From a virus: 64,000 nt of DNA. The notes under the pieces are model-generated. The model did not search any database. It had not been told where the DNA came from and saw only the letters and a list, made by a program, of their open reading frames with translations. The stretch lies in IMG/VR virus record IMGVR_UViG_3300045988_177154, positions 32,001 to 96,000 of that record. One strand, 5' to 3'. This document shows, one piece after another, positions 1 through 64,000 of the stretch (within the stretch, counting starts at the first letter, position 1; each line of letters starts with the position of its first letter). Made by a program: the position numbers and the translations under genes.

Positions 1-555
1 AGGTGGGAAAGTTAGCATAGCATCTAATTCAGCAGAAATATCTGCAACTTTTTTAGATTTGTCTAAGTGTGGCCAAGCAGTAGCAATATTACTGAATAAT
101 TCTTTATAGCAATCTTCTAGGGTTTCTTTAACAATAATATTTTCATACTCAAAATTCTTTTTTCGTTTAGGTGGAATATAATAAAGTCCAAGTTGAGCAA
201 ATTTAATAGCATTTTTCTGCAAAATAAAATAAATTATATAAGGAACAACTTCATCAGGTGAGCCATAAATAAATTCGTGGTCAATCTGACACCCATAATA
301 ATTACAAGGCATAACAAAGATTTTTTCGTATGGTTTTAATTTTGAGTAATCCACAATAATAGAATCTTTTTGAATAGTAAGAGTAAATTCACCTTGCAAC
401 AATCTACTTAATTCATTTTCAATTAGTTCTTTTATAACCGGTTGGTTTTGTTCAAAAGATTTTTCATAATATTCTTTTAGTTCAAGTTCTGTTTTAAAAG
501 AGCCTGTAATTAACTCTCTTTGGATAAAATCTTTCCATTTACTTCTATAAGTCAT
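1..555 (-). CDS. hypothetical protein, C-terminal end cut by window edge
   Basis: Minus-strand frame open from ATG 555-553 (GGAG RBS upstream) to position 1. Absent from ORF track because no stop lies in the window. Confidence 0.5.
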   Translation of the reverse strand, partial: MTYRSKWKDFIQRELITGSFKTELELKEYYEKSFEQNQPVIKELIENELSRLLQGEFTLTIQKDSIIVDYSKLKPYEKIFVMPCNYYGCQIDHEFIYGSPDEVVPYIIYFILQKNAIKFAQLGLYYIPPKRKKNFEYENIIVKETLEDCYKELFSNIATAWPHLDKSKKVADISAELDAMLTFPP

Positions 556-567
556 TAACACTCCAAT

Positions 568-855
568 CTACTCTTCAAATTCACGCAAGTAAACAATTTT
601 ACCGCCATTTTTAAGGTCGATACTAATCAAAAACGAATCTTTGCTATAATGAATACTGAATAGATAGCGGTCATCATCTTCTAAAAAGAAAGCATTTGGT
701 AACTCAACTGAAACTTCAGCATTTTTAATTCGTTCCTTTAATGATTGAGCTTCTTTTGAAGTATAATCTTCCAATGCTTTTTTTACTGCATTTACAATAT
801 TATCTTCAGTTGGTTCAACATTAACTCCATTGATTGTCAAAAATTCTCTTGCCAT
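568..855 (-). CDS. hypothetical protein (95 aa)
   Basis: ORF track. First gene behind minus-strand promoter 890-918. Confidence 0.6.
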   Translation of the reverse strand: MAREFLTINGVNVEPTEDNIVNAVKKALEDYTSKEAQSLKERIKNAEVSVELPNAFFLEDDDRYLFSIHYSKDSFLISIDLKNGGKIVYLREFEE

Positions 856-889
856 TGTTTTGTCCTCTTTATTCTTTCTTTATAGTTAT

Positions 890-918
890 ATTGTATAATA
901 AAAAAGATTGCTTGTCAA
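890..918 (-). promoter_or_regulatory. sigma-A type promoter
   Basis: Minus strand reads TTGACA-17-TACAAT. Confidence 0.7.
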
Positions 919-930
919 CAATCTTTTTAA

Positions 931-1374
931 TCATTTTTTAATCTTTTTAAACCTAGCAAAAGCTTTTTGATGTAAATGAAATTCTATATTTTTATAATCA
1001 ATAAGGATATAGTCCATTTCTAAGTTGTATTTGCTTTTCAAATCAAATTTTATTTTATTGTATTTGTCTTGTACAAAGTTTGATTTTTTAACAATAGGAA
1101 GTTTAATCTTTTTAGAGATTAAGAGGAAGCAGAAAATATAAACAATCAGAAATAGAATTAAGCTTGTTTCATAAGAGATTAAATTGAATTGATTTTTTAA
1201 TACTAGTATAGTAATTACAGGTAAATAAAAGAACCATAAAATCAATTTTGGATTATGAGGTTTAAAATATTTACCATTTTCTTCATATTCATCTTGATAG
1301 ACTTTACTAAGTTCCTTTAATTGAAGTTCAATTTCTTCCAATTCTTTATTGTGAATAATATGGTTATCAGTCAT
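931..1374 (-). CDS. small membrane protein, tandem paralog family A (1 of 3)
   Basis: Shares N-terminal NxELEEIExxLKELSxxYQ coiled segment, central hydrophobic helices and the K(L)PIV(S/K)K motif with 1367-1873 and 1870-2292. Confidence 0.7.
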   Translation of the reverse strand: MTDNHIIHNKELEEIELQLKELSKVYQDEYEENGKYFKPHNPKLILWFFYLPVITILVLKNQFNLISYETSLILFLIVYIFCFLLISKKIKLPIVKKSNFVQDKYNKIKFDLKSKYNLEMDYILIDYKNIEFHLHQKAFARFKKIKK

Positions 1375-1873
1375 TTTGGCCTCCTATCTTTTGAGCTCTT
1401 TTTAACATTTTTAATTTTTTCATTGATTTATGGTCATCTTTATTTAAAGAAATTTCTAAATTTTTACTATCAATAATTACATCATCTAAATTCAGATTAT
1501 AATTATTTAATTTAGTTATTAGTAATGATTTATTTTGTTTTAAGAAACTTTTTTTGCTAACAATTGGTAATTTAAAACGAGGTATAATATAACTAGTTGT
1601 AAAATTTACTGAAGCAATAAACAGAGAAATATCCAATATAATTAAAAGAATATTCGTAATTGCTGAAAGTGGTTGCATAAATGCTAACAAATAAAGGAAC
1701 AAGAAAACAAAAACAATAGGATATAAAATAGCTGTAATCACTCTAGTAACAGTCCTCATATATAAATATTTACCATCTTCTTTATATTTTGTTTGAAGCT
1801 CGTTACTTAGTATTTTGAGATAATTTTCAAATTCTTCTAGTTCTTGATTATCAGTAATATAATTCATTTTCAT
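1367..1873 (-). CDS. small membrane protein, paralog family A (2 of 3)
   Basis: Paralog of neighbours. Overlapping start and stop codons indicate translational coupling. Confidence 0.7.
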   Translation of the reverse strand: MKMNYITDNQELEEFENYLKILSNELQTKYKEDGKYLYMRTVTRVITAILYPIVFVFLFLYLLAFMQPLSAITNILLIILDISLFIASVNFTTSYIIPRFKLPIVSKKSFLKQNKSLLITKLNNYNLNLDDVIIDSKNLEISLNKDDHKSMKKLKMLKRAQKIGGQND

Positions 1874-2292
1874 TTCTTTCTAAGTCTTGATAAAGCTTTT
1901 TGATTAAGAGTAAACTCAATTTTATCATAATCAATAGAAATGTACTGAATATCTAAATTGTAGTTACTCTTTAAGTCAAACTTAAATTTAGGATAAATCT
2001 TCTTTACATAGCTCTTTTTACTAACAATTGGCAATTTTAGATTCTTCCCAAATGTTAGAACAAATGAAACTATTAAACCATAAATTGCTACACAAATAAG
2101 TCGCCCTAAATCATCAAGCTTGATAAATATTACTAAAGTCAAAATGAAATTAAGATAAAGAATTGTAGCTTGTGCTGTTTCAGACTTAATATACTTGCCT
2201 CTTTCAGCATAATCTTGTTGATACTTCTCAGTTAATTCTTTTAACTCATTTTCTATTTCTTTTAGTTCTTCATTGTAAGAAATGTAGTTCAT
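1870..2292 (-). CDS. small membrane protein, paralog family A (3 of 3)
   Basis: Paralog of neighbours. Sits behind promoter 2329-2357. Confidence 0.7.
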   Translation of the reverse strand: MNYISYNEELKEIENELKELTEKYQQDYAERGKYIKSETAQATILYLNFILTLVIFIKLDDLGRLICVAIYGLIVSFVLTFGKNLKLPIVSKKSYVKKIYPKFKFDLKSNYNLDIQYISIDYDKIEFTLNQKALSRLRKK

Positions 2293-2328
2293 TCTAATTC
2301 CCCTTTAGTAATATATTCTTTAAGTTAT

Positions 2329-2357
2329 ATTATATAATAAAAAAGATTGTCCGTCAA
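2329..2357 (-). promoter_or_regulatory. sigma-A type promoter
   Basis: Minus strand reads TTGACG-17-TATAAT. Confidence 0.7.
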
Positions 2358-2372
2358 CAATCTTTTTATTGT

Positions 2373-2633
2373 TTAATATTCCCAATAAAGTTTATTAGCA
2401 GATTTAGCAATAAACCAACCAACAAGAAGCAATACAATCAAACTAAAGATGAATGATTTATTTTGTTCACCCATGTACCAAATAAATGTTACAAGTGCAA
2501 TTACTGCATCAAGCAATGAATGAGCAATAGTGTGGCCCCAATTCTTTTCATGAGTTTGAATCCAGTAAATTTTAAATCCAGTATATCCAATGGCAATAGC
2601 CATGGCTGATGTTGAAATAATAAATGTTAGCAT
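2373..2633 (-). CDS. small hydrophobic membrane protein (86 aa)
   Basis: ORF track. Translation is almost entirely hydrophobic helices. Confidence 0.6.
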   Translation of the reverse strand: MLTFIISTSAMAIAIGYTGFKIYWIQTHEKNWGHTIAHSLLDAVIALVTFIWYMGEQNKSFIFSLIVLLLVGWFIAKSANKLYWEY

Positions 2634-2649
2634 GTTTTATCTCTCCTTT

Positions 2650-2790
2650 TTAGTTCCAAGTAAGAAGTTCCCAGCCGAATGTTTTAGCAATTTCGTGAGC
2701 TCGTTCTTCAGCATGGAATGGCCCATTAGCTTGGAAGCCGTAAGTTGTTACAGTACCGATTTCAGTTTTAAAAGTTCCTATATATTTCAT
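2650..2790 (-). CDS. small hypothetical protein (46 aa)
   Basis: Hand-translated MKYIGTFKTEIGTVTTYGFQANGPFHAEERAHEIAKTFGWELLTWN. GAGGAA RBS 6 nt upstream. Below the ORF-track length cut-off. Confidence 0.5.
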   Translation of the reverse strand: MKYIGTFKTEIGTVTTYGFQANGPFHAEERAHEIAKTFGWELLTWN

Positions 2791-2821
2791 TTTGTTTTCC
2801 TCATTTCTTAATTTCTATATT

Positions 2822-2850
2822 CATTATACAATACAAATTATTCTTTGTCA
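2822..2850 (-). promoter_or_regulatory. sigma-A type promoter
   Basis: Minus strand reads TTGACA-17-TATAAT. Confidence 0.75.
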
Positions 2851-2881
2851 ACACTTTTTTGAAAAAATTTTAAAAAAGTTT

Positions 2882-3499
2882 TTAAGCAGTTAATTCTTTG
2901 ATTTCATAACCAACATGAGTAAGACTTCCACGGTAATATACTCCTTGCTGATTGTTCTTAACTGAGGCACTGGCGTAATAAGATTTACCTGAAGCAAAAA
3001 TAAATTCTTCGTTGTTATCACCTTTATAAATTTTATAAGGTTTGTACAATTTCATTGTACGTTTTGTGAATTTTTTGCTAGCAGGTGTTTTACCAGATGA
3101 ACTAATATTCAATTCATAAAGTTTCATTTCAAAGTCATAAGAGCCATCATTAAAATTCTTTCCTTGTACTGATAAAGCATAATGAACAAGCTCATGCTTC
3201 AAAGTATCGTAAACTTCTTCTAAATCTCCAACAATAAGAGCCGCTGTAAGATGAGTCTTGGATAATTCAATACTAATAGGCATAAACTCTCCAAAATACA
3301 TTCTTGACATATAGCGACCTAATGTACTACTTAAACGGCCATTCATTTTGATAGGAATTTCAAGTCGCATATTAAAGTTTTCCATTAAGAATTTATTAGC
3401 AAAAGCTTTTGCTTCTTTTAGGAATGCTGAAAATTCTTTTGCTTTTTCGATTTTAAGTTTTTCATATTCTCTAATTGATAGTTTTACTGTCTTTACCAT
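2882..3499 (-). CDS. SprT-like zinc metalloprotease
   Basis: KHELVHYAL (HExxH) followed by GKNFNDGSYDFE, as in Firmicutes SprT-like proteins. Start moved to MVKTVKL, which has an AAGGGGGA RBS and avoids overlap with 3513-3731. Confidence 0.7.
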   Translation of the reverse strand: MVKTVKLSIREYEKLKIEKAKEFSAFLKEAKAFANKFLMENFNMRLEIPIKMNGRLSSTLGRYMSRMYFGEFMPISIELSKTHLTAALIVGDLEEVYDTLKHELVHYALSVQGKNFNDGSYDFEMKLYELNISSSGKTPASKKFTKRTMKLYKPYKIYKGDNNEEFIFASGKSYYASASVKNNQQGVYYRGSLTHVGYEIKELTA

Positions 3500-3512
3500 A
3501 ATTTTATCCCCC

Positions 3513-3731
3513 TTATTTAACTTGATTGAATCGTGTAACCATTTCTTTCGTAACAACAACTGAAGTAGAAAGTGGATTAGCTTGATTTACAGGTTTAAAT
3601 TCCATAACAATTGGTTCATTCAAGAATGATTCAATATAGTAGCGAATAGCTTTCATTTGTTTTGAAGTAATTTTCTTGTAATCTGTAAATAGAGTAATTG
3701 TATTACCACTTTTTGTTGCAAGTTCAAACAT
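3513..3731 (-). CDS. hypothetical protein (72 aa)
   Basis: ORF track. Behind promoter 3775-3803. Confidence 0.55.
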   Translation of the reverse strand: MFELATKSGNTITLFTDYKKITSKQMKAIRYYIESFLNEPIVMEFKPVNQANPLSTSVVVTKEMVTRFNQVK

Positions 3732-3774
3732 AGTTAAATCCTCGTTTTCATTTCTTTCATTTCTTTATAGTTAT

Positions 3775-3803
3775 ATGATACAACAAAAAATATCTTTTGT
3801 CAA
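3775..3803 (-). promoter_or_regulatory. sigma-A type promoter
   Basis: Minus strand reads TTGACA-17-TATCAT. Confidence 0.65.
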
Positions 3804-3841
3804 CAATTAAATACAAAAAAGAACTATTTTTAAATAGTTCT

Positions 3842-4219
3842 TTAAGAATGGAGTAAAACTTGTATAGAGATTGAATATTGATAATGGCGGCTGCCATCTA
3901 AAGGTTGGAATATTCTATGTGATTCAATTTGAAATAATGATTCAGATTTAGATATAGCAAGCTCATAAATGATAGTATCAATATTGGAGCGCTCTTTTGA
4001 AGTTTCATTGTATGAAGAATAACTTAAAATATCTTTTTCTTTTAATTTCTCTAATGCAGATTTAGTTTTATGAATTATAAGAGAGTCAGTATTTAATTGG
4101 GAGATTTGATTTAACAAAAAGTTATAAAGCTTGTCATTAGCTTCTGTTTCTAATGGAGTAGAGAAAGTATTATAAGTATCACAGTGATTTACGCTAGTAA
4201 TTGAAATAAGGGATTTCAT
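3842..4219 (-). CDS. hypothetical protein, paralog family B (1 of 2)
   Basis: Alignable with 4244-4639 (SI(T/V)(S/N)VNH..., KE(K/Q)DILSYSSY, ELAISKSE/ELTISKSE). Confidence 0.65.
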   Translation of the reverse strand: MKSLISITSVNHCDTYNTFSTPLETEANDKLYNFLLNQISQLNTDSLIIHKTKSALEKLKEKDILSYSSYNETSKERSNIDTIIYELAISKSESLFQIESHRIFQPLDGSRHYQYSISIQVLLHS

Positions 4220-4243
4220 ATTTATTCCTTTCTATGAGTTGTT

Positions 4244-4639
4244 TTACATATTGAGTAAAACTTGTACCGAGATGGAATGAGTATAACTCCGACTATCTAC
4301 TAGGAAAGGATTTCCACTTTTTCGATTAAAAAGTCTATGTAATTCAATTCGAAGTAAAGTTTCAGATTTACTAATAGTTAGTTCATGAACTACATCATTA
4401 TCATTAGAGTATTCTGTTGAAGCTTCCTTATATGAGCTATAACTCAAAATATCTTGTTCTTTTAAGCTTTCTAGGATAGATTGAAATTTATGAGTCATAT
4501 TAGGGGTAGTATTTAACTTAACAATTTGTTTAGTGAGGAAGTTGAAGATGTAATCGTTAGTGTTTGCTTCTCCCTCATATGCAAAATGGTCGCAAGAATC
4601 ATTGTGGTTTACATTAACAATTGAGATAAAGAATTTCAT
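4244..4639 (-). CDS. hypothetical protein, paralog family B (2 of 2)
   Basis: Paralog of 3842-4219. Confidence 0.65.
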   Translation of the reverse strand: MKFFISIVNVNHNDSCDHFAYEGEANTNDYIFNFLTKQIVKLNTTPNMTHKFQSILESLKEQDILSYSSYKEASTEYSNDNDVVHELTISKSETLLRIELHRLFNRKSGNPFLVDSRSYTHSISVQVLLNM

Positions 4640-4655
4640 ATTTAGCCCTTTCTAT

Positions 4656-4768
4656 AAGCTGTTTTAAGCTGTTTTTTCATAGAGTTGATGGTTTTATCGA
4701 AAAACAGTTCAAACTGTTTTAGCGATTAACTAGTGACGATATAACGACATTCAAAATCAGTTCTAGCG
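4656..4768 (+). repeat. dispersed intergenic repeat, copy A (partial left half)
   Basis: ...TATCGAAAAACAGTTCAAACTGTTTTAGCGATTAACTAGTGACGATATAACGACATTCAAAATCAGTTCTAGCG. Confidence 0.75.
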
Positions 4769-5083
4769 TTTGAATCCATTCTGTTTATATTGTTGATTGA
4801 TAAGCATAATAATTCGCTCTGATTTTTCAGACATTCGGTTCCAAACTGTATTTGGTACCAGGTCAAATAGAATAGTAACTGATGGAGCTAAGCTTTCCTT
4901 GTGATTCCAAACGAAATCATTCAAAAATTGAGCATAATCATGAATGAATTGCCAGCGTTTTTGGAAAAGTGATTTCTTTTCTTCTTCATTTTCACAATTA
5001 ACAGCTTGTTGAGTGAGTTGTTCAAATTTCTTATTATGGTTGGTAAGAGCAATTTCTAATTCATTTCTAAGGTCTTGTGTCAT
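4763..5083 (-). CDS. hypothetical protein (106 aa)
   Basis: ORF track. Its 3' end overlaps dispersed repeat copy A. Confidence 0.55.
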   Translation of the reverse strand: MTQDLRNELEIALTNHNKKFEQLTQQAVNCENEEEKKSLFQKRWQFIHDYAQFLNDFVWNHKESLAPSVTILFDLVPNTVWNRMSEKSERIIMLINQQYKQNGFKR

Positions 5084-5110
5084 AGTTATTCTCCTTTGCT
5101 TTATTAAAAT

Positions 5111-5317
5111 TTATTCAAGTTCTAGGTAAAAATCATTGTACCAGTCTGAATCGTATTTAATCCTATTTGTTTCAAAAGAATATTGAGATACTGCAGTTGA
5201 ATCACATAGAATATATTCAGTATTGTTAATAACTTTCAAAGTGTCTTTATCATCTATTTCAAAATATTCTGATGGCAACCAAACACTTTTCACTTTTAAA
5301 TTGTTAGTTAAATTCAT
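5111..5317 (-). CDS. hypothetical protein (68 aa)
   Basis: ORF track. Behind promoter 5366-5394. Confidence 0.55.
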   Translation of the reverse strand: MNLTNNLKVKSVWLPSEYFEIDDKDTLKVINNTEYILCDSTAVSQYSFETNRIKYDSDWYNDFYLELE

Positions 5318-5365
5318 TTTGAATATTCCTTTTTATCATATTTCTTTATTTCTTTTTATAGTATT

Positions 5366-5394
5366 ATTGTACGATAACATTTCTAATTTGTCAA
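5366..5394 (-). promoter_or_regulatory. sigma-A type promoter
   Basis: Minus strand reads TTGACA-17-TACAAT. Confidence 0.7.
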
Positions 5395-5444
5395 CAGAAA
5401 AATAAAACTTTTTTGAAAAATTAAAAAAAAGAGAAACTGCTAAA

Positions 5445-6236
5445 TTAAGCAGCTTCTTCTGAATGGTATTTCTTTTTATAAAGTTCTAATGCTTCTTCAT
5501 TTTCTTTATCTGTCTTGATTGGTGGAATGACTAAATTAAGAGTATCTTCAATACCATTTTCAGTTTTGTTTCTATCTATTCCTAAGCTATAAATATTTAC
5601 TACTCCAGCATTGTTGGAACGTATATTTAATTCAGAAATTTTCCTTTCAAAATCTGAATCACCATCATTGAATTTTTTGTTTTGATACCAAAGCGCATAA
5701 TGTACAAGTTCATGCTCAAAAATCGGTTGAACTATTCCAAAATCATTAAATTTTACCATAGCATATAGGAAAGGTTCGCTTATTAAGATTTGAGTAGCAT
5801 TTCTTTCTTCAAATAGGATTTTTTGATTTGGAGTCATATTAAGAAAAGAACCTGCTGAATAATTATTATATTCTGCTAAAAGGATTTTACTATTCCATTC
5901 AACACCAGGGAAATTCTTCTTTAGAAATTCTATGGCAAATGAATTGAGCTTGAGTTTTATTTCTTCCCATTTTTCTTTTGTTAGTAGTTCTTCATCTACT
6001 TTGTAAGAAGTAATCTTTTCAACTTTAAATTTTGCTTGTGATAATGATGGCTCAGAAATTGGAGAGGGGCTTACTAATTGATAATTTTTAGAATTATCAT
6101 CGAGAATGAAACTGATAACAAGGTATAAATAGCAAAGAAGAATTATAACAAATCCTACAGTTATGTCTTGAGCATTGCCACTGCTCATTAGATACATTGC
6201 TAAGAAATTTAGCAAAATCAATATAAGTTTTTTCAT
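5445..6236 (-). CDS. membrane-anchored SprT-like zinc metalloprotease
   Basis: N-terminal hydrophobic helices. EHELVHYALWYQNKKFNDGDSDFE is the same motif block as in 2882-3499. Confidence 0.65.
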   Translation of the reverse strand: MKKLILILLNFLAMYLMSSGNAQDITVGFVIILLCYLYLVISFILDDNSKNYQLVSPSPISEPSLSQAKFKVEKITSYKVDEELLTKEKWEEIKLKLNSFAIEFLKKNFPGVEWNSKILLAEYNNYSAGSFLNMTPNQKILFEERNATQILISEPFLYAMVKFNDFGIVQPIFEHELVHYALWYQNKKFNDGDSDFERKISELNIRSNNAGVVNIYSLGIDRNKTENGIEDTLNLVIPPIKTDKENEEALELYKKKYHSEEAA

Positions 6237-6257
6237 TTTATATTTAAGTAATCCTTT

Positions 6258-6752
6258 CTATCTTTTTACAATGTAATAGTTTTTCACACTCTTAAAATAA
6301 AAATATTCTTTTAAGAAAGTAAAAACAATATATTCAAAGAAATTTCTTTTTTCTTTATTTTGCAATTTGTAATATTTTTCTATAAACTTTGGATTTAGAG
6401 TTGTATTATTGAAGTGATAACTTCGCCAAGGAAAAATAAGTGTGATGTTTTCTGATTTAGAAATAGAATTAGAATCATTAGTAATATTCTCTACTTTATA
6501 TTCAGAAGTTCCTCTATCAGAAGCATTTGCCATAACAATCATTGGTAAACTTACTAATAAATTTAAAATGAATATGCTCATTCCCAATATAAACACAATT
6601 TCAGAATTAAGATTTACAGTCATTAGAGTAGCTAATAAAAGAATAGCATTAACCAAGATTTGAAAATTAGTATTGTCTTTATTAGGAGAGCTTAAAAATA
6701 AACTCCAATCTAATATAACCCATAGAATATTTAATAACAAAAACATTAGCAA
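6258..6752 (-). CDS. membrane protein, paralog family C (1 of 2)
   Basis: Shares FPW..Y.F...TLN.KFI.KYY.LQNK...F.E(F/Y)(L/I)(I/V)FTFLKEYFYFKSV with 6746-7243. Confidence 0.65.
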   Translation of the reverse strand: MLMFLLLNILWVILDWSLFLSSPNKDNTNFQILVNAILLLATLMTVNLNSEIVFILGMSIFILNLLVSLPMIVMANASDRGTSEYKVENITNDSNSISKSENITLIFPWRSYHFNNTTLNPKFIEKYYKLQNKEKRNFFEYIVFTFLKEYFYFKSVKNYYIVKR

Positions 6753-7243
6753 TCCTTTCTATGTTTTTCTCTTTTGATAAGATGAAAACTATGAACACTC
6801 TTAAAATAGAAGTATTCCTTTAAGAAAGTAAAAATTAAAAATTCAGAAAAGCTTCTGCTCTTGTTTTGTAATTCATAATATTTAATAATGAATTTTTGAT
6901 TAAGAGTAACTTTTGAAAAATCATATTTACCCCAAGGAAAATTAAGTACAATATATGGCTCGGAAATGAAATTAAATTTATTATCTATCTTATAAGAAAC
7001 TGACTCTTGAGAATCAGAACTCACACCAATAAAAAGCCAAAGAAGAATATTACAGCCAAATAAAATTTGAAACCAAGCAGTGCTTAGATAAGCTGGATTA
7101 TAAGTAGCTTCTACTATGTTATCTACAACTATAACAATTGATGGTAACATGAATTGAAAAGATGTAATACCTTTGTTAGGCGATTTCACCAAGAAAAGAA
7201 GTAAAACAAAGGCTAATATATTAAGTGTTATAATCATTAACAA
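6746..7243 (-). CDS. membrane protein, paralog family C (2 of 2)
   Basis: Paralog of 6258-6752. The two genes overlap by 7 nt. Confidence 0.65.
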   Translation of the reverse strand: MLMIITLNILAFVLLLFLVKSPNKGITSFQFMLPSIVIVVDNIVEATYNPAYLSTAWFQILFGCNILLWLFIGVSSDSQESVSYKIDNKFNFISEPYIVLNFPWGKYDFSKVTLNQKFIIKYYELQNKSRSFSEFLIFTFLKEYFYFKSVHSFHLIKREKHRKDC

Positions 7244-7249
7244 ACCTTT

Positions 7250-7861
7250 CTAATCGTTCAAATACCAAGCTGCACAATACAACGCATCTTTTTTAAGTGT
7301 TACTAAATCTTTCCACTTTTCTTCAACTTCTGCTGTTTTGAAACGCTCTTCCAAAATAACTGCATAATAGTTAGGAGTAGTTCGCACTTCTACTTTAAAT
7401 TCACCTAACTTCTTGTTTACTTTCTTTGTTTCTTCATGTGCTAATGCCAAATCAGAAATAAATTCTTTTAATTTCTCAGCATTACTATCAAAGTCATAAA
7501 AATATTTACTTTCCAAAGCATGCTCAGGTTGAGCTGCAATCATAGCAATTCGTGAATCAAGACTACCTAAGTTCAAATCTTGATGGTCTAACAAGTAGTG
7601 CATAAGACTATGTTGAACTGTTTTATGGTTGCGTTTGTTCAATGAAACATACATACGGCTAAATTCATTCTTTTTGCCTTGTTTAGCCCAAGCTTCAAAA
7701 ATAGGAACTAATTCTTCATCAGTCATTGTACTAATAAATGAAGTCTTACGACTTGAAAAATCTTCAACTTCAATATTATCTTTTGGTCGTGATACAAAAG
7801 ATATTACTCTCAAGTCAGTTTTTTCTTCAGCTGTTTTATACCATTTGTTTAAGTTACTCAT
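7250..7861 (-). CDS. hypothetical protein, paralog family D (possible small AEP/Prim-Pol-like fold)
   Basis: Paralog of 25826-26392. Shared blocks are Y(V/M)(S/K)(L/I)N.R, (Y/L)F(Y/F)DFD and E(V)(R/H)(T/K)TPN. Start moved to MSNLNKW (AGAGGA RBS). Confidence 0.6.
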   Translation of the reverse strand: MSNLNKWYKTAEEKTDLRVISFVSRPKDNIEVEDFSSRKTSFISTMTDEELVPIFEAWAKQGKKNEFSRMYVSLNKRNHKTVQHSLMHYLLDHQDLNLGSLDSRIAMIAAQPEHALESKYFYDFDSNAEKLKEFISDLALAHEETKKVNKKLGEFKVEVRTTPNYYAVILEERFKTAEVEEKWKDLVTLKKDALYCAAWYLND

Positions 7862-7893
7862 TGTTAAATCCTCTTTCATTTCTTTATAGTTAT

Positions 7894-7922
7894 ATAATAC
7901 AATAAAGAATTTATTTTGTCAA
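7894..7922 (-). promoter_or_regulatory. sigma-A type promoter
   Basis: Minus strand reads TTGACA-17-TATTAT. Confidence 0.65.
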
Positions 7923-8083
7923 TATTAAAATAAAAAAGAAAGAGAAATTTTCTCTTTCTAGTAGATTTAAACCGAACCTAGCTCAATTTAAGATACCTGA
8001 CTGCGAATCATAGCTATTGTATCAAAAAGAGCTTTCAAAGTCAAGATTTACTTGTGATATACAAATTAAAAAGGAGTAAGTTA

Positions 8084-9316
8084 ATGGCTAAATATCATAT
8101 AACTCCAAGAGGCGAAGTTAAAAAATGTAATGCTAAAGTACATTGTCGCTATGGAGATTACAACCCTCACTTTGATGACCCAGTGACAGCTCAATTATTT
8201 GCTGATAATTGTTTTGATAGATTGAAATTTGACTCTACAATCAGAACTTTAGATACAAGTGGTTTTGATTTAAGAATGAAAAATAAAAATAGTTTACCAA
8301 GTAGAGTGAAAGATATAACTGGAGTAAAGCAAAGAGGTTTTGATTATGAATGTTACATGAGCTCTTGTTATGCTGAATCTCTAGGCCTTAGAAATGTTTT
8401 AGTGCAAGATAAAAATGGCTCATGGCATGCTATCAATCAAAACGGTGCTATTCCAGATATTGATGAAGAAAGAATAAAAAGCTTAATTGACAACGCTAAA
8501 CAAAGTTTAGAAAATGCTTATGATGTTGCTAATGAAACTAATTCAGAAAAATTCTGTCGTGCTATTTATTACAGTGACGATTCTGATTCATTATTCATTC
8601 AAACTGGAGCACCTGAGCTATTAGATGCAGCTGTTGTAGAAAATGGAGAAACTCAACTATTAGAAATCAAGAAAACTCACTCTAGTGGTGCTCAAACATT
8701 TGAAAGAACTTTAGGAATTGGCCACGATAGTTCTTTTGAATTAAGAGATGAAGATTACGATACTCTACACCCAGAAATCTTAGAACAAGTAGAGAAATTT
8801 AGAAATGATAATAGTACTAATCAATACAATCTAAAAGTTTCTAATTTTGTTGCTACTGAGCAATTCGTAAGAGATTATCAAAGAAGTGGAAGTTCTGAAT
8901 TTGTTTGTACAGATAAAAGGGGTAGAGCTATTTCAATAGATATGACTAGACCACCTGAAATTGTTGCTAAAGAATTAGTAAATAATGGATTTGTTACTAC
9001 TCTTAAAATCAGAACTAATCTAAATACTCGTAAATTAGACAGCAATGCTATATATAGATTAAGAGAAAATAAAGAAAACCTTTATACTGGTGACTATGTG
9101 AAAGCACCTGGTGGACATAGAGCTATTCCATTTGAAAACTTTGATAAATCTAAAATGACGAAAGTTAGAGGCAAAGTTAGAATTGGTGAATATATGTTGC
9201 CAGTTAAATGGGAAGATAAAGATAGCTTCACTGGCCCAATTACACTTGATAGAATGGAATATTTTGCTCCAGTTATGGGTGGCGATATTAAAAAAGTACG
9301 AGATGAAGAATACTAA
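8084..9316 (+). CDS. hypothetical protein with N-terminal Cys/His module and a possible PD-(D/E)xK-like motif
   Basis: Starts MAKYHITPRGEVKKCNAKVHC, a module shared with 28239 and 34432. Central ELLDAAVV...LLEIKK is a D...ExK pattern. Start set at the ATG with an AAGGAG RBS. Confidence 0.6.
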   Translation: MAKYHITPRGEVKKCNAKVHCRYGDYNPHFDDPVTAQLFADNCFDRLKFDSTIRTLDTSGFDLRMKNKNSLPSRVKDITGVKQRGFDYECYMSSCYAESLGLRNVLVQDKNGSWHAINQNGAIPDIDEERIKSLIDNAKQSLENAYDVANETNSEKFCRAIYYSDDSDSLFIQTGAPELLDAAVVENGETQLLEIKKTHSSGAQTFERTLGIGHDSSFELRDEDYDTLHPEILEQVEKFRNDNSTNQYNLKVSNFVATEQFVRDYQRSGSSEFVCTDKRGRAISIDMTRPPEIVAKELVNNGFVTTLKIRTNLNTRKLDSNAIYRLRENKENLYTGDYVKAPGGHRAIPFENFDKSKMTKVRGKVRIGEYMLPVKWEDKDSFTGPITLDRMEYFAPVMGGDIKKVRDEEY

Positions 9317-9346
9317 AAAAGATAGCATTGAGCTATCTTTTTTTAT
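9315..9346. terminator. bidirectional intrinsic terminator between convergent genes
   Basis: AAAGATAGC-ATTGA-GCTATCTTT flanked by A and T runs. Confidence 0.75.
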
Positions 9347-9757
9347 TTATAATTCAAGTTCATAAGTGACTTCATCATTGTTTGTTGTTTTGGTGCTATT
9401 AAATTTGTTATAAAAGTTAATAGCATTTTTATTTTTAATAGAGCAATTTAGTTTTAAGACTTTATTTTCATTTAGTAATTGCTGAATTACAGCAGTACCA
9501 TAATTCATTTTACGATACTCTGGTTTGATATACAGGTATCTTAAAATTTGAGAGTTACAAGGCGATAAGGAATAGAAACCCACAATATTGAAGTTTTCAT
9601 CATGAATGAAATAAGAGCAATCATCTAGTATTAAATCTTCAGCATAGTTCATAAATAAATTATCATGATAAGATTGCAATTCCTCATAAAAGTCACCCAA
9701 CAAATCATCAAACAAAAATATATTAGTTTGATTTGAGTAAATCTTTGAAACAATCAT
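9347..9757 (-). CDS. GNAT-family N-acetyltransferase
   Basis: 136 aa. LYIKPEYRKMNYGTAVIQQLL resembles GNAT motif A. Confidence 0.55.
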   Translation of the reverse strand: MIVSKIYSNQTNIFLFDDLLGDFYEELQSYHDNLFMNYAEDLILDDCSYFIHDENFNIVGFYSLSPCNSQILRYLYIKPEYRKMNYGTAVIQQLLNENKVLKLNCSIKNKNAINFYNKFNSTKTTNNDEVTYELEL

Positions 9758-9768
9758 AACTTATCCCC

Positions 9769-10137
9769 TTATTTAGAAAGCATTTTTTGGAAGAAGTTTT
9801 TTGGCTCTGGAAGATTTTGAGCATGAAATGATTCTAGCTTTTCTGTAAGAGTATCTGTTGCTACTGTAAGAGGGGATTTTGGAACAACTGATTTATATTC
9901 ATTTACGTTTTCCTTTTTTTCATCTTGATAGTCACAAAGATATAAATAGTCAGCATAGTATTTTAACTCATCATCAAAATTCATCATTCGAGCGAAGTCA
10001 GAAAACATGGAATTTTTCAAAAATGCGGGACTGTTACGCTCAGTTAGCCATTTGAAGTATAAATCATAAATGTAGCCAACAAGAATTTTTTCAGCTGCAG
10101 TCAATTCGTTATATTGTTTTTTGTTTGGAATAAACAT
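9769..10137 (-). CDS. hypothetical protein (122 aa)
   Basis: ORF track and operon packing. Confidence 0.55.
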   Translation of the reverse strand: MFIPNKKQYNELTAAEKILVGYIYDLYFKWLTERNSPAFLKNSMFSDFARMMNFDDELKYYADYLYLCDYQDEKKENVNEYKSVVPKSPLTVATDTLTEKLESFHAQNLPEPKNFFQKMLSK

Positions 10138-10154
10138 ATTAGTACTCCTTTATC

Positions 10155-10814
10155 TTATAAAAAGCGTTCATAGTGGCCATCATGTAGGACACTTGCTTCG
10201 TAGTGGAAGTTACAGTAAGTGAGCAAATCTTCGATTCGTTTTTTAACAATTCGTTTAGTAGTTGTTTTATGAAGCGAAGTTAATTCTTTTAATTCATCTT
10301 GTGAGAATGAATAGTTCAAATCTTTTGCTATTTTCTCCACTTGCATACCACGTAGAGCCTTTTCCCAATTATCTGTAATGTGTAATCGAGTCATAGCTGG
10401 TTGGAAGTTTTCATCAGTTAAAGTGAAAGCTTCTTTAAACAAGTTTTTGATTTCTTCAATTGTTTCAAGTCGTTCTTTTGGAGTTTTATTTTTCAAGATA
10501 ACATCAAATTCATTTTGTAAATGATAAATGAAACGAGCTTCATCGTCAACTTCCATAGCATTAAGTAGAGCTTCAATTTCATCATCAGAATCATTAAAAT
10601 AAACTTTTGAGTAAAGACTATATTTAGCTTTAATAAGTTCTGCTTTATCCAAGATAGCTTTTTCTTTTTGATAAGCTTCAATAACAGAAGCAATAGTTCG
10701 CAAATCAGTAACGTCCATATTTTCATAGTCATTGAAAGATAAGATTGTTTCAATGTGTTGAGCTTTTTCTGAATTTTTCATTTCTGCAATTTTCTTTGTT
10801 AAATCAATAATCAT
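10155..10814 (-). CDS. hypothetical protein (219 aa)
   Basis: ORF track. First gene behind a TTGACA promoter near 10851-10879. Confidence 0.6.
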   Translation of the reverse strand: MIIDLTKKIAEMKNSEKAQHIETILSFNDYENMDVTDLRTIASVIEAYQKEKAILDKAELIKAKYSLYSKVYFNDSDDEIEALLNAMEVDDEARFIYHLQNEFDVILKNKTPKERLETIEEIKNLFKEAFTLTDENFQPAMTRLHITDNWEKALRGMQVEKIAKDLNYSFSQDELKELTSLHKTTTKRIVKKRIEDLLTYCNFHYEASVLHDGHYERFL

Positions 10815-10924
10815 TTTTCATTCCTCATTTCATATTTCTTTTATAGTTATATAGTACAATAAAAATTTTACTTTGTCAACAATAAAATAAAAAAGAAAGT
10901 AACTTTTTTGTTACTTTCTTAATT

Positions 10925-11299
10925 TTAATATATAGAGGTTGTTGCAACTGCAATTTTCAAATTTGAGTTTTCAAGAGCACGATTTTTAGTCCATAAGTTA
11001 CAAACAGTATAAAACTTATCTCTTGTATCAATTTCTAAGTAGTAATCCTCATCTGGATAACGAATAAGTTCGTTTTTAATCATTAACAAGTTATTAGGAC
11101 TTGAATAATTCCATTTATCCCATTCTGCTTTGAATAAATTTGTTGAATATTCTAGTTTTTCTAAAACTTCAATCATTTTTTCTAAAACAGTATAATATTT
11201 AAATTTAATAAAAACCACACTGTTTTCAACTACAAATTTTTGAATTTTTTCGTCTAAATTTTGTGTGCTAATCCAATTTTCGTTAGTCATGTTGGTCAC
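10925..11299 (-). CDS. hypothetical protein (124 aa)
   Basis: ORF track. Confidence 0.55.
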   Translation of the reverse strand: MTNMTNENWISTQNLDEKIQKFVVENSVVFIKFKYYTVLEKMIEVLEKLEYSTNLFKAEWDKWNYSSPNNLLMIKNELIRYPDEDYYLEIDTRDKFYTVCNLWTKNRALENSNLKIAVATTSIY

Positions 11300-11591
11300 C
11301 TTCGAAAATTTTTGAAGTTCCTAAGAAGTAAGGAGCGATTGCTTCAAATTCTTCATCATTCATAACAACCATAGCTTTATCAACAATCATTGCTTGGATA
11401 GTAATGTTATCAGTCTTTAAATCAACTGGACATTCAGTAGCTACATAACGGACTGCTTCTGCCAAAACCCACGGGTCAAGATGATTTAGTAGTGCAATTG
11501 AGAAACCTTGCGTTAGAGCTCCATTTTCCTCAATATTTTTACGCAGTTCTGCTAAGCTTAATGCTTTTTTAGATTTCTTATCTGGCTTCAT
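11283..11591 (-). CDS. hypothetical protein (102 aa)
   Basis: ORF track. Confidence 0.55.
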   Translation of the reverse strand: MKPDKKSKKALSLAELRKNIEENGALTQGFSIALLNHLDPWVLAEAVRYVATECPVDLKTDNITIQAMIVDKAMVVMNDEEFEAIAPYFLGTSKIFEGDQHD

Positions 11592-11592
11592 T

Positions 11593-11757
11593 TTATTTCT
11601 CCTTAATTGTTTTGATTGTTTTGTTTTCTAATTGAGCAACTAGTTTGAAATATTCATCTGCTAAATATTTATCAGTACCAACTGTTTCTCGTTTAGTTCC
11701 ATCAGTAAAGACACAAACAAAAGTTTTGATTTCATTGTTTAGTACTACATTGTTCAT
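11593..11757 (-). CDS. small hypothetical protein (54 aa)
   Basis: Hand-translated MNNVVLNNEIKTFVCVFTDGTKRETVGTDKYLADEYFKLVAQLENKTIKTIKEK. Stop lies 1 nt before the next start. Below the ORF-track cut-off. Confidence 0.5.
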   Translation of the reverse strand: MNNVVLNNEIKTFVCVFTDGTKRETVGTDKYLADEYFKLVAQLENKTIKTIKEK

Positions 11758-11882
11758 TGTTTATCTTCCTTTTCGTTTCTTTATAGTTATATAATACAAT
11801 AAACATTTTGTTTTGTCAACAACTTTTAATAAAAAATTTAAAAAATAAAAAGGTAGTTTCCACTACCTTTTAAATTGTTATT

Positions 11883-12272
11883 TTATTTTTCTAGCAACGC
11901 TGAATTTTCATGAATATTACCGATGATTGTCATAGATGAACCATCTTCAATCAATTCAGCTAAAGCAGACTTTTTGTTGTATGTTTTTGATTCAACCATA
12001 AACAAAGCATGTTCATTATCCCAAAATACAATTACTTTAACTAAACCATCTTTAGTTTCGGTTGCCAGAATATCACCATCAAAAATTTCTTTGCTATCTT
12101 TATCAAGCAATCCTGTTGATTGCATGAGAATAGCATCTTCATCTTCAAGATAAAAGTCATAAGAATAACCACATACACATCTTGTTTTGTCATTTTCAAA
12201 AACAAGAGCTTTGACTCTTAACATTCTTTTAACATCTGGGTCTGGCAGCCATACTCGAAATTTTGGTATCAT
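11883..12272 (-). CDS. YopX-family protein
   Basis: MIPKFRVW start and C-terminal IIGNIHEN..LLE are typical of YopX (SPbeta-type phage) proteins. Confidence 0.7.
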   Translation of the reverse strand: MIPKFRVWLPDPDVKRMLRVKALVFENDKTRCVCGYSYDFYLEDEDAILMQSTGLLDKDSKEIFDGDILATETKDGLVKVIVFWDNEHALFMVESKTYNKKSALAELIEDGSSMTIIGNIHENSALLEK

Positions 12273-12478
12273 TTATCTTCCTCCTCGTAAAACTCAATCT
12301 TACCAAAATGTTTTGGGTGTAGTGTTATCATAGTTTCAGTAGGTTCAATCTGTTGTAATTGGAGGCATTGTATATTACCCACTTCTAACCAACCTAACAT
12401 ATCAGTTATATGTTTGTAACTTTCCTTTACCTTTATTTCTTCCTCAAAGTAAGGATTTTTCAATATAATCTTGGTCAT
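12269..12478 (-). CDS. hypothetical protein (69 aa)
   Basis: ORF track. 4-nt overlap with the downstream gene. Confidence 0.55.
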   Translation of the reverse strand: MTKIILKNPYFEEEIKVKESYKHITDMLGWLEVGNIQCLQLQQIEPTETMITLHPKHFGKIEFYEEEDK

Positions 12479-12487
12479 ATTATGCTC

Positions 12488-12802
12488 CTATTCAAAATTG
12501 TCGGCTGCATCTAAAACAGCATCTTCATCTTCATAATAGTTATAGTTATAATCATTGCTTTCTAATCCAATGTAAACTTCAAACAGAAGATACTCAATAG
12601 ATTCAAACGTTTCATCGTCAACACAAAATAAACAAACTTCGGTACCATCTTCTTGAATTGCTTTCTTTAAGAATGTTACCTTATCAAAGAGCGTTTTTAA
12701 AACTTCTTTGGCAGTTTGACTATCTTTGATAAGTGGATTTTCTTTAATCAAATATTGAAATGCTGTTTCTGGTTCTTCGTCCCAAAATCTTCCTTTAATC
12801 AT
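12488..12802 (-). CDS. hypothetical acidic protein (104 aa)
   Basis: ORF track. Confidence 0.55.
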   Translation of the reverse strand: MIKGRFWDEEPETAFQYLIKENPLIKDSQTAKEVLKTLFDKVTFLKKAIQEDGTEVCLFCVDDETFESIEYLLFEVYIGLESNDYNYNYYEDEDAVLDAADNFE

Positions 12803-12822
12803 ATTTTTAATCCTTTCTGAAA

Positions 12823-13071
12823 TTATAGTTCAACGTAACTTACACTAACTGGACAATTTTGTTGTTCTTCCAAAGCTTTTTCATAATTAGAGATAAAACT
12901 TTTGATTGTCTTTGGGTGGAGATTGATTTTACGATTATAGCTGTAACCAACTTCAAATGTGTAACGAGTTGCTTCAATCAATTCTTTTAATGTGCCTTCT
13001 AATGTGTAAGTACGAGTACGAGCCATGCCGTAAATATTTTTAGTAACTTGATAAATGTTTTCTTTTGCCAT
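12823..13071 (-). CDS. hypothetical protein (82 aa)
   Basis: ORF track. Behind promoter 13104-13132. Confidence 0.55.
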   Translation of the reverse strand: MAKENIYQVTKNIYGMARTRTYTLEGTLKELIEATRYTFEVGYSYNRKINLHPKTIKSFISNYEKALEEQQNCPVSVSYVEL

Positions 13072-13103
13072 TTGTATTTCCTCTTTTCATTTTTTACAAT
13101 CTT

Positions 13104-13132
13104 ATTGTATAACAACTTTTTTACTTTGTCAA
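13104..13132 (-). promoter_or_regulatory. sigma-A type promoter
   Basis: Minus strand reads TTGACA-17-TACAAT. Confidence 0.7.
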
Positions 13133-13190
13133 CAATAAAAATCAAAAAATAAAAAATATTTTTCAAATGCTAAAATCTTTAATTCTTGGA

Positions 13191-13300
13191 TTGCTTAGAC
13201 TGAATTTTAATGTCGTTATATCGTCAATAACTGCATGCTAAGACTGAAAAACTGCAATTTCGATAAATGTATCGACTTTGCAGTAAAACAGCTTAGAGTT
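13191..13300 (-). repeat. dispersed intergenic repeat, copy B (reverse orientation)
   Basis: The reverse complement reads GCAACTCTAAGCTGTTTTACTGCAAAGTCGATACATTTATCGAAA...TGACGATATAACGACATTAAAATTCAGTCTAAGCAA. Confidence 0.8.
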
Positions 13301-13311
13301 GCTTATTTTCA

Positions 13312-13686
13312 TTAGATGTACAGATGGCCATTGTGAATATATTCTGATTTTTCTAACATTGTTCCATAAGCAACTTTTTGATTATTGAAAACACCTTTTT
13401 GTACATGATAGAAAGTGGATAAGTCAATAGTTTTTCTTTCAGTACAAATATTAAGCCATAAGGATTCATAACGCTTTTTCAAATCTTCTTCAACAACTTT
13501 CAGATTCATAATACTAGTCATATCTTCCTCTTCAGTCCATTCAGAATTATAGCCCAATTGTTCAATAGCTTTAAATAATTCAATGAATTTTTCATAGTTA
13601 TTAAACTCAACAAAAATCATTTTGTAACTTTCAAGATTATTGATAATTTCTTCTTTAGTAAGTTTATTACCCAAATATTTTTTCAT
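13312..13686 (-). CDS. hypothetical protein (124 aa)
   Basis: ORF track. Confidence 0.55.
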   Translation of the reverse strand: MKKYLGNKLTKEEIINNLESYKMIFVEFNNYEKFIELFKAIEQLGYNSEWTEEEDMTSIMNLKVVEEDLKKRYESLWLNICTERKTIDLSTFYHVQKGVFNNQKVAYGTMLEKSEYIHNGHLYI

Positions 13687-13700
13687 TTTAGTAAGCCTTT

Positions 13701-14012
13701 CTAATTCTTTTCAATTCCAATAGTTGTTTCAGACCAATTAACTGGATTCCAATAAGAAATTTCAAAATAATTTTCATTTTGAATCTGTTTATAGATTTCT
13801 TTAATGATTTTAGATTTCTTAGAAATGCTTTCATCAAAATAATCATAGTTAGAGCTTATTTTTAATTTATTAAATATTAAATGGCTCAAAATCAAATTTA
13901 AAATTTGAATAGTTGATTTTTCTTCATCTTGGATTAGATATTCTTCAGGTTGACCAGAATAATTCCATGTTCCGTAATGAGCAGATTGGATTGTTACAGT
14001 ATATCTATTCAT
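13701..14012 (-). CDS. hypothetical protein (103 aa)
   Basis: ORF track. Confidence 0.55.
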   Translation of the reverse strand: MNRYTVTIQSAHYGTWNYSGQPEEYLIQDEEKSTIQILNLILSHLIFNKLKISSNYDYFDESISKKSKIIKEIYKQIQNENYFEISYWNPVNWSETTIGIEKN

Positions 14013-14015
14013 TTT

Positions 14016-14231
14016 TTAACTTTCTATATAGATTCCATAAATAATTGTAGTTGTGTAATGATAATATTCTTGTCTGTTTGTATTGACAGAAATAGCAATA
14101 ACTTTAAATCCTTTTTCAGTAATACTATCAATAAAATCATTAACTTCTTTATCAAGTTTCCAAGGTGTGTCAGCATAGATGATTTTTTGTTGTGGAACAC
14201 GAACATTAGTAGGTATCATAATTGGCTTCAT
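14016..14231 (-). CDS. hypothetical protein (71 aa)
   Basis: ORF track. Behind promoter 14264-14292. Confidence 0.55.
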   Translation of the reverse strand: MKPIMIPTNVRVPQQKIIYADTPWKLDKEVNDFIDSITEKGFKVIAISVNTNRQEYYHYTTTIIYGIYIES

Positions 14232-14263
14232 AATAAATTTCCTCTTTCTTTATTTCTACAACC

Positions 14264-14292
14264 ATTGTACAACAAAAATCTTTCATTGTCAA
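14264..14292 (-). promoter_or_regulatory. sigma-A type promoter
   Basis: Minus strand reads TTGACA-17-TACAAT. Confidence 0.7.
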
Positions 14293-14346
14293 CTAAGAAG
14301 ATTTACAAAAATAAAAAAGTAGCTATACAGCTACTTAATTGTCAAA

Positions 14347-15024
14347 TCAATTTACAATATGTTGAGATTGTTGTTTTTTATCATCGTCCTTATGAACAAA
14401 AGCTTTTAATTCTGCGACAAAATCATCTGGCAATGTTACAATTACAGAAGCTTCACGCTCTTCAAGTACTTCTTTAATATAAGGACTCGTTACTTTGTAA
14501 GTCAAGTTAATTTCTTCAATTTCTGTATAGGGAAACTCTTGCTTTTCCTTAATGAAATTCACCAAATTCTCAATCTCAGTGTATTTCATAATTTCGCTAT
14601 TTCGGATTCCAACATTACTAATACCATTTGATTTGTAAACTAATCCATTCTTTTCAATTAAATAGATTACTTCGCTAAAATAACCAGTCTTAAAAGAGAT
14701 AGTATAACCTTCATCTCGTTTGAGAATTGTTCCAGTTGAGTAATATTTAGATGTGAGTTCGCTATTCCATTCCCAAAGACTTTTTAGAGTAAAGAAAACA
14801 CTAAAAAAGGAAATCATAGAACCCATACTATAAATCAAAATAAATATTGCAAAAATCATAATGTGTGTATTGCTATTTGATACAAGAATACTCCCTACAA
14901 CAGTAGTAAATATGCTTAATATAAATTCAAAGCAGATAGCAAGACGAAAATTATCTCCAGTCGTTGCATACTTTAATTGCACTTTATTTCTTTTTAGAAT
15001 TTCAATCAAAATCTTTGTAATCAT
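14347..15024 (-). CDS. membrane protein (225 aa)
   Basis: N-terminal half contains several hydrophobic helices. Confidence 0.6.
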   Translation of the reverse strand: MITKILIEILKRNKVQLKYATTGDNFRLAICFEFILSIFTTVVGSILVSNSNTHIMIFAIFILIYSMGSMISFFSVFFTLKSLWEWNSELTSKYYSTGTILKRDEGYTISFKTGYFSEVIYLIEKNGLVYKSNGISNVGIRNSEIMKYTEIENLVNFIKEKQEFPYTEIEEINLTYKVTSPYIKEVLEEREASVIVTLPDDFVAELKAFVHKDDDKKQQSQHIVN

Positions 15025-15031
15025 TTTTTCA

Positions 15032-16021
15032 TCAACCTTTCTTTCCTAGCAAACTCATATATTTTTCATAAATCACTTCATCAATAACTCGACTAGCAGA
15101 ATCAATCTTAGAAAAATCTGTAATTAAAGCAAGTACATCTTCATCTAGTTTATCTTTCTTGATAGCTTTTGCTGAAATACCATCATGTGCTTTCATATGT
15201 TGATAAATTGCTTCAACAATCTTCAAATGTGAATCACTTAAATCATCTTTGAATTTAACAAGAGCGTACATTGCTCCAACATATTGATGGTTTGCAAACA
15301 TACTATGTGAACCATGAACTTCAACAAAGTAATCATGTGCTACTCCTTTTGACTGAGAAGGTTTCTTAGTAATTCCTTTACCCAAATCATGCAATTCTGC
15401 CAAAGTAACAATTTCATCTTTTGTGTAATGAATTGATTCAGATTGAGCTTTAGCACCATCAATAGTCATTTGAATATGTGTGTCAACATCTTCGGCATGA
15501 TATGGAGAATCGTGCTTCATTCCTTTAATCATAGCAATTTCATCTTCAAAAGCTTTGTAATCACCAATAACTTCAATTTTATCACAATCAACACTAATAC
15601 GTGGCACTTGTAAGCTTTCATACATACGGCGAATAACACTTTCAGGTACTTTTGCAAATCCACTACGTTGAGCATTTTGTTCCAAAATAGTAGCAAGAGG
15701 TTTTACTAATACAATAGCTTCAATTTCTGTATATTTCTTGAATTGTTCATAAAATCCTTTACGAAGTTTACGATTCAAGTTAGTAGCGTCATAAAAGATA
15801 GTATCATATTGTTTAGACAAAAGAGCTTCTCTCATTCGCTCATGAAGTGTTTTGAAAACAACTGGAATAGCTTCAGGTGCATTACCAGCTTCCAAATCGC
15901 CAAACAATTCAATGCGTAATTCATCAGAAGATAGTACTAATGATTTTTCTGTTTTAACTTTTTGAATATATGTTGATTTTCCTACGCCAGCAACTCCAAT
16001 CAATACTTTAATCTTAGTCAT
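15032..16021 (-). CDS. P-loop kinase fused to HD-domain phosphohydrolase (candidate polynucleotide kinase/phosphatase)
   Basis: Walker A GVAGVGKST at the N-terminus. C-terminal half has an H...HD pattern (AELHDLGK). Confidence 0.5.
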   Translation of the reverse strand: MTKIKVLIGVAGVGKSTYIQKVKTEKSLVLSSDELRIELFGDLEAGNAPEAIPVVFKTLHERMREALLSKQYDTIFYDATNLNRKLRKGFYEQFKKYTEIEAIVLVKPLATILEQNAQRSGFAKVPESVIRRMYESLQVPRISVDCDKIEVIGDYKAFEDEIAMIKGMKHDSPYHAEDVDTHIQMTIDGAKAQSESIHYTKDEIVTLAELHDLGKGITKKPSQSKGVAHDYFVEVHGSHSMFANHQYVGAMYALVKFKDDLSDSHLKIVEAIYQHMKAHDGISAKAIKKDKLDEDVLALITDFSKIDSASRVIDEVIYEKYMSLLGKKG

Positions 16022-16134
16022 TTTTCTTTACCTCGTTTCTATAATTCTATTATATGATATAATTTTCTGATTGTCTACATAAAAGTTGAAGAAAGAAGAA
16101 TAATATAACTATAAGTAAATAAAGGATTGAAAGA

Positions 16135-17898
16135 ATGAATAATAAAGAATTACTAAATGAAATATTACTTGAAAATTCAAATCTTAATGAAGCTCTAAAA
16201 GGAGCAGAATATACTTCACAAACCGAAGCAATTATCCAAATGTTAATGGGTAATAATGTTTTCCTTAGTGGCCCAGCGGGATCCGGTAAATCTTTCGTGA
16301 TTAGAAAATATTGCGAATTAGTTGAATCGTTTAATCCCAAAGTGAAAATCCATAAAACAAGTACTACTGGATTAAGTGCTATTAACATTGGTGGACAAAC
16401 TATTCAATCATTTTCAGGTATGGGTATTTATAAGCATACTTACGAAGATTATTTAAAATTACCGGGAGTTACAGATTCTGGCTTGTATAGAGGAAGTCTA
16501 TACAAAATTAGAAGTAGCCAAATCTTAATTATTGATGAAGTTTCTATGCTAAGTGCTAGAGATTTGCAATTTCTTGTAGATAGAATTAAAGACATTAAAA
16601 AGAATATTAAATACTTACAAATTATAGTATCTGGTGATTTTACTCAATTACAACCAGTTGCTACTAAAAAAGACATTGAAACATATGGCCAAGATTTAGC
16701 TGATTTTTGTTATGGAACTAAAGCTTGGGAAGAACTTAATTTCTCACTTTGCTATTTAGATAAAATCCAAAGAACAAGCGATAGAATATTGAAAGAATTA
16801 CTTGATAATATTTCTTTAGGAAATGGATTATCAAAAGAAGTGGCAGATACGATTAGAACTATTCCAATCTCTACTACTAAATACAAACCTGGTGTAGCAT
16901 TATTAGTTTCAACTAACTTCCAAGTAGACAAAATCAATGAAGATAATCACAAACTAAATAAAGGTGAATTATTTACTCATGAAACTTGGTGTAATCCAAG
17001 AACACCTGAAGATAGTGAAAAATACGCTTTTAGAGAATTAAAATTACCTGAAGTTCTAAGAGTTAAACATGGCGATACCATTATGATTACATCTAATGAA
17101 TCTGCAGCTATGCCGTATTCTACTCCACATATTAAATATATGTTAGATGATAAAGAGCGTTTAATTAGAACAAATGAAGCTAAACTTCTAAAGAATGGAA
17201 TGATTGGAACTTTTGAACTAATTGACCATGAACCTTACTTTAAATATTTCGATTCTGATTTAGATAAAACTTTCTATTATTTGCTAAGTGAAATTTACTA
17301 CACAAAAGAAGAAGTAACACCAGAGCAACTTAAGAGAAGAGAAGAATTAAAGAAAGGCATTAAAGAGAATGTTTTAAGTCATTATACTAAAGATGAGCAA
17401 AAAGCTTATAAGAAGAAAACAAACAAATGGTTAGTAGCACAAATTGATTCAGAAGTAGAAGATGAATTATTAAGAGCAACTAAAAAGAGTAAATTGTCAA
17501 TCATATTAGCAGAATGTACACAATATCCGATTAAGCTTGCTTATGCGATTTCAATTCATAAATCACAAGGACAAAGCTTTGATAATATTACTGTAGATTT
17601 AACTAATTGTTGGACTCCAGGTTTGGGTTATGTTGCATTATCAAGAGCAACTTCTCTTAAAGGAATTTCATTATTAAGAAATGCGACTAATGGAAAAGTA
17701 CTTAATAAAAATGCCATATTAGTAACAGATAAATCTATTGAAATTAAAAAAGATATTATGAGAAAAGCAAAAGAACTTAGAAAAGCAAATTTAGACTTTT
17801 ATAAGAAGTTATTTAATAATGAAATTGATTTCATAGAGTTACTTCAAGAAACAAGACCTAGAATTTTCCCTAAAATAGATGAAGATTCTCCATTTTAA
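16135..17898 (+). CDS. Pif1/RecD-like superfamily 1 DNA helicase
   Basis: Walker A GPAGSGKS, Walker B IIDEVSML, and C-terminal YAISIHKSQGQSFD and YVALSRAT motifs. Confidence 0.8.
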   Translation: MNNKELLNEILLENSNLNEALKGAEYTSQTEAIIQMLMGNNVFLSGPAGSGKSFVIRKYCELVESFNPKVKIHKTSTTGLSAINIGGQTIQSFSGMGIYKHTYEDYLKLPGVTDSGLYRGSLYKIRSSQILIIDEVSMLSARDLQFLVDRIKDIKKNIKYLQIIVSGDFTQLQPVATKKDIETYGQDLADFCYGTKAWEELNFSLCYLDKIQRTSDRILKELLDNISLGNGLSKEVADTIRTIPISTTKYKPGVALLVSTNFQVDKINEDNHKLNKGELFTHETWCNPRTPEDSEKYAFRELKLPEVLRVKHGDTIMITSNESAAMPYSTPHIKYMLDDKERLIRTNEAKLLKNGMIGTFELIDHEPYFKYFDSDLDKTFYYLLSEIYYTKEEVTPEQLKRREELKKGIKENVLSHYTKDEQKAYKKKTNKWLVAQIDSEVEDELLRATKKSKLSIILAECTQYPIKLAYAISIHKSQGQSFDNITVDLTNCWTPGLGYVALSRATSLKGISLLRNATNGKVLNKNAILVTDKSIEIKKDIMRKAKELRKANLDFYKKLFNNEIDFIELLQETRPRIFPKIDEDSPF

Positions 17899-18034
17899 AG
17901 ACGAACAAGCTTTGCTAAATGAAATTTTGAATGTTCGTAAATCAGGCTGCAATGCTGTAAAATTATGGCTATAAATGTTCGTAAACTAGGCTACATTCTC
18001 GGCTAAACAGCGGCTAAAATGTTCGTCTTTTTAA
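17897..18034 (-). repeat. divergent relative of the dispersed repeat, with three AATGTTCGT direct repeats and 11-bp terminal inverted repeats
   Basis: AAAGACGAACA (17897-17907) pairs with TGTTCGTCTTT (18024-18034). The reverse complement of 17900-17945 reads ACGAACATTCAAAATTTCATTTAGCA, similar to ACGACATTCAAAATCAGTCTAAGCA. Confidence 0.55.
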
Positions 18035-18042
18035 AAAACAGA

Positions 18043-18077
18043 AAAACCACTTAGATTTTTGTCTGAGTGGTTTCTTT
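18043..18077. terminator. bidirectional intrinsic terminator
   Basis: AAACCACTTAGA...TCTGAGTGGTTT plus a T run. Confidence 0.7.
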
Positions 18078-18484
18078 TAGTTAAAGTATATTTTTAAAAC
18101 TTTTTCATTTTCTTCTTCGTCAAAAGTTATATATTGACTTTCATTTATTCCATTCTCACCCTCAATTGGTAAGATTAGAGTTTTATTGTTATTGCTGTTT
18201 TCATAATCAATTGCAAAAGCAACAATATCATAGCATGATGTCAACCTGTTGTATGCGTCCTTTGAAAGAGCAGTCTTTTTGCCTATAAGTTTTTTAATGT
18301 TGATAACTATCAAAGCTTTTTCAGCACAAATGAAATCTTCTTTGAAAGTTTCTCCTTTAGCTGTATAGTTTGTAATAGTTTTATTTACCTCCAAAAAATG
18401 AGAAGTAATCAAATCACTAGGGTCTAAAGTTAGAGTATCTTCATCATTAAATAAAATTCTATATTCTTTTACTTTTTCAGTCAT
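18077..18484 (-). CDS. hypothetical protein, paralog family E (1 of 2)
   Basis: Alignable with 18502-18945 (common LxxxDLIxxxF, AKxALLI/VI and DIVAxxI blocks). Confidence 0.6.
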   Translation of the reverse strand: MTEKVKEYRILFNDEDTLTLDPSDLITSHFLEVNKTITNYTAKGETFKEDFICAEKALIVINIKKLIGKKTALSKDAYNRLTSCYDIVAFAIDYENSNNNKTLILPIEGENGINESQYITFDEEENEKVLKIYFN

Positions 18485-18501
18485 TATATAACCTTTCTAT
18501 A

Positions 18502-18945
18502 TTAAACAGTTGTAGAAATTTCTTGCACATTTTTACCGAAGTAAATTTCTAATCGTTCTTTTCCTTGTACTTCTTCAAGGGTAGTTTCTTGTAATTTATT
18601 TTCGTAATCGCCATCAAATGGAACATAAATAAGTTCATTTGAACTGTCACTGTAAAAAATTTCCAATGCAACAATATCTGAATGTTTTGTTACCCGTTCA
18701 TAAGCATTGTATTCGCCATTAGAGAAAGAAGTTCGTCTAGCTTTGAGATTTTCTGCATCGAAAATGAGCAAAGCATCTTTAGCTACCAGAGATTCTTTTC
18801 TAAGAACTTGATTTTCTGATTGCCAAATATCTATGTGTTTATCTAATCCAGCAAAATTAGCTTCAATTAAATCTGTTGCTGATAAGATGATTGTTTCGCA
18901 ATTTTCTAGTATAAGTTCATAGCTTGTTACTGATTTTTCGTTCAT
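18502..18945 (-). CDS. hypothetical protein, paralog family E (2 of 2)
   Basis: Paralog of 18077-18484. Confidence 0.6.
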   Translation of the reverse strand: MNEKSVTSYELILENCETIILSATDLIEANFAGLDKHIDIWQSENQVLRKESLVAKDALLIFDAENLKARRTSFSNGEYNAYERVTKHSDIVALEIFYSDSSNELIYVPFDGDYENKLQETTLEEVQGKERLEIYFGKNVQEISTTV

Positions 18946-18981
18946 TTAATCTCCTTGATTTTATATTTTCTTTAAATATAT

Positions 18982-19581
18982 CTATTTTAGAACTTTAAAT
19001 TCAACTGTTGACGCTTTTAATTTTCTTGTTAAGGTGTTGTTATTCCAATTGTTTTCAATTTTATAGATAACTAAAGTTTTATGGCTTTCTTTTTCATATA
19101 AAACTTTAAAATAGTAATCGTAAGAATCATTTCCTTTGTAATATGCTTTTCTAGTAAAATCAACAACTAAGTCATTATAAAATAATCTTGTTAATTCTTT
19201 AAAAGGCTCATCTGATTTATAAGCTTTAAAAACTTTTTCAATAGGAACAAAATCATTTCCTAACTTAGTATCTTCTAATTTAACTGATTTTAAATCTTGC
19301 TCTTCAAAAGAATTGATTACATCATCTTTAGAAATATTAACAACAAGCAACTGCTCTTTTAAAAATGTTTCCATTTTTCGTTGGGGCATAAAAATGTCAG
19401 TTTTTTTACCGTTAATAACAAGTTGGAATTGTGTTGATTTTAATTTAGCGTAGCTAGAATTGCTTGAATCTAAATACCCAATTAAATTGATTTTATCTCC
19501 AACATTTAATCTCTTAGTTAATGTAGTTTTTTTGATAACTTCTTTTACAATATATAAATCCGTTTTAACTGTAATATTCAT
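18982..19581 (-). CDS. hypothetical protein (199 aa)
   Basis: Start moved to MNITVK (AAAGGGG RBS). The longer ORF-track start would run through a terminator hairpin. Confidence 0.55.
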   Translation of the reverse strand: MNITVKTDLYIVKEVIKKTTLTKRLNVGDKINLIGYLDSSNSSYAKLKSTQFQLVINGKKTDIFMPQRKMETFLKEQLLVVNISKDDVINSFEEQDLKSVKLEDTKLGNDFVPIEKVFKAYKSDEPFKELTRLFYNDLVVDFTRKAYYKGNDSYDYYFKVLYEKESHKTLVIYKIENNWNNNTLTRKLKASTVEFKVLK

Positions 19582-19684
19582 TCTATTACCCCTTTCTTTT
19601 TCTAATTTAATTATATAATAATTTAAGAAAAAGAGCAATATATAATTAAAAATAAAAAAGAACTTCATTTAGAAGTTCTTTCTT

Positions 19685-20308
19685 TTATTTTTTATTTTTA
19701 GTAATTTCATTCATAAATATAACTTCTGAAGCTATAATATAAGGCTGTAACCATATTGATAAAATTCCCATAGTGAAAACTGATAAAAATTCCCAACCAA
19801 AGAAGCTTAAATGTTGAATGAACAATGTCATTTTATTGCCGTTCATATCAATTCTACTCTTTGTAATATTTTCCATAGGACTATTTTCTTTATAATCATT
19901 AGAATGGTATATAGCTAAAGCATAAGAAAAGCCTTTAACTGTAGCAATAAATGGCCCAGCAAGTGGAATCAATGCCCAACAAAATACTAGAACATCTGAT
20001 ACAAGGAATGTATATATATTTTCTCTAGTTAGACAGTTGAAAATGTCTTTAACTTGATTTGAAAAGCCTTCAGCAATTTCTATTTCATTTTTTACAACTT
20101 TATATAAATATATTTGGGCAGCCAAAGCATAAAAAGCCATTATAAATCCAAATGAATATACTGGAAAATGATAATTTTCAGGCATTAGAAATACTGTTAG
20201 AAAAACTATAACTGATAATATAAGATATGGTATTCCTATTGCTTTCCAAACATGATTTCTTTTAATCAAAGCTCTTGCTTGTTCTTTGATTTCAATTCTT
20301 GACATCAT
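19685..20308 (-). CDS. integral membrane protein (DUF975-like)
   Basis: N-terminal R(I)E(I)KEQAR..(I)K segment followed by multiple TM helices resembles DUF975 proteins. Confidence 0.5.
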   Translation of the reverse strand: MMSRIEIKEQARALIKRNHVWKAIGIPYLILSVIVFLTVFLMPENYHFPVYSFGFIMAFYALAAQIYLYKVVKNEIEIAEGFSNQVKDIFNCLTRENIYTFLVSDVLVFCWALIPLAGPFIATVKGFSYALAIYHSNDYKENSPMENITKSRIDMNGNKMTLFIQHLSFFGWEFLSVFTMGILSIWLQPYIIASEVIFMNEITKNKK

Positions 20309-20411
20309 AAAAATTTACCTCGATGATTTTAATATTCTGTTAAAATATCGAGGTTTATTTATAACTCAACAATTGGCTTCAAAGTTAGTAATATTACTTG
20401 CTTTTTGGCAT

Positions 20412-21068
20412 TTAATATCTGTTATATTTATAGCTAAGTTTCGGAAGAGCAGAATCTTCGGGAAGAGTATTAAGTAATTCTTTCAATTCCTTAACAGTGT
20501 TAAATTTTGTAAAATCAATAGTTTTATCAAGAGTTGTAAATGGAGTAACACCTGTATCAGAAAAATCATCATCACTATATGTGACTTTCCATTCAAAATA
20601 GTTTCCAAAATCTGTTTCTACTACATTCAAATAGGTAATTCCAACCCAATAATCGCCATATTCAAAATAAGGATAAGCTAGATGATTAAGTAATTCAATC
20701 AATTCATTTCTAGTAAGCATTGAAGCTGCTTTTGGAAGAGAGCTTATTGTTAATCCAGCACTTGGGTAAGTATCATAAGCTAATACACCAGAAATAAATT
20801 TAAGATAAAGTGGTACTAATTCTTGAGTAGGATTTTCAATTTCCTCTTTAGTAATTTCATAGTCTAAATCAACTGAATCAGAAAAATTTTCAATCGGAAC
20901 ATTTCTCGACTCGCTATTGAACATTGCAATATTTTTAATGATTTCTGATAGTTTCTTTGGAGTTAAATATTTGAGATTAGGATTTTGAAAATCTTTCCCA
21001 TGATAGTATTCATTTTTGCCCCATTCTTGTTTAAATTTCAATTCAATTTTTGTTTTAGTAATAGTCAT
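20412..21068 (-). CDS. hypothetical protein (218 aa)
   Basis: ORF track. Confidence 0.6.
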   Translation of the reverse strand: MTITKTKIELKFKQEWGKNEYYHGKDFQNPNLKYLTPKKLSEIIKNIAMFNSESRNVPIENFSDSVDLDYEITKEEIENPTQELVPLYLKFISGVLAYDTYPSAGLTISSLPKAASMLTRNELIELLNHLAYPYFEYGDYWVGITYLNVVETDFGNYFEWKVTYSDDDFSDTGVTPFTTLDKTIDFTKFNTVKELKELLNTLPEDSALPKLSYKYNRY

Positions 21069-21092
21069 ATTTAGTAAATCCTTTCTTCTTAA

Positions 21093-21890
21093 TCAATAGT
21101 GTTCTTCTTCAAAATCTGTGTAATTTAAGATTTGTTCTGCAGTTTCTTTAATTAAATCATTTAGAGAAGTTTCATCAATGCTATATCTTCTAGCTACTAA
21201 GTAAACATTAAATTCTTCATTAGGTTCAAAATCTCTATCATCAAAACTTTCTTCTGCTTCTGGTGTTACAATATGAGCGTCCAAACCATTATTATCTAAG
21301 GAAAGATTACACTTGACTGCATTGCTTAAAATTTTCTTATAAGCCATTAAATCAAAAGTAGAATAATCAAGGGTGTTGAACTTTAATAAATATAGAACTT
21401 CTTCATAATCGTGGTTGTCATAATTACATTTAAAAGATACTATGGAATCTTTGTAATTGTTGTTATATTGGCTTTTTACTCTGGTATATATTAAATTCTC
21501 GCCTAAATCTTCTAAGTATTTATAAATTGGAATAATTCTGTTTTGAAACTCAATCCATTTTTCAAGTTCATTAAGCATTGTAGAACCTGAAGTTGAAATC
21601 TCTACTGGCGAAAAATCTTCACAATAATAAATCAATGTTAACTTATTGATTGTATAATCACTTTCGATTTTAAGTTTGTGTTTGAAATGAAAATTATCAA
21701 TCTTATTTTGCAAGTCTTGAACTTTGCTTATAATAAATTCTTTGTTTAAATTGTTAGCGCTATTACTTTCTTCTTCCTCTCGTATTCGATTCTCAAAATA
21801 AGCTTTGCTCTCTTCAAGTTTTGTTATTTCTTTTTTCAGAGCTTCAATTTCTTTGTTCTTTTTCTCTACAATTTCATATAAGTTTTCCAT
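21093..21890 (-). CDS. hypothetical protein with N-terminal coiled coil (265 aa)
   Basis: ORF track. N-terminus is rich in heptad-like E/K repeats. Confidence 0.6.
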   Translation of the reverse strand: MENLYEIVEKKNKEIEALKKEITKLEESKAYFENRIREEEESNSANNLNKEFIISKVQDLQNKIDNFHFKHKLKIESDYTINKLTLIYYCEDFSPVEISTSGSTMLNELEKWIEFQNRIIPIYKYLEDLGENLIYTRVKSQYNNNYKDSIVSFKCNYDNHDYEEVLYLLKFNTLDYSTFDLMAYKKILSNAVKCNLSLDNNGLDAHIVTPEAEESFDDRDFEPNEEFNVYLVARRYSIDETSLNDLIKETAEQILNYTDFEEEHY

Positions 21891-21893
21891 TGC

Positions 21894-22430
21894 TTAATTC
21901 TCCTTACGAGCCATATCTTTTAAAACAAACTCTAAAATTGTTTCATCTTCTGGCACATGGTCGAAATTCCAATTAAGACCGTCAAGTAATCTGGTTCTTT
22001 TCCAAGCATAGACCCAATCTTCCATTCGTGATTGAATATATTTATTAGTCCAACTTGTTTCAAAATATTCTGCATCATCACCAATTTCTTTTTCTAAGTA
22101 TATAGGATTGCCTTCTAATTGCATAATTTCATTTAAGAAAGGCCCCTCGTGGTCATTCTTGTTTAATGAATCTTCATTTAGGATATTTTCTATTTCTTTC
22201 ATGGTGGTTTCTTGTAAGATATAGATTGGTAAATAAGTTTCTATTGGATAACCATTCTCAGTTTTAGCTTCTTCTAGTTCTTCGCTAGACAACCAATCAT
22301 CATCATTACAAAACTCAAAAAACAATTTATTATCTTTTGTTGTAATAATATTAAGTATTGAGCCTTCCATTCCAGCAATACCACCTAATAGATATAGACA
22401 GGTTCTGTTTTTTATTTCACTAAATTTCAT
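21894..22430 (-). CDS. hypothetical acidic protein (178 aa)
   Basis: ORF track. Confidence 0.6.
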   Translation of the reverse strand: MKFSEIKNRTCLYLLGGIAGMEGSILNIITTKDNKLFFEFCNDDDWLSSEELEEAKTENGYPIETYLPIYILQETTMKEIENILNEDSLNKNDHEGPFLNEIMQLEGNPIYLEKEIGDDAEYFETSWTNKYIQSRMEDWVYAWKRTRLLDGLNWNFDHVPEDETILEFVLKDMARKEN

Positions 22431-22438
22431 TTATAACC

Positions 22439-22867
22439 TCAATCTTTTGTTTTTAATCTTTTTAAAGTAGAATATAGAGAGCTTAATTTATGATAACTGT
22501 CATGTGTAAGTGTTTCATTCTCTGCAACAGTATTTATATTCCCTCTAATCCAATCAGCAACAGTATCACAATCTTTCAACAATTTACTTTGCTCAGCTTT
22601 AGTCAAAAGATGATTGTTTCTTTTTAGAATAATCAAAGCATGATTCACTTCAAAAGTAGAAAAACCCACCTCAAAAACCTTGAATAATCCATGCTCGAGA
22701 GCAAGTTCTATAATCTCTTTATTGAACTCATATTCAAATTGATTTACAAGATTGTAGGGTTTCTTACTTAAATAAGATAATTTATTTAATTTGTTTGTGC
22801 AGTCATTCAGAGTTATAGAATGAGGCTCTGCAATCAAAGAATGAAGAAACAGTCTATTAGTATCCAT
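22439..22867 (-). CDS. hypothetical protein (142 aa)
   Basis: ORF track. Behind promoter 22902-22930. Confidence 0.6.
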   Translation of the reverse strand: MDTNRLFLHSLIAEPHSITLNDCTNKLNKLSYLSKKPYNLVNQFEYEFNKEIIELALEHGLFKVFEVGFSTFEVNHALIILKRNNHLLTKAEQSKLLKDCDTVADWIRGNINTVAENETLTHDSYHKLSSLYSTLKRLKTKD

Positions 22868-22901
22868 TTTTTTATTTTACCTTTCAGTTTTCATTTGTAC
22901 T

Positions 22902-22930
22902 ATTATATAACATTTTTTAATTTTTATCAA
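22902..22930 (-). promoter_or_regulatory. sigma-A type promoter
   Basis: Minus strand reads TTGATA-17-TATAAT. Divergent from 22947-22975. Confidence 0.65.
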
Positions 22931-22946
22931 TTAAAAATTTTTATGA

Positions 22947-22975
22947 TTGAAAAATTAACATTTTTGTTATATAAT
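22947..22975 (+). promoter_or_regulatory. sigma-A type promoter upstream of the TnpA remnant and TnpB-like gene
   Basis: TTGAAA-17-TATAAT. Confidence 0.65.
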
Positions 22976-23202
22976 ATAACTATATTTATGAATATGAAAT
23001 AGAGGTTAGAAATGAAATTAGAAGCTTTATAACTACTAACAAAGAAAGATTAGTGGGATTTGGTTTTAAATATATAGAAGCTATATGTAATCCTCATAAT
23101 GTAGAAATAGTTGTAATACAATCAGAACAAGATAATAAATCAGTTGAACAAGAATTAACAGAAGATATTAAGAACTTATTAGCAACATTAGAAAAGGAGT
23201 AG
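22975..23202 (+). pseudogene. C-terminal remnant of an IS607-type serine-recombinase TnpA
   Basis: Frame with no ATG translates ...KERLVGFGFKYIEAICNPHNVEIVVIQSEQDNKSVEQELTEDIKNLLATLEKE*. This matches the conserved C-terminal end of IS607 TnpA (DRLxRFGFxYxE...ELxEDL). The catalytic N-terminal domain is absent. Confidence 0.55.
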
Positions 23203-23212
23203 TTATCAAATA

Positions 23213-24565
23213 ATGAGTAATGTATTTACGGTAACAACTGAATTAAAATTGAATAAAGAATATAATCAGTTGGTTGGTAAATACATTTCTGATTATATTG
23301 AAATATTCAATAAAATTCAGAGATTAACATTTCATAGAATTAAAAATTACTATATAAAAAATGGTAAAATAACTCAAAAAGATAGAAATATTATTCATGC
23401 TCAACTAAAAGAAGAATTTAATCTAACTAGTCGAGCTATTGATGCAATATTAAGTAATATGTTAGGTCGTTTTGAATCTATCAAAGAATTAAAGGAATTT
23501 GAAAGAAAAAGTTTAGAAAGAAAGATTTTTGCTCTTGAAAAAGAACTAACTAAATTAAAAGATGAAAGAACTTTACAAAGAATAAATTTAAATAACAATT
23601 TAAAAGATTTCAACTTTGTTAAATACAAAAATCTAAAAATAAAAATCTACTGGAAACAAAACAGATTAAATACTAAAAAGCAAAAACTTAAAAATCTTGA
23701 AAATGAAATTGAAACGAGTAAATATAAAGTATGTTTTGGCACTAAGAATTTACTACAAAAAGATTATAGCAAATTTATTAAGAAAAGAGATAGTGAAATC
23801 TATTTCTTAGGTAGAGCTGGCGATAAAGCTTGCAACTTCAATTTCCAAGTGGAATATAACTCTAAAACAAATCAATTCTATTTTAGAATTAGAAAAGAAA
23901 TTGACTTAGATAATGACAAATTCGTTTATGGCCAATTTCATTTTAATAATAAAAATTATACTAATTTATTAAAGAAGTTACTAAAAACCAAAGAAAGTGC
24001 TTTAACATATAGAATTAAGATAAAAAATAATCGAGTATTTCTCCAAATCATATACAACTTTGAGCATAACAAAGATTTATGTGTAACTAGAGATAGTTAT
24101 GGTGTAATTGGAGTAGATTTTAACAAAGGCTTTGTATCTGTAAGTGAAACAGATAAATACGGTAATTTAATAAACACTTTTAATATAGATTATCAATATA
24201 GTAAAGGTAATCAAACAACAAATGATTTTCAATATATAGCAACTAAATTAAAAGATTATTGCTTAAGAACTGGAAAAGATTTAGTTATAGAGAAACTTGA
24301 CTTTACTAAAAAGAAAGATAATTTAATAAGTAAGAAAGGTAAAAAATATAATGAAATGTTATCAACACTTGCTTATTCTAAATTTGATTCTATTATAACT
24401 TCTAAATGTGCTAAAAACAGAATTTTTTTACATAAAGTTAATCCGGCATGGACGAGTTGGATTGCGAAACGAAAATATTGTCTGAAAATGAAATTAAACA
24501 TACACTCTGGAGCTTCTTATGTTATTGCTCGTAGAGGTATGTTCTTAAAAGATAAAGTAAAATAA
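23213..24565 (+). CDS. tnpB: TnpB-like protein with degenerate RuvC-III and no zinc finger (possibly nuclease-dead)
   Basis: RuvC-I GVIGVDFN and RuvC-II LVIEKLDF are present. NPAWTS is followed by only about 35 aa ending NIHSGASYVIARRG, where D-x-NAA-x-NI is expected. No CxxC pairs. Confidence 0.75.
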   Translation: MSNVFTVTTELKLNKEYNQLVGKYISDYIEIFNKIQRLTFHRIKNYYIKNGKITQKDRNIIHAQLKEEFNLTSRAIDAILSNMLGRFESIKELKEFERKSLERKIFALEKELTKLKDERTLQRINLNNNLKDFNFVKYKNLKIKIYWKQNRLNTKKQKLKNLENEIETSKYKVCFGTKNLLQKDYSKFIKKRDSEIYFLGRAGDKACNFNFQVEYNSKTNQFYFRIRKEIDLDNDKFVYGQFHFNNKNYTNLLKKLLKTKESALTYRIKIKNNRVFLQIIYNFEHNKDLCVTRDSYGVIGVDFNKGFVSVSETDKYGNLINTFNIDYQYSKGNQTTNDFQYIATKLKDYCLRTGKDLVIEKLDFTKKKDNLISKKGKKYNEMLSTLAYSKFDSIITSKCAKNRIFLHKVNPAWTSWIAKRKYCLKMKLNIHSGASYVIARRGMFLKDKVK

Positions 24566-24760
24566 CATAGTATTTCTACTTAACCAGAATAAGACCAAGT
24601 GATTGATGTCTGGCTCTGTGTAGAAATTCAAAAATAAAATAACTTTTCATTATCTTTGAAGTTGTAATTCCTACGTGGTGAAACTAAAAAGAAAATGAAA
24701 TTAAAATGTTCATCTGAATTAAGATGAAATAGTCATTGTGGTCACGGACGAAAAACAATC
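24566..24760 (+). ncRNA. candidate omega/re-RNA scaffold of the TnpB-like gene 23213-24565
   Basis: Non-coding 3' flank with nested complementarity: ATTTCTAC 24571-24578 pairs with GTAGAAAT 24621-24628, CCAGA...TCTGG lies inside that stem, and CATCT-GAATTA-AGATG lies further 3'. Confidence 0.35.
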
Positions 24761-24769
24761 TTGAATTAT

Positions 24770-25036
24770 GGAATATACACTATTCTATATTTCTTGTACC
24801 ACATTCCACAAGAATTTCAAATAAAATACCCGTTAGAATTAGTCTTTAAATACCCTAATCTTGTTTCTTCTTTGAGTGACTCACAAATCTCTAATATTCC
24901 AAGCGCTAATCATTTACTTATGATTGGCTACAAAATCAAAGATTGGAATTATGACTATTTTGATGCTAGAGAAATTATGAGAGCAAGAGAAATATTTAAA
25001 AATGGCACCTATCAAGTAATTGAACATAAAAAGTGA
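24770..25036 (+). pseudogene. C-terminal fragment of a paralog family F gene
   Basis: Translation YHIPQEFQIKYPLELVFKYPNLVSSL...LLMIGYKIKDWNYDY...AREIFKNGTYQVIE aligns with the last ~85 aa of the ~330-aa family. The N-terminal ~240 aa are missing. Confidence 0.7.
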
Positions 25037-25077
25037 TAAGTCCTTTAGTTTTTACTTGTTAGATTGATGAAATAAAC

Positions 25078-25187
25078 AATTCTAAGCTGCTTTACTGCAA
25101 ATCCGATACATTGCAGTTTCTCAGTTATAGCGTTTTATTAGTGACGATATAACGACATTCAAATTCAGTCTAAGCAATTCTAAAAAT
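25078..25187 (+). repeat. dispersed intergenic repeat, copy C
   Basis: AATTCTAAGCTGCTTTACTGCAAATCCGATACATTGCAG...TAGTGACGATATAACGACATTCAAATTCAGTCTAAGCAAT. Confidence 0.8.
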
Positions 25188-25235
25188 CAACATTTCAAAC
25201 AGTTGAAACTATTTTTATTTTTTATATTTTTATTG

Positions 25236-25264
25236 TTGACAAATTATAAACTTTGTTGTATTAT
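25236..25264 (+). promoter_or_regulatory. sigma-A type promoter
   Basis: TTGACA-17-TATTAT. Confidence 0.7.
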
Positions 25265-25313
25265 ATAAATATAGAAAAGGAAATTAACAACAAAAGAAAT
25301 GGAGTTTTTTACT

Positions 25314-25490
25314 ATGACGAAAGAAGCTATTAAGAAAAATATTGCAACTCTTGCTAAATCACAAGGATTCTATGGGCGACTTCTTAATCAAATTGAAGAA
25401 GATGAAGCTGTCCTTGATTACCTTCATGAGAAATCAATTCAAGAAGGCTGGAAAGATGCTGTAGATATGGTTCTAGCTATTGAATGCTAA
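25314..25490 (+). CDS. hypothetical protein (58 aa)
   Basis: Start moved to MTKEAIKK (GGAG RBS 9 nt upstream). Behind promoter 25236-25264. Confidence 0.5.
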   Translation: MTKEAIKKNIATLAKSQGFYGRLLNQIEEDEAVLDYLHEKSIQEGWKDAVDMVLAIEC

Positions 25491-25573
25491 TCTTTTAAAA
25501 TAAATGAATTTAATATTTAAAGAGGTGGTGGAAAACTACCTTTTTATTTTTTAAAATTTTTTATTAAAAATTG

Positions 25574-25602
25574 TTGACAAACTATAAATTTTATTGTATT
25601 AT
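25574..25602 (+). promoter_or_regulatory. sigma-A type promoter
   Basis: TTGACA-17-TATTAT. Confidence 0.7.
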
Positions 25603-25642
25603 ATAACTATAATAAAACAAATGAAAAAAGAGGACATAAACA

Positions 25643-25813
25643 ATGAAAAGAAATAAAATGACAATCAAAATTACTGTAAAACCACATCATAAATCAAAAA
25701 TGACTAAGGAAGAACTACAATCTCACTTGAATGAGATGCGTAGAGGTGCCTCTGTTACTAAAAATGGAAAAGGCTTCCAGCGCCACCAAAAACATAAAAA
25801 TCGTGAATATTAA
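25643..25813 (+). CDS. small basic protein (56 aa)
   Basis: Hand-translated MKRNKMTIKITVKPHHKSKMTKEELQSHLNEMRRGASVTKNGKGFQRHQKHKNREY. AGAGGA RBS. Behind promoter 25574-25602. Confidence 0.5.
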   Translation: MKRNKMTIKITVKPHHKSKMTKEELQSHLNEMRRGASVTKNGKGFQRHQKHKNREY

Positions 25814-25825
25814 GAGGTGATGAAA

Positions 25826-26392
25826 ATGACTAAAGAACTCAAACCATTAAAATCAATTCTATTCGTAAGTAGAAATAAGGATAATAAACACTTGCCAGAT
25901 TTTAAAGAACGAAGATATGTTCGACTAACTACTAAAACAGCTGAAGAACTTAAAAAAGATTTTGACCATTGGGCTGCTAAAGGGCCTGAAGGTGAATTTT
26001 GCCGTTTCTATATGAAAATCAATGCTCGAGACCCAGAGAAAACTAAAAAGAATCTCATTAAAGAACTTATTTTTAATGACAATTTCGATTTAGTATCTGC
26101 TGAAGCAAAAATTGCTGGTATTGCTAATAAAAAAGAATGTGCAGCTGAACGAAAATGGCTATTTGACTTTGATGATACTGAAGATAAACTTGAAGAGTTC
26201 ATCAATGATATTAAGGAATATGACAAGGCTTCTGTTCCACTAGAAATAGAAGTTCATAAAACTCCAAATGGGCATGCAGTTATCGTCAATCGTGGTTTTG
26301 ATACTAGAGAATTGATGAAAAAATGGAACGCTACTGTCGAACTTAAAAAAGACGAAATGCTATGCGTTAACTGGACAGGTAAGGAGAATTAA
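25826..26392 (+). CDS. hypothetical protein, paralog family D (possible small AEP/Prim-Pol-like fold)
   Basis: Paralog of 7250-7861 (YMKINAR, WLFDFDD, EVHKTPNGHAVIV). Start set at the ATG 8 nt after the AAGAGG RBS. Confidence 0.6.
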   Translation: MTKELKPLKSILFVSRNKDNKHLPDFKERRYVRLTTKTAEELKKDFDHWAAKGPEGEFCRFYMKINARDPEKTKKNLIKELIFNDNFDLVSAEAKIAGIANKKECAAERKWLFDFDDTEDKLEEFINDIKEYDKASVPLEIEVHKTPNGHAVIVNRGFDTRELMKKWNATVELKKDEMLCVNWTGKEN

Positions 26393-26665
26393 GTGGAAAG
26401 AAAAGGATATGAAATGCTCAAAGGAATTTTTGAGCTAGATAAAGATTGGAATTTATATTCCCAAGAAGAACAAAAAGAAATTGTAGCTAAAAAAGCAAAA
26501 GTTTTGCTTCACCTAGTAGAAACAAATCCCCGATTAGAAGAAGCTCTAATCGGACACTTAAAACAAGAATATATTGCTTCAGTCGAAAAGAAAGCCAAAG
26601 AATATATTCTTGGAGGATTCCCTACTCTATCAAAGATGAATAACAAATCTCAAAAAGAAAAATAA
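26393..26665 (+). CDS. hypothetical protein (90 aa)
   Basis: GTG start 6 nt after AAGGAG. Abuts the upstream stop codon. Confidence 0.5.
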   Translation: MERKGYEMLKGIFELDKDWNLYSQEEQKEIVAKKAKVLLHLVETNPRLEEALIGHLKQEYIASVEKKAKEYILGGFPTLSKMNNKSQKEK

Positions 26666-26692
26666 ACTGCTCATTAAGGCAGTTTTTCTTTT
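26664..26692 (+). terminator. intrinsic terminator
   Basis: AAACTGC-loop-GCAGTTT plus a T run. Confidence 0.65.
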
Positions 26693-26725
26693 TATAAAAA
26701 ATTTTAAAAAAGTTTTATTTTTCTG

Positions 26726-26754
26726 TTGACAAATTAAAATTCCTATTGTATAAT
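26726..26754 (+). promoter_or_regulatory. sigma-A type promoter
   Basis: TTGACA-17-TATAAT. Confidence 0.8.
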
Positions 26755-26789
26755 GATATTATAGAAATGAGAAATGAGGAAAAATAACA

Positions 26790-27050
26790 ATGATTGAAGT
26801 ATGGTACTATGATAGAAATAAACAAGCTGACAAAACTTATCCAAACAAACTGTCAGAATATGAAGTTGCTGACCTAATCAAAAATGGCTTGACTACTACT
26901 TCAGAAGAAAATATTGCTCAATATATGAGTCCTTGGTATAGCACTTATAAAGATAAAAAAGATGCTAAGGAAAATTGTCCATATTCTAAAAAACGGGGCA
27001 ATGTAGTAATCTTCAAAAACATTAAAACAGGTAAATTTACTCGTGCTTAA
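26790..27050 (+). CDS. hypothetical protein (86 aa)
   Basis: ORF track. Behind promoter 26726-26754. Confidence 0.55.
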   Translation: MIEVWYYDRNKQADKTYPNKLSEYEVADLIKNGLTTTSEENIAQYMSPWYSTYKDKKDAKENCPYSKKRGNVVIFKNIKTGKFTRA

Positions 27051-27054
27051 TAAC

Positions 27055-27167
27055 TCTCAAACTGATTTTGAGGGTTGTTATATCGCCAATGAGTTGTTCA
27101 AAATGCTATTGTTTTCCAACTTCGATACATTTATCGAAACTTAGAAAAGAACAGCTGAGAACAGCTC
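27055..27167 (-). repeat. dispersed intergenic repeat, copy D (reverse orientation, diverged)
   Basis: The reverse complement reads GAGCTGTTCTCAGCTGTT...TCGATAAATGTATCGA...GGCGATATAACAACCCTCAAAATCAGTTTGA. Confidence 0.65.
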
Positions 27168-27198
27168 ATTTTTCTGTTTATAAAGATTTACTTTTTTG

Positions 27199-27227
27199 TT
27201 GACAAAATCAAATGTTTATGATACAAT
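27199..27227 (+). promoter_or_regulatory. sigma-A type promoter
   Basis: TTGACA-17-TACAAT. Confidence 0.75.
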
Positions 27228-27261
27228 AAAATAAATTAAAGAAATAAAGGAGTCTTATATC

Positions 27262-27630
27262 ATGGCAGAAATTGAAGTTATTAAAACTTATCGAGTAGGA
27301 AATGAATCGTTTGATACTCAAGAGGAAGCAGAACGCTACTTAGAAGAACAAAAGAAACTTGTTTTGCTAGAAAATCCAATCTATAAAGATAGTGAATTTC
27401 ATGCTACTTCTTATTATGAGCATTATGTTTATCAAGGTGGAGAGCATGAGCACCGTCATTGTGTGGGTAGATTTACTACATTAGCTGAAGCTGTAAACAA
27501 TATGAAAAATTTTCAAAATAGCATGGGTAAACCAGGCTCAGGATATATTGATTTTGTCAAAATCACAAAGCAAGAAAATACACAAGGATTAGTTAAGATT
27601 GAACGAATTACTATTTTATCCGTAGTTTAA
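27262..27630 (+). CDS. hypothetical protein (122 aa)
   Basis: ORF track. Behind promoter 27199-27227. Confidence 0.55.
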   Translation: MAEIEVIKTYRVGNESFDTQEEAERYLEEQKKLVLLENPIYKDSEFHATSYYEHYVYQGGEHEHRHCVGRFTTLAEAVNNMKNFQNSMGKPGSGYIDFVKITKQENTQGLVKIERITILSVV

Positions 27631-27662
27631 AAAATAACATTATTAAATCTAAAGGAGTCTTT

Positions 27663-28205
27663 ATGCCTAAACAAGAAAAACAAGCTAAACAATTTGCTTA
27701 TAAAGCACATAAAGGAATGAAAAGAAAAGGAAAAGACACCCCCTTTACTTATCATTTAGAATTAGTAAATAAAATTTTAAAAACTTTAACAACAGATGAT
27801 GAAATATTAGCTGTTGGATGGCTTCATGATGTTATTGAAGATACTCCAATCACATTAGATGAACTTAAAAAAGAATTTAATTCTAAGATTTGTTATTATG
27901 TAGACTTAGAAACAGAAGATAAGTCTTTGCCTTGGAAAGATAGAAAATTAAAACAAATCGAAGAATTAAGGCGAAATAATTTTGAAGTTGCTCTTATTGC
28001 TTATGCAGACAAAATGGCTAACATGACTGAAATGTTTGATGATTACAAAATTATCAAAGATGAACTATGGCAACGCTTCAATCGTGGAAAAGAAAAACAA
28101 TATTGGTACTACTTAGAGTTTTATAAGATTTTTTGCTACAATGAATTGATTGATAAAGAACATTTAAAAGAATATGAAATGTTACTAGAAAAATTATTTA
28201 AGTAA
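27663..28205 (+). CDS. RelA/SpoT-type HD-domain hydrolase (small alarmone hydrolase-like)
   Basis: AYKAHKG..R....PF..H and GWLHDVIEDT motifs match the (p)ppGpp hydrolase HD fold. No synthetase domain. Confidence 0.65.
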   Translation: MPKQEKQAKQFAYKAHKGMKRKGKDTPFTYHLELVNKILKTLTTDDEILAVGWLHDVIEDTPITLDELKKEFNSKICYYVDLETEDKSLPWKDRKLKQIEELRRNNFEVALIAYADKMANMTEMFDDYKIIKDELWQRFNRGKEKQYWYYLEFYKIFCYNELIDKEHLKEYEMLLEKLFK

Positions 28206-28238
28206 AAAGATATAACTCCTAAAAGGAGTAAATCCAAA

Positions 28239-29279
28239 ATGGGTAAGTATCATATAAATTTAAAGGGTGAAGTTGCTATTTGTAGAGCAATGGAGCATTG
28301 CCCTTTGGGGGGAGCACATTTTGAGCATCAAGCAGAAGCAATAGAATATGCTGATAGAATGAATGAAACTGTTATCAATAGTAATTTGCCTGAAGATTTA
28401 GCTAGAATGGAATATATTGAAGAAGATATTTTTAGGCATAAATTTATTCATGATGAAGATTATTCTATGCAAGAAGCTCTGAAAAGAGGTGAGTACGTTG
28501 AGAAAAGAGTAGAATATGCTAGAACAGTTGAAAAACTAGATTCTAAAAGCTTATACTATGATGAAACGATTGAAGATTATTCACCAGAAAGAAAAGCACT
28601 TCACAATAGATTGCTAAGAGAAGTCTTAGATAAATATAAAGATGTACCATGTGAAGCAAAAGTCTTTATGTCTGGTGGAATTTCAGGTGCTGGTAAAACT
28701 ACAATCCTATCAAAAATGGGAATAGATTTTCAAAACTATGCTACTGTTTCATCAGATGACTTCAAAGAATTACTTGCTAGAGAAGGTGCAATACCTCATG
28801 TAGAAGGCTTAACTCCTATGGAAGCATCAAGTCTTGTACATGAAGAATCTTCTCATTTGGCAGATAGATTATTACTCAACCTAGCTAACCAAAGAAAGAA
28901 TTTAATTTATGATTTTACTATGAAATCTGAATCAACTACTATGACTAGAATTGGAACGTTGAATAACTTCGGTTATCAAAATGAAGATATAAGGATAGTC
29001 TTTGTAGATGTTCCATTATCTGTTTCTAAAGGTAGAGCTAAAACAAGATACATGGTTGGATTAAATAACTTTGATTTAGGTGGAAGATGGGTGCCATCAT
29101 TTGTAGCAGATAAACAAAAAGCTAAGACTAATAGATTTAATACTGCTAATGCAGAAACATTAGTTACAATGGGAAGTAAATTAGAAGCAGACGGTTTCCC
29201 AACTCCAATTGTTTACGATAACACGGATGTTGCTAAGAAAATAGACTTTAATGAATTTAGAAAGGGATATAGAGAATGA
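28239..29279 (+). CDS. Zeta-toxin-like P-loop kinase with N-terminal Cys/His module
   Basis: N-terminus is MGKYHINLKGEVAICRAMEHCPLGGAHF. Walker A is SGGISGAGKTT in the C-terminal half. Confidence 0.55.
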   Translation: MGKYHINLKGEVAICRAMEHCPLGGAHFEHQAEAIEYADRMNETVINSNLPEDLARMEYIEEDIFRHKFIHDEDYSMQEALKRGEYVEKRVEYARTVEKLDSKSLYYDETIEDYSPERKALHNRLLREVLDKYKDVPCEAKVFMSGGISGAGKTTILSKMGIDFQNYATVSSDDFKELLAREGAIPHVEGLTPMEASSLVHEESSHLADRLLLNLANQRKNLIYDFTMKSESTTMTRIGTLNNFGYQNEDIRIVFVDVPLSVSKGRAKTRYMVGLNNFDLGGRWVPSFVADKQKAKTNRFNTANAETLVTMGSKLEADGFPTPIVYDNTDVAKKIDFNEFRKGYRE

Positions 29280-29515
29280 ACTTAATTAAAATTGCTGAAA
29301 AATGGAAAAACAACTTATATAAAGATGATAAAGAATTAAAGGAAGATTTAGATAAAGTTAAAATCTTTACGCCTATTACTTCTGCAACCGTTGATGAAGA
29401 TTCTATCTCATTTGACGGAAGCGGTAATAGCTTCCTTGAAGTAGGGGAACTTGTTTTCAAAGATGATTCACAAAATTATCATGAATTTGTTAAATTAGTA
29501 AAGAAATTGAAATAA
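29276..29515 (+). CDS. small acidic protein (79 aa)
   Basis: ATGA start/stop overlap with the Zeta-like kinase gene. Confidence 0.55.
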   Translation: MNLIKIAEKWKNNLYKDDKELKEDLDKVKIFTPITSATVDEDSISFDGSGNSFLEVGELVFKDDSQNYHEFVKLVKKLK

Positions 29516-29560
29516 AAATGTAACAAAAGAGCCGTATTTTTATATGGCTCTTTTTCTTAT

Positions 29561-29690
29561 TCTAAGCAGTTCTGAGCGATTTGTAGCATAACGCACACAT
29601 TCTATCAAGAGTAACATAAAACTGTCTTAGCAGCTGAATTACGGCCACTCATAACGTTTTAGCATAGAGCTAATAACTTAGATTTGCTCA
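29561..29690 (+). repeat. second intergenic repeat subfamily, copy 1
   Basis: TCTAAGCAG...AAAACTGTCTTAGCAGCTGAATTACGGCCACTCATAAC resembles 57449-57560. Confidence 0.5.
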
Positions 29691-29703
29691 AAAGGACGAA
29701 AAT

Positions 29704-29732
29704 TTGAAAAAGGTCAGTTTTTGTGATAAAAT
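29704..29732 (+). promoter_or_regulatory. sigma-A type promoter
   Basis: TTGAAA-17-TAAAAT, with TG two nt upstream of the -10 box. Confidence 0.6.
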
Positions 29733-29773
29733 AGTGATATAAAATAAATACTTTCAAAAAGGAGAAATTTTAT

Positions 29774-30634
29774 TTGAAGAAATATACTAAGAAAATAATC
29801 ATTGGATTGTTAGCAAGTACTGCCTTATTCGGTAGTGTTGCATACAGTGAAGAAATCCAAACAGTTGCTGTTGACACTTTAAATTTTGTTACTAATACAA
29901 AAGTTGCAACAGAAGAAGATGTAATTAAAGCAAAAGATACTATCAATGAGCTTAATCTAACTAAGGAATACAAAGAGTCTACAAAGGACTCTATTAAAGT
30001 TAGAATGCCTGAAGATGAAGTTTATAATATTGTTAAAACTGCTAAAACAGAATCAGAAAATAATTCTAAAGTTGAAAATAACAAAGCTTCTGAATTAGTA
30101 GACAAATATAATTCATCTAAGACAGAATATAATTATAGAACTGCTAAAGATTATATTGCTACTATTTTTGACTCATCTGAACAAAAAACTCTTTTAGAAA
30201 AATTAGATAAATCTTATAAAGACGAACAAAAGAGAATTGAGGAAGAGAAAAAGAAACAAGAAGAAGCAGAGGCGCAAGCTAGACGAAATAATATTCAATT
30301 TGGCTCTAATGGATTACTTGTGGAACATTCAAGTGATAATGCTGAAAGAGTTATTACATTATTACTTGCAATTCCAAATCATAAAAATGGCTCTGCTTAT
30401 CATGCACAAATTGACCCAATTATCGACCAATTATCTGCAGCTGAAGCGGTTCATGTTATCCATAGAATTGAAGGGGCTGGATTTGGTCAAACTGCCGATG
30501 GATTAGCTGGTGTAGATTCACCTGCAACACATAGAGCTTTTGTGGAAAGACAAGTAAATGGACGTAGGGAATTTGGGGGTTCCATTCATCAATTATTAAA
30601 ATTGTGGGGAACATTTGATTACGGCGGATATTAA
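29774..30634 (+). CDS. secreted protein with signal peptide
   Basis: TTG start after [32 protein letters not shown] is a signal-like N-terminus. Coiled-coil middle region. Confidence 0.6.
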
Positions 30635-30654
30635 AACAAAAAGGAACTAAAAAT

Positions 30655-31593
30655 ATGATTAACAAAGACTCATTTAAGAAAAACAAAAATCGAATTATTG
30701 CGGGTGGTGCTCTAATCCTTATGGTTGGAACACCAATCCTATCAATCATTGCTTCAAATACAAATCATTCTACTCATACGCAGACTGAAACTACTACTAA
30801 AGAACCTGAAACTGAAAAATTTGATTTGGATGCTGTAGCAAAAACACAAGAAGAAGTTAAAAAAGAAGCAGATGAAGCTATTGAAAAGCTAAAAGAGCTT
30901 GATTTAACAGAAACAGAAAAGACAGATATTATTCAATCATTAAAAGAAGCAAATTCTAAAGATAGAGTTAAACAAATTCTTGATGAAGCTATTCTGAAAT
31001 CTGATAATAAGAAAAAAGAAGCAGAAGCTAAAAAGGCTGAAGAAGAAAAAGCTAATAAAATCAAGAAATACTCTGATTTAGTAGATAAAGCAGAAAAAGA
31101 TAAAACAGTTGAAGCTTTCAATAAAGCAGCTACTGAAATTGCTAGTTCTGATTTATCTGATTCAGAAAAAGAAACTCTTTATGTTCGTTTAAGAAAATTA
31201 GAAGCAGAAATTACAGAACCTGAAACTACAACTCAAACAACACAAGCTTCTGCTCAATCAAATCCAACACCACAACCGACTTCTTATACATCATCTGAAC
31301 CATCTAATGTTGTATTATCAAATGGTAACACACCTGGTGAAGTTGGAACATATGCAGCTAAAAGAATGGCTGAAGCTACTGGAGTAGCACAATCTACATG
31401 GGAATATATTATTGCTAGAGAAAGCAATGGAAATCCAAATGCTTATAATCCAAGTGGTGCTTCTGGGCTATTCCAAACAATGCCTTTCTGGGGAGATACT
31501 TCAACTGTAGAAGCACAAATCCAAACAGCATTAAAAGCTTACAATGCAGCTAAATCTGCTTATGGAAATGGACTACAACCTTGGGCGCTATAA
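30655..31593 (+). CDS. membrane-anchored protein with C-terminal SLT-like lytic transglycosylase domain
   Basis: N-terminal TM helix. C-terminal [21 protein letters not shown] matches the E-S...G-A-x-G-L-(F/M)-Q pattern of SLT domains. Confidence 0.55.
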
Positions 31594-31612
31594 AATAAAA
31601 TATAAAACTAAT

Positions 31613-31638
31613 AGGAGCAATGATTTGCTCCTTTTTTA
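31613..31638 (+). terminator. intrinsic terminator
   Basis: AGGAGCAA-TGAT-TTGCTCCT plus a T run. Confidence 0.75.
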
Positions 31639-31667
31639 TTGACTTTATAAGATTAACTTGTTACAAT
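31639..31667 (+). promoter_or_regulatory. sigma-A type promoter
   Basis: TTGACT-17-TACAAT. Confidence 0.7.
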
Positions 31668-31698
31668 AAGAATGAATAAAAATATTACGGAGAATAGA

Positions 31699-32259
31699 AT
31701 GAAATATTTTGATTGCTGGTTGAGGCGGATTGATAAGAAAGAATATGCAAGAATACAGCAAAGAAAAGAATTATATGAAAAAGGTTTAGGTAGAGTTTTC
31801 GTTTTTCTTGATGTGGACGGAGTGTTAAATATTAACCGAACTGATGATAAATTTACTTATATAACTTCATCTACGGTATGGAAGATTAGAAATGAAGTTC
31901 TAGCTTGGATAAAAGAAATGAGTAACTTTATCAATGTACAATTCATCTGGTTATCAACTTGGCAAAATGAATGTAATGAGATTAACAAAGCTCTGAATAT
32001 TGAAGCTTTTCCAATTTCAAATGAATACATTAACCCTAAGGAAATGGACTCATTAACTATCAAAAAGAAACAAATAAATAAGTTGAGGAGCTTATATCCA
32101 TTAGCTAAAATTGTTTCCATTGATGATGATTTAAAGAAAACTGAAGTTAGTTCAGATTTTCATTTACAGCCTAAATCTGAATTAGGCTTAACACATGAAG
32201 ATTTAGTTATTTTAACTAATAAAATTAAAAAATACTTAGAACATAGAAAGGTATATTAA
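31699..32259 (+). CDS. HAD-superfamily phosphatase-like protein
   Basis: FLDVDGVLN (DxDG motif I). Start set at MKYFDCW (GGAGAA RBS), because the first ATG sits at the predicted transcription start of promoter 31639-31667. Confidence 0.5.
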   Translation: MKYFDCWLRRIDKKEYARIQQRKELYEKGLGRVFVFLDVDGVLNINRTDDKFTYITSSTVWKIRNEVLAWIKEMSNFINVQFIWLSTWQNECNEINKALNIEAFPISNEYINPKEMDSLTIKKKQINKLRSLYPLAKIVSIDDDLKKTEVSSDFHLQPKSELGLTHEDLVILTNKIKKYLEHRKVY

Positions 32260-32261
32260 AA

Positions 32262-33278
32262 ATGAATAATGAAGATGTACGGAAATTAGTAAGTTTCAAA
32301 ACTGTAGAAAAGATTAAACCAATTGAAAATGCAGATGCTATTGAATTAGTTTGTTTCGGTGGTTGGCAAGTTGTAGTTAAAAAAGATGAATTTAAAGTAG
32401 GAGATAAAGTTATTTATTTTGAAATTGATTCATTCTTGCCAAAAGGAGTAAAACAATTTTCTTTCTTAGTGGAAAAGAGCTCTAAAAAAGCATTAGACAC
32501 AAAAGGTAATGAAGTAGTTGGTCATGTTTTGAAAACTATTCGACTTCGTGGAGCTATCTCACAAGGATTAGTTTTAAGCCCTAAAGATTTTGATAAAGAA
32601 TTGAACACTCAAAAAGATTTAGAAGATTATTTTTACAATGAATTAGGAGTATTTAAATATGAAAAACCACTTCCATTAGACTCAGAAATTATCGGCAACT
32701 ATCCTAATTTTACAACAAAAACTGACTCTGAACGAGTACAAAATCTTTCAGATGAAATCTTGCAAAAATTAGGAGAAAAATGTACTTGGATTGCAACAGA
32801 AAAAGTTGATGGTACTTCTTCTACTTGGTGGAAAGATGAAAAGGGAATCATTCATGCGGCTTCTCGTAATTATGAAATTGCAATTGTTAAAGGAGCTGTT
32901 CATTATGAATTGATTAAAAAATACAAATTAGATGAAATCTTAAAACCAAATGAAATCATTAAAGGTGAAATTGTTGGGGAAGGTATTCAAAAGAACCCAC
33001 TAAAAATTCAAGGTAAAAAATTGCTTATTTTTGAGTGGGAAAGTCCTAATCGTGATTTACCAAAAGAATTGGAAGATTTAAAGGTTAAGGAATATGACTT
33101 ACCATTTCCTAAAACAGTTGAAGAAGCTGTTGCTCAAGTATACGGTTTGAAATCTCTAGTTAATCCAAATGTACAAGCAGAGGGTATTGTTTGGTGGAAC
33201 AAAGAACATGAGCTTTTTGAAGAATTAGACTTCCGTCCTAATTTCAAAGCTATTAACAACAAATATTTATTAAAATAA
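32262..33278 (+). CDS. ATP-dependent RNA ligase (DRB0094/Rnl5-like family)
   Basis: N-terminal I.PIENADAIE...GGWQVVVKKDEFKVGDKVIYFEIDSFLP block. Nucleotidyl-transferase motif I is EKVDGTS. Confidence 0.75.
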   Translation: MNNEDVRKLVSFKTVEKIKPIENADAIELVCFGGWQVVVKKDEFKVGDKVIYFEIDSFLPKGVKQFSFLVEKSSKKALDTKGNEVVGHVLKTIRLRGAISQGLVLSPKDFDKELNTQKDLEDYFYNELGVFKYEKPLPLDSEIIGNYPNFTTKTDSERVQNLSDEILQKLGEKCTWIATEKVDGTSSTWWKDEKGIIHAASRNYEIAIVKGAVHYELIKKYKLDEILKPNEIIKGEIVGEGIQKNPLKIQGKKLLIFEWESPNRDLPKELEDLKVKEYDLPFPKTVEEAVAQVYGLKSLVNPNVQAEGIVWWNKEHELFEELDFRPNFKAINNKYLLK

Positions 33279-33328
33279 ATAAGGGCTCTATTCAGAGCTC
33301 TTATTTTTTTATTTTTTTGCTAAAAATG

Positions 33329-33357
33329 TTGACAAAATAAAATTTTTGTTGTATCAT
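33329..33357 (+). promoter_or_regulatory. sigma-A type promoter
   Basis: TTGACA-17-TATCAT. Confidence 0.7.
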
Positions 33358-33387
33358 ATAAATATAGAAATGAAAGAGGAAAAACTC

Positions 33388-33492
33388 ATGAAAAAATTTA
33401 TTAAAATTGCAGCTGTTACTATTGCAGTTATTGCTTGGATTACTTTATCAATTTTTGTATTTTTTGCTTTGATTGAAAATGGCTTAATTTAA
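33388..33492 (+). CDS. small hydrophobic peptide (34 aa)
   Basis: Hand-translated MKKFIKIAAVTIAVIAWITLSIFVFFALIENGLI. AGAGGA RBS. Behind promoter 33329-33357. Confidence 0.45.
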   Translation: MKKFIKIAAVTIAVIAWITLSIFVFFALIENGLI

Positions 33493-33511
33493 AAGAATAG
33501 GAGAATTAACA

Positions 33512-33892
33512 ATGACAATTTTAACTGAGTTAAATGAATTAAAACAACAAGTACAAGCACAAGAAGAAAAACTTCAAGAACTTTATTCTAGTATTGATTA
33601 TGCTGATGATGAAGTTCAAGACTTTGTAATTTCTATGGTTGACAACATTTCACAAATAGAATGTTTCAAAGCTTTAGTTACTTTGGAAATCTTTACTTCA
33701 AGAAATGGCTTCCAACTCAAAGATTTAAAAGTTGGAACAAAAGTGAAAGATACTGAATCATCTAAAATTGAAGCAACTTATCTTTGTACAAATTGGATTT
33801 ATGAAAACAAAGAACGAAAAGACCGATTATGGATTGACATTTCAGAACAAGAAGTAGTTGGTATTTATTACGATTGTAAATATACTGATTAA
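33512..33892 (+). CDS. hypothetical protein (126 aa)
   Basis: ORF track. GGAG RBS. Confidence 0.55.
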   Translation: MTILTELNELKQQVQAQEEKLQELYSSIDYADDEVQDFVISMVDNISQIECFKALVTLEIFTSRNGFQLKDLKVGTKVKDTESSKIEATYLCTNWIYENKERKDRLWIDISEQEVVGIYYDCKYTD

Positions 33893-33906
33893 AAAGGAGA
33901 ATTAAA

Positions 33907-34305
33907 ATGAGTTATATTGGTGAAAATTATGACAGCTGGGAATTAGCAAATCTAATGCAAAAGGAATTAGTAGGGCATAGAATTGTTGCTATGACTGAAG
34001 AAGTTATTAAACTAGATAATGGTGTTACTCTCAACATTCAACTTAACGAGGGCTGCGGAGGTTGCTCTTCAGGTTGGTCAGAACTTGATGTTGTAAATTT
34101 CGATAAGAAATATAGTGAAGCTGCCGTCATGAATGTAGTTTATGAAAGCTATTACACTGACAAAGAAAAGAATAAGAATTATAGTCAAGATGAATTTAAA
34201 ATCTTTATTTACTTGGTAAACAAAGAAGTAATCGAAATTGACGGTGATGAAGGTGTGGGTAATGGTTATTACGGCTCAGGTTTCTGGGTGTCAGTCACAC
34301 GATAA
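33907..34305 (+). CDS. hypothetical protein (132 aa) with CGGC motif
   Basis: ORF track. Contains NEGCGGCSSGW. Confidence 0.55.
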   Translation: MSYIGENYDSWELANLMQKELVGHRIVAMTEEVIKLDNGVTLNIQLNEGCGGCSSGWSELDVVNFDKKYSEAAVMNVVYESYYTDKEKNKNYSQDEFKIFIYLVNKEVIEIDGDEGVGNGYYGSGFWVSVTR

Positions 34306-34333
34306 AAAGAACTTTTAAATAAGTTCTTTTTTC
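34305..34333 (+). terminator. intrinsic terminator
   Basis: AAAGAACTT-loop-AAGTTCTTT plus a T run. Confidence 0.7.
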
Positions 34334-34344
34334 TTAGCTTTAAT

Positions 34345-34372
34345 TTGACTTCTCACTTATTTTTGTTATAAT
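34345..34372 (+). promoter_or_regulatory. sigma-A type promoter
   Basis: TTGACT-16-TATAAT. Confidence 0.7.
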
Positions 34373-34431
34373 AGTTAAAAAGACTAGTAAAGAAATAAAA
34401 CGATATAGAAAAATAAAAAGGAGTTTTCCGA

Positions 34432-35571
34432 ATGCCAAAATTTCATATTGGAAAAAGGGGTAACACGGCTGCTTGCCACGCTAAAGGAAAATGCCCTCTT
34501 GGTGGTGACGAATCTCATGGAAAAACAAGAGAAGAAGTTCAAACTATCATAGATAGCTACTACGAAACAGAAGCAGCACTTAGACGACATCAAGAATTAC
34601 CCGAATCAACAAACGCTTTTGAAACTGCTGGAAGATTAAAAGCATATAAAGAAAAACAAGAATATCTAGCTCAACTAATCAATGGTATTGAAGAACGAAA
34701 TAGAAGTATTTTCTATTCTTCTTATGGAACTGCTGAACAAATTGAAGCTGCTATTGCAAGCAATCATGAAAGAATCGCTAATGAAAAAGCTTATCTAGCT
34801 AATAGAGAGATGGTTTTAGCTGATAGAGATGCTTACAAAGAAAAAGCATTAGCAGAAATTCAACAAAACAATCCTTTTGGTGAAAGATTAACTATTTCTC
34901 CAGCAGGTAAGCTATTTGTTAAAGACATTCAAAAAGACGAATGGTCAGCTTATAATAAGATTAAAGACAAACTAAAAGAGATTAAAGAAGAAGAACAAAA
35001 ATATATTGACGCTAGTTATGCTTATGCTCCAAAAGACAGACCATTCACTGATAATGAAATCAAAGAAATGCAAGAAGATTTAGAGAAGCTTAAACAACAA
35101 CCAGAGCGTTTTGACACTACTAAAGATAGAGAAGAATATGAAAAAGTAAGTACTGAAATTAAAAAATACGAACAGCTTCATAAAGAGCAATTATTTGAAG
35201 AACGTACTGGTCATAAACTTTCAGAATTAAACGCCATTCCTCGTACTGAAACTTCTGATAAAGTTAGAATTGATGAAAAAGGACATTTTACTAATGTTTA
35301 TGCAAAATCTGATGGTGAAGTTTACAAAGTATTAAAAACTGGCCATGAAGAAGGTGCATATGGTGGAATTGGAAGAAGTTACTTGGAAGTAGAAACACTT
35401 AATGGGGATAAAAAAGAATTAAGTATGACTACTACATGGAATTGGCGTATGACAAGAACTCATGACGCTTACAATTCATTACCACACATTTATACTGTTG
35501 ATGATAATAAAGGAACATTAACAAATGAACCAGTTCATTTCAGTAAAATTATGATTGATAGCTCAGATTAA
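34432..35571 (+). CDS. hypothetical protein with N-terminal Cys/His module and long coiled coil
   Basis: Starts MPKFHIGKRGNTAACHAKGKCPLGGDESH, a module shared with 8084 and 28239. Behind promoter 34345-34372. Confidence 0.6.
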   Translation: MPKFHIGKRGNTAACHAKGKCPLGGDESHGKTREEVQTIIDSYYETEAALRRHQELPESTNAFETAGRLKAYKEKQEYLAQLINGIEERNRSIFYSSYGTAEQIEAAIASNHERIANEKAYLANREMVLADRDAYKEKALAEIQQNNPFGERLTISPAGKLFVKDIQKDEWSAYNKIKDKLKEIKEEEQKYIDASYAYAPKDRPFTDNEIKEMQEDLEKLKQQPERFDTTKDREEYEKVSTEIKKYEQLHKEQLFEERTGHKLSELNAIPRTETSDKVRIDEKGHFTNVYAKSDGEVYKVLKTGHEEGAYGGIGRSYLEVETLNGDKKELSMTTTWNWRMTRTHDAYNSLPHIYTVDDNKGTLTNEPVHFSKIMIDSSD

Positions 35572-35596
35572 CAAAACAAAGAATGAGGTGTGATAT

Positions 35597-36364
35597 ATGC
35601 CATTTACTAAAAAAGCAAAAGAACAACTAAAAGAATTATCTTTAACTTCCGCTACTAAAAATCGTGTCAATCGTTATGAACGTAAAAAGAAAGGTAAGAT
35701 TAGAGATGTAAAGAAAGCTTTAGCTAATGGAAAATTGTGGCAAAGAGATAAAGTTCGCCAAGTAATAGGTAAAACTTATCCAATCCTATACAATTACCAT
35801 GAAAAAGAAAAACGCTTATTAGGTTATGTTGATAGCTTTGCTTCTAAAAAAGAATTGGAAGAAATCTTTGGTAAAGGTGTTTACACCGCTGAACGTTATA
35901 ATTGGGATGCTCATAATTGTGATTGGTTTTTAAGTGGAAAGCCATATGTTTCTGAATTAGATGACCGCTATATGGTTTATCAAGTATTGTATGTTTATAG
36001 ATGTAATGGTCGAAACTATTATGCTACCAAAGATTTAGATTTTGATTCTTTAGTGTTGACTGAAGAAAATATTGAAAAATACTCTAAACACTTCTTAAAT
36101 CCATTACCAACTAAAAAGAATAAAATTAGACAATGGGTTGATAATGAATCGCCATTTGATGAGTTACAAGAAATTGTTTCTAAAGAATATGATTTGTATG
36201 GTGGTATGTGGAAAGAAACAGAGGGTAGAGCTCATGTTCGTGATGAATTAAGAGAAATTGTTAGGGAAGCTAATTCTCATTTAGACGAAAACAAACTTGC
36301 TGAAAATACTCTCTTAGCTAATCCAAAAGATTATGATTATAGAAAATATACTTATATATGGTAA
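35597..36364 (+). CDS. hypothetical protein (255 aa)
   Basis: ORF track. Confidence 0.6.
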   Translation: MPFTKKAKEQLKELSLTSATKNRVNRYERKKKGKIRDVKKALANGKLWQRDKVRQVIGKTYPILYNYHEKEKRLLGYVDSFASKKELEEIFGKGVYTAERYNWDAHNCDWFLSGKPYVSELDDRYMVYQVLYVYRCNGRNYYATKDLDFDSLVLTEENIEKYSKHFLNPLPTKKNKIRQWVDNESPFDELQEIVSKEYDLYGGMWKETEGRAHVRDELREIVREANSHLDENKLAENTLLANPKDYDYRKYTYIW

Positions 36365-36370
36365 AAAATA

Positions 36371-36403
36371 AAAGAATTGCTTGAAAATAGCAATTCTTTT
36401 TTA
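36371..36403 (+). terminator. intrinsic terminator
   Basis: AAGAATTGC-loop-GCAATTCTT plus a T run. Confidence 0.75.
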
Positions 36404-36412
36404 GCGTTAAAA

Positions 36413-36527
36413 TAAGCGATTGTGAGCTGTTTTTATTAAAAGTCGATACATTTATCGAAAATCAGTTTTGACTGTTTTAGCATTAACTATATGACGATAT
36501 AGCGATGTTCAAAATCAGTTTTAGGTA
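36413..36527 (+). repeat. dispersed intergenic repeat, copy E
   Basis: GAGCTGTTTTTATTAAAAGTCGATACATTTATCGAAAATCAGTTTTGACTGTTTTAGCATTAACTATATGACGATATAGCGATGTTCAAAATCAGTTTTAGG. Confidence 0.8.
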
Positions 36528-36564
36528 TTGGAATGAGTTGTATTTTTGCTTTTCTTCTTTGATA

Positions 36565-36593
36565 TTGACAAACTTTAAAATTTTTTATATAAT
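36565..36593 (+). promoter_or_regulatory. sigma-A type promoter
   Basis: TTGACA-17-TATAAT. Confidence 0.8.
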
Positions 36594-36629
36594 ATAAATA
36601 ACTAAACAAGTAAGAAAGAGAGAAACAAA

Positions 36630-37622
36630 GTGATTATTGAGGGGTATTTGTTTTCTGAAAAAGCAAGAATGATAAACAATATTTATTATGGTATTGTTGA
36701 ATATGATAACAGTAATTGCATTTATTACAATATTACTGATTATGATTTTGCTCTACTGAAATTAAACACTTTTGTGTATAAAGTAGAAGTTGATTCAAAT
36801 GATGTTTATTCTTTAACACCAAGCCATGTTTCGGCCATTAAATACCGAGTAAAAGAAGAAATAAATTTTAATGAATGGATTAAAGCTGCTCAATTTACTG
36901 AAGATGAATTTGGTCAAGATAAAATTGAATGGGATTCAATTATTGATGGTTCTATGGTAAGTGATGAAGTTTTAAGTATCTATAATAAAATTATGCGCTG
37001 TCAACCATGGTCGTTATCATTTGCTCAAATCATAAAACTTCATGCAATCTTAAATCAAAAGACATATGAGCTTCCAATCTTAAAACTACTAATGTGGAAT
37101 AAGGAATATGCTAGAGTTTATGAATTTTATCATAGAAAATATGAAATAGATTATAATGTGTATATTGTTGTAAGAGAGGAGTTTGTAGAACGTGAAGCTC
37201 TATATGGGTCAAAAATTTTTGAAAGTATAAACAGTAAAGATAATAGTATTCAATTTCCAAATATTTTTTACTTGATAGAAACAAGGAAATTTACTCAAAA
37301 TGAATTTGAAGTATGTTGGCTGAAAAATATCTGTCGCCTAAGTGATGAAAATAAAAGAACCTATATTAGAGCTGCTTTGATAGCAAATTACAACATAACA
37401 CCTTTACATAGAGATATATATCCAGTTGCTCTTATGCTTAAATATCCGGAATTAGCAACAAAATTAACTCGTAACAATATTGGTGACCCTAGTTGCATTT
37501 CAAGACTACTTATGCTTGGATATAAAATAAAAGGAAAAGATTATAAAGGAAAATATATTTCTATTTTAAATGCTAGAAAAATCATGAAAAATGATGAATA
37601 TAAATTTATAGAAATTGATTGA
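36630..37622 (+). CDS. paralog family F protein (~330 aa)
   Basis: GTG start. Shares YLFS, YKVEVDSNDV, KLHAILNQKTYELP, RKFTQNEFE, YP.LA and LLMLGYKIK blocks with the 44789-50781 array. Confidence 0.7.
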   Translation: MIIEGYLFSEKARMINNIYYGIVEYDNSNCIYYNITDYDFALLKLNTFVYKVEVDSNDVYSLTPSHVSAIKYRVKEEINFNEWIKAAQFTEDEFGQDKIEWDSIIDGSMVSDEVLSIYNKIMRCQPWSLSFAQIIKLHAILNQKTYELPILKLLMWNKEYARVYEFYHRKYEIDYNVYIVVREEFVEREALYGSKIFESINSKDNSIQFPNIFYLIETRKFTQNEFEVCWLKNICRLSDENKRTYIRAALIANYNITPLHRDIYPVALMLKYPELATKLTRNNIGDPSCISRLLMLGYKIKGKDYKGKYISILNARKIMKNDEYKFIEID

Positions 37623-37625
37623 ATA

Positions 37626-37660
37626 AAAAGCTATCAAATATTCTTTGATAGCTTTTTTAT
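37626..37660. terminator. bidirectional intrinsic terminator between convergent genes
   Basis: AAAAGCTATCAAA-loop-TTTGATAGCTTTT. Confidence 0.75.
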
Positions 37661-38187
37661 CTTAGTTCATCTGGGTGAATATGAATAATTTTCTTATTTT
37701 TGGATAAGCCATATTTTACAGCATTAGCAGTTCCACCAGTCTTATCACCATTATAAACAGCAATTAAAACTTCACATGGCTCAATCATGCCCCAGTTTCT
37801 AGCATTAAGAATATAACCAATACTCTTGCCTGGTTTTTTTTCCTCATAAGTAACTACTTCATCAGCATATTCCATAAGTTTGAGCCATATCTTTTTACTA
37901 TTGCTATTAGGCGGCCATTTTCTCCATTGTTCCATATTAGGAACATCAGCAATAAACTTAACTCTATCGGGAAATTGCTTTTTATTATCAACAATAACTT
38001 TGGCCCAAATCGTGTCAGCACCTAATGCCATACCAGAGTGCAATTCAAGACAATCATATCTAGTAAGAGCTTGTTTAACTATATTATCTAATTTTTTATA
38101 AAGTCTTTTATAAAAAATATTATTGTAATCATAACCGGCTAATTTAGGTGGTCTATGTCCTGTAAGTGCTATTGCAAGTTTTTTCAT
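37657..38187 (-). CDS. SLOG-superfamily protein (YpsA/YoqJ, DUF1273-like)
   Basis: MKKLAIALTGHRPPKL start, SGMALGADTIWA, and overall YpsA-like layout. Start moved to the ATG with an AAGGAG RBS. Confidence 0.6.
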   Translation of the reverse strand: MKKLAIALTGHRPPKLAGYDYNNIFYKRLYKKLDNIVKQALTRYDCLELHSGMALGADTIWAKVIVDNKKQFPDRVKFIADVPNMEQWRKWPPNSNSKKIWLKLMEYADEVVTYEEKKPGKSIGYILNARNWGMIEPCEVLIAVYNGDKTGGTANAVKYGLSKNKKIIHIHPDELR

Positions 38188-38209
38188 TCTATACAATCTC
38201 CTTGAATTT

Positions 38210-38956
38210 CTATATAACTTCATTTTCTGAAATAGATAGAAGTTCAGCATATTCATCTGTAATCTTTATATTCATTTGAAATTGCTTTACGCCATACTTT
38301 TTAGCAATTTTTAAATCTTTTACAAAATCTTTATATATTGGATTGTTTACAGGCGGTTTAAATTTAGGAGCATTATATTGAAACACTGTTAAGACAATTG
38401 CTTTGGAATTGTGTGCTTTTACTTCATTAGTTAATTCTTTAATATGTTTTTGAAGTCTTTCAATTGATGGTTCTTGTTCTTTCATCAATTGTTTGAGTTG
38501 TTCAGACGCTTCAGCATAGTATTCTGCTACCATTGTTTTGACTTCTATATAACCATCACTTGATTTAAAATCAATTCTACTTTTTCCAAGTTTCTTTTCT
38601 CTCGTAATTGGGGCTTTAATGCCTAAAATATTTTGAATTGCTTCATCTTGTAAGAAATAATTAACAAATTTATTAGATTTAACTTGATTGATGCCAGCAT
38701 AAGTTAGACCATTATCCAAGCTTATTGCTTCAACAGTATATCTTGTTCGTCTATTTGGATTTTCTCCATTATCGCTCATCAAGCATGGAATATTTTTAAA
38801 TTCTTTTCTTGGTATTCCAGCTATAGTACCGCCTGATGGGCAATGTGCTTCTACTTTTGTTCCATTCAAATTTACTATAAAAATAAATCTATTTATTCGT
38901 GACTCAATTGTTGCTTTTATAAGCGGTTTGTCAAAATAAAATCTTATATTTTCCAT
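38210..38956 (-). CDS. sfsA: SfsA-like nuclease
   Basis: R.NRF...V...G....AHCPSGG near the N-terminus, then SRIDF and YIEVKT, as in SfsA. Confidence 0.75.
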   Translation of the reverse strand: MENIRFYFDKPLIKATIESRINRFIFIVNLNGTKVEAHCPSGGTIAGIPRKEFKNIPCLMSDNGENPNRRTRYTVEAISLDNGLTYAGINQVKSNKFVNYFLQDEAIQNILGIKAPITREKKLGKSRIDFKSSDGYIEVKTMVAEYYAEASEQLKQLMKEQEPSIERLQKHIKELTNEVKAHNSKAIVLTVFQYNAPKFKPPVNNPIYKDFVKDLKIAKKYGVKQFQMNIKITDEYAELLSISENEVI

Positions 38957-39160
38957 TCTTTACCTCATTTCTACTTCGCAAATGAGCACTTCTTCACCAT
39001 CATCAAAATTAAAATCATCTTTATAGGGCAAGAATAAATAAGAATCTGTACTCTTATCGTAGTAGAATTGTGCTTTCATATTGAATAGGATAGTTAGTAA
39101 ATCCGTAATTTTTTGTTTCGATTCTTTTGGATTTTAAGTTCTGAATGATTAGTAATACCA
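38957..39160 (-). pseudogene. truncated, frame-disrupted copy of the 3' part of gene 40795-41145
   Basis: About 200 nt align nucleotide for nucleotide, with scattered changes, to 40795-41003. Homology stops at CCAATATT (39155-39162), next to the TnpB-like gene's 3' end. Confidence 0.65.
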
Positions 39161-39162
39161 AT

Positions 39163-39310
39163 ATTGTTGCTTACATCTGTAACTTATTGTAATAATGAAT
39201 AAGTGAGTTGTAAGGTAATACCTCATGTAGAGGACGAACTCCTAATTCAACTTGAACCGTTGAATCAAGTACATTCGTTAGAAATGACACAATTTGACCA
39301 TTTCCTTTAA
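39163..39310 (-). ncRNA. candidate omega-RNA scaffold overlapping the 3' end of the TnpB-like gene
   Basis: Position is typical for TnpB omega-RNA. A second non-coding copy with compensatory hairpin changes exists at 52353-52491. Confidence 0.5.
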
Positions 39311-40667
39311 GCTTATTTACTTTTTCCTTAATTTCTTTTTTATTTGATTTTGGTTTAACTCTTTTAGTCTTTGCCTTTTTTGGTAAAGATTTTTTGAGCT
39401 TAATATTAGTAGAACGAATCGCAATATTGATAGCAGCTAATAAATCTCTATCAATTTTACCAGTCGTAAATTCAATAGTTCTATCATTAACTACTCCTAT
39501 TTCTTTCGTTATTGGGTGCTCCTTACTAGTATTAAATGCAGAAACCTTTTTTACCTCAATTCCATACATAGTGGCTTTCTCTATAATTTTAGAATGAATT
39601 TGAGAATGATTCCATTTACCACCTTGTGAATTTAACCAAGATAAATCTTCAATATGAATTGTTTTACACTTCTGCTCTAATGCTAAATTTACAATTTCGT
39701 TTGACAAAAGCTTTGCTTGATAATCTTTTGTGTTAATAATTTTATTAGAAATATTTGAATAAAGATTTTTCCAAATTTCATATTTAGATTGATTTGTTAA
39801 CCTTAAAGCTTCATAAGATTTAAGTTTATCATATAAGATTTGTTTATTTTCATAAAGTTTATTGATTTTATATTCTGTTTCTTGGCTTCGTTTTGTGTTG
39901 ACAAATTCATTACTGAAATTACCTTTTCTATCAACAACAACAGAACTAAATAATTTAATTTTACCTATATCCACACCTAAGATTTTATCTTCTAACACAT
40001 AATCCCCCACTTCATATTCATAAGAGCAAATACCTATATATTGATTATCTCTTTTACGTTTAATAAATCTAGGCTTCGCAATTCTGCCTGTAAATCTTTC
40101 ATCTATACTACTTGGAAAGATTATTTCATATTCAATCCAATCTTTTTTGCTCACTTTTATTTCACAAATATTACCTTGTTTCATTCTGAATATTTGCTTT
40201 TCTGAAATAGTATAATCAAGATTGAATACAGCGCTTCGTGCTAATTCGGGTATGGAATTATTACGTTTAATATTGGCAATTCTACTTCTTGTTGGGTAAA
40301 GTTTTAATTTGTGTAATGAATTAAATAAATCTTCATTTATGTTAAAATCATTTTTAACTAATTGATTCCAAATGATGATTGCTTCTTGTTTTGACTTTAT
40401 TTCTCGTCTGATGTTTTCAAACAAGATATACGAGTGCCAGGTTTTATTATGCAACGGCCAGTCTTTTATTCGGAATTTAAGACTATCCCTCATATCCCTC
40501 CAAACATCGCCTCTGAGTTTAGATAAATCAATTTTATCCAAGAGAGCTCTTGTTTCATCATTAGAGAGAATAAAATTTAACTCATTTTGTAAGAAATCAT
40601 AAATAGGTATAAGTTCTGATGGCATATTTATATTAAAACTTTTCCAATGAACTTTTTTCTTTTTCAT
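39171..40667 (-). CDS. tnpB: TnpB-like RNA-guided nuclease homolog lacking the zinc-finger cysteines
   Basis: RuvC-I ILGVDIGK, RuvC-II TIHIEDLS and RuvC-III KIDRDLLAAINIA. The segment between AFNTS and DRD has no Cys. Lys-rich tail follows. Confidence 0.8.
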   Translation of the reverse strand: MKKKKVHWKSFNINMPSELIPIYDFLQNELNFILSNDETRALLDKIDLSKLRGDVWRDMRDSLKFRIKDWPLHNKTWHSYILFENIRREIKSKQEAIIIWNQLVKNDFNINEDLFNSLHKLKLYPTRSRIANIKRNNSIPELARSAVFNLDYTISEKQIFRMKQGNICEIKVSKKDWIEYEIIFPSSIDERFTGRIAKPRFIKRKRDNQYIGICSYEYEVGDYVLEDKILGVDIGKIKLFSSVVVDRKGNFSNEFVNTKRSQETEYKINKLYENKQILYDKLKSYEALRLTNQSKYEIWKNLYSNISNKIINTKDYQAKLLSNEIVNLALEQKCKTIHIEDLSWLNSQGGKWNHSQIHSKIIEKATMYGIEVKKVSAFNTSKEHPITKEIGVVNDRTIEFTTGKIDRDLLAAINIAIRSTNIKLKKSLPKKAKTKRVKPKSNKKEIKEKVNKLKGNGQIVSFLTNVLDSTVQVELGVRPLHEVLPYNSLIHYYNKLQM

Positions 40668-40794
40668 TTTACTCCTTTTATGTTATTTATTGTTACTATT
40701 ATAACAAATCATCAGTTTATTTTCAATTAAAGTTAATCATAAAGTTATAATAATTTACAAGAAATATCTATAAAAATTATCTGCTTCTATTATT

Positions 40795-41145
40795 TTACCT
40801 CATAACAACTTCACAAATAATAACTTCTTCGCCATTATCAAAGTCAAAATCATCTTTGTATGGTAAGAATAAGTAAGAATCAGTACTATTATCGTAGTAA
40901 TATTGAGACTTCATATTGAATAGAATAATTAAGAGTTCTGTAATTTTATTCTTTGATTCATTTTGAATTTCAAGTTTGGATTGGTTTGTAACACCAATAT
41001 TATCAAAAGAGTAATTATAGATAGTAAAGTTAGAATGATGATTAACTTTATTTTTTAAGTATTCATAATTATCTTTATTGAAGTCTTTAATTTTAGATAG
41101 CGGAAAATTCAAGACTAAGTTTAATGTTTCTTCTTTAATTTTCAT
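40795..41145 (-). CDS. hypothetical protein, intact paralog of pseudogene 38957-39160
   Basis: Start set at MKIKEETL (AGAGGA RBS 8 nt upstream). Confidence 0.55.
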   Translation of the reverse strand: MKIKEETLNLVLNFPLSKIKDFNKDNYEYLKNKVNHHSNFTIYNYSFDNIGVTNQSKLEIQNESKNKITELLIILFNMKSQYYYDNSTDSYLFLPYKDDFDFDNGEEVIICEVVMR

Positions 41146-41749
41146 TATACCAATCCTCTTTAAAGTTATTTTCACCTTCACTAAATCTTACAGATTCAAA
41201 ATGTCCTTGAACGAGTTTTCTTACATAAAAATCATATTTATCCATAGGGAAGCTATTAACAGGTCGAACTACAAAACCTTCAATATCTTCAGTCAGATTA
41301 GCAGTAGCTTCTTTTACTACTTCATCAAATGTTCCAACCTTTGATAATTCTTTTACAATTGGGATTCCAAGTTCTTTAGCTCTTTTCTTAGTTGTTTCCC
41401 AATCTAAGATTAAATCATCTTCTTTAATTCCAAATAGCATATAATCAGATGGTAAATCATTATAAGGAACAGATTTTCTCCAATGAAGAAATTCTCCAAG
41501 TACAACTTCATTATCTTTTAATTTATCTTTAATTGGATAGTACCAATTGTTGATTGGATAAGTCCATTCTTTATTGTAATTATTGCCAGCTCTTGTAAAC
41601 CAAGTTTCTTTTCCTAAAGAAATATTAGAACCGTCCATTTTTTCAGTAGCAATTACTAAACCGTCATATCTATAATGATTTTTAAAGACATCATCATCTG
41701 TACCCTTTGACCCTTTCATATGAGGAGTTCTAGGAAATTTAAAAGTCAT
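41135..41749 (-). CDS. ATP-dependent RNA ligase (Rnl2/PF09414-like)
   Basis: FPRTPHM near the N-terminus. Motif I is EKMDGSN. Confidence 0.7.
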   Translation of the reverse strand: MTFKFPRTPHMKGSKGTDDDVFKNHYRYDGLVIATEKMDGSNISLGKETWFTRAGNNYNKEWTYPINNWYYPIKDKLKDNEVVLGEFLHWRKSVPYNDLPSDYMLFGIKEDDLILDWETTKKRAKELGIPIVKELSKVGTFDEVVKEATANLTEDIEGFVVRPVNSFPMDKYDFYVRKLVQGHFESVRFSEGENNFKEDWYNEN

Positions 41750-41765
41750 ATTTGTTCTCCTTTCG

Positions 41766-42017
41766 TTAATCTATATATGCTAAAACTTCTTTTACACTTT
41801 CAAATGTTTGTTCATCTTCGTGAGTTACTCCATTTTCTTCTGAGTGATAATTTCTAATTACTACAAAATATTTATCTTTTTCTGTAATTTCATAAGTTAC
41901 AATTTCAGAAGCGTAAAGTTGAATTAGTTCTAATTCATCACCTAAATCATCTAATCTAGTATATGATATTGAACTATTTTCTATTGCATCTTTCAATTCT
42001 TTTATTTTGTTACTCAT
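41766..42017 (-). CDS. hypothetical protein, paralog family G (1 of 2)
   Basis: Alignable with 42030-42293 (IKELxxAIE, YEIT(E/V)KD, GVT.E and EVL(A/D)(Y/F)I). Confidence 0.6.
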   Translation of the reverse strand: MSNKIKELKDAIENSSISYTRLDDLGDELELIQLYASEIVTYEITEKDKYFVVIRNYHSEENGVTHEDEQTFESVKEVLAYID

Positions 42018-42029
42018 TTTGGCTTCTCC

Positions 42030-42293
42030 TTAGTAAATAAAATCTAAAACTTCTTCTAATGTATTAAATTTACTATTTCCCTCGATAGTTACTCCAGTTA
42101 CTTCTGAGTAAAACTTCTCAATTACAATATAACAATCATCTTTAACTGTAATTTCATATGTAAACTCATCAAGAGCTACATGATAGATTAAAACTAGTGT
42201 ATCTCCACAAACAGTAACAAGCTCATCGTCAACTGAGTGTCTTTCTATTGCTTCTTCTAGTTCCTTAATTTTTTCTTTAATGTTTTCATTCAT
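42030..42293 (-). CDS. hypothetical protein, paralog family G (2 of 2)
   Basis: Paralog of 41766-42017. Behind promoter 42338-42366. Confidence 0.6.
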   Translation of the reverse strand: MNENIKEKIKELEEAIERHSVDDELVTVCGDTLVLIYHVALDEFTYEITVKDDCYIVIEKFYSEVTGVTIEGNSKFNTLEEVLDFIY

Positions 42294-42337
42294 TTTTCAA
42301 TTTTCCTTGCTTTTTATTTTAATTTGGTTTAAGATAT

Positions 42338-42366
42338 ATTGTAATAAAAAAAATTAAAGTTGTCAA
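42338..42366 (-). promoter_or_regulatory. sigma-A type promoter
   Basis: Minus strand reads TTGACA-17-TACAAT. Confidence 0.7.
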
Positions 42367-42409
42367 ATGAAGTTCACAATAAGAATAATAAAAATAAAAA
42401 GGAGTTAAA

Positions 42410-43411
42410 ATGACTTTAGTAGAGTATAAGGGTCTAACTGCCGATGTGATGTGGTGGGAAGAAGTCTCTGATGAAAAGTTAGAAGAATTAAGAAAAGAAT
42501 ATTATCAAAAACCAAGCATAAACGAAGTCAAAAAAGAATTAAAAACTATCTCTCGTGGTGGGAGCCTTATTAGTAAAGTTAATAAATATTATTTCAGAGA
42601 TTTACAAGCAAGAGTAAAGAAATGGAATAGTAAATGGGCAGTTGCTGATGTTTTTGAGAGTAATGCTCTAATGGGTATTTTTCTAGCTCGAATACACAAT
42701 CAAAATGTTTATACAAAAGAAGATGGCCCAGACATTAAGAAAATCGAAACTGCATTAAGAATTGGAGCAAAAGGAATAGCTGCACCTATTACTAATTTTA
42801 ATATTAAAAATATTGATAACTTATTGCTTTCAAAATATAATGTAAATAATAATTATTATGATTATTCTTGTGGTTGGGGAGTTAGACTTCTTTCAGCTAT
42901 GAGAAATAATGTTAATTATTTTGGTACAGACCCAAATCATGAGCTATATGAAAGATTACTTGAATTAGAAAAAGATTACAAATCAGTAGCAATGTTTCAT
43001 AACTCAACTGTTGACATTAGAAACACTGGCTCTGAAGTGCTTCATGAAGATTGGAAAAATAAAATGGGATTAGCTTTTTCAAGTCCTCCTTATTTCCTTT
43101 TAGAAGATTATAAGACTGGAGAACAATCTGCACAACAAGATACAAGTTATGAAGATTGGCAAGAATTATATTTAAGACCTACTTTTAGGAATATTAAAGA
43201 GTATCTTATTGATGAAGGTTATTTTATGATAAATATTAAGGATTATTCAAAATTCACTCTCGAAGCAGACAGCAAAAGAATTGCTATTGAAGAAGGCTTT
43301 GAATTTATTGAAAACATTCCACTTTCACCTATCAATAGATACAGTCCAAAAGATGAAAAAGTAGTCCAAAAATCAGATGAATATATTATGGTATTTAGAA
43401 AGAAGTTATAA
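42410..43411 (+). CDS. DNA methyltransferase (SPPY motif, N6-adenine/N4-cytosine class)
   Basis: AdoMet-binding-like YDYSCGWG...FGTDPN, followed about 70 aa later by FSSPPYF. Confidence 0.6.
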   Translation: MTLVEYKGLTADVMWWEEVSDEKLEELRKEYYQKPSINEVKKELKTISRGGSLISKVNKYYFRDLQARVKKWNSKWAVADVFESNALMGIFLARIHNQNVYTKEDGPDIKKIETALRIGAKGIAAPITNFNIKNIDNLLLSKYNVNNNYYDYSCGWGVRLLSAMRNNVNYFGTDPNHELYERLLELEKDYKSVAMFHNSTVDIRNTGSEVLHEDWKNKMGLAFSSPPYFLLEDYKTGEQSAQQDTSYEDWQELYLRPTFRNIKEYLIDEGYFMINIKDYSKFTLEADSKRIAIEEGFEFIENIPLSPINRYSPKDEKVVQKSDEYIMVFRKKL

Positions 43412-43412
43412 A

Positions 43413-43697
43413 ATGATTTTTTACCATGGAACAACTACTAATACTAAAATAAACAAAATCTTATTACCGCCAAATGAAACAGGTTTGCTTAGAGAAGATT
43501 TCAGAAAGAATTTACAAGATAAAGTTTTTATAACAATCTCTAAGCCATCTGCTATAAAATATGCTAAAAAAGCTGCTGAGCGATTTGGGGGAGAAGCAAT
43601 TGTTTATACAGTAAGACCGGAGTTTAGTTCTTTAATCAAAAAAGGAACAGAATATATTTGTAACAAAGCTTTCATAAAAAGTTTTGAGAAAATTTAA
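43413..43697 (+). CDS. mini Arr-like (ADP-ribosyltransferase-fold) protein
   Basis: MIFYHGTT..., VFITIS, AIKYAKKAA and EAIVYTVRPE are colinear with the Arr blocks FYHGT, IYFSA, AVWGAELA and GYIYIVEP. Only 94 aa, and the acidic third catalytic position is not evident. Confidence 0.35.
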   Translation: MIFYHGTTTNTKINKILLPPNETGLLREDFRKNLQDKVFITISKPSAIKYAKKAAERFGGEAIVYTVRPEFSSLIKKGTEYICNKAFIKSFEKI

Positions 43698-43706
43698 TAT
43701 AATGTG

Positions 43707-43735
43707 TTGACAAGTTGTAATCTCTATGATACAAT
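43707..43735 (+). promoter_or_regulatory. sigma-A type promoter
   Basis: TTGACA-17-TACAAT. Confidence 0.75.
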
Positions 43736-43771
43736 AGCATTGTACTTAAGAAATGAAAAGAGGAATTTACA

Positions 43772-44731
43772 ATGACTAAAACAATTAAAGGATTTATTAA
43801 AACTTTCAACAAGCACGAATTAGGAAAAGAATACAGCAAAACAAATTCTTATTTAGCTGATGCTATTAGATTTGAATTAAAAGATGTTTACAATGCTGGT
43901 TCAGATTATTCTATCATCTATCCATACATTTATGAAGTAGAAGCTAATGTTGAAGATGTTTGGAACATTTCAAAAGGACAAACATGGTTGCCTGATTATT
44001 TCCAAACTACAAAAGCTGTTGCAGTTCGTGAAGTCTCATATTTAGAATTAGTACAAGCTATTGATTTAACTTCTTCAACAAAAGAAAAATTTGAAAAAAT
44101 CTATAATGGCGATTTAACTAAAGAAGAATTTGAAACTACTTGGGCTTCTTTAACTAAGAGAAGTTTTGAAGCATTGGGCCACAATCAACGTTTTCTATAT
44201 ATTGCTTGTTTATCTCAAGATAAATATGAATTAACAAAACCTGAAAAGGAATTGTCAGAAACAACTTTAATGCTTCATGCAAAATATGGTAAATTGTTTA
44301 ATAAAGATTTACGAGTAAGTTCAAAAGTCAAAATGAACATTGCAACAGAAAATGAAATCATTAACGCTCTTGAAACAGACTTATTTGATGTTCCAAACAT
44401 TCTTGAAAATTTAGTTGAAACAGAAAATTATGATTTTGATTTTGTTCTTAAGTTATTAAAAGAATCAAATTACTTAATTTTTAATAAATTAACAACAGCT
44501 TATGGATATAACACTGGTCGTTGGGAATTTGATAAAATTGATACTAACAGAGCTAAAGCAGAATCTTATTTAAATCCAATTAAAGCTTTCAATGATTACA
44601 AAGACCATGAAGAGTTAATCTTGAAAGGATTATTATTGAATAACTTTTTAATCAAAGGAGCAGATTATTCAGAATTTGAATCTATTCTAAAAATTAAAGA
44701 AGAATTAGAAGTGGAATTAAAAACTTTATAA
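43772..44731 (+). CDS. divergent member of paralog family F
   Basis: Shares the PYIYEVEANVEDV block and overall length with family F. The rest is diverged. Confidence 0.55.
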   Translation: MTKTIKGFIKTFNKHELGKEYSKTNSYLADAIRFELKDVYNAGSDYSIIYPYIYEVEANVEDVWNISKGQTWLPDYFQTTKAVAVREVSYLELVQAIDLTSSTKEKFEKIYNGDLTKEEFETTWASLTKRSFEALGHNQRFLYIACLSQDKYELTKPEKELSETTLMLHAKYGKLFNKDLRVSSKVKMNIATENEIINALETDLFDVPNILENLVETENYDFDFVLKLLKESNYLIFNKLTTAYGYNTGRWEFDKIDTNRAKAESYLNPIKAFNDYKDHEELILKGLLLNNFLIKGADYSEFESILKIKEELEVELKTL

Positions 44732-44788
44732 GAAAAGAACAACCTAATGGTTGTTTTTCTTATGTCAAAAAAGAAAGGAGTTATTAAA

Positions 44789-45784
44789 ATGATTATTGAT
44801 TGTTATGTGTTTTCAGATGTAGCACTCAAACTAAATCACACTTATTATAACATTGATGATTACAAATTACTATTATATAACTTAAAGGATTATCGAGTTG
44901 ATTCGTTTTCAATCTTTACTTTTATTTATAAAGTAAAAGTAAATTCAGATGATGTACATTATCTTGGTAAATATGGAGTATATTCACTTAAGTATCAAGT
45001 AGTAGAAGAAGTTCCTTTTGGAGATTTTGTAGCAAAACTTTCACTTGGGGGATTAGAAAAAGCTGGACTAATGTCTATTATCAAAGGTACTATGCCCGAA
45101 GATAAAGCTATTAAAAAATATGAAGATATTCTAACTCTAAATAAGTATGGGTATTCATTAACTTTTATTCAAGCCCTCAAATTTCATGCTATACTAAGCC
45201 AAAAGAAATATGAACTACCAATCCTTTATGTAGATGAACAAGGTTGGTATTTAGTTAGATTATTTGAATATTACAATAGAAAATATGAAGCAAAAAATAC
45301 TTTGTCAAATTCTACTAATCATTGTGTAGAACAAGAAAGGATATTAGGTTCAAAAAAATTTGAGGAACATTTTGACATTCAAAATGCTACACTTGCGAAT
45401 GAAAGAGAACTTCAGACTTTTTATGATTTAATAAAAGGAAGAAAGCTAACACAAGAGAAATTTGAGCAGTGTTGTGCTGAATTTATGAATTTATTAGACG
45501 ATGATTATAGAAAGGAATATTTAGCAAAAATAGTTGTATTTTCCAATTATGAAATACCTGAAAAGTATAAAGATATATTTTTACCAGAAGCTGTATTTAA
45601 ATACCCAGATTGGATAAAAGACTTAAAAGAAGAGCATATCTCTTGGCAATATGCTGATGTAACAAGATTCCTTATGATTGGATATAAAGTGAAAAATGGT
45701 AATTACAACCTAGAATGGGCAAATTCAATTATGAATGCTAGAAGCATTTTAAAGAACGACAATTACAAATATATAGAAATTTAA
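44789..45784 (+). CDS. paralog family F protein
   Basis: MIIDCYVFSD start (AAAGGAG RBS). Family blocks are present. Confidence 0.7.
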   Translation: MIIDCYVFSDVALKLNHTYYNIDDYKLLLYNLKDYRVDSFSIFTFIYKVKVNSDDVHYLGKYGVYSLKYQVVEEVPFGDFVAKLSLGGLEKAGLMSIIKGTMPEDKAIKKYEDILTLNKYGYSLTFIQALKFHAILSQKKYELPILYVDEQGWYLVRLFEYYNRKYEAKNTLSNSTNHCVEQERILGSKKFEEHFDIQNATLANERELQTFYDLIKGRKLTQEKFEQCCAEFMNLLDDDYRKEYLAKIVVFSNYEIPEKYKDIFLPEAVFKYPDWIKDLKEEHISWQYADVTRFLMIGYKVKNGNYNLEWANSIMNARSILKNDNYKYIEI

Positions 45785-45792
45785 TTTAAAAA

Positions 45793-45820
45793 AGCAACTA
45801 AAAAGTTGCTTTTTATTTTT
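45793..45820 (+). terminator. intrinsic terminator
   Basis: AGCAACT-AAAA-AGTTGCT plus a T run. Confidence 0.75.
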
Positions 45821-45833
45821 TTACAAAAATGTG

Positions 45834-45862
45834 TTGACAAACTAAAAATCATATTATATAAT
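45834..45862 (+). promoter_or_regulatory. sigma-A type promoter
   Basis: TTGACA-17-TATAAT. Confidence 0.8.
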
Positions 45863-45901
45863 ATAACTACAATAAAGAAATGAAATGAGAGATAAACAAA
45901 A

Positions 45902-46681
45902 ATGGAAATTGCAAAACAATACCACGCAAAAATCAATACAGCCGGAGTTGCTTCAGCTTATAATATTTCTACTGTAACTCGAACTCTTAGCCAGGCAGTA
46001 AAAGATGCTAATCTTGCACTTCATTCAGTAGAAGTACTAACAGAAGTTCCAACAGATAACAAATTAAAAGCAGAAGTACTTGCTGCTCATACTTATCGAG
46101 TAACATGGCAAGGAAAACTAGACATTGAAGTGATTCTCCTTGTTAAATTAGTAAATGGTGCTCAAGTACTAACTATTGATGATGATTTTGCTAATATTGA
46201 ATTGACTAATTCAATTACTATTGAACCACAAGGGCTTATCCGTATGGTTGAAAATGGTGAATTATTCCTTGAAGCTGAATACCAACGTGGATTTGTTTGG
46301 AGCCACGAACACAAAGAAGAATTTTTGCTGGATTGGATTAAAGGTGGAGTTATTATTACTCCTTACCTTGTAAGTTATTACAATGGTGATAACCACATTT
46401 ACGAAGTTCTTGATGGCAAACAACGTTTACAAACAGTTTATGAATTTCTAACAAACAAAATTGCTGTTAAAGGATTGTTGTTTGAAGAATTGCTAGACTA
46501 TGATAAACGCAAAATCCTTAATCGTAGAATTGTAGGCTTGACTATGACTCAAAAATATGGTGACAACGCATATGAGCGCCCAGACATGAAAACTCTTGTA
46601 AATGCTTTCGTGAATTTCAATAAAGGAATTACAGTTGATGAAGAAGTAATCGCCAAAGCAAAAGAATTGATTGAAGAATAA
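45902..46681 (+). CDS. DUF262 / ParB-like nuclease-superfamily domain protein
   Basis: EYQRGFVW ... VLDGKQRLQT is the DUF262 (GmrS-like) signature. No DUF1524/HNH half. Confidence 0.65.
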   Translation: MEIAKQYHAKINTAGVASAYNISTVTRTLSQAVKDANLALHSVEVLTEVPTDNKLKAEVLAAHTYRVTWQGKLDIEVILLVKLVNGAQVLTIDDDFANIELTNSITIEPQGLIRMVENGELFLEAEYQRGFVWSHEHKEEFLLDWIKGGVIITPYLVSYYNGDNHIYEVLDGKQRLQTVYEFLTNKIAVKGLLFEELLDYDKRKILNRRIVGLTMTQKYGDNAYERPDMKTLVNAFVNFNKGITVDEEVIAKAKELIEE

Positions 46682-46704
46682 GCAACCCCACGGTTGCTTT
46701 TTTC
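46682..46704 (+). terminator. intrinsic terminator
   Basis: GCAACC-CCAC-GGTTGC plus a T run. Confidence 0.7.
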
Positions 46705-46753
46705 TTTTAAAAGTTATATAATATAATAAAGAGCGAAAGAAAGAGGTATGAAA

Positions 46754-47743
46754 TTGTTTATTGATTGTTATTTCTTATCAAACATTGTTAGAAAACCTGA
46801 CCATATTTACTATACTAATTATGATTATATGTTTGGCGAATTTTTCTATTTTGATTTAAACCTTTGTAATTTAGACAATATACGTTTTAACACGTACCCT
46901 TATAAAGTTAGAGTTGACTCAAATGATGTGTTTTATATTGCTAATAATGGCTTAAGAGCACTCAAATTTCAAATAGTAGAAGAAGTTAATATTTTAGATT
47001 GGATTGAAGCTTCATCTTTGAAAGATAGAGCAAAGAGTCATTTGAAATCAATTTGTAATGGTTCTGTACTTCAAGATAAAGTGTTAGAATTTTATGATAA
47101 AACTATTATAACTCCAACTGCTTTATTGACTACAGCTCAAATTTTTAAATTGCATGCTATTTTGAGCCAGAAAAAATATGAATTGCCTACAAGAGTAATC
47201 ACTAATGGAAATAAAAGCTATTTGCGAGCTTATGAATTTTATGGCAGAGAATATGAATTTGATTCTAATCATAAACCTTTTTTCAAAGTGTTTGAAGCTG
47301 AAGCTGCCTTGGGGTCTAAAAGATTTGAATATATTGAAAATGAAGATAGTGAAATCCTTATGTCAGATGTGTCAAGTTTTTTAAAATTAGTAGCATCAAG
47401 AAAATTAACTCAAAATCAATTTGAGTATTGTTGTATGTACAGTCCTTTTTTAACTACAGCTGACAAAAAGAAATTTGTTAATACAGCATTACGAGCAAAT
47501 TATGAAATTCCTCATGAGGGCAGACACTTATTCTTTCCCGAAATCATATTTAAACACCCAAGTTGGGTAACAGAATTAAAGACGAAACATTTAGACAATG
47601 ATTATGCTAGAGCTAGATTACTCTTGTTAGGCTATAAATTGAAAGATTATAATTATCATCATTCTTATTGGGCTACTAATATTGAAAACACTAGACGAAT
47701 TTTTAAAAATGCCGTGTATCAATATATAGAACTTGATGATTAG
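46754..47743 (+). CDS. paralog family F protein
   Basis: TTG start 7 nt after AAGAGG gives (M)FIDCYFLS, aligned with the other family N-termini. The ORF-track ATG at 46748 is only 1 nt from the RBS. Confidence 0.65.
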   Translation: MFIDCYFLSNIVRKPDHIYYTNYDYMFGEFFYFDLNLCNLDNIRFNTYPYKVRVDSNDVFYIANNGLRALKFQIVEEVNILDWIEASSLKDRAKSHLKSICNGSVLQDKVLEFYDKTIITPTALLTTAQIFKLHAILSQKKYELPTRVITNGNKSYLRAYEFYGREYEFDSNHKPFFKVFEAEAALGSKRFEYIENEDSEILMSDVSSFLKLVASRKLTQNQFEYCCMYSPFLTTADKKKFVNTALRANYEIPHEGRHLFFPEIIFKHPSWVTELKTKHLDNDYARARLLLLGYKLKDYNYHHSYWATNIENTRRIFKNAVYQYIELDD

Positions 47744-47759
47744 ATAGAAAGAGAAAACT

Positions 47760-48740
47760 ATGAAAATTAAATGCTATTTATTTACAGGTATAGCAAAACA
47801 AGAAAATCATACTTATTATTCATTAGGAGATAATCGAGGTTCAAGATTTTATTATAATTTGAGAGAGGGACTCAATAGAGAAGAAATTAAAATAGCTCCA
47901 TTTGTTTATGAAGTAGAGTTAGACTCAGAAGATATATGTACAATTACTTCTTATTATTTAGAAACAACAAAATTTAAATTAGTAAGAGCAGTTGAATTTA
48001 GAGAAGTTGTAGAAGTTTTAGATGTTTCAAGTAGAACTCGAAACGAATTGAATGCTATCCTTAGATGTGTGAGTGATAAAGCACAAATCATTCAACAATA
48101 TAAAAAATTGCTTTCAAAAGATTATAGTGATTTATCTAGGATAGAGTTTTATAAATTTATTGCTATTATAAGTCAAAAACATTATAAATTACCACTAATT
48201 GAATTTTCTTGCTTTAGAGCATTTAAATATGTTCGGCTATTGGAATTTTATAATCAGCCACATAGATATGCTCTTGCTGGAAGGGGTTATAGTTTTGTAG
48301 CTTATAATAAAGAAAAATTTTATGGAAGTAGAATATTTGAAAATCTGTCAGATTGTACTATAAATGATTTGCTTAGAGAACACGATATTAGGGTACTTTT
48401 ACAGACTAGGAAATTGTCGCAGAAAAAATTTGAAGAATATTGTGAATATAAGTTTAAAAATAAAGATAAGATTTATAATGCAGATGAATGTGTGGGGGCT
48501 GGATATGAAATTCTACCAAAATATAAAGAGCAATTCTACCCCTATATAATCTATTCTAATCCTGAGTTAGCATTAGATTTGGTAAAAAAAGGCTTGAGCA
48601 CCAATGATTATCAAACTTTATTACTTTTAAGAAAAGGATATAAAATCAGAGATTTTGATTATGATAATAATTATAGAGTCTTTGCTACAACACAAAAAGC
48701 CCAAAAGATTTTCATGAAAAATGATTATAAATATATTTAA
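47760..48740 (+). CDS. paralog family F protein
   Basis: MKIKCYLFT start. Family blocks are present. Confidence 0.7.
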   Translation: MKIKCYLFTGIAKQENHTYYSLGDNRGSRFYYNLREGLNREEIKIAPFVYEVELDSEDICTITSYYLETTKFKLVRAVEFREVVEVLDVSSRTRNELNAILRCVSDKAQIIQQYKKLLSKDYSDLSRIEFYKFIAIISQKHYKLPLIEFSCFRAFKYVRLLEFYNQPHRYALAGRGYSFVAYNKEKFYGSRIFENLSDCTINDLLREHDIRVLLQTRKLSQKKFEEYCEYKFKNKDKIYNADECVGAGYEILPKYKEQFYPYIIYSNPELALDLVKKGLSTNDYQTLLLLRKGYKIRDFDYDNNYRVFATTQKAQKIFMKNDYKYI

Positions 48741-48757
48741 GAGAAAGGATAAGAATT

Positions 48758-49741
48758 ATGGCTGTTAAATGCTATTTATTTACAAGTGTGGCTAGACAAT
48801 TAAATCATACTTATTACTCATTAGAATATAATAAATCTTTATACTTTTACCATAATTTAAATGATTATCATAAAGAAGTGAATAAAATTCTATTAAATCC
48901 CTTTGTTTATGAAGTAGAAGTTGAGCCTAAAACAGTGATTGCTTGTGATTCCTTAGGTTTAGTTGCAACGGAATTTAAACTTGTTAGAGAAGTAGAACTT
49001 ACAGAACTTATCAATGCTTATAAATTTTCAATAAAAACGAAAAATGAAATCAATTCTATTCTTAATGGGCTTGCTGATTCATCAGAAGTAATTTCTTTAT
49101 ATAAAAGATTTTTTAAAAAATCTAAATGGGACCTGTCTAAAATTGAAAAATTCAAATTCTTAGCTATATTGAGTCAAAATCACTATAAATTACCTGTTAT
49201 GAAGATTCGTGAAAATTCTGGTATGGAATATGTTAGGATATTGAAATTCTTTAACAAACCTTACATACCCGCCTTTAGAAGCAATGATAGTACGTTTGAT
49301 AGATTTATTGAAATAGAAGAACTTTATGGAAGCAAAGATTTTGAAACTGGTGTAGAATTACCTATGAAAGAACTGGTTTGCCATATTAACTTGAAACAAT
49401 ATATAGAAACAAGGAAATTATCCCAAGAACAATTTGAAGAGTATTGTGAATATATGTTTACTGAAGAAAGAACAATATATTACACTTCTCATGCTATAGC
49501 AGCTGGATATAAAATTTTACCAAAATACAAAAAACATTTTTATCCATATTTAATTTATTCTGACCCCGAAATGGCATTAGAATTGCTTAATAAAAGGAAT
49601 TTAACTCGTACTGCAGTTATTTATTTCTATGAAAAGAATTATAAAATAGGTGATTACAATTACTCTAATGATAAAGTTAGAGAAACAAAAGCAATCTTTG
49701 TAAAAGAAGATGATTATAAATGTATTGAAGTAGCAACTTGA
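48758..49741 (+). CDS. paralog family F protein
   Basis: MAVKCYLFT start. Family blocks are present. Confidence 0.7.
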   Translation: MAVKCYLFTSVARQLNHTYYSLEYNKSLYFYHNLNDYHKEVNKILLNPFVYEVEVEPKTVIACDSLGLVATEFKLVREVELTELINAYKFSIKTKNEINSILNGLADSSEVISLYKRFFKKSKWDLSKIEKFKFLAILSQNHYKLPVMKIRENSGMEYVRILKFFNKPYIPAFRSNDSTFDRFIEIEELYGSKDFETGVELPMKELVCHINLKQYIETRKLSQEQFEEYCEYMFTEERTIYYTSHAIAAGYKILPKYKKHFYPYLIYSDPEMALELLNKRNLTRTAVIYFYEKNYKIGDYNYSNDKVRETKAIFVKEDDYKCIEVAT

Positions 49742-49797
49742 TAGTTGCTTTTTCTTTTTGTTTATTATATAATATAATAGAGCGAAAGGAGTTAATT

Positions 49798-50781
49798 ATG
49801 ATTATAAAATGCTATTTGTTTTCAGATAGAACTAGACAATTAGGTCATACTTATTATTCATTAGGAATGGGAGATTATTTGTATTTTGAGCTTAGCTCAT
49901 ACCAAGATTATTTTCACATTGGTGACCCATTTGTTTACGAAGTAGAAGTTGATACAGACAAAATATTGTATTGTGATAGTGAAAGTGTACACTCTATTGA
50001 GTACAAGATAAGTAGAGTAATCAAATTTGAAGAATATATTTTTACGTTTGAGTTTCCAAAAGATGATTTAAAAGAATTACTTAATATACTTGATGGAAAT
50101 ATTGACAAAAATGAAATGATAGAATTTTATACTGCAATCATTAGTAAAGATGTTTACAAAGTAAATAGGTTTGAGCAATTAAAACTTTTTGCAATATTAA
50201 ATCAAACAAAATATGAGCTGCCAGAAGTAACAATAGAAAAAGAATTTCAAATGGATTACTATGTTAAGCTTTTAATTTATTACAATAAACCTTATCAAGC
50301 TATTTGTAAACATTCCGCCAAAATTTCTGGGTTTAGAAAAGAACTTAATAAGCAGAGAATGCGGGGAACTACTACTTTTGAAACAATTTCAGATGAAATC
50401 ACCGAAAGATTAGCTTATAATTATTTTTTAGATGAATATATACTAAATAGACAACTTACTCAAGAACAATTTGAAAGTTTATGTGAGTACTTCAAGTGGA
50501 ATACACATATTTTTAAATTTAGAATAAAACTTAGTTCAATTGCAGCTGGTTACAAAATTCTACCAGAACATAGAAGTCTTTTTTATCCTTTTGTGCTTTA
50601 TCATGGAATAGAAGATAATTTGGATATAATTGACCGTGAGAAAAAGCCTGATGAATTATTAAAGATTTTATTTAACTGCGGTTATAAATTTAAAAATGTT
50701 GATTATAGCGACATGCCTTCACATGATAAAATTACTGAAGCAAAAATCATCTTTCAAAAAGGATTTAAATATATAGAATAA
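49798..50781 (+). CDS. paralog family F protein
   Basis: Start moved to MIIKCYLFS (AAAGGAG RBS). Confidence 0.7.
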   Translation: MIIKCYLFSDRTRQLGHTYYSLGMGDYLYFELSSYQDYFHIGDPFVYEVEVDTDKILYCDSESVHSIEYKISRVIKFEEYIFTFEFPKDDLKELLNILDGNIDKNEMIEFYTAIISKDVYKVNRFEQLKLFAILNQTKYELPEVTIEKEFQMDYYVKLLIYYNKPYQAICKHSAKISGFRKELNKQRMRGTTTFETISDEITERLAYNYFLDEYILNRQLTQEQFESLCEYFKWNTHIFKFRIKLSSIAAGYKILPEHRSLFYPFVLYHGIEDNLDIIDREKKPDELLKILFNCGYKFKNVDYSDMPSHDKITEAKIIFQKGFKYIE

Positions 50782-50894
50782 GCAACTCTAAGCTGTTTTA
50801 TTTTAAAGCCGATACATTTATCGAAAATCAGTTTTAACTGTTTTACTGTTGATTATATGACGATATAACGACATTCAAAATCAGTCTAAGCAAT
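50782..50894 (+). repeat. dispersed intergenic repeat, copy F
   Basis: GCAACTCTAAGCTGTTTTATTTTAAAGCCGATACATTTATCGAAAATCAGTTTTAACTGTTTTACTGTTGATTATATGACGATATAACGACATTCAAAATCAGTCTAAGCAAT. Confidence 0.85.
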
Positions 50895-50925
50895 ATGAAA
50901 ATTATAAAAAGAACAATAAAAATAT

Positions 50926-50954
50926 TTGACAAATGAAATACTATATAATATAAT
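50926..50954 (+). promoter_or_regulatory. sigma-A type promoter of the E1/Ubl/JAB cassette
   Basis: TTGACA-17-TATAAT. Confidence 0.8.
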
Positions 50955-50983
50955 AGAATTATCAAAAGAAAGCGAGGATTAAA

Positions 50984-51409
50984 ATGGCTACTACTGAAGA
51001 ATTACTAACAGAAGCTAGAGAATATTTTGCTCAATTGGAAAAACCAAATGAAGAATTAAATGTTGACTATAATTCTGATTATGTGTTATTTGATGAAATA
51101 GATAAAGAAAATCTAAATAAAAATGGTAGACGAGTATTGCTACTTGACTTAAATAACGGAATGAAAGCTGCATTTTTACTAATACCAGATATGGAACAAA
51201 ATCGTTTTACTTTATCTAAGATTAAAGAAACTGCATCTGTACGATTACTTACAAAAGAAACAAAAAATACAGTAAAACAATTTACTTCTCATAAAGGATT
51301 TTTCCCTACTCTAACTTTAGAACAACAAGGGGATATTACTGGAGCTGTTGTTAAATTAAAAGATGGTTCTTATGCAACAATTACTGAACAATTGGAGGTA
51401 ATTAAATAA
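50984..51409 (+). CDS. hypothetical protein (141 aa, no Cys), first gene of the E1/Ubl/JAB cassette
   Basis: Behind promoter 50926-50954. Its stop overlaps the start of the E1-like gene (TAATG). Confidence 0.6.
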   Translation: MATTEELLTEAREYFAQLEKPNEELNVDYNSDYVLFDEIDKENLNKNGRRVLLLDLNNGMKAAFLLIPDMEQNRFTLSKIKETASVRLLTKETKNTVKQFTSHKGFFPTLTLEQQGDITGAVVKLKDGSYATITEQLEVIK

Positions 51410-52089
51410 TGCTGAAAATTAAAGAAGGCCGAAAATATTATATTGTACTAGGTGCTGGTGGAACTGGGTCTTGGCTTGCACAATTCCTATCTAAAATTGA
51501 AGTTCCAGTATACCTTATTGATGGTGATGTGGTGGAACCTAAAAATGTTCTCCGTCAAAACTTTGTCAATGAAGAAGTAAATATGAGCAAAGCAGAAATT
51601 GCTAAAAAATGGGATTTTGCTTATGTGCCTGAATTTTTGAGTGATACTTCTATTATTGATGAAATTATTGCTCAAGAAGAAGGCACACCAGTACTTGTAG
51701 GTTGCTTAGATAACAATGCTACTCGTAAAATTGCTCAAGATGTATTCTACAATCCTAATTACAAAGACATTTTGTGGTTAGACGGTGGAAATGCAGAGCG
51801 ACATGGTCAAGCTTATGTTGCGGCTAAATATGATAATGAAGTTCATTATGAAAGTCCTATTGCTCTTGACCCAGCATTCCAAAACTTTGAAGGTGATGAA
51901 CGTAGACCAGACCAGATTTCATGTGCTGAACAATCTGAGTCTGCGCCACAAAACGTAACTGCAAACGTTACTAGTGCTACATTGTTATTTAATCTAATTA
52001 ACTTGATTGAAGAAAATGCTATGTTGCTTGGAAATAAATTTATGTTCCACACAAAATTATGTAGTATGACAACAACAGAAATTGTTTGA
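51409..52089 (+). CDS. ThiF/MoeB/E1-like adenylyltransferase
   Basis: Rossmann GAGGTGS, then IDGDVVEPKNVLRQNF (the DxDxVExxNLxRQ signature of E1-like enzymes). Cys in PDQISCAEQ. Confidence 0.75.
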   Translation: MLKIKEGRKYYIVLGAGGTGSWLAQFLSKIEVPVYLIDGDVVEPKNVLRQNFVNEEVNMSKAEIAKKWDFAYVPEFLSDTSIIDEIIAQEEGTPVLVGCLDNNATRKIAQDVFYNPNYKDILWLDGGNAERHGQAYVAAKYDNEVHYESPIALDPAFQNFEGDERRPDQISCAEQSESAPQNVTANVTSATLLFNLINLIEENAMLLGNKFMFHTKLCSMTTTEIV

Positions 52090-52114
52090 CAAAGTTTGAT
52101 TAACCTGATAAAAT
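52086..52114 (+). promoter_or_regulatory. sigma-A type promoter overlapping the E1-like gene stop
   Basis: TTGACA-17-TAAAAT. Confidence 0.65.
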
Positions 52115-52145
52115 AAATTTATAAATATGAAAGGAGTTCATTGTC

Positions 52146-52310
52146 ATGGCTTTTAATCCTAGTCAGATTAAATTTGTTCAGTACAAAGGAGAAAAATTTC
52201 CCTTGAATGGAGCAGATTATAATAAAGTTCTTGATTTGCTGAAAATTCCAAAATCAGCAACAGTAACAATTGTAGGTAATACAATTATTGTTACCACTCG
52301 AAAAAGTTGA
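52146..52310 (+). CDS. small Ubl-like (possible beta-grasp) protein, 54 aa
   Basis: Hand-translated MAFNPSQIKFVQYKGEKFPLNGADYNKVLDLLKIPKSATVTIVGNTIIVTTRKS. AAAGGAG RBS. Behind promoter 52086-52114. Paralogous to the N-terminus of 52537-53070. Confidence 0.5.
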   Translation: MAFNPSQIKFVQYKGEKFPLNGADYNKVLDLLKIPKSATVTIVGNTIIVTTRKS

Positions 52311-52319
52311 TAAAAATAG

Positions 52320-52348
52320 TTGACAAACGCTAAATCACTTGTTATAAT
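52320..52348 (+). promoter_or_regulatory. sigma-A type promoter driving the orphan omega-RNA-like element and gene 52537
   Basis: TTGACA-17-TATAAT. Confidence 0.8.
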
Positions 52349-52352
52349 GAAA

Positions 52353-52491
52353 TTAAAGGAAATAATCAAATTGTGTTATTTCTAATAGATGTACCATATT
52401 TAATCATTAAATTTGGAGTCTATCCTCTATTTGAGGTATTACCTTGCAACTCACTTATTTATTACAATAAGTTACAGGTGTAAGCAACAAT
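52353..52491 (+). ncRNA. orphan omega-RNA-like element (copy of the 3' segment of TnpB-like gene 39171-40667)
   Basis: 139 nt alignable to 39310-39163 (minus strand) with compensatory hairpin substitutions and in-frame stops. Begins about 5 nt after the -10 box of promoter 52320-52348. Confidence 0.6.
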
Positions 52492-52536
52492 GTAAATATA
52501 AAATAAAAAATAAAATTTTGAAAGGAGCTATTTAAA

Positions 52537-53070
52537 ATGGCTACAAATATTTATGAAAACGTTACGGAGATTGTTTTCCAAAACAATCGCTTCCCACTGA
52601 ATGGTGCTTCTGTTGATGATGTACTTGCATTGCTAAACGTCCCAGACAATGCAGAATTGGCAGTAGAAGGTACTGCTCTTCTAATTACAGAAAAATCTGG
52701 TACAAAGGGTGCTGACCCTGACCCAGAATTGATTGCTAAGTTGGCTGCTACTTTTGGTGGCGAAGCAATCAAAGGTGCTAGTGTGAAACTCCACCGTGCT
52801 TCAAATGGTAAATGGGTACCAAAAATCCCTGGTTTCACTCTTGATGAAGTTGCTTACTTGCTTGAAAAAGATGTAGAACTTTCAGAAGAAATGACTGATG
52901 AACAAGTTGAAATTGCTCGTCAAGCTCTTGAACAACGTGATGCTGAAATTGAAGCACAACGTGTTGCAGAAAAACAAGCTTTAGTAACAGAAGCTCTTGA
53001 AGGCTCAGGTCTTAACTTCACTTATGACCAATTGGTCTGTTTGCAAAAAGCTCTTGATGCTATTCGCTAA
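52537..53070 (+). CDS. Ubl-like N-terminal module fused to an acidic helical C-terminal region
   Basis: EIVFQNNRFPLNGASVDDVLALLNVPDNAELAVEGTALLITEKSG aligns with the 54-aa ORF. Visibly more G/C-rich codons than neighbouring genes. Confidence 0.6.
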   Translation: MATNIYENVTEIVFQNNRFPLNGASVDDVLALLNVPDNAELAVEGTALLITEKSGTKGADPDPELIAKLAATFGGEAIKGASVKLHRASNGKWVPKIPGFTLDEVAYLLEKDVELSEEMTDEQVEIARQALEQRDAEIEAQRVAEKQALVTEALEGSGLNFTYDQLVCLQKALDAIR

Positions 53071-53098
53071 AAACAACACACTATTTAACAAAAAAAGA

Positions 53099-53130
53099 AA
53101 ATCACACTTCAGTGTGATTTTTTTATTTTT
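53099..53130 (+). terminator. intrinsic terminator after gene 52537-53070
   Basis: AAATCACAC-TTCA-GTGTGATTT plus a T run. Confidence 0.8.
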
Positions 53131-53145
53131 TAATACACTTTTCGG

Positions 53146-53174
53146 TTGACAAATTCATAATTGTTTGATAGAAT
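53146..53174 (+). promoter_or_regulatory. sigma-A type promoter
   Basis: TTGACA-17-TAGAAT. Confidence 0.7.
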
Positions 53175-53204
53175 ATATAATATAATAAGAAAGGGGAAAA
53201 TACA

Positions 53205-53942
53205 ATGCCTATTTTAGAACTAGACGCTAGTCAATATGTGAAGCAAGGTCGAATTTTTAAGAAATTTGATTCTAATTTGCTTGATTCATATATGGACGGT
53301 AGACAAAATAACTATAATATTAACTTAGCAGAATTAGATGACCAAATTTCTGATGGTATCGTTTATGCTGACCGAAATGGTAAAATGATTTACAAATTTG
53401 GAGCTAAGAAAATTATTCAAACAGCAATCACAAATGGATTGGAAATTAGTGGGTTGTCTAAGGATTTAGAAATGAAGCATTATTCATTTTGGGTACCTGA
53501 TTTATATTTTGTTTCATTTTACAGTTTTAATCCAAATGAAGATTTATATATTGCATACCGTAGCAAAGATGAAGAATTTATTTGCTTGACAAATATTTGG
53601 CCTGACGGTTCGAGCTATGCAGAGGATTATTTCCCTAATGGTGACCGATTAACTCTTAAAAGACTTTGTAAGGGTAGCATGATGTCAGATGTTAGTTCGA
53701 GCGATTATGACGCATGGAGAAATAATGCTGTCACTCGTGCTAGTCAATTTGTAAATAAATTTGTAAGTGCTCGAGGAAATTCTGACTTAGATTTTGTTGG
53801 TAGTGCATTGCGAAGCAAAGTACCGAGTCATAATATTAAAAAATGTGCAGTATTTCTTGGCACAATTACAAAAGAACAAGAAAATGTAAACACTTATGAA
53901 GAGTTCATGGAATGGACTAAAAATACAAAATGGTTTAAATAA
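53205..53942 (+). CDS. hypothetical protein, tentative E2/UBC-like candidate
   Basis: FNPNEDLYIAYRSKDEEFICLTNIW recalls the E2 HPN...ICL arrangement. Position is between the Ubl and JAB genes. Motif-level guess only. Confidence 0.3.
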   Translation: MPILELDASQYVKQGRIFKKFDSNLLDSYMDGRQNNYNINLAELDDQISDGIVYADRNGKMIYKFGAKKIIQTAITNGLEISGLSKDLEMKHYSFWVPDLYFVSFYSFNPNEDLYIAYRSKDEEFICLTNIWPDGSSYAEDYFPNGDRLTLKRLCKGSMMSDVSSSDYDAWRNNAVTRASQFVNKFVSARGNSDLDFVGSALRSKVPSHNIKKCAVFLGTITKEQENVNTYEEFMEWTKNTKWFK

Positions 53943-53965
53943 AAAGAAAGTGAGAAATAAATAAA

Positions 53966-55144
53966 ATGAAATTAGTAGAACTTTACTCATCAGAACAATT
54001 TAAAAAAGAATCTGACCGTGGTATGATTAAAACAGTTATTGTCGGAAAAGACGGTACGTATGAAGAACAAAATTCTTGGTTAGGTACTTCTCTGAAAAAA
54101 GTACATGATTATGGAGTTATTACATTCCCCGAAGTTACTGAATTTGTAAAAGTAAAAAATGTAAATGTTACAAAAATTCCAGCAATTGCCATTAAAACAG
54201 TAATGAAATGGTACAAAGACATTACTGATAAGAATGGAGAAGAAGCACAAGTAAACTTTTATCTTAAAAGTCGTAAATTGGGCGGAACTCCACAAGATGG
54301 TATTTACAAATTAACTTATACTGAAGAAGATGAATTTGGAATTGAAACAGAAAAGACAGTTAAATTAGAAGATATTCCGGGGCTTAACTTTTGGAATGAT
54401 GATGTATTCTCATATACACCAAAACAAGAAAATTCACACGGCCAAACAAGTACAGATGACCCAATCTATACAGCTCTAAATCAACAATATGGAATGTTTT
54501 TGGAAACACATTCACATAACAGCATGCCAGCATTTTGCTCAAGTACTGACTATGCAAATTCTCAAAATGACGCTGTTCAATTAGTATTTGGGAAATTCAA
54601 AGGCTCTCATATTGAAATGTATAACTGGATTACAGTAAGTCAAAAGCTTAAGGAAGGTTTTGATGCTCATGTATTGGAAAAATTTGTAGAATTTCCAACT
54701 TATTCTGTAAATACAGCAGAAAAGAAATTGAACTTTGATTTTTCTGTACTTTCAGGTGTTGATGAAACAATTCTTGAAGAATGGGATAAACAAGTTATCA
54801 AACCTAAACCTATTGTACGTTCATTTGGATATGGTAGTTATGGTGGCGGATATGCTAACACAATTTGGTCTACTTCAGATACAACTCGTTCACCTTGGAC
54901 TCCAAAACATGGTTCTACTGTAACATCATACAAATCAACTCCAGCTAAGATTGAAGAAGGTTCTGAAAAAGCAATTATTGATTTACTAGAAATGTATGGC
55001 AATGATGCAATTAGTGTGATTGAAAATCTAGTAAGTATTTACAAATCAGCTATTTCAAATGCTACTTATGTAAGCAAGACTGAAACAGAAATTCAAGATG
55101 AAATTGTCACTCTTGTATCGGATGCAATTGATGAACTTTTCTAA
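53966..55144 (+). CDS. JAMM/JAB (MPN+) metallopeptidase domain protein
   Basis: Exact JAMM core H-S-H-NSMPAFC-S-ST-D (HxHx7Sx2D) with an upstream Glu (GEEAQV). Additional ~200-aa C-terminal region. Confidence 0.75.
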   Translation: MKLVELYSSEQFKKESDRGMIKTVIVGKDGTYEEQNSWLGTSLKKVHDYGVITFPEVTEFVKVKNVNVTKIPAIAIKTVMKWYKDITDKNGEEAQVNFYLKSRKLGGTPQDGIYKLTYTEEDEFGIETEKTVKLEDIPGLNFWNDDVFSYTPKQENSHGQTSTDDPIYTALNQQYGMFLETHSHNSMPAFCSSTDYANSQNDAVQLVFGKFKGSHIEMYNWITVSQKLKEGFDAHVLEKFVEFPTYSVNTAEKKLNFDFSVLSGVDETILEEWDKQVIKPKPIVRSFGYGSYGGGYANTIWSTSDTTRSPWTPKHGSTVTSYKSTPAKIEEGSEKAIIDLLEMYGNDAISVIENLVSIYKSAISNATYVSKTETEIQDEIVTLVSDAIDELF

Positions 55145-55160
55145 ACGCTAAATTTTGAGA

Positions 55161-55190
55161 AAAGTTATCCAAAATTGGATAACTTTTTCT
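55161..55190 (+). terminator. intrinsic terminator after the JAB gene
   Basis: AAGTTATCCAA-loop-TTGGATAACTT plus a T run. Confidence 0.8.
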
Positions 55191-55246
55191 TGATTTTTTA
55201 AGCATTATATTATATAATAGAATTACCGAAAGAAAGGTAGGACAAT

Positions 55247-55726
55247 ATGAAAAAAAGATTAGAAGTAAAAATCATTGATACTGCAAGACGATTAAATAGA
55301 AGAGTCAAATCAGAATATACTTTATTAAATCTAAATGAAATCTTTACAGGTACAGAAGAATTTGACTATGTTGCAGCTGCAAAATTAGGTGTTCTTGATA
55401 AATATAAAACTATTCTTGAAACTGGTGTAATTGCTGATGTTGATAAAAGTTGGAGTTCAAATAGTGTCTTAGGAAAGATTGTTGGTAATGATAAAATCGT
55501 TAAATTAGTAAATGCAGAACTTGCTGAATTATTTCCAGCGGACGTATTTGAACAAAGTGAAAATAGCACTTATTTAAAATTTAATCCAAAAAATGCTGAT
55601 AAGATTAGAAAGATTGACATTATCACATGGCTTCGTACTCAACCTAATTTTTATAGAGATGGTTCAACTTATGGATTGTCAACAAAAGTAAACGGAGCAA
55701 CTTATCATACGAAAATTCTATTTTAA
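55247..55726 (+). CDS. hypothetical protein (159 aa)
   Basis: ORF track. Confidence 0.6.
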   Translation: MKKRLEVKIIDTARRLNRRVKSEYTLLNLNEIFTGTEEFDYVAAAKLGVLDKYKTILETGVIADVDKSWSSNSVLGKIVGNDKIVKLVNAELAELFPADVFEQSENSTYLKFNPKNADKIRKIDIITWLRTQPNFYRDGSTYGLSTKVNGATYHTKILF

Positions 55727-55738
55727 GGGGGAAGCAAA

Positions 55739-56221
55739 ATGAATGAATTTCAAAAACATTTATTCAAGTTAAATGAAGTTAAATTTTCTGATTATAACTT
55801 GAATTATATTGACAGTAATAATGAAGATGAAGAAGGTGTGATTGTTGTAATCACAAATGACTTCGAAAAAGCTTTTGCTTTCAAACCTTACAATCGTATT
55901 GCTAATAAAAATGCTTATCTTGTAATTGAAGAAGAAACTGACTTAGAAGCAATTGTAAAACAAATTTTAGGAGAAGATAACTTCTGTAATCTTCCAAATT
56001 TAAGACAATTCCATAATGGGCAACTTTGTCGCTATCTTAAAATTGTAGAATTTTCAAGTTACAATACTGATGCTTTTACTCATCTTAAAACGTATCTAAA
56101 ACATAATTTTGAAGAAACTGAAGATGATGTAAAACATTATGAACTCTTTGACAAGAATATTGTGATTGTTCCAAAAGAATTTTATGACTTAGCAAAAGAA
56201 AAAGTCATGCCAGCTGCATAG
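55739..56221 (+). CDS. hypothetical protein (160 aa)
   Basis: ORF track. Confidence 0.6.
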   Translation: MNEFQKHLFKLNEVKFSDYNLNYIDSNNEDEEGVIVVITNDFEKAFAFKPYNRIANKNAYLVIEEETDLEAIVKQILGEDNFCNLPNLRQFHNGQLCRYLKIVEFSSYNTDAFTHLKTYLKHNFEETEDDVKHYELFDKNIVIVPKEFYDLAKEKVMPAA

Positions 56222-56236
56222 AAAGGGGAGTTAAAT

Positions 56237-56428
56237 ATGTCTTTAAGTGTTTTTTTGATTTCCTTGAACAATGCTTGTCGGGAATTTAATCAACAAAATA
56301 ACATTCAATTAGAAGTTTCAGAAGTAAATATTGATTTTGACTCTGAACGCTTTAAACAATTAGACAGATTGTTTGATTGGAGTACAGAACGAGGAAAGGA
56401 AATGATTCAACGCTTGTATGTTGAATAA
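56237..56428 (+). CDS. hypothetical protein (63 aa)
   Basis: ORF track. GGGGAG RBS. Confidence 0.5.
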   Translation: MSLSVFLISLNNACREFNQQNNIQLEVSEVNIDFDSERFKQLDRLFDWSTERGKEMIQRLYVE

Positions 56429-56436
56429 GGTTAAAT

Positions 56437-57417
56437 ATGGAAAACAAAACAGAATTAGTAAAACTACTTAATCAAATTTCAACGCTTTTAGAAGGTGAAG
56501 AAGAGCGCTTTAAACATTTGCTAGAACAATTGAAAACTGCTATCAATACAAAAAGTATTGCTCGAGAAGCAGAAACATTAGCAATGAACTTGATTGAAGA
56601 ACGTTATGGTAAATTACCAGAGATTACTAAAATTCAGATTGGTAATAATAAACCAAAAGAAATTAAAGGCTTGACTCACTCTTCTTTTAAATCCATTTTG
56701 ACTTTGCTTGCAAATGGAGAAAATGTTTTGCTTAATGGTCCGTCAGGTACTGGTAAAAACGTGCTTGGTAATCAAATTGCTGAAGCATTAGGATTGGAAT
56801 TTTACTGTACTCCAGCTATTCGACAAGAATATAAATTGAGTGGCTTTATTGATGCAAACGGAAACTTTGTTGAAACTCCATTCTACAAAGCTTGGACAAA
56901 TGGCGGTGTTTATCTATTTGATGAAATGGATGCTTCAGATGCTACCGTTATTCTTAATATTAACTCTGCTCTAGCAAATGGTTATTATGAATTTCCTATC
57001 GGATTGAAAAAGAAACATAAAGATTTCTATATTCTAGGTGCAGGCAATACTTTAGGAAATGGTGGCGACCGTATCTATACTGCTCGTGAAGAATTAGATG
57101 CTTCTACAATTGACCGATTTGCTGTAGTACCATTTGGATATGATGAAAAATTAGAGCGAGAACTTGCTGGAAATGAAAAGATTTATGAATTTATTATCGC
57201 AGTTCGAAAAGCAATTGAAGAAACTGGACTTCGCTATGTTGTATCTATGCGAGCGACAAAAAGTTTAGCACAATTGTATGGCAAAATGGATATTCAAGAA
57301 CTTGTTAAATATGTTGTATGTAGAAATATGCGAACAGCAGACATTAAAACAATTCTTTCACGTTGTAAATGCCCAGTAGATAATCCATTCTATATTGCTC
57401 TTAAAAATATTGATTAA
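56437..57417 (+). CDS. MoxR/CobS-type (AAA_5) AAA+ ATPase
   Basis: Walker A LLNGPSGTGKN, Walker B VYLFDEMD, and the sensor/arginine region TIDRF. Confidence 0.7.
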   Translation: MENKTELVKLLNQISTLLEGEEERFKHLLEQLKTAINTKSIAREAETLAMNLIEERYGKLPEITKIQIGNNKPKEIKGLTHSSFKSILTLLANGENVLLNGPSGTGKNVLGNQIAEALGLEFYCTPAIRQEYKLSGFIDANGNFVETPFYKAWTNGGVYLFDEMDASDATVILNINSALANGYYEFPIGLKKKHKDFYILGAGNTLGNGGDRIYTAREELDASTIDRFAVVPFGYDEKLERELAGNEKIYEFIIAVRKAIEETGLRYVVSMRATKSLAQLYGKMDIQELVKYVVCRNMRTADIKTILSRCKCPVDNPFYIALKNID

Positions 57418-57420
57418 CTA

Positions 57421-57447
57421 AAAAGAGATTTTTATAATCTCTTTTTC
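57421..57447 (+). terminator. intrinsic terminator after the AAA+ gene
   Basis: AAAAGAGATT-TTTAT-AATCTCTTTT. Confidence 0.75.
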
Positions 57448-57448
57448 A

Positions 57449-57560
57449 GTTTAAGCAGCTTTAAGAAGAATTTCTAATAAGACATAGAAATTATCATTCA
57501 TCTATTAAAACTGTCTTAGCTGCTGAGTAACAGTCGCTAATTATCATTTAAATTATTAAC
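57449..57560 (+). repeat. second intergenic repeat subfamily, copy 2
   Basis: TTTAAGCAG...AAAACTGTCTTAGCTGCTGAGTAACAGTCGCTAATTATC resembles 29561-29690. Confidence 0.5.
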
Positions 57561-57640
57561 TATTACTTAAAGATTATTCTATAACTCACTCTTCTTTTTT
57601 ATAGGCTTTATTCCAACGAGCTTTGAAAAAGCGAGGTGGG

Positions 57641-57696
57641 TTATCTATTTAGTTATTTATTTAGTTGTTTATTAGTTATTTATAGTTATTAGCTAA
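57641..57696. repeat. AT-rich tandem repeats (~11-nt period, TAGTTATTTAT-like)
   Basis: TTATCTATTT-AGTTATTTATT-TAGTTGTTTAT-TAGTTATTTAT-AGTTATTAGC read directly. Confidence 0.7.
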
Positions 57697-57778
57697 AAAA
57701 GCGCTGTTTTGCAAAGCGCTTTAGCTGTTGTTACTCAACTGTTTAGAGCATCTGTAAAATGGCGTAATGATAAAAAAC

Positions 57779-58030
57779 AGTATTTTACCGGTGATTATCA
57801 GTATTTTACCGGTTTTTTTGAGTATTTTTGGTCATTTTTTGAGTATTTTACCGGTTTTTTTGAGTATTTTTGGGCCGATTTTAGTATTTCATTACTGAGT
57901 ATTTTACCGGATTTTTAATTGCTTTGTTTTAGTTTTGAATGATTTCACTGAGTATTTTTGGTCTGTTTTTGAATTTTATATATGAGTATTTTTAGGCTTT
58001 TTCAAAATGCTTGATGAGTATTTTACCCTT
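57779..58030 (+). repeat. iteron-like array: 10 direct copies of AGTATTTT(A/T)(C/G)(C/G)
   Basis: Copies start at 57779, 57800, 57821, 57842, 57863, 57883, 57898, 57951, 57985 and 58017. Two alternating variants occur: AGTATTTTACCGG and AGTATTTTTGG(T/G)C. Confidence 0.8.
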
Positions 58031-58040
58031 GATTTATGAT

Positions 58041-58069
58041 TTGACTTATGGGAAAGTTTATAATATAAT
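58041..58069 (+). promoter_or_regulatory. sigma-A type promoter
   Basis: TTGACT-17-TATAAT. Confidence 0.7.
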
Positions 58070-58103
58070 AAAAATAAATAAAAAATGAAAGTAATGAGAA
58101 ACT

Positions 58104-59147
58104 ATGAAAGACGTTATTGAAACAGTAAATACTAAAATCAAAATTTATAGTAAAGAAGAATTTGAAAATGTAGCAAAAGGTTTAAGATTGAGCAATCGTA
58201 ATAATCAATCTGAAATGGCTTCGCCTGAATTTGCAGGTACTGAATCTTTAGCAGAAGCAGAAAAATTACGAAGCGATGGGGATATGGATAGTTATAGACA
58301 AATCCTATATTTTGTTAATAAATTTATTTCTTATACAAAGTATAATAAAAAGATTTCAAAAAATAAAGAAGATGTAGTAGGATTTTCACCTAATGTTTCA
58401 GCGACACTTATGGGTGTTCCTAAAAATATGTTTAATCGTGAAGAACGTAGACTTCCTATGAAAGAGATTTCTATTGCAATCTCGCCTACATTTAGTGCAA
58501 AATATACCACACAAGAAATTATTACATTCGGAACTGTAATGATTAGTTTGATTGACAAATTAGAAAATGAAAATATTAAAGTTAATCTTTATGTATTGTT
58601 TAATATGGGTGTTGACTCAGAAGTCATTAAAGTAAAACATAAAAAAGAACGACATTATTACTCTCCTATCACACAAGCAAAAGCAAGTGTTTATGACATT
58701 GGAAGATTGTTTAAATTAACAGATAAGAAGATTGCTAGATACAAAGATATAGTTAAAACTTATTATGAAACTTTCAAACCAACGAAAGAAGAAGATTTTA
58801 ATACAGAGGGATTTCTTTATCAATTAAAAGCAGCTTCTGACCCATTGAATACATTTGATTGTGCTTATTATATTGTAAACCCATCATTCTTACGCAGACA
58901 TTGCTTGAAAATTCTTGAAACAGACCCATTCTTTACTGATGTTACGTTTGATAATTATGGAGTAGCTTCTCTTAAAAGTGCAGCCATGGCTGAACAAGCT
59001 ATTAAGAAAAAATATAAAGATGTAGCATTCTTTTCTGTTTGGAATAGCAAATTCACTGACCCAGAGAAAATTGGTGATTACATTGAAGCTGCTTACGCTC
59101 GACTCAATAAAGAATTTCCCGACATTTTCAAGAAAAAACAAAAATAA
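58104..59147 (+). CDS. hypothetical protein (347 aa)
   Basis: ORF track. Behind promoter 58041-58069. Confidence 0.6.
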   Translation: MKDVIETVNTKIKIYSKEEFENVAKGLRLSNRNNQSEMASPEFAGTESLAEAEKLRSDGDMDSYRQILYFVNKFISYTKYNKKISKNKEDVVGFSPNVSATLMGVPKNMFNREERRLPMKEISIAISPTFSAKYTTQEIITFGTVMISLIDKLENENIKVNLYVLFNMGVDSEVIKVKHKKERHYYSPITQAKASVYDIGRLFKLTDKKIARYKDIVKTYYETFKPTKEEDFNTEGFLYQLKAASDPLNTFDCAYYIVNPSFLRRHCLKILETDPFFTDVTFDNYGVASLKSAAMAEQAIKKKYKDVAFFSVWNSKFTDPEKIGDYIEAAYARLNKEFPDIFKKKQK

Positions 59148-59151
59148 CTAT

Positions 59152-59262
59152 AAGACGCTAAAACTGTTTCTAAGCTGTTTTACTGCAAAGTCGATACATT
59201 TATCGAAAAACAGTTTTGACTGTTTTTGCGTTTCACTAGTGACGATATAACAGGTATCAAAA
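59152..59262 (+). repeat. dispersed intergenic repeat, copy G
   Basis: CTAAGCTGTTTTACTGCAAAGTCGATACATTTATCGAAAAACAGTTTTGACTGTTTTTGCGTTTCACTAGTGACGATATAACAGGTATCAAAAC. Confidence 0.8.
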
Positions 59263-59295
59263 CAAATACTACATAAGATGAAAAGGAGAAAAATT

Positions 59296-59856
59296 ATGGC
59301 TAGATATTACATAACAACTGAAAAAGAATTTATTAAAGAAACTGACGCTCAATCAAGAGAACTAATTATTACACCTAATCAATTGCTTTGGAAAGATACT
59401 TCATTAGTAAGTTATAAAATCGAACATATGGAAGATTATAATAAGTTAGTTGAAGTTAAAGAAAATTATTTCTATTTCTTAGTGGCGAGAGAATTAGCTC
59501 GTAACGTTTACACAATGAAACAATTCTTAATGATTGATGAATTAGCTACTAGAGTAAATGATTTAGAAACAAAAACTATCGCTTATTTAAATTCTATGTT
59601 AGATGATACTAATTTAAAATACTCTGAATTAGAATTAGTATTTAATAAACGAATTATGGATTGTTTAATGAGTTTGACTCCACCATCTCATGGAGATTAT
59701 TTATATTTTATCGGATTGACTAAAAATGATGAAAAAGCTCGTGAAATTATGATTAACAAACTAGAATTAGCTTTGGAATACTCATTCATCAATAATAACA
59801 CTTTAGGAGAAGTGGAATTATGGAATGAAGCTTTAAGAACTCTTTATTATGAATAA
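59296..59856 (+). CDS. hypothetical protein (186 aa)
   Basis: Start moved to MARYYITTEKEF (AAAGGAG RBS). Confidence 0.55.
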   Translation: MARYYITTEKEFIKETDAQSRELIITPNQLLWKDTSLVSYKIEHMEDYNKLVEVKENYFYFLVARELARNVYTMKQFLMIDELATRVNDLETKTIAYLNSMLDDTNLKYSELELVFNKRIMDCLMSLTPPSHGDYLYFIGLTKNDEKAREIMINKLELALEYSFINNNTLGEVELWNEALRTLYYE

Positions 59857-60193
59857 GCCAATAACATTAGCAACTCTAAAGTCTTTTAAAAAATCATTAG
59901 CTATAACTTATAAATATGCTTATCAAGATTTACCAATGATTTATAGACGATTGCTTGAAAAAGGACATTATATAAATATTTACAAAGCAGAATTAACTGA
60001 AGAAGAATTATCTGTTATTCTTTATGCAGCTGATAACTTAATGGCTCTATATGGAAATATTGCTCATCAATTACTCTATTATTCATTGATGAAATACTTA
60101 GATTTTTTAATTGATAAATATTCAGGCACAAATTTAGATATAAACAACAATAAAGATGAAATACTAAAAGAATGGAAACGCATAGGAGAATAA
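59849..60193 (+). CDS. hypothetical protein (114 aa)
   Basis: ORF track. 8-nt overlap with the upstream gene. Confidence 0.55.
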   Translation: MNKPITLATLKSFKKSLAITYKYAYQDLPMIYRRLLEKGHYINIYKAELTEEELSVILYAADNLMALYGNIAHQLLYYSLMKYLDFLIDKYSGTNLDINNNKDEILKEWKRIGE

Positions 60194-60194
60194 A

Positions 60195-60413
60195 ATGCTA
60201 GAAATTTTTAAATATAACGCTATCAGAGATATGTTTAAGCTTAATATGACAGCTAAAGAACTAGAAACAATCTTTAAGGATTACAAAAAGAATAAAGCTA
60301 TTTCACCACAATACAAAAAACAAGCTGATGAAATTGCTAAAGTTATTTCTAACAAATTAGAGTTAAATCACTCAGCTGAAGAATGGCTAAATGCTTTGGA
60401 TAAAATGTTTTAA
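60195..60413 (+). CDS. hypothetical protein (72 aa)
   Basis: ORF track. Confidence 0.55.
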   Translation: MLEIFKYNAIRDMFKLNMTAKELETIFKDYKKNKAISPQYKKQADEIAKVISNKLELNHSAEEWLNALDKMF

Positions 60414-60442
60414 GAAAGACTTTAATTAGTCTTTCTTTTTTG
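60412..60442 (+). terminator. intrinsic terminator
   Basis: AAGAAAGACT-TTAATT-AGTCTTTCTT plus a T run. Confidence 0.8.
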
Positions 60443-60471
60443 TTGACAAAATAAAAAATGCTTGATATAAT
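60443..60471 (+). promoter_or_regulatory. sigma-A type promoter
   Basis: TTGACA-17-TATAAT. Confidence 0.8.
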
Positions 60472-60502
60472 TAAAATACAAAAATGAAATGAGGTAATTA
60501 TT

Positions 60503-60997
60503 ATGAGTAACAACAAACAACTACAAACCGCTTTAGAAATTGCAGTAATGGCTCATAAAGGTGTAACACGCCGAAATACTGACCCTTATATTTTCCATGT
60601 GCTACGTGTAGCTAATAATGCTAAATATATTCGTACAAAAACTCAAAAAGCTGCAGGTATTCTTCATGATGTTATTGAAGATACTCCACTTAACGCTGAA
60701 TTTTTACGAGAAAAAGGAATTGATGATGATGTGTTGAATATTCTATCTTTCCTAACTCATGATAAAGAAAAAACAACTTATTCTGATTACATTGATAATA
60801 TTTGTAATAACGTTGATGCTATGCTGGTCAAATTGTCTGATTTAACTGACAACCTAGACCAAGGCACACTTTCTGTTATTACAGACCGTGACCGAGAGCG
60901 TTTTATTGTTTATGAAAATGCTCGTACTAAAATTATGAGTACTCTTGCTCGTGACTACCCAGAAACATTTAAAGAAATTATGAAAACAGGTAATTAA
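60503..60997 (+). CDS. RelA/SpoT-type HD-domain hydrolase (small alarmone hydrolase-like), second copy
   Basis: ALEIAVMAHKGVTRR...PYIFHVLRV and GILHDVIEDT. Paralogous in fold to 27663-28205. Confidence 0.7.
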   Translation: MSNNKQLQTALEIAVMAHKGVTRRNTDPYIFHVLRVANNAKYIRTKTQKAAGILHDVIEDTPLNAEFLREKGIDDDVLNILSFLTHDKEKTTYSDYIDNICNNVDAMLVKLSDLTDNLDQGTLSVITDRDRERFIVYENARTKIMSTLARDYPETFKEIMKTGN

Positions 60998-61015
60998 GAA
61001 AGGAGTTATAAAATC

Positions 61016-61270
61016 ATGGATAAGCAAACAAAAATTAAAGTAACTAATAAATGGTATGGCGATTTAGCCACAATTTACTCTATTAGAAACTTGGAAGATG
61101 AAACACTTGAACCTGTATTGTTATTTTATAGTAATGGAAGTGCTCCAAACTTCATTCGTAACCAAGAAATGACTATTGAAGAAGTTGAAAATACTCGTCC
61201 TTATAAAATGATTTTATTTAACTCATGGGACGACATTCCAAATGACATGGCTATGGCACTCGGATTTTAA
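61016..61270 (+). CDS. hypothetical protein (84 aa)
   Basis: ORF track. Confidence 0.55.
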   Translation: MDKQTKIKVTNKWYGDLATIYSIRNLEDETLEPVLLFYSNGSAPNFIRNQEMTIEEVENTRPYKMILFNSWDDIPNDMAMALGF

Positions 61271-61297
61271 GAAATAAGTATTAGAAAGATAAAATAA

Positions 61298-62083
61298 ATG
61301 ACTAAACCAAAATATTTTAATGATGAACGATCAGCTAAAGCTCAAGCACATATTCAAGAAATGAGCAAGAAATACTCAGAAGATATTCTTGAAATTGTTT
61401 ATGCTTCTACTATCTATATGGAGCCATTGGATAATAAAGTTAATAAAGCTACAACTAATATTATTGTGGATAACATTGATAGTGTAAGTGCTATTTATAA
61501 ACATGGTAATTGGAAAACAGCTGTGCTTAATTTTGCTTCATTTTATAACCCAGGTGGTGGTTTTGCGTGGGGAACTATGGCACAAGAAGAAGCTTTATGT
61601 AGTGAGTCTGTTCTATACAATGTTTTATCTAATAATAAATTTAAGAGTTATTATGCAAATAATGGTAAGGAAGTTTTTGATTACAAATTTGCTGACAGAG
61701 GAGTTTACTCTCCTAGTGTAATTTTTGAGCGACCTTTTTGGTCAAATCTTCGTGGCGCTAATGTTAAAGTAATCAATACTTGTGATGTAATTACTGTAGC
61801 TGCCCCTAATCGCAGACGCCAAACAAAAACTTCTGCTGAAGAAAATTACAATGCTCTTGCTAAACGGATTGATTTTGTTTTAAGTATTGCTCAAGAACAA
61901 AAAGTAAAAACACTTATCTTAGGAGCATTTGGTTGTGGAGTGTTTGCTCAAAAACCTGAAGAAGTAGCAACTTTATTTAAAGAAGCTTTGAAACATTATC
62001 ATTTTGATAAAGTTGTTTTTGCTATTATGCCAGACAAAGAGAATACTAATTTTAAAGTATTTTCTGAAATTCTAAATGGATAA
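61298..62083 (+). CDS. microbial PARG-like macrodomain protein (TIGR02452/DUF2263 type)
   Basis: VLNFASFYNPGGGF..G..AQEEALC.ES.LY signature, plus LILGAFGCGVF near the C-terminus. Confidence 0.7.
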   Translation: MTKPKYFNDERSAKAQAHIQEMSKKYSEDILEIVYASTIYMEPLDNKVNKATTNIIVDNIDSVSAIYKHGNWKTAVLNFASFYNPGGGFAWGTMAQEEALCSESVLYNVLSNNKFKSYYANNGKEVFDYKFADRGVYSPSVIFERPFWSNLRGANVKVINTCDVITVAAPNRRRQTKTSAEENYNALAKRIDFVLSIAQEQKVKTLILGAFGCGVFAQKPEEVATLFKEALKHYHFDKVVFAIMPDKENTNFKVFSEILNG

Positions 62084-62191
62084 AAATAACTGAGAATAGG
62101 GCTTTATTCATCAAAAAGTCCTATCCTTTGTTCAGTTATTGATATTAAATAGTACTTTTTTCAAAAACATAAAATTTTTTCATAAAAAGGA

Positions 62192-62219
62192 TTGACTTAT
62201 AACTCAAACCTGATATAAT
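62192..62219 (+). promoter_or_regulatory. sigma-A type promoter P1 upstream of the tRNA cluster
   Basis: TTGACT-16-TATAAT. Confidence 0.65.
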
Positions 62220-62283
62220 TATTTCTGTTGTTGATATTTAAACAACGTTTTCAGAAAAAGATGAAAAAATTTCAAAAAACCTA

Positions 62284-62312
62284 TTGACACATGACTTTAA
62301 ATAGGTTATAAT
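62284..62312 (+). promoter_or_regulatory. sigma-A type promoter P2 upstream of the tRNA cluster
   Basis: TTGACA-17-TATAAT, preceded by TTTCAAAAAACCTA. Confidence 0.75.
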
Positions 62313-62422
62313 AGAATTATAAATGATTTGATTTATCTTTTGGAGAGATGTAGAATAATAAATCTATACCTTTGCAAAAGATGAATCATTTCAAAAAATA
62401 TAAAAATTTTTTCAAAAACCTA

Positions 62423-62451
62423 TTGACACATAATTTTTGATATGATATAAT
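62423..62451 (+). promoter_or_regulatory. sigma-A type promoter P3 directly upstream of tRNA-Leu
   Basis: TTGACA-17-TATAAT, preceded by TTTCAAAAACCTA. Confidence 0.8.
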
Positions 62452-62478
62452 CATTTATGTACTTTGAAATTTAAATAT

Positions 62479-62563
62479 GCTCGGCTGGTGAAATTTGGCA
62501 AACACAGGGGACTTAAAATCCCCCGACCATTTGGTCTTGCGGGTTCGAGTCCCGCGCTGAGCA
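62479..62563 (+). tRNA. tRNA-Leu (anticodon TAA), type II with long variable arm
   Basis: GCTCGGC/GCTGAGC acceptor stem (one G-T pair). Anticodon arm GGGGA-CTTAAAA-TCCCC. Variable arm GACC-ATTT-GGTC. T arm GCGGG-TTCGAGT-CCCGC. No encoded CCA. Confidence 0.85.
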
Positions 62564-62740
62564 TGATGTGGTGTCTAACAGCCACAAGTCCTCAATTGTT
62601 AGGTTAACCGAAAGGCTAAAATAAATTCAGCGTAATGAGGCATTATGTTTAAGTAATTTATTTTAGGGTAGCTTCCTACCGTAAAGACAGGTATGGTTTA
62701 AGTTAAAATAAGCGTAATAAATAAACAAAAGACTTATCAC

Positions 62741-62824
62741 TTAAATCGGTGACCGAAGACAATCCGTATAATGGCGGTGACTTGTTCGTTGAAATAGAAA
62801 CGGAAAACATTGGTAGTTGTTCAT
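62741..62824 (-). CDS. possible 27-aa peptide gene in a tRNA spacer
   Basis: TAGGAGGTG RBS 6 nt before the ATG. Translation is MNNYQCFPFLFQRTSHRHYTDCLRSPI. No other support. Confidence 0.25.
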   Translation of the reverse strand: MNNYQCFPFLFQRTSHRHYTDCLRSPI

Positions 62825-62840
62825 GACTGCCACCTCCTAT

Positions 62841-62912
62841 TGACCTGTAGCTCAATGGTAGAGCATCCGGCTGTTAACCGGAAGGTTGTGGGTTCGAGTC
62901 CCACCGGGTCAG
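62841..62912 (+). tRNA. tRNA-Asn (anticodon GTT)
   Basis: TGACCTG/CGGGTCA acceptor stem. D arm GCTC-AATGGTA-GAGC. Anticodon arm TCCGG-CTGTTAA-CCGGA. T arm GTGGG-TTCGAGT-CCCAC. Confidence 0.9.
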
Positions 62913-62923
62913 TTAAATTAACT

Positions 62924-63072
62924 TAATGAGCGATACGTTTTATTCCGAATGACCTCCTTAATAAATTTCGGGATTTATCCTCCTTTCATACAACACACGT
63001 TAAATTTTTACTTTTCTAATGAAAGTAAAGAAAAGTAAAAAATATTCTTTCATTGTTTTGTATCGCTCGTTA
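62924..63072 (+). ncRNA. candidate structured RNA closed by a 13-bp long-range helix, with two CCUCCUU motifs
   Basis: TAATGAGCGATAC (62924-62936) pairs with GTATCGCTCGTTA (63060-63072). Internal hairpins are ATTCCGAA...TTCGGGAT, displaying ACCTCCTTA, and TTTACTTTC-TAAT-GAAAGTAAA. Confidence 0.35.
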
Positions 63073-63081
63073 TTTTAATTT

Positions 63082-63154
63082 GGGCCCATAGCTCAGACGG
63101 CAGAGCAGCGGACTTTTAATCCGTGGGTCGCAGGTTCGATTCCTGCTGGGCCCA
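63082..63154 (+). tRNA. tRNA-Lys (anticodon TTT)
   Basis: GGGCCCA/TGGGCCC acceptor stem. D arm GCTC-AGACGGCA-GAGC. Anticodon arm GCGGA-CTTTTAA-TCCGT. T arm GCAGG-TTCGATT-CCTGC. Confidence 0.9.
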
Positions 63155-63187
63155 TTCCTAGTAAAATAAATATATATTAGGTGACCT

Positions 63188-63246
63188 TAGGCACAAACAG
63201 CAACTACTCACACTTTCTATTTGGCAGAAAAAAGATGAGGTGCCTA
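63188..63246 (+). ncRNA. tRNA-like mini-unit U1 (terminal helix plus anticodon-arm-like hairpin, loop ATTTGGC)
   Basis: TAGGCAC pairs with GTGCCTA. A-A-ACAGCAA motif follows the 5' strand. Hairpin TTTCT-ATTTGGC-AGAAA at 63214-63230. Confidence 0.4.
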
Positions 63247-63264
63247 GTTTATACATTTTATACA

Positions 63265-63339
63265 TAACGACATACAGCAAGAATTTTTTAATAACGAAAC
63301 AGACTCCAAATCTATTTTTTCATTTTTAAAAAGTCGTTA
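63265..63339 (+). ncRNA. tRNA-like mini-unit U2 (loop CTCCAAA)
   Basis: TAACGAC pairs with GTCGTTA. ATACAGCAA motif. Hairpin ACAGA-CTCCAAA-TCTAT (one mismatch) at 63299-63315. Confidence 0.4.
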
Positions 63340-63351
63340 GAGTTATATAAT

Positions 63352-63426
63352 TAGTGACACACAGCAATTCTTCAAACTTAGGAACAAAACGTCATTTTGT
63401 AATTACTAAAATAAGAATCGTCACTA
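63352..63426 (+). ncRNA. tRNA-like mini-unit U3 (loop ACGTCAT)
   Basis: TAGTGAC pairs with GTCACTA. ACACAGCAA motif. Hairpin ACAAA-ACGTCAT-TTTGT at 63384-63400. Confidence 0.4.
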
Positions 63427-63451
63427 GATTAAATAATTTTTTTGAATATAT

Positions 63452-63513
63452 TAGTGGCATACAGCAACTCTACTATGGAATGGACTTTTAATCTGTAACC
63501 CAAGAGGCCACTA
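63452..63513 (+). ncRNA. tRNA-like mini-unit U4 (loop CTTTTAA, identical to the tRNA-Lys anticodon loop)
   Basis: TAGTGGC pairs with GCCACTA. ATACAGCAA motif. Hairpin ATGGA-CTTTTAA-TCTGT at 63480-63496. No D or T arm. 62 nt in total. Confidence 0.4.
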
Positions 63514-63540
63514 GATTATATTAGATTAAATTGAATATGT

Positions 63541-63650
63541 TAGTGGCAATCAGCAATTCTTGTCAAACCAGAGGGTTGTGGGTTCGAGCCCCACCGGTTC
63601 AATTGAACCGTAGCTCAATTGGTAGAGCATCAGGCATAAAACAGCCACTA
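63541..63650 (+). ncRNA. tRNA-like unit U5 enclosing a circularly permuted tRNA-like cloverleaf
   Basis: TAGTGGC pairs with GCCACTA. AATCAGCAA motif. Inside, a tRNA 3' half (CCAGA-GGGTT-GTGGG-TTCGAGC-CCCAC-CGGTTCA) is joined by AT to a 5' half (TGAACCG-TA-GCTC-AATTGGTA-GAGC-A-TCAGG). Confidence 0.45.
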
Positions 63651-63662
63651 GATTTTTATTTT

Positions 63663-63734
63663 GGAACCTTAGCTCATAAGGCAGAGCATTCGGTTGAAGC
63701 CCGTTGCGGATAGGTTCGATTCCTATAGGTTCCG
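63663..63734 (+). tRNA. tRNA-Phe-like (anticodon GAA) with a weak anticodon stem
   Basis: GGAACCT/AGGTTCC acceptor stem. D arm GCTC-ATAAGGCA-GAGC. T arm ATAGG-TTCGATT-CCTAT. Anticodon arm TTCGG-TTGAAGC-CCGTT has only 3 Watson-Crick pairs plus two T-T mismatches. Confidence 0.55.
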
Positions 63735-63969
63735 TTAAATTTATATTTTATATTAAATTGGTTGTCCTTGAGATGTAGGTTCAAATCCTGTACTGGCCGC
63801 CGGGTCGGTTATTTTAATTGGTAAAAATACAAGTAGGCATTAAATGAATTGAGAACTGGCACTTCCTTTCATACAATTTAATATAAGGTGATTCGACCGC
63901 CAATCGAATCATTTCTAGTCTTGGGTGACTACATATAAGAAGCTTCTAACTCAAGACTATTTTTAATAA

Positions 63970-64000
63970 GGGTCTCTAGCGAAGTCTGGTTAAACGCAGC
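63970..64000 (+). tRNA. 5' part of a tRNA (type II-like D loop), cut by window end
   Basis: GGGTCTC-TA-GCG-AAGTCTGGTTAAA-CGC is a pattern typical of Ser/Leu/Tyr-type tRNAs. Only 31 nt are visible. Confidence 0.35.

What the first reader, a model, noticed from the sequence alone, without database searches (positions are those of the whole stretch)
63541..63650. Circularly permuted tRNA-like cloverleaf embedded in unit U5
Seen in sequence: inside the TAGTGGC/GCCACTA helix the order of tRNA parts is inverted. A 3' half (CCAGA-GGGTT-GTGGG-TTCGAGC-CCCAC-CGGTTCA, 63568-63601) is followed after 2 nt (AT) by a 5' half (TGAACCG-TA-GCTC-AATTGGTA-GAGC-A-TCAGG, 63604-63634). Both halves resemble the genuine tRNA-Asn at 62841-62912. 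The acceptor pairing is maintained by a compensatory change: Asn has TGACCTG/CGGGTCA, and here it is TGAACCG/CGGTTCA. CGGTTCAATTGAACCG is a perfect 16-nt palindrome. The would-be anticodon stem (TCAGG with CCAGA, one A-A mismatch) becomes the stem that connects the cloverleaf to the U-family scaffold, and there is no closed anticodon loop. Established knowledge: permuted tRNA genes are known in the red alga Cyanidioschyzon merolae and a few other algae, where a circular intermediate is made by the splicing endonuclease and ligase. I am not aware of bacterial or phage examples. Inference: this could be a permuted pre-tRNA matured with the help of the two RNA ligases and end-healing enzymes encoded in this window. 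It could instead be a tRNA-shaped decoy with a capped acceptor end, or a recombination product of two tRNA fragments.
Basis: partly seen in the sequence, partly recalled or inferred. Interest (0 to 1): 0.8.

Follow-up and report, generated by a model that had tools for sequence, protein, structure and literature searches.

The report
Phage Y-RNA-like tRNA mimic (YrlA type)
The "inverted tRNA" is real and conserved, but it is not a tRNA precursor: it is a small phage RNA of the Y-RNA kind, in which a tRNA-shaped body without an anticodon sits on a conserved stem that in other phages lies next to the gene of a Ro60-like RNA-binding protein.

Summary
At 63541-63650 a 7-bp terminal helix encloses a T arm, a capped acceptor hairpin and a D arm, in that order. 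There is no anticodon loop. Both halves are about 88% identical to the phage's own tRNA-Asn.

The permuted pre-tRNA interpretation is not supported. This layout defines YrlA-type bacterial and phage Y RNAs. Rfam YrlA matches full length (42 bits, E 1.5e-7), below its gathering score.

The element is conserved in three related jumbo phages with compensatory changes. Equivalent elements occur in unrelated phages, where 24 of 27 pairs covary.

U5 is the fifth of five tandem units sharing "7-bp helix, 2-3 nt, (A/U)CAGCAA". This replaces the CGAA motif of canonical Y RNAs. In 66 of 69 phage loci such units lie beside a DUF2828+vWA gene. A predicted structure of that protein matches Ro60 best. Cultured Felixounaviruses have the same units inside their tRNA array.

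No Ro60-like gene lies within 63 kb upstream or 8 kb downstream of the array; the remaining ~244 kb of the 325-kb genome could not be read.

Verdict: a new variant of a known kind, most likely a Ro60-paralogue-bound tRNA mimic. Its target is unknown.

The parts
63541..63650 (+). Unit U5: complete Y-RNA-like element with tRNA-like domain (110 nt)
   Evidence: Rfam YrlA match 63540-63654, full length, 42.1 bits, E 1.5e-7. Own model R1 scores 141 bits here and finds equivalents in other phages. Conserved in L003, L004 and L005.
63541..63547 (+). Terminal helix H1, 5' strand (UAGUGGC)
   Evidence: Pairs with 63644-63650. L004 has TAGTGAC/GTCACTA, a G:C to A:U double change. All 7 pairs covary across phages.
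63550..63556 (+). Conserved single-stranded motif UCAGCAA (ACAGCAA in U1-U4)
   Evidence: Present at the same offset (2-3 nt after H1) in all five units and in units of unrelated phages. Predicted unpaired in U1-U4.
63568..63572 (+). Anticodon-stem equivalent, 5' side in the RNA (CCAGA, tRNA positions 39-43)
   Evidence: Pairs with 63630-63634 and keeps a central A:A mismatch. L005 has G:U. L004 keeps the mismatch as A:C. The same central mismatch occurs in L052a. All 5 pairs of this helix show a change on both sides in some sequence, and the central pair is unpaired in 5 of 7.
63573..63577 (+). Variable-loop equivalent GGGUU (U48 can form the Levitt pair with A15)
   Evidence: Read directly from the sequence. 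The A15:U48 option is described for YrlA in PMC4201824.
63578..63594 (+). T arm GUGGG-UUCGAGC-CCCAC
   Evidence: 100% paired across family members.
63595..63610 (+). Capped acceptor stem (AS hairpin): CGGUUC-AAUU-GAACCG
   Evidence: Folds as 6 bp plus a tetraloop. L004 has UAGUUC/GAACUG, with G:C to A:U and C:G to U:G. All 6 pairs covary across phages.
63611..63628 (+). U8-A9 and D arm GCUC-AAUUGGUA-GAGC
   Evidence: A14, A15 and G18G19 are present.
63630..63634 (+). Anticodon-stem equivalent, 3' side in the RNA (UCAGG, tRNA positions 27-31)
63635..63643 (+). 3' linker CAUAAAACA
   Evidence: CAUAAA recurs in the unrelated L052a unit.
63644..63650 (+). Terminal helix H1, 3' strand (GCCACUA)
63188..63246 (+). 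Unit U1 (same scaffold: TAGGCAC-AA-ACAGCAA ... GTGCCTA)
   Evidence: The identical helix sequence occurs in a unit next to the DUF2828 gene of L097.
63265..63339 (+). Unit U2 (TAACGAC-AT-ACAGCAA ... GTCGTTA), with a hairpin whose loop is CUCCAAA
63352..63426 (+). Unit U3 (TAGTGAC-AC-ACAGCAA ... GTCACTA), with hairpin ACAAA-ACGUCAU-UUUGU
   Evidence: The loop differs in relatives: CUUCAAA in L005 and CUGCUAA in L004.
63452..63513 (+). Unit U4 (TAGTGGC-AT-ACAGCAA ... GCCACTA), with a mimic of the tRNA-Lys(UUU) anticodon stem-loop, AUGGA-CUUUUAA-UCUGU
62841..62912 (+). tRNA-Asn(GUU), the likely progenitor of the U5 tRNA-like domain
62423..62451 (+). Promoter-like site TTGACA-17-TATAAT, a candidate start of the tRNA and U-unit transcription unit
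   Evidence: 12 of 12 consensus match with TG. This is a consensus match only.
63792..63809 (+). Terminator-like hairpin plus T run after tRNA-Phe
   Evidence: This is a consensus match only.

Best explanation
U5 is a non-coding RNA of the Y-RNA kind and the counterpart of bacterial YrlA.

Anatomy (shown). The 5' and 3' ends pair in a 7-bp helix. A single-stranded (A/U)CAGCAA motif follows on the 5' side. The interior folds into a tRNA body: T arm, acceptor stem closed by a loop, and D arm, with all elbow and core tertiary nucleotides. The anticodon loop is replaced by the connection to the scaffold. The body was derived from the phage's own tRNA-Asn.

Context (shown). U5 is one of five tandem units on the same scaffold.

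Transcription and processing (inferred). The units are probably co-transcribed with the flanking tRNAs and cut out during tRNA processing.

Mechanism (inferred). The helix plus the CAGCAA bulge is the binding site of a Ro60-like ring protein of the DUF2828+vWA family. The tRNA-shaped module then presents a tRNA surface to a tRNA-recognising partner, either a host enzyme or a tRNA-targeting defence nuclease. It could act as a tether, as Y RNA tethers Ro60 to PNPase, or as a decoy.

Status of the steps.
- Shown: the anatomy, its conservation and covariation, the family, the genomic linkage of the family to DUF2828 genes, and the Ro60-like predicted fold of the one DUF2828 protein modelled.
- Inferred: binding, processing, and the identity of the target.
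For: - Rfam YrlA matches full length, E 1.5e-7. The layout V-T-AS-D inside a 5'/3' stem is the published definition of YrlA (PMC4201824).
- U5 is conserved in L003, L005 and L004 (96-82% nt identity) with compensatory changes in H1 and in the AS hairpin.
- Model R1 finds equivalents in unrelated phage contigs L052, L010 (two), L096 and L103. On these, 96.1% of cells pair against 64.6% in shuffles, 24 of 27 pairs change on both sides, and slid controls give 31-45%.
- CAGCAA units lie on the gene strand in 66 of 69 DUF2828 loci, mostly within 150 nt upstream. There are 107 units on the gene strand and 6 on the other.
- Arrays of units occur next to the gene in divergent lineages L097, L104, L155, L167 and L103.
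- DUF2828 against phage TROVE/Ro60 by hhalign gives 97.5% probability and E 6.6e-12.
- The AlphaFold model of a DUF2828 protein has Ro60 structures as its five best PDB matches: 1yvr, 9kop, 9nep, 2nvo, 9l5y. E ranges down to 4.7e-8 and TM is about 0.5.
- In this sample, YrlA-like RNAs next to true TROVE genes carry other 5' motifs and none carries CAGCAA.
- In the cultured Felixounavirus GEP101, the DUF2828 gene is followed by a tRNA array whose gaps hold four CAGCAA units. One of them is a full permuted cloverleaf.
- The Felixounavirus Bas63 Ro60-like gp130, which also sits upstream of its tRNAs, counters the ppl defence (PMC11482910).
Against: - No TROVE, DUF2828 or vWA gene lies within 63 kb upstream or 8 kb downstream of the array. 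About 244 kb of the 325-kb genome could not be read.
- The Rfam score is below the YrlA gathering score (42 against 69 bits), and most of it comes from the generic T and D arms.
- The canonical Ro60-binding motif GNCGAA is absent.
- No expression, end-mapping or binding data exist for any CAGCAA unit.
- The alignment used for covariation was fitted to the model.
Confidence: 0.7

Rival explanations
1. A free-standing tRNA decoy. U5 and U1-U4 act without any Ro60-like protein. They would be stable RNAs that titrate host tRNA-targeting nucleases or tRNA-modifying and tRNA-binding enzymes. The terminal helix and CAGCAA would serve only for stability or processing.
For: No Ro60-like gene was seen in 81 kb around the array. 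In L010, L052 and L096 the units also sit away from any visible DUF2828 gene. U2-U4 and many family members display anticodon-stem-loop mimics of Lys, Asn, Ser and Tyr types. From my own knowledge, Lys, Asn and Tyr are tRNAs attacked by known anticodon nucleases; I know of no such nuclease for Ser. The window encodes an RNA-repair gene set.
Against: A strictly conserved single-stranded CAGCAA at a fixed offset from a covarying helix across unrelated phages looks like a protein-binding site. The linkage to DUF2828 genes is very strong where contigs allow a test. The loci lacking the gene are short fragments of larger genomes.
Confidence: 0.17
2. A processing or punctuation element. The tRNA-like fold recruits RNase P, RNase Z or the CCA-adding enzyme to cut the polycistronic tRNA transcript. 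The units have no function of their own.
For: The units lie inside a tRNA operon between a promoter-like and a terminator-like site. M. smegmatis YrlA is cleaved by RNase P (PMC4201824).
Against: U1-U4 lack a tRNA body yet share the scaffold. The flanking tRNAs carry their own processing determinants. The family also occurs directly upstream of DUF2828 genes outside tRNA arrays.
Confidence: 0.05
3. A circularly permuted pre-tRNA. The two halves are rejoined through a circular intermediate by the phage RNA ligases to give a functional tRNA.
For: The 3' half precedes the 5' half. Two RNA ligases and end-healing enzymes are encoded in the window.
Against: There is no anticodon loop anywhere in the unit. 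Joining the outer ends would only close the CAGCAA scaffold. The acceptor is already closed by a loop. The same scaffold carries non-tRNA modules in U1-U4. In L097 and L018 the tRNA-like members are in normal order and still lack an anticodon arm.
Confidence: 0.03
4. An inert relic. U5 is a one-off recombination product or pseudogene of two tRNA-Asn fragments.
For: About 88% identity to the resident tRNA-Asn.
Against: It is conserved in four genomes down to 82% nt identity with compensatory changes. Independent equivalents exist in unrelated phages.
Confidence: 0.03

Closest known systems
YrlA (Rfam RF02553), the tRNA-like Y RNA of Salmonella, Mycobacterium and mycobacteriophages (Chen et al. 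2014, PMC4201824)
   Same: Size of about 110 nt. A 5'/3' closing stem with an internal loop. The order variable region, T arm, closed acceptor-like hairpin, D arm. tRNA tertiary nucleotides including the A15:U48 option. Occurrence together with shorter sister Y RNAs (YrlB).
   Different: The 5' motif is (A/U)CAGCAA, not GNCGAAN0-1G. The second helix of the Rfam model is absent. The score is below the gathering threshold. No TROVE gene lies nearby. The family's linked protein is DUF2828+vWA, not Pfam TROVE. The tRNA body is clearly a recent derivative of the phage's own tRNA-Asn.
Phage Ro60 with Y-RNA-like Yrl1 and Yrl2 of Thermus phage phiLo (PMC12135203)
   Same: Phage-encoded Y-like RNAs next to a Ro60-type ring protein. 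They were proposed to hijack a host RNA enzyme.
   Different: The phiLo RNAs carry the CGAA motif, and that paper does not use the terms tRNA-like or YrlA. The protein there is a canonical TROVE Ro60.
Felixounavirus Bas63 gp130, a Ro60-like anti-defence protein (PhageMaP preprint, PMC11482910)
   Same: A Ro60-like protein directly upstream of the phage tRNA stretch. The authors conjectured that some of the 'tRNAs' are Y RNAs. In the Felixounavirus GEP101 I find four CAGCAA units, including a permuted cloverleaf, in that stretch.
   Different: The RNAs were not identified in that work. That gp130 is the DUF2828 orthologue is my inference from genus and gene position. The window phage is unrelated to Felixounavirus: its PIF1-like helicase, the one protein compared, has no GenBank phage match above 28.5% identity.
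Circularly permuted tRNA genes of Cyanidioschyzon merolae and other algae (from my own knowledge)
   Same: The 3' half is encoded upstream of the 5' half.
   Different: Those genes contain every tRNA part, including the anticodon loop, and mature into decoding tRNAs through a circular intermediate made by the eukaryotic/archaeal splicing machinery. U5 has no anticodon loop and a permanently capped acceptor.
Deinococcus radiodurans Yrn1 and the Ro60-Y RNA-PNPase (RYPER) complex (as summarised in PMC4201824)
   Same: A Y RNA whose effector module tethers the Ro60 ring to another RNA enzyme. Yrn1 also has T-arm and anticodon-arm-like features, as several CAGCAA units do.
   Different: Different motif, different module order, bacterial rather than phage.

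Membership tests
YrlA-type Y RNA (Rfam RF02553; Chen et al. 2014) | Reaches the Rfam gathering score of the YrlA covariance model | tested here: not met
   42.1 bits against 69. The alignment is full length (1-114) with E 1.5e-7 in 1.6 kb and 9.5e-7 in 10 kb. It is not listed at gathering threshold.
YrlA-type Y RNA (Rfam RF02553; Chen et al. 2014) | 5' and 3' ends form a stem that encloses, in order, a variable region, T arm, closed acceptor-like hairpin and D arm | tested here: met
   Covariation supports every helix.
YrlA-type Y RNA (Rfam RF02553; Chen et al. 2014) | tRNA core and elbow nucleotides that allow tertiary pairs (U8:A14, 15:48 Levitt pair, G18G19 with psi55 C56, T54:A58) | tested here: met
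   U8, A14, A15 with U48, G18G19 and UUCGA are all present in the sequence. Actual folding and modification are not testable here.
YrlA-type Y RNA (Rfam RF02553; Chen et al. 2014) | GNCGAAN0-1G (CGAA) motif near the 5' end, the presumed Ro60 contact | tested here: not met
   The 5' region reads UAGUGGCAAUCAGCAAUUC, and all five units carry (A/U)CAGCAA instead. Some YrlA-like RNAs next to TROVE genes in phage loci carry CGAAG (for example L042 and L011); others carry UUACUUC or GAGCCCAA.
YrlA-type Y RNA (Rfam RF02553; Chen et al. 2014) | Encoded within about 4 kb of a Ro60/TROVE gene on the same strand | tested here: not met
   There is no PF05731, PF11443, PF25043 or vWA hit between contig positions 18935 and 100087. 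The rest of the genome could not be read.
YrlA-type Y RNA (Rfam RF02553; Chen et al. 2014) | Bound by Ro60/Rsr in vivo | not testable with these tools
   Needs immunoprecipitation or EMSA.
   The pattern gives 3 matches in the window against 0.01 expected.
   There are five units at 63188-63650. ASL-like hairpins occur in 56 of 127 distinct units against 6.9 expected. T-AS-D modules occur in L010, L052, L096, L103 and GEP101.
   Absent from the 81 kb examined. About 244 kb remain unread. In 66 of 69 other loci the gene and units are adjacent.
Circularly permuted tRNA gene (Cyanidioschyzon type) | The 3' half is encoded upstream of the 5' half | tested here: met
Circularly permuted tRNA gene (Cyanidioschyzon type) | The two halves together contain every tRNA part, including a 7-nt anticodon loop | tested here: not met
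   There is no anticodon loop. Positions 27-31 and 39-43 lead into the scaffold. ARAGORN finds no tRNA.
Circularly permuted tRNA gene (Cyanidioschyzon type) | Circular intermediate and re-opened acceptor end giving an aminoacylatable tRNA | not testable with these tools
   Needs circular-RNA RT-PCR. The acceptor is closed by a conserved tetraloop.
Tandem tRNA genes (a known false positive of YrlA searches) | The T arm and D arm belong to two separate complete tRNAs | tested here: not met
   No complete tRNA lies on either side. The two acceptor strands pair with each other across 2-4 nt.

The most novel reading that the evidence does not exclude
The five units are members of an undescribed and widespread phage RNA family. 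The family has a fixed CAGCAA scaffold, read by a Ro60 paralogue (DUF2828+vWA), onto which phages graft interchangeable tRNA parts. Those parts include anticodon stem-loops whose middle anticodon base toggles between Asn, Ser and Lys types in near-identical phages. They also include whole tRNA bodies, found in both circular permutations: ends at the scaffold, as in U5, or ends at the acceptor, as in L097 and L018. The resulting RNP would bait, titrate or help repair damage from host defences that target tRNAs. This would explain why a Ro60-like gene of a Felixounavirus behaves as an anti-defence gene.
Probability: 0.35. Interest if true: 0.85.

Novelty: new variant of a known kind. Interest (0 to 1): 0.62.

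Why it matters
Y RNAs with a tRNA-like domain are known, but what the tRNA mimic is for remains an open question. This element matters for three reasons.

1. It places the mimic in a phage tRNA and RNA-repair context. It also shows that the mimic was copied from the phage's own tRNA-Asn.
2. It belongs to a large family with a different recognition motif. The family is linked to a Ro60 paralogue found in 697 GenBank phage records, including Felixounaviruses, KVP40-like vibriophages, and Listeria, Staphylococcus and Campylobacter phages.
3. Sister units display bare anticodon stem-loops of tRNA types that include known anticodon-nuclease targets (Lys, Asn, Tyr).

Together these points make the function of Y-RNA tRNA mimicry testable in cultured E. 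coli phages. The test would be phage counter-defence or RNA repair against tRNA-targeting immunity. These RNAs are also currently unannotated, or may be mistaken for tRNA fragments, in phage genomes.

Tried and rejected
- BLAST of the U array and of 24 kb of the window against GenBank phages found nothing except tRNA-Asn. There is no cultured close relative: the helicase is at most 28.5% identical.
- Walking along the 325-kb contig to look for a Ro60-like gene was blocked, because only window proteins may be looked up. I therefore covered only contig positions 18935-100087.
- A targeted scan of IMG/VR with a DUF2828 alignment returned 69 loci.
- MAFFT alignments of divergent units misplaced the terminal helices. 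I used a covariance model instead.
- Sequence searches of DUF2828 proteins against PDB gave no Ro60 hit. Only profile-profile and fold comparison did.
- A literature search for DUF2828 gave nothing relevant.
- A guessed accession for Bas63 turned out to be Bas51.
- A search for any other protein shared by loci that carry the units found only DUF2828.
- A MIDAS-motif scan of window ORFs found no vWA candidate.
- One scaffold-pattern hit, L102, lies in a coding region and is a chance match.
- I considered a TnpB guide RNA, because a TnpB-like gene lies at 39171-40667. I rejected it on distance (23 kb) and on the family's linkage to DUF2828.
- I considered permuted tmRNA. I rejected it because there is no tag reading frame and no ARAGORN call.
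Full report
**1. The observation**

- A 7-bp helix, TAGTGGC/GCCACTA, encloses CCAGA-GGGTT-GTGGG-TTCGAGC-CCCAC-CGGTTCA. Two bases (AT) follow, then TGAACCG-TA-GCTC-AATTGGTA-GAGC-A-TCAGG.
- The order is therefore variable loop, T arm, acceptor 3' strand, acceptor 5' strand, D arm.
- The two strands of the would-be anticodon stem (CCAGA and UCAGG, with one A:A mismatch) lead outward to the terminal helix. There is no anticodon loop.
- The acceptor strands form a 16-nt palindrome that folds as 6 bp plus an AAUU loop.
- ARAGORN and Rfam call four ordinary tRNAs nearby (Leu, Asn, Lys, Phe) but none here.
- The two halves are 30/34 and 27/31 identical to the phage's tRNA-Asn(GUU). This is far closer than to any of the 21 other tRNAs of the array that were compared.
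- The fold is more stable than shuffles, with z about -3.1 to -3.4.

**2. What it resembles**

A permissive Rfam scan gives one non-tRNA match. It is a full-length alignment (model positions 1-114) to RF02553 YrlA, "Y RNA-like", at 63540-63654. The score is 42.1 bits with E 1.5e-7, below the gathering score of 69.

YrlA RNAs were defined by Chen et al. 2014 (PMC4201824). Their features are:
- about 100 nt in length;
- 5' and 3' ends paired;
- a GNCGAAN0-1G motif near the 5' end, thought to contact Ro60;
- an interior that folds as variable region, T arm, a closed "acceptor" hairpin and D arm.

In other words, a tRNA whose acceptor is capped and whose anticodon arm is replaced by the Ro60-binding stem. 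They were reported next to Ro60 (TROVE) genes in 254 bacteria and 22 phages. The "inverted order" is thus the hallmark of a known RNA class, not a novelty in bacteria or phages. All nucleotides needed for the tRNA tertiary pairs are present in U5: U8, A14, A15 with U48, G18G19 and UUCGA.

**3. Genomic setting**

- The window is part of a 324,989-bp metagenomic contig, a jumbo phage with 29% G+C.
- U5 lies in an array of 22 tRNA genes that also holds a GOLLD RNA just beyond the window end.
- A perfect sigma-70-type promoter match at 62423-62451 and a terminator-like hairpin at 63792-63809 bracket tRNA-Leu, Asn, Lys, the five units and tRNA-Phe. These are consensus matches only.
- The window also encodes two RNA ligases, a zeta-toxin/AAA_33-type kinase, an HD_4 domain protein and a HAD phosphatase. 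This is a typical RNA-repair set.

**4. Conservation**

Three IMG/VR jumbo-phage contigs are related: L003, L005 and L004, at 95.5, 88.9 and 82% nucleotide identity over the region. U5 is present in all three.

In L004:
- the terminal helix is TAGTGAC/GTCACTA (G:C to A:U);
- the acceptor hairpin is TAGTTC/GAACTG (G:C to A:U, plus C:G to U:G);
- the central mismatch of the anticodon-stem equivalent is kept as A:C.

This rules out a one-off rearrangement.

**5. The scaffold family**

U5 is the last of five tandem units: 63188-63246, 63265-63339, 63352-63426, 63452-63513 and 63541-63650.
- All share a 7-bp terminal helix. The motif (A/U)CAGCAA follows it after 2-3 nt on the 5' side.
- The motif is predicted single-stranded in U1-U4.
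- This is not the CGAA motif of canonical Y RNAs.

An IMG/VR scan with the scaffold pattern found, besides the relatives, an unrelated 59-kb phage contig, L103. L103 has two units. One of them has T arm, AS hairpin and D arm in U5 order and gives a weak YrlA hit. A 579-aa ORF with weak DUF2828/DUF7788 similarity and a MIDAS motif lies immediately upstream.

A separate scan for a T arm followed closely by a D arm yielded many phage loci. At least ten of them carry true TROVE/Ro60 genes next to YrlA-like RNAs. Several others carry strong DUF2828+DUF7788(vWA) genes. Upstream of the DUF2828 genes, on the same strand, lie arrays of CAGCAA units. L097 has five and L018 has three.

**6. Linkage to a Ro60-like protein**

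- With a DUF2828 alignment I fetched 69 further phage loci. Of these, 66 have at least one CAGCAA unit on the gene strand, nearly all within about 150 nt upstream of the start. There are 107 units on the gene strand against 6 on the opposite strand. Many of these loci are close relatives of each other. At least seven divergent lineages still show the linkage: L097, L104, L105, L155, L167, L103 and the L018 group.
- In this sample, YrlA-like RNAs next to TROVE genes carry UUACUUC, CGAAG or GAGCCCAA and none carries CAGCAA. This is what co-evolving protein-RNA pairs would give.
- DUF2828 is related to Ro60. hhalign of DUF2828 against phage TROVE proteins gives 97.5% probability and E 6.6e-12 over the C-terminal half.
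- An AlphaFold model of the L097 protein (pLDDT 76, pTM 0.72) has as its five best PDB matches Xenopus Ro60, the phiLo phage Ro60 (two entries), a Ro60-RNA complex and D. radiodurans Rsr. These matches run over the full length, with E down to 4.7e-8 and TM about 0.5.
- GenBank annotators already call some of these proteins "Ro-like RNA binding protein". The family occurs in 697 cultured-phage records.

**7. Cultured-phage counterpart**

In the Felixounavirus GEP101, the DUF2828 gene is followed directly by the tRNA array. The gaps of that array hold four CAGCAA units. The last one folds by free energy alone into a complete cloverleaf, with anticodon-like arm, T arm, capped acceptor and D arm, closed by the scaffold.

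A preprint on the Felixounavirus Bas63 reports three things: gp130 is Ro60-like in structure, it sits upstream of the tRNAs, and it counters the ppl defence. The authors only conjecture that some "tRNAs" are Y RNAs (PMC11482910). That gp130 is the DUF2828 orthologue is my inference. I found no paper in the searchable library that describes these RNAs.

**8. Structure support**

I built a covariance model from the four U5 orthologues. It finds full-length matches in unrelated contigs: L052 (64.8 bits), L010 (two), L096 and L103.

On that alignment:
- 96.1% of cells form standard pairs, against 64.6% in shuffles;
- 24 of 27 pairs show changes on both sides;
- sliding the 3' partner by 1-3 columns drops pairing to 31-45%;
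- the central pair of the anticodon-stem equivalent is unpaired in five of seven sequences, so the mismatch is itself conserved.

Caveat: the alignment was fitted to the model. One weak hit (L005 12447-12557) may be a different element.

**9. What is missing**

No TROVE, DUF2828 or vWA gene exists between contig positions 18935 and 100087. That span runs from 63 kb upstream of the array to 8 kb downstream of it. About 244 kb of the genome could not be inspected. The partner protein is therefore inferred from the family, not shown for this phage.

**10. Mechanism**

*Shown.*
- U5 is a conserved, covarying, tRNA-Asn-derived tRNA body without an anticodon, carried on a scaffold.
- The scaffold's family is genomically tied to a protein family, one member of which has a Ro60-like predicted fold.

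*Inferred.*
- The helix plus the CAGCAA bulge binds that protein.
- The tRNA-shaped module engages a tRNA-recognising factor, either as a tether or as a decoy.
- The units are released from the tRNA transcript by the tRNA-processing machinery.

Three observations point to conflict over tRNAs. The sister units present anticodon stem-loop mimics. The genome carries RNA-repair genes. The Felixounavirus gene has an anti-defence phenotype. The target itself is unknown.

The permuted pre-tRNA idea fails because no anticodon loop exists and the acceptor is permanently capped. The recombination idea is probably right only as history.

**11. Verdict**

- The main interpretation is not supported, but the "capped tRNA-shaped decoy" alternative is close.
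- The element works like a YrlA-type Y RNA. It fails three formal YrlA criteria: gathering score, CGAA motif, and an adjacent TROVE gene.
- It belongs to a distinct CAGCAA-scaffold class linked to the DUF2828 Ro60 paralogue. I could not find this class described. I rate it a new variant of a known kind.

Noticed in passing
window 63188-63513 (units U1-U4); also L052 1148-1211, L096, L103 6171-6236, L018 2106-2162: The shorter units on the same scaffold carry hairpins with a 5-bp stem and a 7-nt loop of anticodon-loop form (C-U-NNN-A-A). U4 has CUUUUAA (Lys-UUU type), U2 has CUCCAAA, and U3 has ACGUCAU. Across 127 distinct units, 56 have such a hairpin against 6.9 expected from shuffles. This count includes about 17 units whose hit is wholly or partly a T arm. 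The commonest loops are CUGUUAA (Asn), CUGCUAA (Ser) and CUUUUAA (Lys).
   Followed up: partly
L106-L172 (about 80-kb phage group), unit about 2857-2914 upstream of the DUF2828 gene: In otherwise near-identical units the middle anticodon position toggles (GCU, GUU, UUU), while the stem covaries (CAUAA/UUAUG against UAUGA/UCAUA). This looks like diversifying selection on the displayed anticodon. U3 of the window group shows the same behaviour between relatives.
   Followed up: partly
L097 4441-4557 and 4562-4687; L018 1979-2100: These are tRNA-like members of the same family in normal tRNA order. The acceptor is formed by the RNA ends, and the anticodon arm is replaced by an arm that carries ACAGCAA and a capped distal helix. 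They are the circular permutation of the U5 topology. ARAGORN does not call them.
   Followed up: partly
L001 17392-17845 (window-equivalent about 68689-69142, beyond the window end): A GOLLD RNA (Rfam RF02032, 156 bits, above the gathering score of 150) with an embedded tRNA-like call lies in the same tRNA array as the units.
   Followed up: no
window 62423-62451 and 63792-63809: A perfect TTGACA-17-TATAAT promoter match with TG, and a terminator-like hairpin. Together they bracket four tRNAs and the five units, which suggests one transcription unit.
   Followed up: no
window 62928-62936 with 63060-63068; about 62983 and about 63866; 63889-63911: Other unexplained structured spacers in the tRNA array. 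A 9-bp long-range helix, GAGCGATAC/GTATCGCTC, encloses 123 nt between tRNA-Asn and tRNA-Lys. A CCTTTCATACAA motif is repeated. There is also a 10-bp hairpin.
   Followed up: no
window 63736-63810 (L005 12447-12557): A T-arm-like hairpin (GUAGG-UUCAAAU-CCUGU) lies right after tRNA-Phe and before the terminator-like site. The U5 model gives a weak hit to the L005 counterpart (29.5 bits).
   Followed up: no
window 43772-50781: A run of six ORFs. Five are of similar size (319-347 aa) with no Pfam match; whether they are paralogues was not tested. A 259-aa GmrSD_N protein is interspersed. An N6_N4 methyltransferase gene lies upstream.
   Followed up: no
window 39171-40667 (-): A TnpB-like ORF of 498 aa (Cas12f1-like TNB domain) lies in a jumbo-phage genome, next to a short RNA ligase gene (41135-41749).
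   Followed up: no
L069 3615-4130; L035 3800-4240; L042 7080-7325: Phage loci with true TROVE/Ro60 genes also carry arrays of two to four Y-like RNAs. Each array has its own 5' motif (GAGCCCAA, UUACUUC, CGAAG). This suggests several co-evolving Ro60/Y-RNA recognition classes in phages.
   Followed up: partly
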